A DNA stretch of 24,000 nt from an uncultured Clostridia bacterium (GTDB lineage Bacteria > Bacillota > Clostridia > Christensenellales > UBA1242): NCBI GenBank assembly GCA_944376905.1, contig CALWEA010000002.1, forward strand, positions 48,655-72,654, given 5' to 3'. The notes under the pieces were generated by a model that saw only the letters and a program-made list of their open reading frames with translations, searched no databases and was not told where the DNA came from. Position numbers and translations under genes: made by a program. Within the stretch, counting starts at the first letter, position 1; each line of letters starts with the position of its first letter. Of this stretch, positions 1-24,000 are shown piece by piece.

Positions 1-1
1 G

Positions 2-1534
2 TCTGTTAATATATCATCAACAGGACAACCACTTTTATCAAATAATGACATAAATCTTGATGAAAATAAAACAGTAATAAGAGATAAAGAAGAAAATTGT
101 AAAATTGATAATGTTAATATAATGAACAACAGTAATTTAAGCAATAATTTGATATCAAACGATAAACAAACTTCAAGTGATTTGCAAAATTTAAAAAATG
201 AAGAAAAGACTAATCAGGAAAATAATCAAATTATAACAACTGATTCATCAATACATATAGAAGATGTTTTTGAAAATAAAACAGAAAATGCAATTGTTCA
301 TCAAAATTCTTTTTTGGGAATGCCTAATACAAGCCTTAAAATTGGTCAAGAAGATTCAATAAATGCATTAAACAATCAAATAAACTTATTTGACAATCAA
401 GAAAATAATTATATAAAAAAACCTTTTAATATTGACAAAGAATTGGCGTATGTCAAAACTGAAAATAAAAGTTTTACTGACGGATATAAAAATCAATCAA
501 AATTATTAAATGACGCAGTTTTACTTAAAAATAATAAAATTCAACCGACAAATTCATTTGACAATCAATCAAATGCTGATGTTGAAAATGATAATAAGGA
601 ATTAATTTATCAAAATATTGACCAATTTGAAAATGTATTAAATAAAAATAGTTTAATAAATGAAAATATTGTTTTAAGTGATAATAACTTAAAAGAAAAT
701 AAAGATGATGGGGTTTTTATAAATTCCCCTACACCAAATTCTTTAAAGCAAGAAAATTTAAATAATGAGTCAGAAAATATTTTATTTCAAAATGAATATG
801 ATAATGGTATTTTTATAACAGAAAAATATTCACCTGATGAATTCCCTAAGGTTAAAAAAATAAATGTAATACATCTAGAAGACAAAAATAATAATTCAAT
901 AGAATTTGACAAAAACCAGATAGAAAGTGGTTATACTGAAAAAATAAATGAATTATATAATAAAAGCAATCAAGTAAATGAAAAAGATTTTGAAAATGAT
1001 GTTACTGTTGATTCTTATGAAAAACTACAAGATTATTATAATAAAATAAATGTTAAGTTTAAAACCTATCCTAACGAGTTAAATAATCATAATGAAAATA
1101 TCATTACCACTTCTCAAAGTTCTAATAAGATGGCATTTAAAAAATATTTATATTTATTTGCGTTTGTTTTTATTGAAACATTAATATGTTATTTTGCTTT
1201 TTCAAATTTTGATTTAACTATTAATTATTCATTTTTATACATTATATTACCTTTAATGTTTTTAATTTTACCTGCATATCATTTATTTCTCATATTAACA
1301 AAAAAAGAAGAATATATTTCAGAAATTAAATTAAATTCATTTTGGATTGATTTAATGTTATTCCTTGTTGGTATTGTTTTACTTTATTCTTTAAACATGC
1401 TTTTAGGAATGACATACTTAAACATTACACAATATGCAACTACTTTTATATACCCTTCTATCTTATTATTAAACATTTTTGTAAATTATGGATTGAATTT
1501 TATAGTTTACAAAAATTTAAAGATAAAAAGATAA
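2..1534 (+). CDS. Asn-rich low-complexity protein with a C-terminal four-helix membrane domain; 5' end runs off the window
   Basis: The ORF track gives 122..1534. Translating the same frame upstream by hand shows no stop back to nt 2 (SVNISSTGQPLLSNNDINLDENKTVIRDKEENCKIDNVNI-MNNSN...), so the gene probably starts left of the window. About 340 aa are N/Q/E/K-rich. Four hydrophobic segments follow (YLYLFAFVFIETLICYFAF, FLYIILPLMFLILPAYHLFLIL, WIDLMLFLVGIVLLYSLNMLLG, FIYPSILLLNIFVNYGLNFIV). No family recognised. Confidence 0.6.
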   Translation, partial: SVNISSTGQPLLSNNDINLDENKTVIRDKEENCKIDNVNIMNNSNLSNNLISNDKQTSSDLQNLKNEEKTNQENNQIITTDSSIHIEDVFENKTENAIVHQNSFLGMPNTSLKIGQEDSINALNNQINLFDNQENNYIKKPFNIDKELAYVKTENKSFTDGYKNQSKLLNDAVLLKNNKIQPTNSFDNQSNADVENDNKELIYQNIDQFENVLNKNSLINENIVLSDNNLKENKDDGVFINSPTPNSLKQENLNNESENILFQNEYDNGIFITEKYSPDEFPKVKKINVIHLEDKNNNSIEFDKNQIESGYTEKINELYNKSNQVNEKDFENDVTVDSYEKLQDYYNKINVKFKTYPNELNNHNENIITTSQSSNKMAFKKYLYLFAFVFIETLICYFAFSNFDLTINYSFLYIILPLMFLILPAYHLFLILTKKEEYISEIKLNSFWIDLMLFLVGIVLLYSLNMLLGMTYLNITQYATTFIYPSILLLNIFVNYGLNFIVYKNLKIKR

Positions 1535-1542
1535 TAAAAAAC

Positions 1543-1582
1543 AAAAAAATCATTTTACTTTAAAATAGTAAAATGATTTTTT
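1543..1582. terminator. Bidirectional intrinsic terminator between convergent genes
   Basis: Perfect 11-bp stem atcattttact (1549-1559) / agtaaaatgat (1567-1577) with a 7-nt loop. It is flanked by an A-run (1543-1548) and a T-run (1578-1582), giving a U-tract on either strand. It lies between the stop of the + strand gene (1534) and the stop of rny (1587). Confidence 0.75.
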
Positions 1583-1586
1583 ATTG

Positions 1587-3176
1587 TTATTTTGCAACAG
1601 CCGAAAATCTAGATTCCCTAATCACATTTACCTTAATCTGTCCAGGATAATCCATTTCTTCTTCTATCTTTTTTGCAATGTCTTTTGCTAAAAATAATGC
1701 CTTTTCATCACTTATTTCATTTGGACTTACTAATATTCTTATTTCACGTCCAGCTTGAATAGCATAAGATTTTTCTACTCCCTTAAAGGAATTAGAAATA
1801 TCTTCTAATTTTTGCAAACGTTTAACATAATTTTCCAAAGATTCTTTTCTTGCTCCCGGTCTTGAACTAGAAATAGAATCTGCAACTTGAACAATAACAG
1901 CTTCAAGACTTTTAAATTCCACACCAAAATGATGCGCTTCGATACAATGAATTATTTCTTGTGATTCTTTATATTTTTTTGCTAAATCAACACCAATAGA
2001 AACATGAGTGCCTTCAATTTCGTGATCTAATGCTTTACCTATATCATGAAGTAATCCCGCTCTTTTTGCAATCTTAACATCTGCTCCTATTTCACTTGCT
2101 ATTAATCCTGCAATGTACGCTGTTTCTAAAGAATGTTTTAAACAATTTTGACCGTAACTTGTTCTAAATTTTAACCTACCTAGAATTTTAACTAACTCTG
2201 GATGAATATTAAATATACCAACTTCTTCAACGGCTTGTTCACCAGCTTCTTTTATTTGTTGATTTACATCTTTAGTTACTTTATTAAATATTTCTTCTAT
2301 TCTTGTTGGATGTATTCTTCCATCTAAAATTAATTTTTCTAATGACAACCGGGCAATTTCTCGTCGAATAGGATCAAAACAAGATACTGTTATTGCTTCG
2401 GGGGTATCATCGACAATTAAGTCAACACCCATAACTGTTTCAATTGAGCGTATATTTCTACCTTCTCTGCCTATAATTCTACCCTTCATTTCGTCATTAG
2501 GAATTGAAACAACGGAAACTGTTGATTCTGATGTAACATCAGTTGCACATTTTTGAATTGCTAAAGTAACAATATCTTGAGCTTTTTTTAGTGCATCATT
2601 ATTTGCTTTTTCTTCAATTTCCTTAATCATTTTAACTGATTCCTTACGAGCGTCATCAGTTATTTCTTCAATTAAAAGTTGTTTTGCATCTTCTTTTTTT
2701 AGTCCAGAGACTTTTTCTAATTCTGTAATTATTGTTTGTCTTAATTGTTCTTGTTCATCAATTTGATTTTTAAGATTTTCTTTCATAGAAACAATTTGTT
2801 TTTTATCATCTTCAAGTTGTTCTATTTTTTTTTCTAAAGAAAGTTCTTTTTTGTCAATATACTCTTCTCTTTGAGCAACTCTATCTTCTGCTTTTTGTAT
2901 TTCAACACGACGGTCTTTTAATTCTTTATCAACATCTAATCTTAATTGATGTAGTTCTTCCTTTGCTTCTAAAATAGCTTCTTTTTTAACAGTTTTTGCT
3001 TCCGCATAAGCTTCTTCTAAAACTTTAGCGGCTATAGATTTATTATTTGATAATTTATTTTTATCAAGTATTTTATTTAAAAAAAATCCTACAATACACC
3101 CTAATATCAGTGCACCAATACCAACAAAAACTGAGACAATAGCACTATCCACAAAGGCCATAAAACTATTGCTCAT
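1587..3176 (-). CDS. rny: Ribonuclease Y (membrane-anchored endoribonuclease; KH + HD domains)
   Basis: N-terminal TM helix ([26 protein letters not shown]) and a long K/E-rich coiled coil. KH motif ([15 protein letters not shown]). HD domain (LLHDIGKA ... IEAHH). Start re-called to ATG at 3176 (MSNSFMAF...), preceded by AAGAGGTAAAATT. The 36 extra residues in the ORF track (to 3284) cover leader sequence. Confidence 0.93.
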
Positions 3177-3251
3177 AATTTTACCTCTTTTACAAAATTT
3201 TAACTTATTAAAAAAAGTACGGCAAACCAAATTATATATTACAAGATTAAA

Positions 3252-3267
3252 GCGGAAGTCGGTCCGC
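3252..3267 (-). promoter_or_regulatory. Small G+C-rich hairpin in the rny 5' leader
   Basis: Minus-strand GCGGA-CCGACU-UCCGC (5-bp GC-rich stem) followed by UUUAAUCUU. It lies between the predicted rny promoter and the rny RBS and stands out from the AT-rich surroundings. Function unknown. Confidence 0.3.
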
Positions 3268-3296
3268 CAAATCCTTTTATTCAATAAATCATATAT

Positions 3297-3325
3297 ATTT
3301 TAAATTTTTATAACGAATTTGTCAA
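3297..3325 (-). promoter_or_regulatory. Sigma-A-type promoter for rny
   Basis: Minus strand reads TTGACA (3325-3320), a 17-nt spacer, then TAAAAT (3302-3297). It is preceded by a weak AT-only hairpin plus U8 (about 3338-3372) that could terminate recO. Confidence 0.5.
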
Positions 3326-3420
3326 GTAATTAAAAAAAATACTTACTTTTATAAAATATAAGTAAATAAAATTTAGTTAAAATATTAATTAATATAAATC
3401 TTTAAAATTAATATATACCT

Positions 3421-4131
3421 TTAATATGAAAAAATTTTTTTATTAAATCTATATTCATAATTTTGCATTAAAACACTGACTACTTCATCAATATTTTTTA
3501 TGTTAATTGTGCATAATTTATCAAATTTTTCATTTGCAATTATACACAAATTTTTATGTATAAGTTTATCTATTTTAATGCTATTTGGGCTTTGACATAG
3601 TTCACAAGTAATTTCACCTGTATCCATATTTAAAAAAATATTTTCTGATAAATCATTATAGCATGCGGAACAATAATTTAAATTTAGTTTATAACCCATT
3701 GAGGTAAAAATATCTATTAAATATTTACATAAAACAATATTTTTTTGATTGTTTTCATAATTTAAGATTTTAAGAGTATTCATTAACTCTAAAAATAGTT
3801 GAACATCTGCTTGTCCGTATAAATTTAATTGCTTTACAGTAGACAAAATTGAACATGCTTCTAAATATTTATCAATATTTTGTGATAAATTAGTGAAATT
3901 GTCTATTATATCGCATCCTATTACTGTGCCTAAATTAGAAGATTTAAAAATACAATTATATTTTCCAAAGCAAAATAATTCTTTAGACGCTTTTAATTTT
4001 GCCTTTGGATTTTTAACACCTTTTAATATTAAATTTACCAATCCTTTTTCAACCGAAAAAAGAGTTATAATTTTATCTTTTTCTTTATAGTCTTTTGATG
4101 ATATAACAATACCTGTCAAAATTTCTTCCAT
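3421..4131 (-). CDS. recO: DNA repair/recombination mediator RecO
   Basis: N-terminal OB-fold-like region (GIVISSKDYKEKDKIITLFSVEKGLVNLILKGVK). C-terminal four-Cys zinc motif (CSACYNDL ... CELCQ). Conserved position downstream of era. Confidence 0.85.
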   Translation of the reverse strand: MEEILTGIVISSKDYKEKDKIITLFSVEKGLVNLILKGVKNPKAKLKASKELFCFGKYNCIFKSSNLGTVIGCDIIDNFTNLSQNIDKYLEACSILSTVKQLNLYGQADVQLFLELMNTLKILNYENNQKNIVLCKYLIDIFTSMGYKLNLNYCSACYNDLSENIFLNMDTGEITCELCQSPNSIKIDKLIHKNLCIIANEKFDKLCTINIKNIDEVVSVLMQNYEYRFNKKIFSY

Positions 4132-4175
4132 TCTTATTAACCATTATTAAATATATATTTAAAATTAATTAAATT

Positions 4176-4457
4176 TTACATACAACGTTCTGTATCTTGA
4201 AATTTTTTTATTTTTTTATTGTATAAAGGATTATAATTTTTTAATCTTTGACACTTAATAATAGAATCAGTTATTAAACTAAAATCTAAAAATCCATTAT
4301 TTTCGACATTTTCTTCAATATTTTTTTTATCATCATATTCAAAAGAAGCACTTGCTTTAATATTTGCGGATAACAATCTATAATTATCATTTCCTGTTTG
4401 TGCATAAAGATTATCTAATATATCAATAATATTAAAAGGATTACTTTCTATATTCAT
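4176..4457 (-). CDS. Small hypothetical protein in the era-recO slot
   Basis: The first codon of the ORF-track start (4463) is TTG. I prefer ATG at 4457 (MNIESNPF...), which has AAAGGAGG 9 nt upstream. Acidic, soluble, no motif recognised with certainty. Its position matches the small yqzL-type ORF of Bacillus (weak inference). Confidence 0.55.
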   Translation of the reverse strand: MNIESNPFNIIDILDNLYAQTGNDNYRLLSANIKASASFEYDDKKNIEENVENNGFLDFSLITDSIIKCQRLKNYNPLYNKKIKKFQDTERCM

Positions 4458-4503
4458 ATGCAAAAACCTCCTTTAATATTATATGCGCTTTTCTTATAAA
4501 TAT

Positions 4504-4531
4504 ATTATACCATTAATAATAATTAATGCAA
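4504..4531 (-). promoter_or_regulatory. Sigma-A-type promoter (extended -10) for the small ORF and recO
   Basis: Minus strand reads TTGCAT (4531-4526), a 16-nt spacer ending in TGG, then TATAAT (4509-4504). It lies just downstream of the era stop. Confidence 0.45.
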
Positions 4532-4545
4532 GTAATTTTAAAAAT

Positions 4546-5445
4546 TTATTCTAATATACTTTCAGGGTTAATTAAATTACGCCAATTTTTAATAACTTTT
4601 ACATAAGTTGTTAACATAACCTTTTTTTGTAATAAATCTTCAATATCCAATCTTGCTTTTGAAGAAATTTCTTTTATTTTACTTCCATTTTTCCCAATAA
4701 TAATATTTTTATGTGATTGCTTTTCACAAATTATATCTGCGGAAATTTCAACTATTTTCTCATTTTCTTTAAATTCTTTTATAGAAACAGCAATACCATG
4801 AGGTATTTCTTCATGTAATAAGTAAAGGGTTTTTTCTCGTATAATTTCAGATATTAAGAACTTTAACGATTGATCTGTATATTCATCTTCATTAAAAATA
4901 AAATTTAAAACATTACTAATAGGTAATAATTTTAATATTTCAGATAATAAAATATTTAAATTTATATTTTTAGTTGAAGAAAATGGAATAATTGAATTTA
5001 TATTACTATAATTTTTAAATAAATTTATAGTTTCTATTAGTTTTAATTTACTTATTTTATCAATTTTGTTTATAACTAAAATAAGAGGAATCTTATTTAA
5101 ATTTTTAATATATTCAAGTTCATCTTGTGTTATATTTTTACTAGAATCTAATACATATAATATGATATCAACAGATGAAATAGCTGTTCTAAGGTTTTTA
5201 TTCATTTGTTTATCTAAATTATTTTGCGATTTATGAATCCCAGGAGTATCAACAAAAACTAATTGATAATTTTCCGTTTCGGAAAATTTTGTTATTATTC
5301 CCAGAATATTATTCCTTGTTGTTTGTGTCTTTGGTGAAACTATAGCAACTTTATTACCAACAATCAAATTTATTAATGTGCTTTTCCCTGCATTAGTTTT
5401 CCCTATAACGCCTATATAACCAAATTTATAAACTTTGTTTCCCAT
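4546..5445 (-). CDS. era: GTPase Era (30S ribosome maturation)
   Basis: G1 GKTNAGKST, G3 DTPG, G4 NKID, C-terminal KH fold (IIGKNGSKIKEI). Start re-called to ATG at 5445 (MGNKVYKFGYIGVIG...). This gives the usual short lead-in to the P-loop; the track start at 5475 has no RBS. Confidence 0.92.
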   Translation of the reverse strand: MGNKVYKFGYIGVIGKTNAGKSTLINLIVGNKVAIVSPKTQTTRNNILGIITKFSETENYQLVFVDTPGIHKSQNNLDKQMNKNLRTAISSVDIILYVLDSSKNITQDELEYIKNLNKIPLILVINKIDKISKLKLIETINLFKNYSNINSIIPFSSTKNINLNILLSEILKLLPISNVLNFIFNEDEYTDQSLKFLISEIIREKTLYLLHEEIPHGIAVSIKEFKENEKIVEISADIICEKQSHKNIIIGKNGSKIKEISSKARLDIEDLLQKKVMLTTYVKVIKNWRNLINPESILE

Positions 5446-5533
5446 ATTACACCATATATAGTAGTTTAAATTCATAACATATTCTATATATTGCAGAATT
5501 TATTATAAATTTTAAACCTTACAAATATTTTCT

Positions 5534-6019
5534 TTAATTTCTTCTTATATTATATTTATTTAAAATATTATCTGTTAACATATTCATTTCAATTTCGTCA
5601 TCATTATTTATATGGTCATATCCTAATAAATGTAAAAAACCATGAATTGCTAAAAAGCAAATTTCTCTTTTATAACTATGACCTAAAATTTTAGCCTGTT
5701 CTTTTGCAATTGAATCGCAAATAATTATATCTCCAAGATTAATTAAACCGTCACCTGGATTAATTTCTTTAATCATTTCTTTATAATTAAAATTTTCCCC
5801 TTTATTTAATTCTAAATTAGGAAATGATAAAACATCTGTTGATTTATTAATATTTCTAAATTTGTTATTTAATTCTTGAATTTTTTCTTTGTTAACTAAT
5901 GTTAAATAAACAGAAAAAGCTTTATATTCAATTGGACACTCTTTTAATGCACAATCAAAAATTTTTTTTATTTTTCTTTTTAAACATAATGATTTTATAT
6001 TGTTAAAATAAACTTTCAT
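5534..6019 (-). CDS. ybeY: Endoribonuclease YbeY (rRNA maturation metalloprotease fold)
   Basis: Zinc-binding H-x3-H-x5-H signature in HGFLHLLGYDH. RBS AAAGGAA upstream of ATG 6019. Conserved neighbourhood with era. Confidence 0.9.
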   Translation of the reverse strand: MKVYFNNIKSLCLKRKIKKIFDCALKECPIEYKAFSVYLTLVNKEKIQELNNKFRNINKSTDVLSFPNLELNKGENFNYKEMIKEINPGDGLINLGDIIICDSIAKEQAKILGHSYKREICFLAIHGFLHLLGYDHINNDDEIEMNMLTDNILNKYNIRRN

Positions 6020-6057
6020 ATTTTATTCCTTTTCTATTTTTGTAATATAATATCAAT

Positions 6058-7197
6058 TTACAAAACTCTTTCAACCGTAATAACATATTGAATATTTATA
6101 ATATCGTTAGTTTGATTAATTATATTGTAATTTTCGCTCAATATTATATCATTTTTTAATAATTTTTGTAAAGTGTTTTCTTGACATTTTTTTAAAATAT
6201 CTTCTTTATAGTCTTGAAACATTTTTGTTATTTTTTTTGTTTTAATTTCTTTATATGTTATAGTTGAAATTGTTATTGGCAATAAAACATTTTTTAGTTT
6301 TGTTTGAGTTTGTGTTGTTTCATAATTTTTATAAATAATGTCTTTTTCTTGATTAAATAAATTGACCCCACACAATGAGATGTTTTTTATTGTTATTTCA
6401 TTACCTGTATAATATTTTTCAATTTGATTTTCATAATGGGTGTATTGTGTTTCAATCCATATTTCGGCATTAATTTTTGCACTGGCTTCAATACATTTTT
6501 TATTGTTTAAACTATCGTAATAATATGCAAATACTAAGACATCACCTTTTTTAAACAAACTTCCAGGTTTAACATTTAATGTTCCGCTTATTAATTCTAT
6601 ATTTTTAATTCTACCATTATATTCAGCTACAATATTTTTATACTTGTTATTATCTAAAGAATCACTATTTGCTGTTTCTATTTTTTCTTTTATATTTATT
6701 ATTAATGTTGAACCTTTTTCAATAACGCTAACCATACTTATTTCGTTAAAATTGGCAAGAAGTATTTTTTCTAAATTTTCGTTATTTATTGAATTTTTAG
6801 AAGAAAAACAACCAATTTTATTATTATTTAAAAATTCTAAAATAGTGTTTGAAGAAATATTTTGATTTCCAATTATATCTATGCGTAGTATAAAATTATT
6901 AGATATAAATAAAAATGCTGAAAAAATCAATAATCCCAAAACTATACCAACACTAGATAATATTTTATTTATAAATTTATTTAACCCTATTTTTTTTTTG
7001 TATATAATTTTAAAATTATTGCTATCTAAATTTTTTTTAACAATTTTTATATCTTTTGTTAAAATTTTAAATATGCTTATAGAATAAGAAAGTCTTTTAA
7101 AATCAAAAATTTCAACTCCCAAATTATTTAGTTTATTAAAAAACTTTTCTTGATTTAGACCTTCAATTTTTATTTCTATTAATGATTGAAATTTCAT
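6058..7197 (-). CDS. yqfD: Sporulation protein YqfD-like
   Basis: About 380 aa with a single TM segment after ~80 aa (ILSSVGIVLGLLIFSAFLFISNNFIL). The start overlaps the stop of the preceding yqfC-like gene by 1 nt. The yqfC-yqfD pairing and size match the Bacillus/Clostridium sporulation pair. Confidence 0.7.
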   Translation of the reverse strand: MKFQSLIEIKIEGLNQEKFFNKLNNLGVEIFDFKRLSYSISIFKILTKDIKIVKKNLDSNNFKIIYKKKIGLNKFINKILSSVGIVLGLLIFSAFLFISNNFILRIDIIGNQNISSNTILEFLNNNKIGCFSSKNSINNENLEKILLANFNEISMVSVIEKGSTLIINIKEKIETANSDSLDNNKYKNIVAEYNGRIKNIELISGTLNVKPGSLFKKGDVLVFAYYYDSLNNKKCIEASAKINAEIWIETQYTHYENQIEKYYTGNEITIKNISLCGVNLFNQEKDIIYKNYETTQTQTKLKNVLLPITISTITYKEIKTKKITKMFQDYKEDILKKCQENTLQKLLKNDIILSENYNIINQTNDIINIQYVITVERVL

Positions 7198-7463
7198 TAA
7201 AATACCTCAATTTTATAAATTTTTCCTTGTATAGCTAATGTATTTTCAGAAAGTATTTTAAGAAATAAATTTTTTCCCTTAACTTCAATCTTGCCTTTTT
7301 TTATTTTAAAAATAATAGTTTCAGTTGATATACTAATTAAGCCATTATGTCCCTCTATATATAGTAAATTGCCTGAAATATTTATTATGTTATATGAAGT
7401 AAACATTGTATCTGGTAAATGCAAATCTTTTTTTAATTCACTTAAATAATTAAAAATATTCAT
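7197..7463 (-). CDS. yqfC: Sporulation protein YqfC-like (YabP/YqfC family)
   Basis: An 88-aa protein with the family pattern LPxD...I.I.G...LYIEGH.GL..I....I.....G.I.V.G..L.I.......L.I.GKI..IE. Translationally coupled to yqfD. No clear RBS at 7463. Confidence 0.7.
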   Translation of the reverse strand: MNIFNYLSELKKDLHLPDTMFTSYNIINISGNLLYIEGHNGLISISTETIIFKIKKGKIEVKGKNLFLKILSENTLAIQGKIYKIEVF

Positions 7464-7514
7464 ATATTAAAATATGCAATAAAAATTATATATAGAATTT
7501 ACAAAATAAAATTT

Positions 7515-7566
7515 ATAAAAAAATATAATCACTTTTATCAAAAGATTATGATTTCGTGATTATATT
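7515..7566 (-). terminator. Putative intrinsic terminator after the DUF1292 gene
   Basis: Perfect 11-bp stem aatataatcac (7522-7532) / gtgattatatt (7556-7566). The minus-strand U-tract corresponds to the plus A-run at 7517-7521. The loop is unusually large (23 nt), which lowers confidence. Confidence 0.4.
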
Positions 7567-7591
7567 GTTTATTATTTAATTTTTAATTGTT

Positions 7592-7936
7592 TTATTTATC
7601 CTCTTCTATTTCATCTAAAAGTCTATAATATTCATCAAAAACACGCATTGCCCTTGCTTCATCTGTTTCAACAATTAATTGAGAATCTCCATCTTTATTT
7701 TCTTCAATAAGAAAAACAATTGCCTCATCATCAGCAACACCTTCCATTTCATCAATAGGTTTAAGAATTGCAAATAACTTTTCTTCTAATGGAATAATTG
7801 CAACTTGGTCAAATTTTACTGGATTATCTTCTTCGTCGTATAAGGTAATTGGTGAATCATTGTTTTCATCCAGCAAAACATCTAAGATGTCTAATTCTTC
7901 TTCATTTTTTAAATTTTCATCTTCTTTTTTACTCAT
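7592..7936 (-). CDS. DUF1292 / UPF0473 (YrzB-like) small acidic protein
   Basis: Family-typical pattern ITLYDEEDNPVKFDQVAIIPLEEKLFAILKPID...DEAIVFLIEE. Strong RBS AAGGAG. Sits directly downstream of ruvX, as yrzB does in Bacillus. Confidence 0.75.
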   Translation of the reverse strand: MSKKEDENLKNEEELDILDVLLDENNDSPITLYDEEDNPVKFDQVAIIPLEEKLFAILKPIDEMEGVADDEAIVFLIEENKDGDSQLIVETDEARAMRVFDEYYRLLDEIEEDK

Positions 7937-7946
7937 TTTATACTCC

Positions 7947-8363
7947 TTATTTTTTGTTTAAGTATGATTCTAAAATAATACACGCTGATAATTTGTCAAT
8001 AAGTTTTTTTCTTTTTTCTCTTTTAACATTACATTTTATCAAAATTTCATCAGCCTCAATAGATGATAATCGTTCATCTTGAAAAACAATTTCAGCGTTA
8101 GTTTGTTGTGCTACAAGAGAAGCAAATTTTTTTGTTATTTTTGCTCTATCACCTTCTGAACCATCCATATTGAGAGGTAAACCAAAAACAACTTTTTCAA
8201 CATCATTATCTTTGATTATTTTACAAATATAATCAATATCCTCTTTTAATGTTTTAGTTTGATAAACTTCTAAGGGACTAGCTATGATTTGCATTAAATC
8301 ACTTAAAGCGATACCTATTCTTTTATCTCCATAGTCCACACCCATAATTCTCTTGTAATGCAT
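7947..8363 (-). CDS. ruvX: YqgF/RuvX family nuclease (putative pre-16S rRNA nuclease / Holliday junction resolvase-like)
   Basis: N-terminal catalytic motif RIMGVDYGDKRIGIALSD. Length is about 138 aa. The start is uncertain: 8363 has no RBS, and ATG 8345 (MGVDYG) follows AAGAGA. Confidence 0.85.
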   Translation of the reverse strand: MHYKRIMGVDYGDKRIGIALSDLMQIIASPLEVYQTKTLKEDIDYICKIIKDNDVEKVVFGLPLNMDGSEGDRAKITKKFASLVAQQTNAEIVFQDERLSSIEADEILIKCNVKREKRKKLIDKLSACIILESYLNKK

Positions 8364-8515
8364 AACAATATGATATACTATTCTTGTTAATAAGTCAATT
8401 AATTATTAATATTGAATTAAAAATTTTGTCATATATTTTTTTATAAAAAATAAAAAGCTTTACTAAAATAAAACTTTTTACTTTTAATATATTATAAAAT
8501 ATTATAACATGTAAA

Positions 8516-8941
8516 TTATCTTTTTCTAAATTGAGGTGCACGACGAGCTTTTTTAAGACCATATTTCTTTCTTTCTTTCATTCTTGAATCACGAGTCAAC
8601 AATCCAGCCTTTTTTAATTCAGCTTTTAAAGTTTCGTCAGCTTTTACTAATGCCCTTGCAATACCGTGACAAATAGCACCAGCTTGTCCTGATAACCCAC
8701 CACCTATAACATTAACATTAATATCATACTTATCAGATGTATTAGTCAAAGTTAAAGGTTGACGTAGAACTAATTTTAAGGTTTCTAAAGGAAAATAAGT
8801 ATCAATATCTTCTTTATTAATTGTTATTTTTCCAGAGCCATTAGGAATTAAAAATACTCTAGCAATTGCTTTTTTTCTTCTTCCAGTTGCAAGAAATTGA
8901 ATTTTACTTGCCTTTTTTACTATTGCTTTTTTTTCTGCCAT
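8516..8941 (-). CDS. rpsI: 30S ribosomal protein S9
   Basis: [19 protein letters not shown] and the basic C-terminus [12 protein letters not shown]. Overlaps the rplM stop by 1 nt. Confidence 0.97.
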
Positions 8942-9384
8942 TAGTCTCTAACTCCTTTTACTTTAATAAGTTCTGGTTTTTGTGCTTGATGATTATGGTT
9001 TTCGTCTTTATAAATTTTTAACCTAGTAATTTGTTTGCGTCCTAAACTATTTTTTGGTAGCATACCCTTAACCGCCCATAAAAGAGCTTTTGGTGAATTA
9101 TTAGCCATAACAGTTTTATATTGAAATTCTTTTAATCCTCCAATATATCCAGAATGCCAGCGTAATTTTTTTTGTTCTAATTTGTTTCCTGTTAAAATTA
9201 TCTTGTCTGAATTTATAACAATAACATGATCACCACAATCAACATGCGGTGTATATATAACTTTGTTTTTTCCTGATAAAATATCTGCCACAGCTGTCGC
9301 AAGTCGACCCAAAGGCATATTAGTTGCATCAAGAATAAACCATTTTCTTTCAACTTCTTCTGGTTTTGCCATATAAGTTTTCAT
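8941..9384 (-). CDS. rplM: 50S ribosomal protein L13
   Basis: N-terminus [26 protein letters not shown] and the overall L13 pattern. RBS AAGGAGAA upstream of ATG 9384. Confidence 0.97.
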
Positions 9385-9443
9385 ATGTTTAATTCTCCTT
9401 ATAAAGTTTTTTTAAAAAACTAATTTTGTAAGGGGCTAACATC

Positions 9444-9468
9444 ACAAAAAAAGTCTTTTAAAAGACTT
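9444..9468 (-). promoter_or_regulatory. Leader hairpin plus U-tract in the rplM 5' UTR (candidate L13 autoregulatory leader or attenuator)
   Basis: Minus strand reads AAGUCUUUU/AAAAGACUU (9468-9451), followed by U7 (9450-9444). It begins almost at the predicted transcription start. Confidence 0.4.
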
Positions 9469-9472
9469 ATAG

Positions 9473-9501
9473 AGTATACAAAATTATATTTTAAATGTCA
9501 A
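9473..9501 (-). promoter_or_regulatory. Sigma-A-type promoter of rplM-rpsI
   Basis: Minus strand reads TTGACA (9501-9496), an exact 17-nt spacer, then TATACT (9478-9473). Confidence 0.6.
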
Positions 9502-9534
9502 GTGTTTTTTATGTTTTTATATAAAATTTCATTT

Positions 9535-10218
9535 TTATAATTCAAAAGATTGTGATTTTGAATTAGAAAATGTTTTAGAAGAATCGATTACTAAAACTTG
9601 GTTTGTATTGTTTATGGTTTGAGGCGACAATTGAAAAGAAGTTAAAAGTTTTTCGCAAGTCTTTTTAATAATAAATAAATTATATTTCAACTCTTCAGGA
9701 CAATTAGGAGATTGTAACATTTTCATTAAATTATTTGAAAAAATATTATATATTCTATAATTAAAACTCAAAGTTTTAAACAAAGTTGTTTTTATATAAT
9801 CTTCTAAATCTAATGTCACATTGTAATTGTTGTTTTTATTTATAATGTTTTGTAAAATTTTATTTTTTTCCACAAATAATAATATTTTATCTAAAATATT
9901 TAAACTATAAAATAAGATTGGGTTAATATTATATAATTTATCTAAAATTTGCTGATGTGTCATTTTTTCATTTTTTTCATTCACTTGGTATTTTGACAGT
10001 GCATCTAAATATATATCTAAAAATGTAAAAGAACTAAAGGGTCTTTCGCAAAAAGGTATAGTATCCTCTTTATTAACAAAGACCTGTATGTATTTGCCTT
10101 TATTTTTATTATTTATTAAAAGAAAATAGCATTCTTTCAAATTTATATCAATCCCCAATCTTTTAGAGTGGTCATTTTTGTTTATAACGTCATTTATATC
10201 TAATATATCTTGTTTCAT
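9535..10218 (-). CDS. Hypothetical protein (orphan, 227 aa, soluble)
   Basis: Long uninterrupted ORF co-oriented with recN, with a weak RBS (TAGGA). No TM segment and no motif I can recognise. It occupies the position directly downstream of recN. Confidence 0.55.
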   Translation of the reverse strand: MKQDILDINDVINKNDHSKRLGIDINLKECYFLLINNKNKGKYIQVFVNKEDTIPFCERPFSSFTFLDIYLDALSKYQVNEKNEKMTHQQILDKLYNINPILFYSLNILDKILLFVEKNKILQNIINKNNNYNVTLDLEDYIKTTLFKTLSFNYRIYNIFSNNLMKMLQSPNCPEELKYNLFIIKKTCEKLLTSFQLSPQTINNTNQVLVIDSSKTFSNSKSQSFEL

Positions 10219-10313
10219 AAAATCCTATAAAAATAATATCTTTATACTAATTTACAATAATTTAAGTATTAAATCAATAAAAAAACAAAAAATAACATTT
10301 TTTTTAATAAATT

Positions 10314-12032
10314 TTATTGTTTTTTAAAATTTTCAGCCCAAGTTTTCAGTTCTTTAGCATGTTCAATAGAGGCAGAACTTTGATAATTCCCACCAGAAAG
10401 TTTAGCAATATGTTTGTAAACTTGAGAATCACTTAATGTTTCTGCAAAAGTAAAAGTTTGCTCTTGTAAAGTCTTTTTTGATATGTAAAAATATTTATCA
10501 GCCATGACTGCAACTTGAGGAAGATGAGTTATACAAATTACTTGAAAATTTTTAGATAATTTTGCTATACGCTCTGCTATTGCTGAGCCAATTTCACCAC
10601 TTATACCAGAATCAATTTCATCAAAAACCAAAGTATTAACTTCATCATTAAGTGCAACTAAATTTTGTAATGCCAACATAAATCTACTTAATTCACCGCC
10701 TGAAATAGTTTGTGATAAAGGTTTTAATGCTTGTCCCTTATTAGCTGAAAACAAAAATTCAACGATATCAATTCCATTGTTATGACAATCTTTACCTGTC
10801 AAGGTTGTATTATTTGATGATAAAGAAAAATTAATTTTAAAGCAACAGTTTTGCATTCCCAATTGACTTAATTCATTTTCAAGTTTTGTTTCCAAATCTT
10901 GCGCTATTTTATGTCTTATTGTTGATAACTCAAAGCATTTGTTTAATAAATTTTGTTCAATAATTTTTAACTCTTTTGACAAACTTTCAATTTTTTTATC
11001 TGCGTTTAATAAATCATCTAATTCTTTTTTTATGTTTTGTAAATATTTTTCAACATCCTCCAATGATGATGTTGAAGATGATGAATATTTCTTTTTTAAA
11101 GATTTTAATGTGTCTAATCTATTATCTAAAACCTCAAATTCATTTTCATTAAATGAAATATTATACAACTCATTGTTAAGACTATTTGATATATCTTGAA
11201 TTTCCAAATAACAACTATTAAGCCTGTATATGTAATTATCCAATTCGGGATAATACATAACAATTTGTTCTAAATTTTTTATTGACAAATTTAATTTTTG
11301 CAAAACAGAATCGTTATATGTTTGTTCCAGATTATCCACAACATTTTTTAATGATTTAGATATTTTTTCTGAGTTTTTCATTATTTCTAATTTTTCTTGA
11401 ATAATTCTATCTTCATCTGGTTTAAAATTAACACTTTCAATTTCGTTAATTTGATAATTTAAAAGTTCTATTTTATAATTACGTTGATTTTCATCTCCAC
11501 CTAAAATTGATATTTGATTATCAATGAATTTGTAAGATTTTAATAAGTCTTGAATTTGTTCTTTAAGTAAAATTGTTTTTTGAGGATTAAAATTGTCCAA
11601 TAAATTTAAATAATTAGATGGCTTTAATAATTGCAAACTTTCATGCTGTCCACAACTATTCACCAAAGTTTCACATAATTCTTTTAACATTGTTAATGAA
11701 ATTATTTTACCATTTAAACGACATTCACTCTTACCTTCTAAATTTAAGTTGCGATTTATAACAATAACATCTTCATTTTCATAGCCAAAATTTTTCAACA
11801 AACAAGATGTTTGTTTTGAATAGTTTTCAAATACAGCTCTTACAGACATAGTGTTTTCACCGCTACGTATATAATTTTTGTTTGCCTTATCACCTAATAT
11901 AAATTTCAGAGCTTTTAATATAATACTTTTTCCCGCTCCTGTTTCTCCAATAAAAACATTAAATCCTTTTATAAAATCCAACTGCAATTCTTTAATAAGT
12001 GCAAAATTTTTTATATTTAATTCTTTTATCAT
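10314..12032 (-). CDS. recN: DNA repair protein RecN (SMC-like ATPase)
   Basis: N-terminal Walker A GETGAGKS, central coiled coil, ABC signature SGGELSR, Walker B LVFDEIDSG. RBS GGAAGGA upstream of ATG 12032. Confidence 0.95.
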   Translation of the reverse strand: MIKELNIKNFALIKELQLDFIKGFNVFIGETGAGKSIILKALKFILGDKANKNYIRSGENTMSVRAVFENYSKQTSCLLKNFGYENEDVIVINRNLNLEGKSECRLNGKIISLTMLKELCETLVNSCGQHESLQLLKPSNYLNLLDNFNPQKTILLKEQIQDLLKSYKFIDNQISILGGDENQRNYKIELLNYQINEIESVNFKPDEDRIIQEKLEIMKNSEKISKSLKNVVDNLEQTYNDSVLQKLNLSIKNLEQIVMYYPELDNYIYRLNSCYLEIQDISNSLNNELYNISFNENEFEVLDNRLDTLKSLKKKYSSSSTSSLEDVEKYLQNIKKELDDLLNADKKIESLSKELKIIEQNLLNKCFELSTIRHKIAQDLETKLENELSQLGMQNCCFKINFSLSSNNTTLTGKDCHNNGIDIVEFLFSANKGQALKPLSQTISGGELSRFMLALQNLVALNDEVNTLVFDEIDSGISGEIGSAIAERIAKLSKNFQVICITHLPQVAVMADKYFYISKKTLQEQTFTFAETLSDSQVYKHIAKLSGGNYQSSASIEHAKELKTWAENFKKQ

Positions 12033-12252
12033 TTTTTCCTTCCATATCTTTGTTATTAAATTAATAAATAACTAATTAATTTTTTTATAGTTATGTTTTA
12101 GTTTGTATTATTTTTTTAAATGTATTTTTATTAATTAAAATATATTTTAAAAATAATTCATTGTTTTTTGTATTAAACATTATTTTTTATTTAATATAAA
12201 TGATATAAATATGTAACTAATTTTAAACTGTGTTATTGTATTATATTGTTAA

Positions 12253-12708
12253 TTATAAAACCAAGTTGTTTAATTTGTTAACAGTGTTTAAAGCTGTGGA
12301 ATTGGAAGGTAAAATAATCATAACAGTATCATCTCCACAAACTGCCCCCAAAATATTTTCAAGATTAAGTTTATCTATAATTCCACATATTGCGCTTGCC
12401 ATTCCCTTTATTGTTTTTATAACGCATAAATTTTGTGCTTCTTTTACGGAAATTACAGCTTCTTTAAATACTGAAATATATTTATTGGAAACTGACTGAT
12501 TTGAGTTTTCAACAACAGCGTATTTATATTTACCACTTTCAGAACTCAAAATTTTTATCAAACCTAATTCTTTTATATCTCTTGAAATTGTTGCTTGAGT
12601 AATGTCAAAATGCGACTGTTTTAAAGCAGAAACTAATTCATCTTGTGTTTCAATTTCATTGGTTGATATGATTTCCAATATTTTTGATTGTCTTGCACTG
12701 CGAGCCAT
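12253..12708 (-). CDS. argR: Arginine repressor ArgR/AhrC
   Basis: Winged-helix N-terminus (RQSKILEIISTNEIETQDELVSALKQSHFDITQATISRDIKELGLIK). C-terminal oligomerisation/arginine-binding domain with a GDDT motif (AVCGDDTVMII). Strong RBS AGGAGG. Located upstream of recN as in Bacillus. Confidence 0.92.
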   Translation of the reverse strand: MARSARQSKILEIISTNEIETQDELVSALKQSHFDITQATISRDIKELGLIKILSSESGKYKYAVVENSNQSVSNKYISVFKEAVISVKEAQNLCVIKTIKGMASAICGIIDKLNLENILGAVCGDDTVMIILPSNSTALNTVNKLNNLVL

Positions 12709-12726
12709 ATTTTCCTCCTAAAGTTT

Positions 12727-12748
12727 AAAAAAACCTTTATTTTAAAGG
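12727..12748 (-). terminator. Small terminator-like hairpin plus U7 just upstream of the argR RBS
   Basis: Minus strand reads CCUUUA-AAA-UAAAGG (12748-12734), followed by U7 (12733-12727). It could be a distal terminator of the upstream unit or an argR leader element. The stem is only 6 bp. Confidence 0.3.
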
Positions 12749-12774
12749 GAATTTTTACACAATGTATATTTATA

Positions 12775-12792
12775 AATGCATAAAAATTCTCT
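12775..12792. promoter_or_regulatory. ARG-box-like operator (site A) upstream of argR
   Basis: aaTGCATaaaaATTCTct matches the 18-nt ARG box consensus WNTGAATWWWWATTCANW at 16/18 positions by hand alignment. It overlaps a possible argR promoter (TTGAGA 12795-12790, 17-nt spacer, TAAATA 12772-12767). Confidence 0.45.
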
Positions 12793-12848
12793 CAAATTAA
12801 GTTATTTTTGATTATTATACATTAAAATTTATAATTATGCAAGTATTA

Positions 12849-12866
12849 ATTGTATATTTATGCAAC
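12849..12866. promoter_or_regulatory. ARG-box-like palindrome (site B)
   Basis: atTGTATatttATGCAac has half-sites TGTAT/ATGCA around a 4-nt AT core. It shares the string tgtatattta with 12763-12772, next to site A. Confidence 0.35.
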
Positions 12867-12940
12867 TCAAAATTTATAAAAATAAAAATAATATTTTTTT
12901 ATTCAAAATAAATTTATAATTATATGTTTTTTTCATAAAT

Positions 12941-12977
12941 ATAAAAAAATAAAACCACTATTAAATTTAGTGATTTT
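12941..12977 (-). terminator. Putative intrinsic terminator overlapping the stop of the OapA-like gene
   Basis: Minus strand reads AAAAUCACUA-aauuuaa-UAGUGGUUUU (one mismatch), followed by a U-rich tract (plus A-run 12943-12949). Confidence 0.45.
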
Positions 12978-13824
12978 TTGTTATATGATATTTGTTATTG
13001 CTCATTATTGTTTTCATTGATATTAATTTTAATTTCTTTTTTTCTTCATAGTTTAAATTTTTATCTTGCTTAATCTCTTGGTCTTTTATAGAATTGTTCT
13101 TTTTGCATTCAAAATTATTTTTTTCATTATCCAAATCATATTTTTTTCGTTTTGATTTTTGGTTTTTGTTATATTTCTTCCTTGAAAAAATACTTAAAAT
13201 TTTACCCATAAACAAAACAACTTTTGTCGCATTGTTTGTTGCGTATTGTTTAAACATTGCCTTACCGCCAATTGTCAAACCAGCTATAACTGCAGAAACT
13301 AGAGAAGCAATAATAATTGATAATGCAGTTGGCGTATTATTATTAACTAAGTATGCTAATACACTCGCGCCCCCTGCCCCACTTAAAACACCACATACAT
13401 CACCAACAACATCTGCACAAAGAGAGGCAATTTTTGCTGAATTTTTTATTAAAAATAGTCCTTCCTTTCCACCTTTAACTTTTCTGGCAGACATAGATTT
13501 AAAGGGCGATTCGTCACAAGCTAAAACAGCGACACCAATCATATCGGTTATAACAGCAATTGATATAAAAATTAAAACCATTAATATAGCGAGAATTATA
13601 CCAGTTCCAGACATAAATAATTCACTTAGAATACCAAAAAACATAGAAAGAGCGAATGCTAGAAAAAATATTTTTACAGTCCATTTCCAATAAGCTTCTT
13701 TTTTATTATGTTCTTTCTTTTTAATTAATTTTTTTGATTTTACATTTAAATTATTATTTAATGTTTCATTTTTATTTTCATCATACGTTTTTGATTGCTC
13801 TTTATTATCTTTATTTTGATTCAT
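12967..13824 (-). CDS. Four-TM membrane protein with Lys/Asn-rich tails; candidate OLE-associated protein OapA
   Basis: Start re-called to ATG 13824 (MNQNKDNKEQ...), because the track extension to 13887 runs into the RNA gene. Four hydrophobic helices: IFFLAFALSMFFGILSELF, GIILAILMVLIFISIAVITDMIGVAVLA, SLCADVVGDVCGVLSGAGGASVLAYL, LSIIIASLVSAVIAGLTIGG. It lies immediately downstream of, and co-oriented with, the structured RNA. That is the arrangement described for OapA, but the family call comes from topology and context only. Confidence 0.55.
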   Translation of the reverse strand: MNQNKDNKEQSKTYDENKNETLNNNLNVKSKKLIKKKEHNKKEAYWKWTVKIFFLAFALSMFFGILSELFMSGTGIILAILMVLIFISIAVITDMIGVAVLACDESPFKSMSARKVKGGKEGLFLIKNSAKIASLCADVVGDVCGVLSGAGGASVLAYLVNNNTPTALSIIIASLVSAVIAGLTIGGKAMFKQYATNNATKVVLFMGKILSIFSRKKYNKNQKSKRKKYDLDNEKNNFECKKNNSIKDQEIKQDKNLNYEEKKKLKLISMKTIMSNNKYHITKNH

Positions 13825-13878
13825 ATATTTAAATAAATAATACCTTTTAAAATAAAATTTATTGATTTTAAAAAAAAA

Positions 13879-14445
13879 CGAAGGCAACGCACTTAGTAAA
13901 CCTTGCAGCTTAGGTTCGGTAGGATTTCCCTATTTTGCACTTTACCGTTACCAGTAAAGCAGTTTCCTTTTACGCAAAACTTACACCGAATCGCCACTTA
14001 GACCGCACTATAATCCCAAGCACGCCAATCATCATTATGATAACAGTCTAGAAGATTTCCTTAACGACTAAGATTACTTATAGTTCCTTTTGCAAATATG
14101 ATTTCAAAAGTCTATTTAAAAAAAACAAGGCCAATGTTTTTTTCAACATAACAACTTTTTCCCAACATATCCACTCAGAGCAGGCTACACTACACATAAC
14201 TTTGCGCCATATGTAGGTTTCTATCCTAAAAAGTAAAATTATTTCTCTTTTCACTTTTTTAGGTCTCCACGAAAACCGGATTAAAATTGTATGCCATTAC
14301 AATCATCCGATAATCTTAACTCCCAGCACAAACCCCAATTTGGGCAAAAGAAGCTTGCACAAGGAACTTCACAGTTGTGCCCTTTAGCGCTTTTTTCATC
14401 GCCCTCTAAGCAATTTTCATCGACTAGAATACTGCACCTTCGCAA
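13879..14445 (-). ncRNA. Large structured non-coding RNA, candidate OLE (ornate, large, extremophilic) RNA
   Basis: ORF-free G+C island: 23/60 and 27/60 G+C in 13921-13980 and 13981-14040, versus 8/60 in spacer 14521-14580. Its own promoter lies at 14451-14479. Terminal pairing: CGAAGG+UGCAG (14442-14432) with CUGCA (13908-13904) and CCUUCG (13884-13879). Several internal hairpins are present, and one (14190-14216) needs a G.U pair that exists only in minus-strand sense. The context xseA-xseB-RNA-4TM protein matches the OLE locus. Confidence 0.65.
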
Positions 14446-14450
14446 TAATT

Positions 14451-14479
14451 ATTATATCATAAATTATAAAAAAAAACAA
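14451..14479 (-). promoter_or_regulatory. Sigma-A-type promoter driving the structured RNA
   Basis: Minus strand reads TTGTTT (14479-14474), a 17-nt spacer, then TATAAT (14456-14451). The predicted start near 14444-14446 falls a few nt before the 5' arm of the closing helix. Confidence 0.55.
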
Positions 14480-14649
14480 GTGTAGTTATAAAAATTATTT
14501 AACAAATTACATATATAACTAAATTTACTAAATAAGCAATAAAATAAATTAGCAATTAACTAAAATATTATATGGTTAAATTATTATAATTTGTAATAAG
14601 ATAAATAAGATAAAATTAATATTTATATATTTATTTAAATTTTAATTAG

Positions 14650-14937
14650 TTAATTTTTAAAAATTTGTTCAATATTATTTTTAATAATTGTAATCTTCCC
14701 CTCTATTGTATTAAAGGAATTATTGCAAATTTTTAACAATTTTTCACCTTCTTCATATAATTTTATAACATTTTCTAAATCATTATTACCATTTTCCAAT
14801 TTTTCTATTATACTATCAAGCTTTCGAGATGCTTCTTCATAGCTTAACGTTTGTTCACTTTCTATATCATTGCAATTTTGCCTTGGTTTATTGTTGATAG
14901 ATTTATTATCATTTAACTTATTTTTTTTATTTTCCAT
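14650..14937 (-). CDS. xseB: Exodeoxyribonuclease VII small subunit
   Basis: Core LSYEEASRKLDSIIEKLENGNNDLENVIKLYEEGEKLLKICNNSFNTIEGKI is the XseB helical hairpin pattern, preceded by a ~30-aa N/K-rich extension. It starts 10 nt after the xseA stop. Confidence 0.88.
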   Translation of the reverse strand: MENKKNKLNDNKSINNKPRQNCNDIESEQTLSYEEASRKLDSIIEKLENGNNDLENVIKLYEEGEKLLKICNNSFNTIEGKITIIKNNIEQIFKN

Positions 14938-14947
14938 TGCTCCCTCA

Positions 14948-16054
14948 CTACTCTAATACTTTTGCACTAACACAACCATCAAGAAAACAAATATTAATTT
15001 TATCATCTTTATTAAGTTGTTTTTTTGAAATTATAGTTTTATTATTTTTATTGATTTTAACATATCCCATTTTTAAAATTTTTTCTGGAGATAAATTATC
15101 CAATTTTGCAGATTTTAAAGATAATGCATGTTTAAAATTTTGCAGAACCAAATCAATTATTTTGTTTAATTTTATTTTTTTGACATTTATTTCATAAATT
15201 TTATTTGCTAAAATATTTTCTCCTGTTAAAATAAGTTTTTTAGCTTTATTTATTAAATTTGTTTTTTTAACTAAAATATCTTCAACTGCCAATTCAGCCG
15301 CAGCACTTGGTGTAGGAGCTCTTAAATCTGCGACAAAATCTAAAATTGTGTAATCTGTTTCATGCCCAATTGCAGAAATAATAAATTTATTACTGCTAAC
15401 AACTTTTCTAGCCAAAACTTCAGAATTAAAACAATTTAAATCTTCGAATGACCCACCGCCTCTTGCAATTATTATTAAATCTACATTATAATCCTCAAAA
15501 AATTCTATTCCCTCACTTACTTCAAAATCACTTCCATCTCCCTGTACCTTAACAGGATAAACAACTAAATCAATAAAAGGATTTCTTCTTTTTGAAATTG
15601 TTATAATATCTTCAATAACCGCTCCTGTTTCAGATGTTATAACCCCAATTCTTTTGATAGATGATGGAAACGGTTTTTTTCTACTTTCATCGAAAAGACC
15701 TTCCTTTTGAAGCCTATTTTTTGTTTCTAAAAACTTTTGATACAAATCACCCTGTCCTAAAAAAGAAACATTGTTAACAATAAAAGAAAGCTTTCCTCCT
15801 TTTACATAAAATTTAGGAGTACCTTTAACAATTATATTGTCGCCATTTTTAATTAAAAGACATTTGCTAGATTCAAAACATATACACGGCAAAATACAAA
15901 ACTCATCTTTTAAATCAAAATAAGAAATACCTCGAATTGTTTTTAATCCGGAAATTTCTCCTTTAACAGAAATATTATACAACATTTCTTCTGCATCAAA
16001 AATTTGTTTAATGTAATTTCCTAACTGACTAACAGTTATGACAATTTCTTGCAT
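14948..16054 (-). CDS. xseA: Exodeoxyribonuclease VII large subunit
   Basis: N-terminal OB-fold region (VSQLGNYIKQIFD...ISVKGEISGLK) and the catalytic-domain hallmark IIARGGGSFEDL. At 368 aa it is on the short side for the family. Confidence 0.9.
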   Translation of the reverse strand: MQEIVITVSQLGNYIKQIFDAEEMLYNISVKGEISGLKTIRGISYFDLKDEFCILPCICFESSKCLLIKNGDNIIVKGTPKFYVKGGKLSFIVNNVSFLGQGDLYQKFLETKNRLQKEGLFDESRKKPFPSSIKRIGVITSETGAVIEDIITISKRRNPFIDLVVYPVKVQGDGSDFEVSEGIEFFEDYNVDLIIIARGGGSFEDLNCFNSEVLARKVVSSNKFIISAIGHETDYTILDFVADLRAPTPSAAAELAVEDILVKKTNLINKAKKLILTGENILANKIYEINVKKIKLNKIIDLVLQNFKHALSLKSAKLDNLSPEKILKMGYVKINKNNKTIISKKQLNKDDKINICFLDGCVSAKVLE

Positions 16055-16090
16055 TTTTATATTCCAATTTGTATATTAAAAATATTTATA

Positions 16091-16141
16091 AAAATAATTA
16101 AAAATGTTTATTAAAAATAATTAAAAATGTTTATTAAAAAT
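16091..16141. repeat. 23-nt tandem direct repeat (2.2 copies) in the nusB-xseA spacer
   Basis: aaaataattaaaaatgtttatta occurs at 16091-16113 and is repeated exactly at 16114-16136, with a partial third copy. A second short repeat, atcacttaaa, follows at 16145-16154 and 16159-16168. Confidence 0.8.
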
Positions 16142-16217
16142 TGTATCACTTAAAGTGCATCACTTAAAATGATTATAAAACAAAATAAATAACAAAAATT
16201 TATAGTTTAATTCTATT

Positions 16218-16631
16218 TTAAAAGGTTATTTTAGCCAAAACTCCGTTTATAAATGATGCACTTTTTTCAGTTGAATATTGCTTAGCTATTTTTAAAATTT
16301 CATCTATAACTATTGGTTTTGGTGTGTTTAAATAAACTATTTCTGTAACACCCATATTCAAAAGAGCTAAATCGGTTTTATAAATTCTATCAATTTCATA
16401 ATTAACTATAGAATTTTCTATAATATTTTTTATATTATCTTTATTTTTGCAAAACGCAATAAATAATTCTTTTGCAAATTCCTTATCATTTTCAGTCAAA
16501 TTTTCTAAATCTGTTAAATATGAAAATATTTCTTTAAATTTATTTTCACATTCTTGATTATCTAAATCTATTTGCTCAAAAAAATTTATATAAATTAAAT
16601 TAAAAACTGCTATTCGTGCTTGTGTTCTCAT
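16218..16631 (-). CDS. nusB: Transcription antitermination factor NusB
   Basis: N-terminus MRTQARIAVFNLIY plus the all-helical NusB pattern (KTDLALLNMGVTEIVYLNTPKPIVIDEILKIAKQY). RBS AAGGAAG upstream of 16631. The start overlaps the 3' end of the asp23 gene by 32 nt. Confidence 0.85.
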   Translation of the reverse strand: MRTQARIAVFNLIYINFFEQIDLDNQECENKFKEIFSYLTDLENLTENDKEFAKELFIAFCKNKDNIKNIIENSIVNYEIDRIYKTDLALLNMGVTEIVYLNTPKPIVIDEILKIAKQYSTEKSASFINGVLAKITF

Positions 16632-16995
16632 TGTTTTCTTCCTTTCCTATAATAACATTAACAATGTGTATATTAATATTATCTGATTTTAAATTTATCA
16701 TGGACATTATATTGTTTTTTATATTTTCTTGTACCCTAAAACAAACATCTGGCGCATTATAATTATGATAAACATCAATGTAAACATCAATGGTAATTGT
16801 TTTATCATTATTGAATTTAACTTTAATTCCACTAAAATCTTTATTTTTGAATATTGGCAAACCAACTTTACTAATTCCCGCAACACCATTTATTTCTGTT
16901 GTAGCCAAATTTATAATAGATAATAAAATATTTTTATTACAATTAACATTCTCTATTTGTATATTACTTTCATTGTTATTCATAAATTTCTCCAA
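16600..16995 (-). CDS. Asp23/Gls24 family envelope-stress (alkaline shock) protein, YqhY-like
   Basis: The family pattern ...ATTEINGVAGI...GIKVKF....ITIDVYIDVYHNYNAPDVCFRVQENIKNNI is present. RBS TGGAGA. Sits directly upstream of nusB, as yqhY does in Bacillus. Confidence 0.8.
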   Translation of the reverse strand: MEKFMNNNESNIQIENVNCNKNILLSIINLATTEINGVAGISKVGLPIFKNKDFSGIKVKFNNDKTITIDVYIDVYHNYNAPDVCFRVQENIKNNIMSMINLKSDNINIHIVNVIIGKEENNENTSTNSSF

Positions 16996-17005
16996 TCAAA
17001 GAAGT

Positions 17006-17033
17006 ATTATATCATAAAATATTAAAATGTAAA
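17006..17033 (-). promoter_or_regulatory. Sigma-A-type promoter (extended -10) for asp23-nusB-xseAB
   Basis: Minus strand reads TTTACA (17033-17028), a 16-nt spacer ending in TGA, then TATAAT (17011-17006). Confidence 0.45.
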
Positions 17034-17057
17034 AGCAAATTTACAAAATTTTATATA

Positions 17058-17087
17058 AAATAAAATCGCAATATAGCGATTTTTTTA
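17058..17087 (-). terminator. Intrinsic terminator at the end of the spoIIIA operon
   Basis: Stem aaaatcgc (17062-17069) / gcgatttt (17076-17083) with a 6-nt loop, flanked by A/T runs on both sides. It lies 34 nt downstream of the spoIIIAH stop. Confidence 0.6.
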
Positions 17088-17120
17088 CTTACAAATTTAA
17101 TAAAGATTAAAATTATAATA

Positions 17121-17594
17121 TTATTCAACAGGTATTATTTTTATGCTAGATAATTGATAGTCTGTTTGTTCGGTAATAACAGCAACAACTTGTGCAACTT
17201 CAGAATTTGTTAATTCTTTTGACTTAACTATAACATTAATGTAGTTTGGAGATGTTGTTATTATTGCATCAGTAAATCCCAAACCTTTAACTAAATATTC
17301 TAAAGCCAACTCATTTTCCATTTGTTCTATTAACGCTAATTTTTGAGAATTTGCATTAGATTTTGCTGTTTCGTCAGAATTTTCACTTTGAATAATAGAA
17401 TCATAATATAAAATTGCTTGGTCTCTTGTTGAACTTCTATCAGTTCTATAAGCATCAAAATAATTGTAGTTAGTTTGCATTTGTGTACTCGTCTCAATGG
17501 TTTTATTGTTTAATGCAATATTTAAATATCCTGTAACTCCTAATAAAATAATCATTGCAGATAAAATTATAATTTTTGTTTTTTTCTTTAACAT
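17121..17594 (-). CDS. spoIIIAH: Stage III sporulation protein AH
   Basis: N-terminal TM anchor (IIILSAMIILLGVTGYL) and a C-terminal YscJ/FliF-like region (GFTDAIITTSPNYINVIVKS...). Last gene of the spoIIIA cluster. Strong RBS AAAGGAGAGGG. Confidence 0.8.
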   Translation of the reverse strand: MLKKKTKIIILSAMIILLGVTGYLNIALNNKTIETSTQMQTNYNYFDAYRTDRSSTRDQAILYYDSIIQSENSDETAKSNANSQKLALIEQMENELALEYLVKGLGFTDAIITTSPNYINVIVKSKELTNSEVAQVVAVITEQTDYQLSSIKIIPVE

Positions 17595-17732
17595 ATTCCC
17601 TCTCCTTTCATTACAATAATTTATTTATGTTTAATCTAAATTATTACTAAATTTTTAAAATTTTTTTTATTTTTTTGTTTCTTTATTTTCTAAATTAAAA
17701 AAAATATTTTGTAATTTTATTTTTTTCATTAA

Positions 17733-18164
17733 TTATGAACTGTTACCTCCAACCAAAACTTCTATATTAGATGTTGATAAATTTAAAAGAGCTTCAACAG
17801 CTTTAACAATTTCCAATTTAACCCAAACATTTTTTGCACCTTCAGCAACAACTATAACAGATTTAATATTAGGTATACTATCTTCTTTTTCATCAATATT
17901 GTTCTCTGTCATTATCATAACATCAACATTTCCTGCTCCATCAATTTTTGATAATATATTAGTTAACTTTTCCTCAACTTCTGTAGTATAAATGGAAATG
18001 GCGGACAAATTATTGTTTTCACTTTTGTTGTTTGTAAAAGAATTAGATGTTGAAGATGAAAAATAAATTAATAAAATAATTAAAGCAAATAAAACGGCGA
18101 GAATGATTTCTATATGCTTTATACTTTTTAATTTTTTAAATAAATTAGCAAAAAAATTATTCAT
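17733..18164 (-). CDS. spoIIIAG: Stage III sporulation protein AG
   Basis: N-terminal TM helix, then the family core GAGNVDVMIM...IKSVIVVAEGAKNVWVKLEIVKAVEALLNLSTSNIEVLV. Overlaps the spoIIIAF stop by 8 nt. Confidence 0.82.
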   Translation of the reverse strand: MNNFFANLFKKLKSIKHIEIILAVLFALIILLIYFSSSTSNSFTNNKSENNNLSAISIYTTEVEEKLTNILSKIDGAGNVDVMIMTENNIDEKEDSIPNIKSVIVVAEGAKNVWVKLEIVKAVEALLNLSTSNIEVLVGGNSS

Positions 18165-18648
18165 AAAAAACTATTTTTTCCTCCTCAATGTTAATTTTTC
18201 GCAAAACAATTTTTAAAATGCTTGTCTTTATATCTATATGTGAAATATTTTCATCTATTACACATTTTTTTAAATCTATTGAAACTTGTTCTATATTCAA
18301 TTCTTCTTCAAAAATATTTGCCTTTAAACCAACTTGAACACCACTAATTCCAAACTCTTCTATATCATTTTCTAGTTCTTTTTGTAATTTATTTAATATT
18401 TTTTGATTAACACTTGATAAAAATTCTTCTTGAATAGTTATATTATTATTTTCAAAAATGTCTTCTAATTTAATATCTTTTTTTGATAAAAAAGAAACTA
18501 TAGGCGAAAGAATAACTATAACAATAACAAATGCGAAAATATTTTTAATAAATTTTGAAGTTGAGCCATTGGGCATGACTAAATCGACAATAATCGAAAG
18601 AACTACTACCCCAACAATTCCTAAAATCCACGCAGAAATAGCAGACAT
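18157..18648 (-). CDS. spoIIIAF: Stage III sporulation protein AF
   Basis: Two N-terminal TM helices (ISAWILGIVGVVVLSIIVDLVMP, FAFVIVIVILSPIVSFL) followed by a soluble domain. Position within the operon. Confidence 0.8.
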   Translation of the reverse strand: MSAISAWILGIVGVVVLSIIVDLVMPNGSTSKFIKNIFAFVIVIVILSPIVSFLSKKDIKLEDIFENNNITIQEEFLSSVNQKILNKLQKELENDIEEFGISGVQVGLKANIFEEELNIEQVSIDLKKCVIDENISHIDIKTSILKIVLRKINIEEEKIVFYE

Positions 18649-18679
18649 TTTTATTCTCCTTTCATCAAATTAAATTACA

Positions 18680-20011
18680 TTAAATTCCAACACTCGTACA
18701 CATTATTAAACCTACAAAAATAACATACATAAAAGCAACACCTATAATCATTACTATTGGCATTATAAAAATTTTTGAAATAGAAGAAATAAAATTTGAA
18801 ATACGATTATCAGAAAGAGGTTCTAAAAGCGCACCTGTAAATTTTAAAGCAAGCATAAATAAAACTAATTGTAAAAGCGGTATTAAAATAGTGGAAAATA
18901 AAAGTAAAAGGCCTGATGCTCCAATTGCATTTTTTATTAAAACACAACTTGCTAAAATAACATTTAATCCTTCACTTAAATAACCACCTAAAATAGGGAC
19001 ATAAGTACTAAGAGAAAATTTAGCAGTTTTAAAAGAAATACTATCAATAGAACCTGCGGTTATACCTTTTATTGCTAAAAATCCCATAAAAATTGTAAAA
19101 ACTATTCCTATAATCCATTTAAATAATGTATTTAAAAAACTTGACAACTTATCTAATCTAACTGAATTAGAGAGATTAGAAACAATAGAAAAAACTAATG
19201 CAAATATAAAAATTGGCATAAGAATGGTTGTGAAAATCTTCGTAACTATACTTGTTAAAACAACAACAGCTGGTTGATAAACAGCAACTGAAACAGTTCC
19301 CCCCATTGCAGTTAAAAGAGTTAAAAGTAAAGGAAATATAATTTCCATTTGTGTAACAATAAGACTTAAAGTATTAGATGTTAAAGTTATCATTTGGGTT
19401 GCTACTGAAGCAACAATAACAATAATAACACCATAACAAACAAAATGTATTATATCCCCTATCGATTGAGAATTGCCTTTAAAATCAGAAAGAAGTCCTG
19501 CCAAAACAGCAATTGCTATAATACTTGCAATAAATGGCAAAATTGCTAAAAGTTCATCAAAAATTAAGTTTAAAATGGCTTGTAATAAAGATGATGAATT
19601 TTCGCTAAATTCACCAGAAATAATTTTATTTAATTTATCTAAAATGCTACTTGACCCAAATATTTCTTTTTGTTCATCAGTTAAATTATTTAAAAAATTT
19701 TCTAATGCAGATAAATCTAAGTCTGCCAATTGGTCATTTACAGTATCTTTTAACTCTTCTTCAATATCTTCTAGATTTTCTTTTTCTTCATCACTTAACT
19801 CCTTGTCCATCTCATTTTCAAGATTGTTTATTAAAGAATTTATTTCATTTTGATTATTAAGTTCTCCATAAACTGAAATCGAAGGTGAATTTAAAATAGA
19901 GGGTATTAAAACAAAAATAAAAGCAATAATTAAAAAGATATATCTTTTTAAAATTTTTCTTTTATTTTTATTTTTTTTATAATTTTTTAAAAATAACTTT
20001 TTAAAAATCAT
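18680..20011 (-). CDS. spoIIIAE: Stage III sporulation protein AE (polytopic membrane component)
   Basis: Signal/anchor sequence, an acidic extracytoplasmic segment, then about 7-8 TM helices. ATGA overlap with spoIIIAD. Position within the operon. Confidence 0.85.
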   Translation of the reverse strand: MIFKKLFLKNYKKNKNKRKILKRYIFLIIAFIFVLIPSILNSPSISVYGELNNQNEINSLINNLENEMDKELSDEEKENLEDIEEELKDTVNDQLADLDLSALENFLNNLTDEQKEIFGSSSILDKLNKIISGEFSENSSSLLQAILNLIFDELLAILPFIASIIAIAVLAGLLSDFKGNSQSIGDIIHFVCYGVIIVIVASVATQMITLTSNTLSLIVTQMEIIFPLLLTLLTAMGGTVSVAVYQPAVVVLTSIVTKIFTTILMPIFIFALVFSIVSNLSNSVRLDKLSSFLNTLFKWIIGIVFTIFMGFLAIKGITAGSIDSISFKTAKFSLSTYVPILGGYLSEGLNVILASCVLIKNAIGASGLLLLFSTILIPLLQLVLFMLALKFTGALLEPLSDNRISNFISSISKIFIMPIVMIIGVAFMYVIFVGLIMCTSVGI

Positions 20012-20394
20012 GGTAAAATCCCCACAATAATTTCAATAACATTTGTCAAGATAGGCAAAGCCATAATAAGAATGATAATTTTTCCAGCAAGTAAAATTTT
20101 ATTAGCAAGACTTGATGAACCAGAATCATTACAAATATTAGCAGTAAATTCTGTAAGATATCCTATACCAATAATTTTTAAAACAATAGAAAATAATCCT
20201 GGAGATAATTTTGTTTTTTCAACTATGTAATTTAAAACATCAAAAATTTGATTGATATAATCAACCAACATTAAAAGTATAACAACTCCCCCTGCCATAG
20301 TAACTAAACTTGCAAAATCAGGTTTAACTTGTTTGACAATAAGAGTTGCAACGCAAGTTAACAAAGCAATTGCAATAATTTTAAAAATATCCAA
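20008..20394 (-). CDS. spoIIIAD: Stage III sporulation protein AD
   Basis: A 128-aa four-TM protein with the conserved core LKIIGIGYLTEFTANICNDSG...LAGKIIILIMALPIL. Confidence 0.88.
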   Translation of the reverse strand: MDIFKIIAIALLTCVATLIVKQVKPDFASLVTMAGGVVILLMLVDYINQIFDVLNYIVEKTKLSPGLFSIVLKIIGIGYLTEFTANICNDSGSSSLANKILLAGKIIILIMALPILTNVIEIIVGILP

Positions 20395-20439
20395 ATTATA
20401 AACCCCATATGCAATTATTAAATTTTTTAATCTTATGTT

Positions 20440-20634
20440 TTAAAAATTAAACATGTCTTTAATACTGCTAAATAAATTTGTTATTAAATCTAACACCATT
20501 AATAAAACAATGATTAACCCCGCCAATGTTGCCATGGTTGCAATTTCATCTTTACCACTATGTTTTAAAACCTGGCCAACAACTGCGGTTAATATACCAA
20601 TTGCAGCAATTTTAAAAATAATTTCAACTCCCAT
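20440..20634 (-). CDS. spoIIIAC: Stage III sporulation protein AC
   Basis: Start re-called to ATG 20634 (MGVEIIFKIAAIGIL...), which has AGAGGTG 6 nt upstream. A 64-aa two-TM protein typical of SpoIIIAC. Confidence 0.88.
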   Translation of the reverse strand: MGVEIIFKIAAIGILTAVVGQVLKHSGKDEIATMATLAGLIIVLLMVLDLITNLFSSIKDMFNF

Positions 20635-20704
20635 AAAAACACCTCTACCCAAAATCATACTATATATAGTAAATATTTTAATTTTTGTTTTACTAGATAT
20701 TGTA

Positions 20705-21202
20705 TTATAATAATATTAAAGCAATGGCAAGTCCAAAAATAATACCTAATTTCAAATATAATGGTGCATATTTTTTTGCTTCTTGCTCTGCATTAGAATA
20801 TAATTTATTTAATTCTTCTTTTTGGCTATTTAATTGTTTTGTTTGATTAAAAACATCAAATTTACCTAAACTTAAAAAAAATATTAATATCATATTTTTT
20901 TCTTCATCGTTGAGTATTTTTATATCTTTAAACAAATCTTCTTTTGTAACCTCATTGTTTATTTCTAAACATTTAATAAAATTATTAATTAATTTTTTTA
21001 TTTCTTTATTATTTGTTTCTTCATGAAAACTTTTTAAAATTGAAATTAATTTTGCTTGCGAAAAATTTATTTCTAAATTTATTTTTTCAAATAAAAATAA
21101 AAGTGTTCTAAAAAATTTTAACCTATTGTTATAATATAATGAAAGTCCATATCCAAGATATCCGCAAATAATTACAATAATAATTAATATAATATATTTC
21201 AA
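20705..21202 (-). CDS. spoIIIAB: Stage III sporulation protein AB
   Basis: 165 aa with N- and C-terminal TM helices flanking a helical cytoplasmic domain. Start overlaps the spoIIIAA stop by 4 nt. Position within the operon. Confidence 0.8.
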   Translation of the reverse strand: MKYIILIIIVIICGYLGYGLSLYYNNRLKFFRTLLFLFEKINLEINFSQAKLISILKSFHEETNNKEIKKLINNFIKCLEINNEVTKEDLFKDIKILNDEEKNMILIFFLSLGKFDVFNQTKQLNSQKEELNKLYSNAEQEAKKYAPLYLKLGIIFGLAIALILL

Positions 21203-22119
21203 ACCATCTGCCCTCCTCCAATAAAAATTTTTTGCATTGAATGATTGTAAACGGCTTCTATAACGCCAGGTTTAACTCCTTTTTTTAAAACAACATATCT
21301 ATCGAATAAATTTTCTATTTTGACAAATTCTTTTTTTTGCTTTAATTGATTTATTGAATCAGCATGAATTGTTGCTAAAATTTTAACCCCACAATTTACG
21401 GCGTAATTAATTGCATCAAAATCTTCACTTCCCCCCAATTCATCAGTTACTATTAAATGTGGATTCATTGCCCTAATTCCTTGCAAAAACCCAGTATGTT
21501 TATCTGAAAAAGATATAATATCACAAAATTTACCAACTTCAAGTTTATTATTTTTGCCGGCAATTTCCCCTCTTTCATCAATTATTAAAATATTATAGAA
21601 TAAATTTCTTTCAGTTAATTGATAAATAAAATCTCTAATAAAAGTTGTTTTACCTTGTCCAGGGGGAGAAATTATTAATATGTTTTTTAAACCGTTTTCA
21701 TCAATAAGGTGTTTAAATATAGGAATAGAACAATTTTTAATTTCATGAGGTATTCTTATGTTAACACTCGTAAAATTAGTTATAGTTTTTATTTTTTGAT
21801 TTTCTGTTATTATAGTTCCACAAACACCAATTCTTTCACCTCCATCTAGAACCAAAAAACCTTGTTTTAATTCTTCATTAATTGAATAGATAGAAAATTC
21901 ACTAGCTTTATAAATTATGTCTTCAACCATTTTTTTTGATGCTTTAAGACCTTTTTCATAAGATAAAACAAATCCATTAGAGTCAAAAAATTTAACTTGT
22001 CCATCAACATTTAATACAATTGGTTTATTTTCTCTAAATCTTATTTCATTAATTTTATTAAAACCAATTTTTTGAGAAAGAATTTTATAAATATTTGCAT
22101 CTAAAATTTTATTTAGCAT
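21199..22119 (-). CDS. spoIIIAA: Stage III sporulation protein AA (secretion-type ATPase)
   Basis: Walker A SPPGQGKTT, Walker B-like LIVTDELG, about 306 aa. First gene of an eight-gene spoIIIA-ordered cluster. Confidence 0.9.
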   Translation of the reverse strand: MLNKILDANIYKILSQKIGFNKINEIRFRENKPIVLNVDGQVKFFDSNGFVLSYEKGLKASKKMVEDIIYKASEFSIYSINEELKQGFLVLDGGERIGVCGTIITENQKIKTITNFTSVNIRIPHEIKNCSIPIFKHLIDENGLKNILIISPPGQGKTTFIRDFIYQLTERNLFYNILIIDERGEIAGKNNKLEVGKFCDIISFSDKHTGFLQGIRAMNPHLIVTDELGGSEDFDAINYAVNCGVKILATIHADSINQLKQKKEFVKIENLFDRYVVLKKGVKPGVIEAVYNHSMQKIFIGGGQMV

Positions 22120-22149
22120 AAAAAAACCTCATCATAATGTATGATGAAG
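22120..22149 (-). promoter_or_regulatory. Terminator-like hairpin plus U7 abutting the spoIIIAA start codon and containing its SD
   Basis: Minus strand reads CUUCAUCAU-acauu-AUGAUGAGG: a 9-bp stem including one G.U that would be a C.A mismatch in plus-strand sense. U7 follows, then the ATG at 22119. The only SD-like GAGG lies in the 3' arm. Confidence 0.5.
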
Positions 22150-22194
22150 TTTATATTTTTAAAACCTGAATTTATAAATTTTATAAAAATTATA

Positions 22195-22202
22195 ATTGTA
22201 TG
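22195..22202 (-). promoter_or_regulatory. Sigma-E-like -10 element upstream of spoIIIAA
   Basis: Minus strand reads CATACAAT, matching the mother-cell sigma-E -10 consensus CATACA-T. An ATAT-containing -35-like stretch (TAATATA) lies 14 nt upstream, but that is weakly informative in AT-rich DNA. Confidence 0.4.
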
Positions 22203-22248
22203 TTTAACATATTATTTATATTAATATATTATTTATTATTATATTAAT

Positions 22249-24000
22249 TTAAATTTTGCATCTGTCTAAACAAGTGTATATTAAATCAAATTTTCCTTTT
22301 ATAATATTTTTGCCTTTACTTAATCTATTATCATAAGGTATTTTATTTGTAGAAATAAAATCAAAATTATTTCCCTTTTTAACACAAATATTATTTGGTT
22401 CTACATCATAACGTGCATAAACCAATTCCTCATTTGATTTTAAATTAATTGTTTTTAAACCTCTTCTGTAACGAGGAGAAGTTTGATATTCACTAATAGG
22501 AACTTTTTTGACATTTCCGCTACTAGATATTAAAGTTACACCACCTCTTTTTTCCGTTTGTCCTGCAAAAATAATATAATCATTATCAAGCATTTTCATT
22601 GAACGTATTCCTGCAGTTGTTCGTTTTTGAATTGGAAAATCATTTATGTTAACTTTTAAAGAATAAGTTTCTTTTGTTATTAAAATTATATCTTGCGAAT
22701 TATTATTTTGTAATTCAACATTTATAATTTCATCATTTTCCTTTATGGACATAGCTTGAAAATATGGTCTATTTATCAAATATTCTTGAATACTAGTTCT
22801 CTTTATTAATCCATGTTTAGAATAAGTTATGATATTTATATCATTCATATTTTCGCATTTATAATAAGGTTGAATTGATATAATTTTTATTGGTTTTTCA
22901 TCATAAGCAATTAAATTGTTTAAGTTTTGCAATGATACACCTTTTTTCTTCCATTTAGATTCTGGTATTTCTTTTGCTTTTATTTTTAAACAATTACCCT
23001 TATTAGTAAAAATCAAAACATTATCATTATTTTGAACAGAAATTGCATCAACTTGTATGTCAAATAAATTATTAATATTATTTAATACAGCAGTATCTAT
23101 TGCTCTATTTTTAATAGGTATGTTTTTAATTTTATCATCAGCGGATATGGTTAATAAACAAGGAGAATCAGATTCTTCAACTATATTTTCAACTATATTA
23201 TCTTCATCTTGCTTGTTATCTATAACTATGCTACTTCTTCGTTTATTGCCAAATCTCTTTTTTATATCCTCTAATTCTTTGATTATTGTTTGATATTGTA
23301 AACTTTTTGACGATAACAAATCTCTAAGAGATTGAATTAACTTGATCAAAGAATCATACTCTTCTTGTAACTTAACAATTTCCAAATTAACTAATCTAGC
23401 CAAACGCATATCTAGAATTGCTTGTGCTTGTAAATCTGTTAATCCAATTTGTTCTATAATTTGAATTTTAGCCTCATTAACTGTTTTACTTCTTCTTATA
23501 ATTTTAATTATTTTATCAATTTGGTCAATAGCTTTCAATAAACCTTCAACTATATGAGATCTAGATAAAGCATTGTTTAAATCAAATTTACTTCTACGAA
23601 TTATAATTTCTTGTTGATAATCAACATAATAAGCAATGACTTCTTTTAAATTTAATAATTTAGGTTTTCCTCCTGCTATTGCAACCATGTTAATATTATA
23701 AGAAACTTCTAAAGAAGTTGATTTTAATAACTCTCTTAAGATTGCTTTTGGATTTCCATCTTTCTTTATTTTTATAACCGCACGTAATCCATTGCGATCA
23801 GATTCATCTATAATTTCACCAATATAAGAAAGTATTCCCTTATTATCTTCTTTAAGATTTGCAATTCTTTGAAGCATAGCAGATTTATTAACTTGATAAG
23901 GAACTTCTGTTATAACTATTGAGTATTTATCATCATTTCTTTCGATAGCAACTTTAGCTCTATTTATAATTTTTCCTTTTCCCGTTTCATAAGCTTTTTC
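22249..24000 (-). CDS. parC: Type IIA topoisomerase subunit A (GyrA/ParC family), probably topoisomerase IV ParC; N-terminal part lies beyond the window
   Basis: The ORF-track M at 23877 is internal. Hand translation shows the frame stays open to nt 24000 (EKAYETGKGKIINRAKVAIERNDDKYSIVITEVPYQVNKSAMLQRIANL...), which is the GyrA/ParC tower region. Downstream are LTDLQAQAILDMRLARL and a beta-pinwheel CTD. I see no GyrA-box (QRRGGKG-like) at the start of the CTD, which favours ParC. Confidence 0.8.
   Translation of the reverse strand, partial: EKAYETGKGKIINRAKVAIERNDDKYSIVITEVPYQVNKSAMLQRIANLKEDNKGILSYIGEIIDESDRNGLRAVIKIKKDGNPKAILRELLKSTSLEVSYNINMVAIAGGKPKLLNLKEVIAYYVDYQQEIIIRRSKFDLNNALSRSHIVEGLLKAIDQIDKIIKIIRRSKTVNEAKIQIIEQIGLTDLQAQAILDMRLARLVNLEIVKLQEEYDSLIKLIQSLRDLLSSKSLQYQTIIKELEDIKKRFGNKRRSSIVIDNKQDEDNIVENIVEESDSPCLLTISADDKIKNIPIKNRAIDTAVLNNINNLFDIQVDAISVQNNDNVLIFTNKGNCLKIKAKEIPESKWKKKGVSLQNLNNLIAYDEKPIKIISIQPYYKCENMNDINIITYSKHGLIKRTSIQEYLINRPYFQAMSIKENDEIINVELQNNNSQDIILITKETYSLKVNINDFPIQKRTTAGIRSMKMLDNDYIIFAGQTEKRGGVTLISSSGNVKKVPISEYQTSPRYRRGLKTINLKSNEELVYARYDVEPNNICVKKGNNFDFISTNKIPYDNRLSKGKNIIKGKFDLIYTCLDRCKI

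Follow-up and report, generated by a model that had tools for sequence, protein, structure and literature searches.

OLE, a large membrane-associated non-coding RNA of bacteria reported from about 2,800 genomes, is among the largest and best-conserved bacterial RNAs of unknown biochemical function. Its partner proteins include OapB (YbzG, with a KOW domain) and OapC (YbxF, of the L7Ae family). Its biology and architecture have been addressed in a series of studies (PMC12265935, PMC7936274, PMC9723947, PMC12054373, PMC12286853). In the OLE dimer determined by cryo-EM, the A-rich P4 loops form one contact and the P5.1 and P6.1 loops are kissing partners; argR belongs to the ole gene cluster (PMC12265935). 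The protein OapB binds primarily to P13, a GNRA hairpin with a single-nucleotide bulge, and the GUAA loop of P14.1 represents a weak secondary site (PMC7936274). For the membrane protein OapA, similarity to CNNM proteins has been reported (PMC11332333). Reduced OLE RNAs of uncultured gut bacteria have also been described: a P13-less form, 'variant 1', with P7, P8 and P9 shorter than in full-length OLE, is accepted as a variant inside the OLE family and occurs most often in TANB77, a clade of uncultured gut bacteria whose genomes largely lack OapB and OapC, and 'variant 2', found in the RF39 clade, is without P7 and P8 (Fernando and Breaker, 2024; PMC11332333). ROOL and GOLLD resemble OLE in being large, highly structured and homo-oligomeric RNAs whose function is unknown (PMC12286853), but they form cages whereas OLE forms membrane-associated dimers.

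An OLE RNA is encoded on the minus strand of the 24-kb stretch of DNA analyzed here (the window). The Rfam OLE model RF01071 matches positions 14456-13865 with 373 bits (E 1.9e-106), about seven times its gathering score of 50. The match spans 592 nt of the window and model positions 1-616 of 616 and is untruncated. When the Rfam structure is threaded onto the window, 136 of 149 consensus pairs are standard. OLE is the sole Rfam family detected across the window, which consequently holds no sequence or structure match to ROOL or GOLLD; tRNA and tmRNA genes were likewise not found in it. An initial annotation had put forward a candidate OLE RNA on the basis of size, structure and synteny, and the Rfam search bears this out, with no second family besides the full-length OLE match. 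We are highly confident that the region encodes a genuine OLE RNA together with an OapA gene. The RNA proper extends from about 14444 to 13870 (minus strand), roughly 575 nt from the predicted start to a U-run, comparable to the 577 nt of Clostridium acetobutylicum OLE (PMC12286853). The interval given by the initial annotation, 14445-13879, begins at the predicted start and ends with the terminal helix.

The secondary structure is supported by covariation. In an alignment of 31 species covering 168 pairs, 87.9% of cells pair, compared with 40-45% when partners are slid, 95 of the 168 pairs show changes on both sides, and none of 500 shuffles attains the observed values. The terminal helix P1 is formed by CGAAGGU (14436-14442, minus strand) and GCCUUCG (13885-13879). 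It is paired in 98.1% of cells with 5 of 7 pairs changing on both sides and is formed in the MFE fold; the Rfam consensus line leaves it unannotated. P2 joins GCAGU (14435-14431) to ACUGU (14047-14043) and CUAG (14427-14424) to CUAG (14051-14048), all on the minus strand, and is 100% paired, C-G being replaced by U-A in 5 of 31 sequences (6 of 67 in a larger set) with zero mismatches. Of the terminal pairing proposed in the initial annotation, the outer CGAAGG/CCUUCG part therefore stands as P1, while the inner part does not: UGCAG (14436-14432) and CUGCA (13908-13904) pair in 68% of cells, no better than in shuffles (404 of 500). The better-supported partners are ACUGU (14047-14043) for GCAGU and UGCGG (14007-14003) for CUGCA (13908-13904).

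Downstream of P2, the RNA follows the Rfam consensus through a series of minus-strand hairpins. The Rfam alignment places P4 at 14386-14403 with the A-rich loop GAAAAA (14397-14392). The P5/P5.1 stem at 14320-14366 comprises 20 pairs, of which 7 have changes on both sides, and is 98% paired across the 31 species, in all of which its loop, GCCCA (14345-14341), is invariant. P6/P6.1, located by the Rfam alignment and covariation at 14271-14315, carries the loop AUGGCA (14297-14292) that is nearly invariant in the same species. Two hairpins predicted in the initial annotation coincide with P7 (14225-14263) and P8 (14190-14216) of the Rfam consensus. P7 has 17 consensus pairs, 15 of them standard, and shows many compensatory changes. 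P8 has 13 consensus pairs, is 95.5% paired with 6 pairs changing on both sides, and contains three G·U pairs, which fits the minus strand. P9 forms a long arm at 14083-14181, recognized by Rfam and covariation, with the apical loop UUGGCCU (14134-14128). In the region of the k-turn for OapC (J4a/5, J5/6 and P6), examined from a text description, UGAAG and GGGAG elements are present; the candidate 5' position varies among A, U, C and G, as opposed to an invariant UUAAGA.

The 3' domain (13886-14026, minus strand) is closed by an 11-bp long-range helix (14026-14016/13896-13886) that is paired in 99% of cells across the 31 species. It also contains the helix 14007-14003/13908-13904 (98% paired) and a junction made up of P12.2 (13990-13985/13920-13915; 100%), P14 (13981-13974/13938-13931; 89%), P14.1 (13960-13939, GUAA loop 13951-13948; 84%) and P15 (13930-13922; 99%). 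Two further hairpins predicted at the outset are recovered here, one at 13937-13960 matching P14.1 of the Rfam consensus and the other, UAGGG-AAA-UCCUA at 13920-13932, corresponding to P15, whose inner three pairs are 99% paired.

The loops that mediate homodimer contacts are all present and conserved: the A-rich loop of P4, the complementary loops of P5.1 and P6.1, and the self-complementary loop of P9. In P9 the self-complementary element is GGCC (14132-14129), and a self-complementary 4-mer is found in the predicted apical loop of 61 of 67 homologues, alternating between GGCC, GUAC, GCGC and ACGU. By analogy with the known dimer, a homodimer would form through these loops. The window RNA thus shares with full-length OLE RNAs such as those of Halalkalibacterium halodurans, C. 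acetobutylicum and C. botulinum the RF01071 family, helices P1-P12.2, P14, P14.1 and P15, and the dimer-contact loops. It differs from them in the absence of P13, and reading P6 by eye we did not see a CCUCC-like mimic of the anti-Shine-Dalgarno sequence.

P13, the high-affinity OapB site, is deleted. In the cmscan alignment its 19 model positions correspond to 0 nt in the window, with the deletion located at 13982-13983 on the minus strand. Of 70 related loci, 62 likewise lack this hairpin, and the 8 that have it, with GNRA loops, are more distant. The GUAA loop of P14.1 is retained. The absence of P13 had been overlooked in the initial annotation. Judged from its sequence, the RNA fits variant 1 of Fernando and Breaker (2024; PMC11332333): the OapB-site nucleotides at P13 are gone in both, and in both cases the host belongs to an uncultured low-G+C gut Clostridia lineage represented by metagenome assemblies only. 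Both also score below typical full-length matches, with the proviso that the classes of PMC11332333 use their own model, to which 373 bits is not directly comparable. P7, P8 and P9 measure 43, 28 and 86 nt here, 47, 30 and 85 nt in the Rfam consensus and 64-157, 38-50 and 84-88 nt in Oscillospiraceae relatives. P7 and P8, but not P9, are shorter than in these relatives, yet none of the three is clearly shorter than the Rfam consensus, a point of difference from variant 1 that leaves the label resting mainly on the P13 deletion. The presence and covariation of P7 and P8 show that the window RNA does not belong to variant 2. Both the OLE family and its P13-less gut form have been described before, and the find is not new in this respect. 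Given the deletion, the particle is probably independent of high-affinity OapB binding.

The gene cluster around the RNA is a condensed version of the ole cluster. All genes lie on the minus strand, with nusB (16631-16218), xseA (16054-14948) and xseB (14937-14650) upstream and oapA (12967-13824), argR (12708-12253) and recN (12032-10314) downstream of the RNA. The Pfam families NusB, Exonuc_VII_L, Exonuc_VII_S, Arg_repressor, Arg_repressor_C and SMC_N agree with the gene order read initially (nusB, xseA, xseB, RNA, four-transmembrane protein, argR, recN), and the upstream order of nusB, xseA and xseB recurs in most related loci. The argument from synteny with known ole loci was right in outline. 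Unlike loci of full-length OLE RNAs, this one has no gene in the xseB-ole interval, nor any separating oapA from argR, places where an additional 1.5 kb or 3.5 kb or so is found in some relatives. A literature search on the ispA/xseB context of ole returned nothing relevant.

The gene immediately downstream, as in full-length OLE loci, encodes a 285-amino acid OapA-family membrane protein with its ATG at 13824. It possesses four hydrophobic segments and tails rich in Lys and Asn at both termini, and its DxxxD motif reads DVVGD. We found 594 OapA homologues, with the invariant motifs DMIGVA and DVxGDVCG; of 84 related loci, 72 have OLE immediately 5' of the homologue. The OapA family shows a weak but consistent similarity to the transmembrane domain of the MpfA/CorB/CNNM Mg2+ transporters: Pfam CNNM (PF01595) matches weakly in 16 of 17 family members (best E 5.3e-8), and the window protein scores 17.3 bits (E 0.004) against a gathering score of 28.4. 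In contrast to these transporters, OapA consists of the membrane domain only, contains DxxxD and stays under the Pfam gathering score. Searching PDB sequences with a profile built from the OapA alignment gave no match, and NCBIfam held no useful model for OapA.

The host, a spore-former of the gut that belongs to the Clostridia, is uncultured and very AT-rich; the window encodes spoIIIAA-AH and yqfD, and the relatives are Clostridia metagenome-assembled genomes from animal and human guts. Unlike the hosts of full-length OLE named above, it is a mesophilic gut bacterium with 23.7% G+C, and its habitat suggests that it is anaerobic. The closest sister clade (L005-L007) has kept oapA and has no OLE at the same junction. 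Examination of OLE-less loci with 10-kb flanks yielded no OLE remnants by nhmmer, at the Rfam gathering score or at Rfam E ≤ 0.1. OLE is consequently dispensable, or movable, in near relatives. Three minor points are newly noted here: this OLE-less sister clade that keeps oapA, a position-conserved promoter and a U9 run abutting P1.

The RNA appears to have its own promoter, in contrast to H. halodurans, in which a single polycistronic transcript has been reported (PMC12265935). The promoter proposed initially, TTGTTT-17-TATAAT, is present at 14479-14451 on the minus strand as a sigma-A-type element with a -35 sequence TTGTTT (14479-14474), a 17-nt spacer and an extended -10 sequence TGaTATAAT (14459-14451; TG at 14459-14458, TATAAT at 14456-14451), and transcription is predicted to start at about 14445-14443. 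A consensus promoter scan did not list it because its -35 element matches at 3 of 6 positions; that scan yielded 13 matches where 16.9 were expected, no enrichment in DNA this rich in A+T. In about 60 related species, G+C-richer ones included, the arrangement TTG...TGnTATAAT keeps the same spacing to P1, and support for the promoter comes from this cross-species comparison. At the other end, reading of the sequence reveals a U9 run (13870-13878, minus strand) that abuts the P1 3' strand and represents a candidate transcript 3' end or attenuator; together with P1 it may act as a terminator. A terminator scan of 12800-15100 detected no local hairpin terminator. Among related loci, a separate hairpin terminator between OLE and oapA was found in 5 of 26 with an adjacent U-run and in 23 of 41 without one (Fisher p = 0.0047; a crude scan in which phylogeny was ignored), and the two features appear to tend toward mutual exclusion.

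These features suggest an expression model in which the extended -10 promoter would drive transcription from about 14444, the U9 run beside P1 would stop most transcripts, and read-through would supply oapA and perhaps argR and recN. We infer this model from the layout of the locus and hold it to be less certain than the identity of the RNA. As a terminator, the P1 stem could form only after the whole 575-nt RNA has been made, and completion of the fold would thereby set the level of oapA read-through. More broadly, OLE may be an autonomous unit in this clade, with its promoter placed exactly at P1, with P1 and the U-run serving as an intrinsic terminator or attenuator that couples the fold to oapA, and with a sister clade (L005-L007) that truly lost OLE and kept OapA; this joint proposal is tentative, and we consider it doubtful that all of its parts hold.

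The same layout could be read to mean that the RNA acts mainly in cis on oapA expression, as a long and structured 5' leader of oapA mRNA, rather than as a stable trans-acting RNA. That oapA begins 45 nt downstream of the U-run, leaving no space for a promoter of its own, that the window has no detectable local terminator hairpin and that 72 of the 84 loci have OLE next to oapA would all agree with a leader. We nevertheless consider it improbable, since clear hairpin terminators separate OLE from oapA in the 23 loci mentioned above, the two are about 2 kb apart in locus L064, and OLE accumulates as an abundant discrete RNA that binds the OapA protein (PMC12265935). In addition, a leader needs far less than the more than 20 helices and roughly 25% of nucleotides that are conserved.

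Still less probable is that the RNA is a decaying, non-functional relic heading for the same loss as in the sister clade, as the missing OLE of the closest relatives and the missing P13 OapB site might suggest. Stretches that are invariant family-wide, in both the Rfam and the 31-species alignments, are almost all intact, 136 of the 149 pairs are standard, and the P13 deletion is common to 62 loci in which covariation is otherwise normal. Identity to four other strains is 99.3-99.8%. The few differences fall in the P7 apical loop, which holds the only strain-level indels (strains L001-L004), or are G-to-A changes at paired positions, including one from G·U to A-U.

The RNA element was noticed initially as a G+C island in an AT-rich locus, and the hand counts given then (23/60 for 13921-13980, 27/60 for 13981-14040 and 8/60 for 14521-14580) are all exact on recount. 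Its G+C content of 38.1% compares with a window mean of 23.7% and exceeds that of every 567-nt stretch sampled in 10-nt steps across the whole window, the sampled maximum being 37.7% and lying inside the element. The spacers that flank it have 10.4% and 5.6% G+C. The MFE of -165.4 kcal/mol is well below that of shuffled sequences (-138.2 ± 6.6; z = -4.15). Open reading frames that might encode small proteins do exist, with 54 (14445-14281) and 58 (14254-14078) amino acids on the minus strand and 64 on the plus strand. Of 67 homologues, the copy in the window alone retains the two minus-strand frames, and the median length before the first stop is 1 amino acid for the first and 14 for the second. 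This rules them out as genes, as the initial annotation had judged in finding no credible reading frame, and with substitutions tracking base-pairing rather than codons the chance that the region codes for small proteins is negligible. The fallback that it is an unclassified structured RNA of about 0.5 kb, OLE-like merely in size and context, gained nothing in its favor on testing and is excluded for practical purposes by the RF01071 match and by 55-73% identity to OLE loci found independently through OapA.

By analogy with the OLE RNAs of H. halodurans and Clostridium, the folded molecule would have two domains, one 5' (P3-P9) and the other composed of P1, P2 and the 3' helices, and a dimer of CNNM-like OapA would anchor it at the membrane. 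The resulting particle may help the cell against short-chain alcohols, cold, excess Mg2+ and poor carbon sources, a stress-response role extrapolated from a distant alkaliphile. The copy described here adds one member of an already-described variant to the OLE family, and its value is comparative and modest. It shows that a very AT-rich, reduced gut lineage has kept every dimer-contact loop and dropped the OapB site. If OLE was indeed lost in L005-L007 with OapA conserved, that clade would represent a natural experiment on OLE-independent OapA function. Such contrasts could be useful for establishing what makes up a minimal OLE particle, and for distinguishing the roles of OapA alone from those of OapA together with the RNA.

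The minus strand of the window encodes an OLE RNA, a large membrane-associated bacterial non-coding RNA, between xseB and oapA. OLE (RF01071) is the sole Rfam family detected in the 24-kb window (Rfam 15, gathering thresholds), and its match at 14456-13865 (-) scores 373 bits (gathering score 50; E 1.9e-106) and spans model positions 1-616 untruncated. When the consensus structure is threaded on the window, 136 of the 149 resulting pairs are standard. Based on this match and these pairs, the initial annotation, which had proposed OLE at 13879-14445 from size, structure and synteny alone, was correct as to both the existence and the class of the feature. The element has a G+C content of 38.1%, higher than every 567-nt stretch sampled in 10-nt steps (window average 23.7%), with the sampled maximum of 37.7% falling inside the element itself; earlier hand counts of 23/60, 27/60 and 8/60 G+C were exact on recount. 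Compared with dinucleotide shuffles, the RNA folds more stably by 4.15 standard deviations, and its two ends are closed in the MFE fold as well. Of 67 homologues, only the window keeps intact the two minus-strand ORFs (54 and 58 aa) inside the element. The flanking spacers are extremely AT-rich, with 10.4% G+C at 14457-14649 and 5.6% at 13825-13878.

The secondary structure is supported by covariation. Pairs were counted in a 31-species MAFFT alignment using the Rfam structure plus three helices unannotated in Rfam. Across these species, 87.9% of cells are paired compared with 40-45% when 3' partners are slid, changes on both sides are found in 95 of 168 pairs, and none of 500 shuffles matches the observed pairing values. 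Four previously proposed hairpins at 14263-14225, 14216-14190, 13960-13939 and 13932-13920 (-) correspond to helices of the consensus, named P7, P8, P14.1 and P15, respectively, from published descriptions. The proposed closure of the molecule by its ends holds for the outer helix P1, formed by CGAAGGU (14442-14436) and GCCUUCG (13885-13879), with 98% of cells paired and compensatory changes in 5 of 7 pairs. The inner pairing of UGCAG with CUGCA is unsupported, being 68% paired with 404 of 500 shuffles doing as well. GCAGU (14435-14431) instead pairs with ACUGU (14047-14043), a helix in which C-G is cleanly replaced by U-A in 6 of 67 sequences. CUAG (14427-14424) and CUAG (14051-14048) form another pairing, and CUGCA (13908-13904) pairs with UGCGG (14007-14003; 97-98% paired). 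The labels P1 and P2 are provisional and were chosen because a 2025 review places P1, P2 and P10-P15 in one domain (PMC12265935).

The downstream protein OapA, the membrane partner of OLE, has 594 relatives. A 17-member OapA alignment, in which the motifs DMIGVA and DVxGDVCG are invariant, was used as query against species-representative genomes, 504 of which encode an OapA relative. The best 80 loci all stem from uncultured Clostridia MAGs of animal and human guts. Using the window RNA as nhmmer query, OLE was found directly upstream of the OapA gene in 72 of 84 loci, with an identity to the window of 55-73% between species, rising to 99.3-99.8% for four same-species contigs. The only differences from the latter are P7 apical-loop indels and substitutions and G-to-A changes at paired positions (window 14242-14247 and 14144), one of which converts a G.U pair to A-U.

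The oapA gene (12967-13824, (-), 285 aa) encodes four hydrophobic segments and a DxxxD motif (DVVGD). Weak matches to the CNNM transmembrane domain in 16 of 17 OapA family members accord with the published OapA-MpfA relationship (PMC11332333). Most relatives are ca. 200 aa long, the extra length being accounted for by low-complexity Lys/Asn-rich tails of ca. 45 aa at the N-terminus and ca. 70 aa at the C-terminus (window 13690-13824 and 12967-13180); C-terminal tail length is strain-dependent, with OapA proteins of 265-276 aa called in the same-species contigs (L001-L004). The genes asp23, nusB, xseA and xseB lie upstream and argR and recN downstream of OLE/oapA, the commonest gene order in the clade. 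The xseB-OLE interval is ca. 1.5 kb in seven related loci (L018, L022, L038, L045, L049, L051 and L054) and the oapA-argR interval ca. 3.5 kb in four (L071, L073, L078 and L084). The window lacks either insert and its ole cluster therefore represents a condensed form. A complete spoIIIAA-AH operon (17121-22119, (-)) and yqfD (6058-7197, (-)) indicate a spore-former despite a G+C content of 23.7% and gene clusters that appear condensed; yabP is called in same-species contigs. Three ORFs have no Pfam or NCBIfam match: 122-1534 (+, 470 aa), 4176-4463 (-, 95 aa) and 9535-10218 (-, 227 aa), the last being flanked by recN and rplM and annotated as a gene in each of the four same-species contigs.

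The window OLE lacks the P13 hairpin. In the cmscan alignment, 19 model positions correspond to 0 nt between 13983 and 13982, a gap identified as P13 by its place in the P12.2/P13/P14/P15 four-way junction. In H. halodurans, the OLE-associated protein OapB binds with high affinity at the bulge and GNRA loop of P13 (PMC7936274). P13 is absent in 62 of 70 related loci and present with GNRA loops in the remaining 8, which are more distant and mostly Oscillospiraceae. The P13-less form is 'variant 1' of Fernando & Breaker, common in reduced-genome uncultured gut clades that also largely lack OapB and a further OLE-associated protein, OapC (PMC11332333). P13 loss is common to variant 1 and the window OLE; variant 1 is also described as having shorter P7-P9, which here are not distinctly shorter, measuring 43/28/86 nt compared with 47/30/85 in the Rfam consensus. 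Variant 2 is ruled out by the presence of P7 and P8. The P14.1 GUAA loop, a weak secondary OapB site, is retained. Without P13, OapB is probably not tightly bound in the particle here.

Cryo-EM structures of OLE dimers show contacts through an A-rich P4 loop, through pairing between the P5.1 and P6.1 loops, and through a P9 loop that is self-complementary (PMC12265935, PMC12286853). All of these loops are present on the minus strand of the window: GAAAAA in P4 (14397-14392), GCCCA in P5.1 (14345-14341), AUGGCA in P6.1 (14297-14292) and GGCC in P9 (14132-14129). The predicted P9 apical loop (14128-14134) contains a self-complementary 4-mer in 61 of 67 homologues, alternating among GGCC, GUAC, GCGC and ACGU. 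Such a pattern would be the expected outcome of a homodimer kissing loop and fits the published one.

The promoter proposed earlier is present on the minus strand, consisting of TTGTTT (14479-14474) and TATAAT (14456-14451) separated by 17 nt, with a TG at 14459-14458 just ahead of the latter. A consensus promoter scan did not list this site and found no enrichment of promoter-like sites. With ca. 60 related loci anchored at their first helix, TTG(ACA) and TGnTATAAT occur at constant distances, even in loci with G+C-rich flanks. The predicted transcript start at ca. 14444 lies at the first base of P1. Directly 3' of the P1 3' strand lies a U9 run (13878-13870), with the oapA ATG 45 nt beyond. 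An adjacent U-run is found in 26 of 67 loci, 5 of which also carry a separate hairpin terminator before oapA, compared with 23 of the 41 loci without it (Fisher p = 0.0047, from crude criteria and ignoring phylogeny). The two features thus tend toward mutual exclusion among these sequences. P1 and the U-run may end most transcripts, and read-through would supply oapA.

Seven loci with enough upstream sequence contain an OapA gene with no OLE within 4 kb (gathering scores; E <= 0.1): L005 (3538-4639), L007 (3611-4597), L006 (around 4001), L053, L069, L075 and L081. L005 and L007 show synteny identical to the window, with oapA following xseB after 50-190 nt, and L005-L007 form its sister group in a RecN+ArgR neighbour-joining tree. 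Two OLE-less sequences in the 17-member OapA alignment, P0009, which matches L007, and P0015, whose locus is uncertain, keep every invariant residue. The absence of OLE beside oapA may reflect loss or relocation elsewhere in the genome.

By analogy with published work in other species, the RNA would fold and dimerise, with OapA dimers keeping it at the membrane, and the OLE particle would help cells to grow when stressed by alcohol, cold, Mg2+ or carbon source. For OLE, an arrangement that spans the membrane has been proposed (PMC12265935). Neither the OLE family nor the variant described here is new; the positionally conserved promoter, the U-run abutting P1 and the sister clade with OapA and no adjacent OLE represent leads rather than findings.
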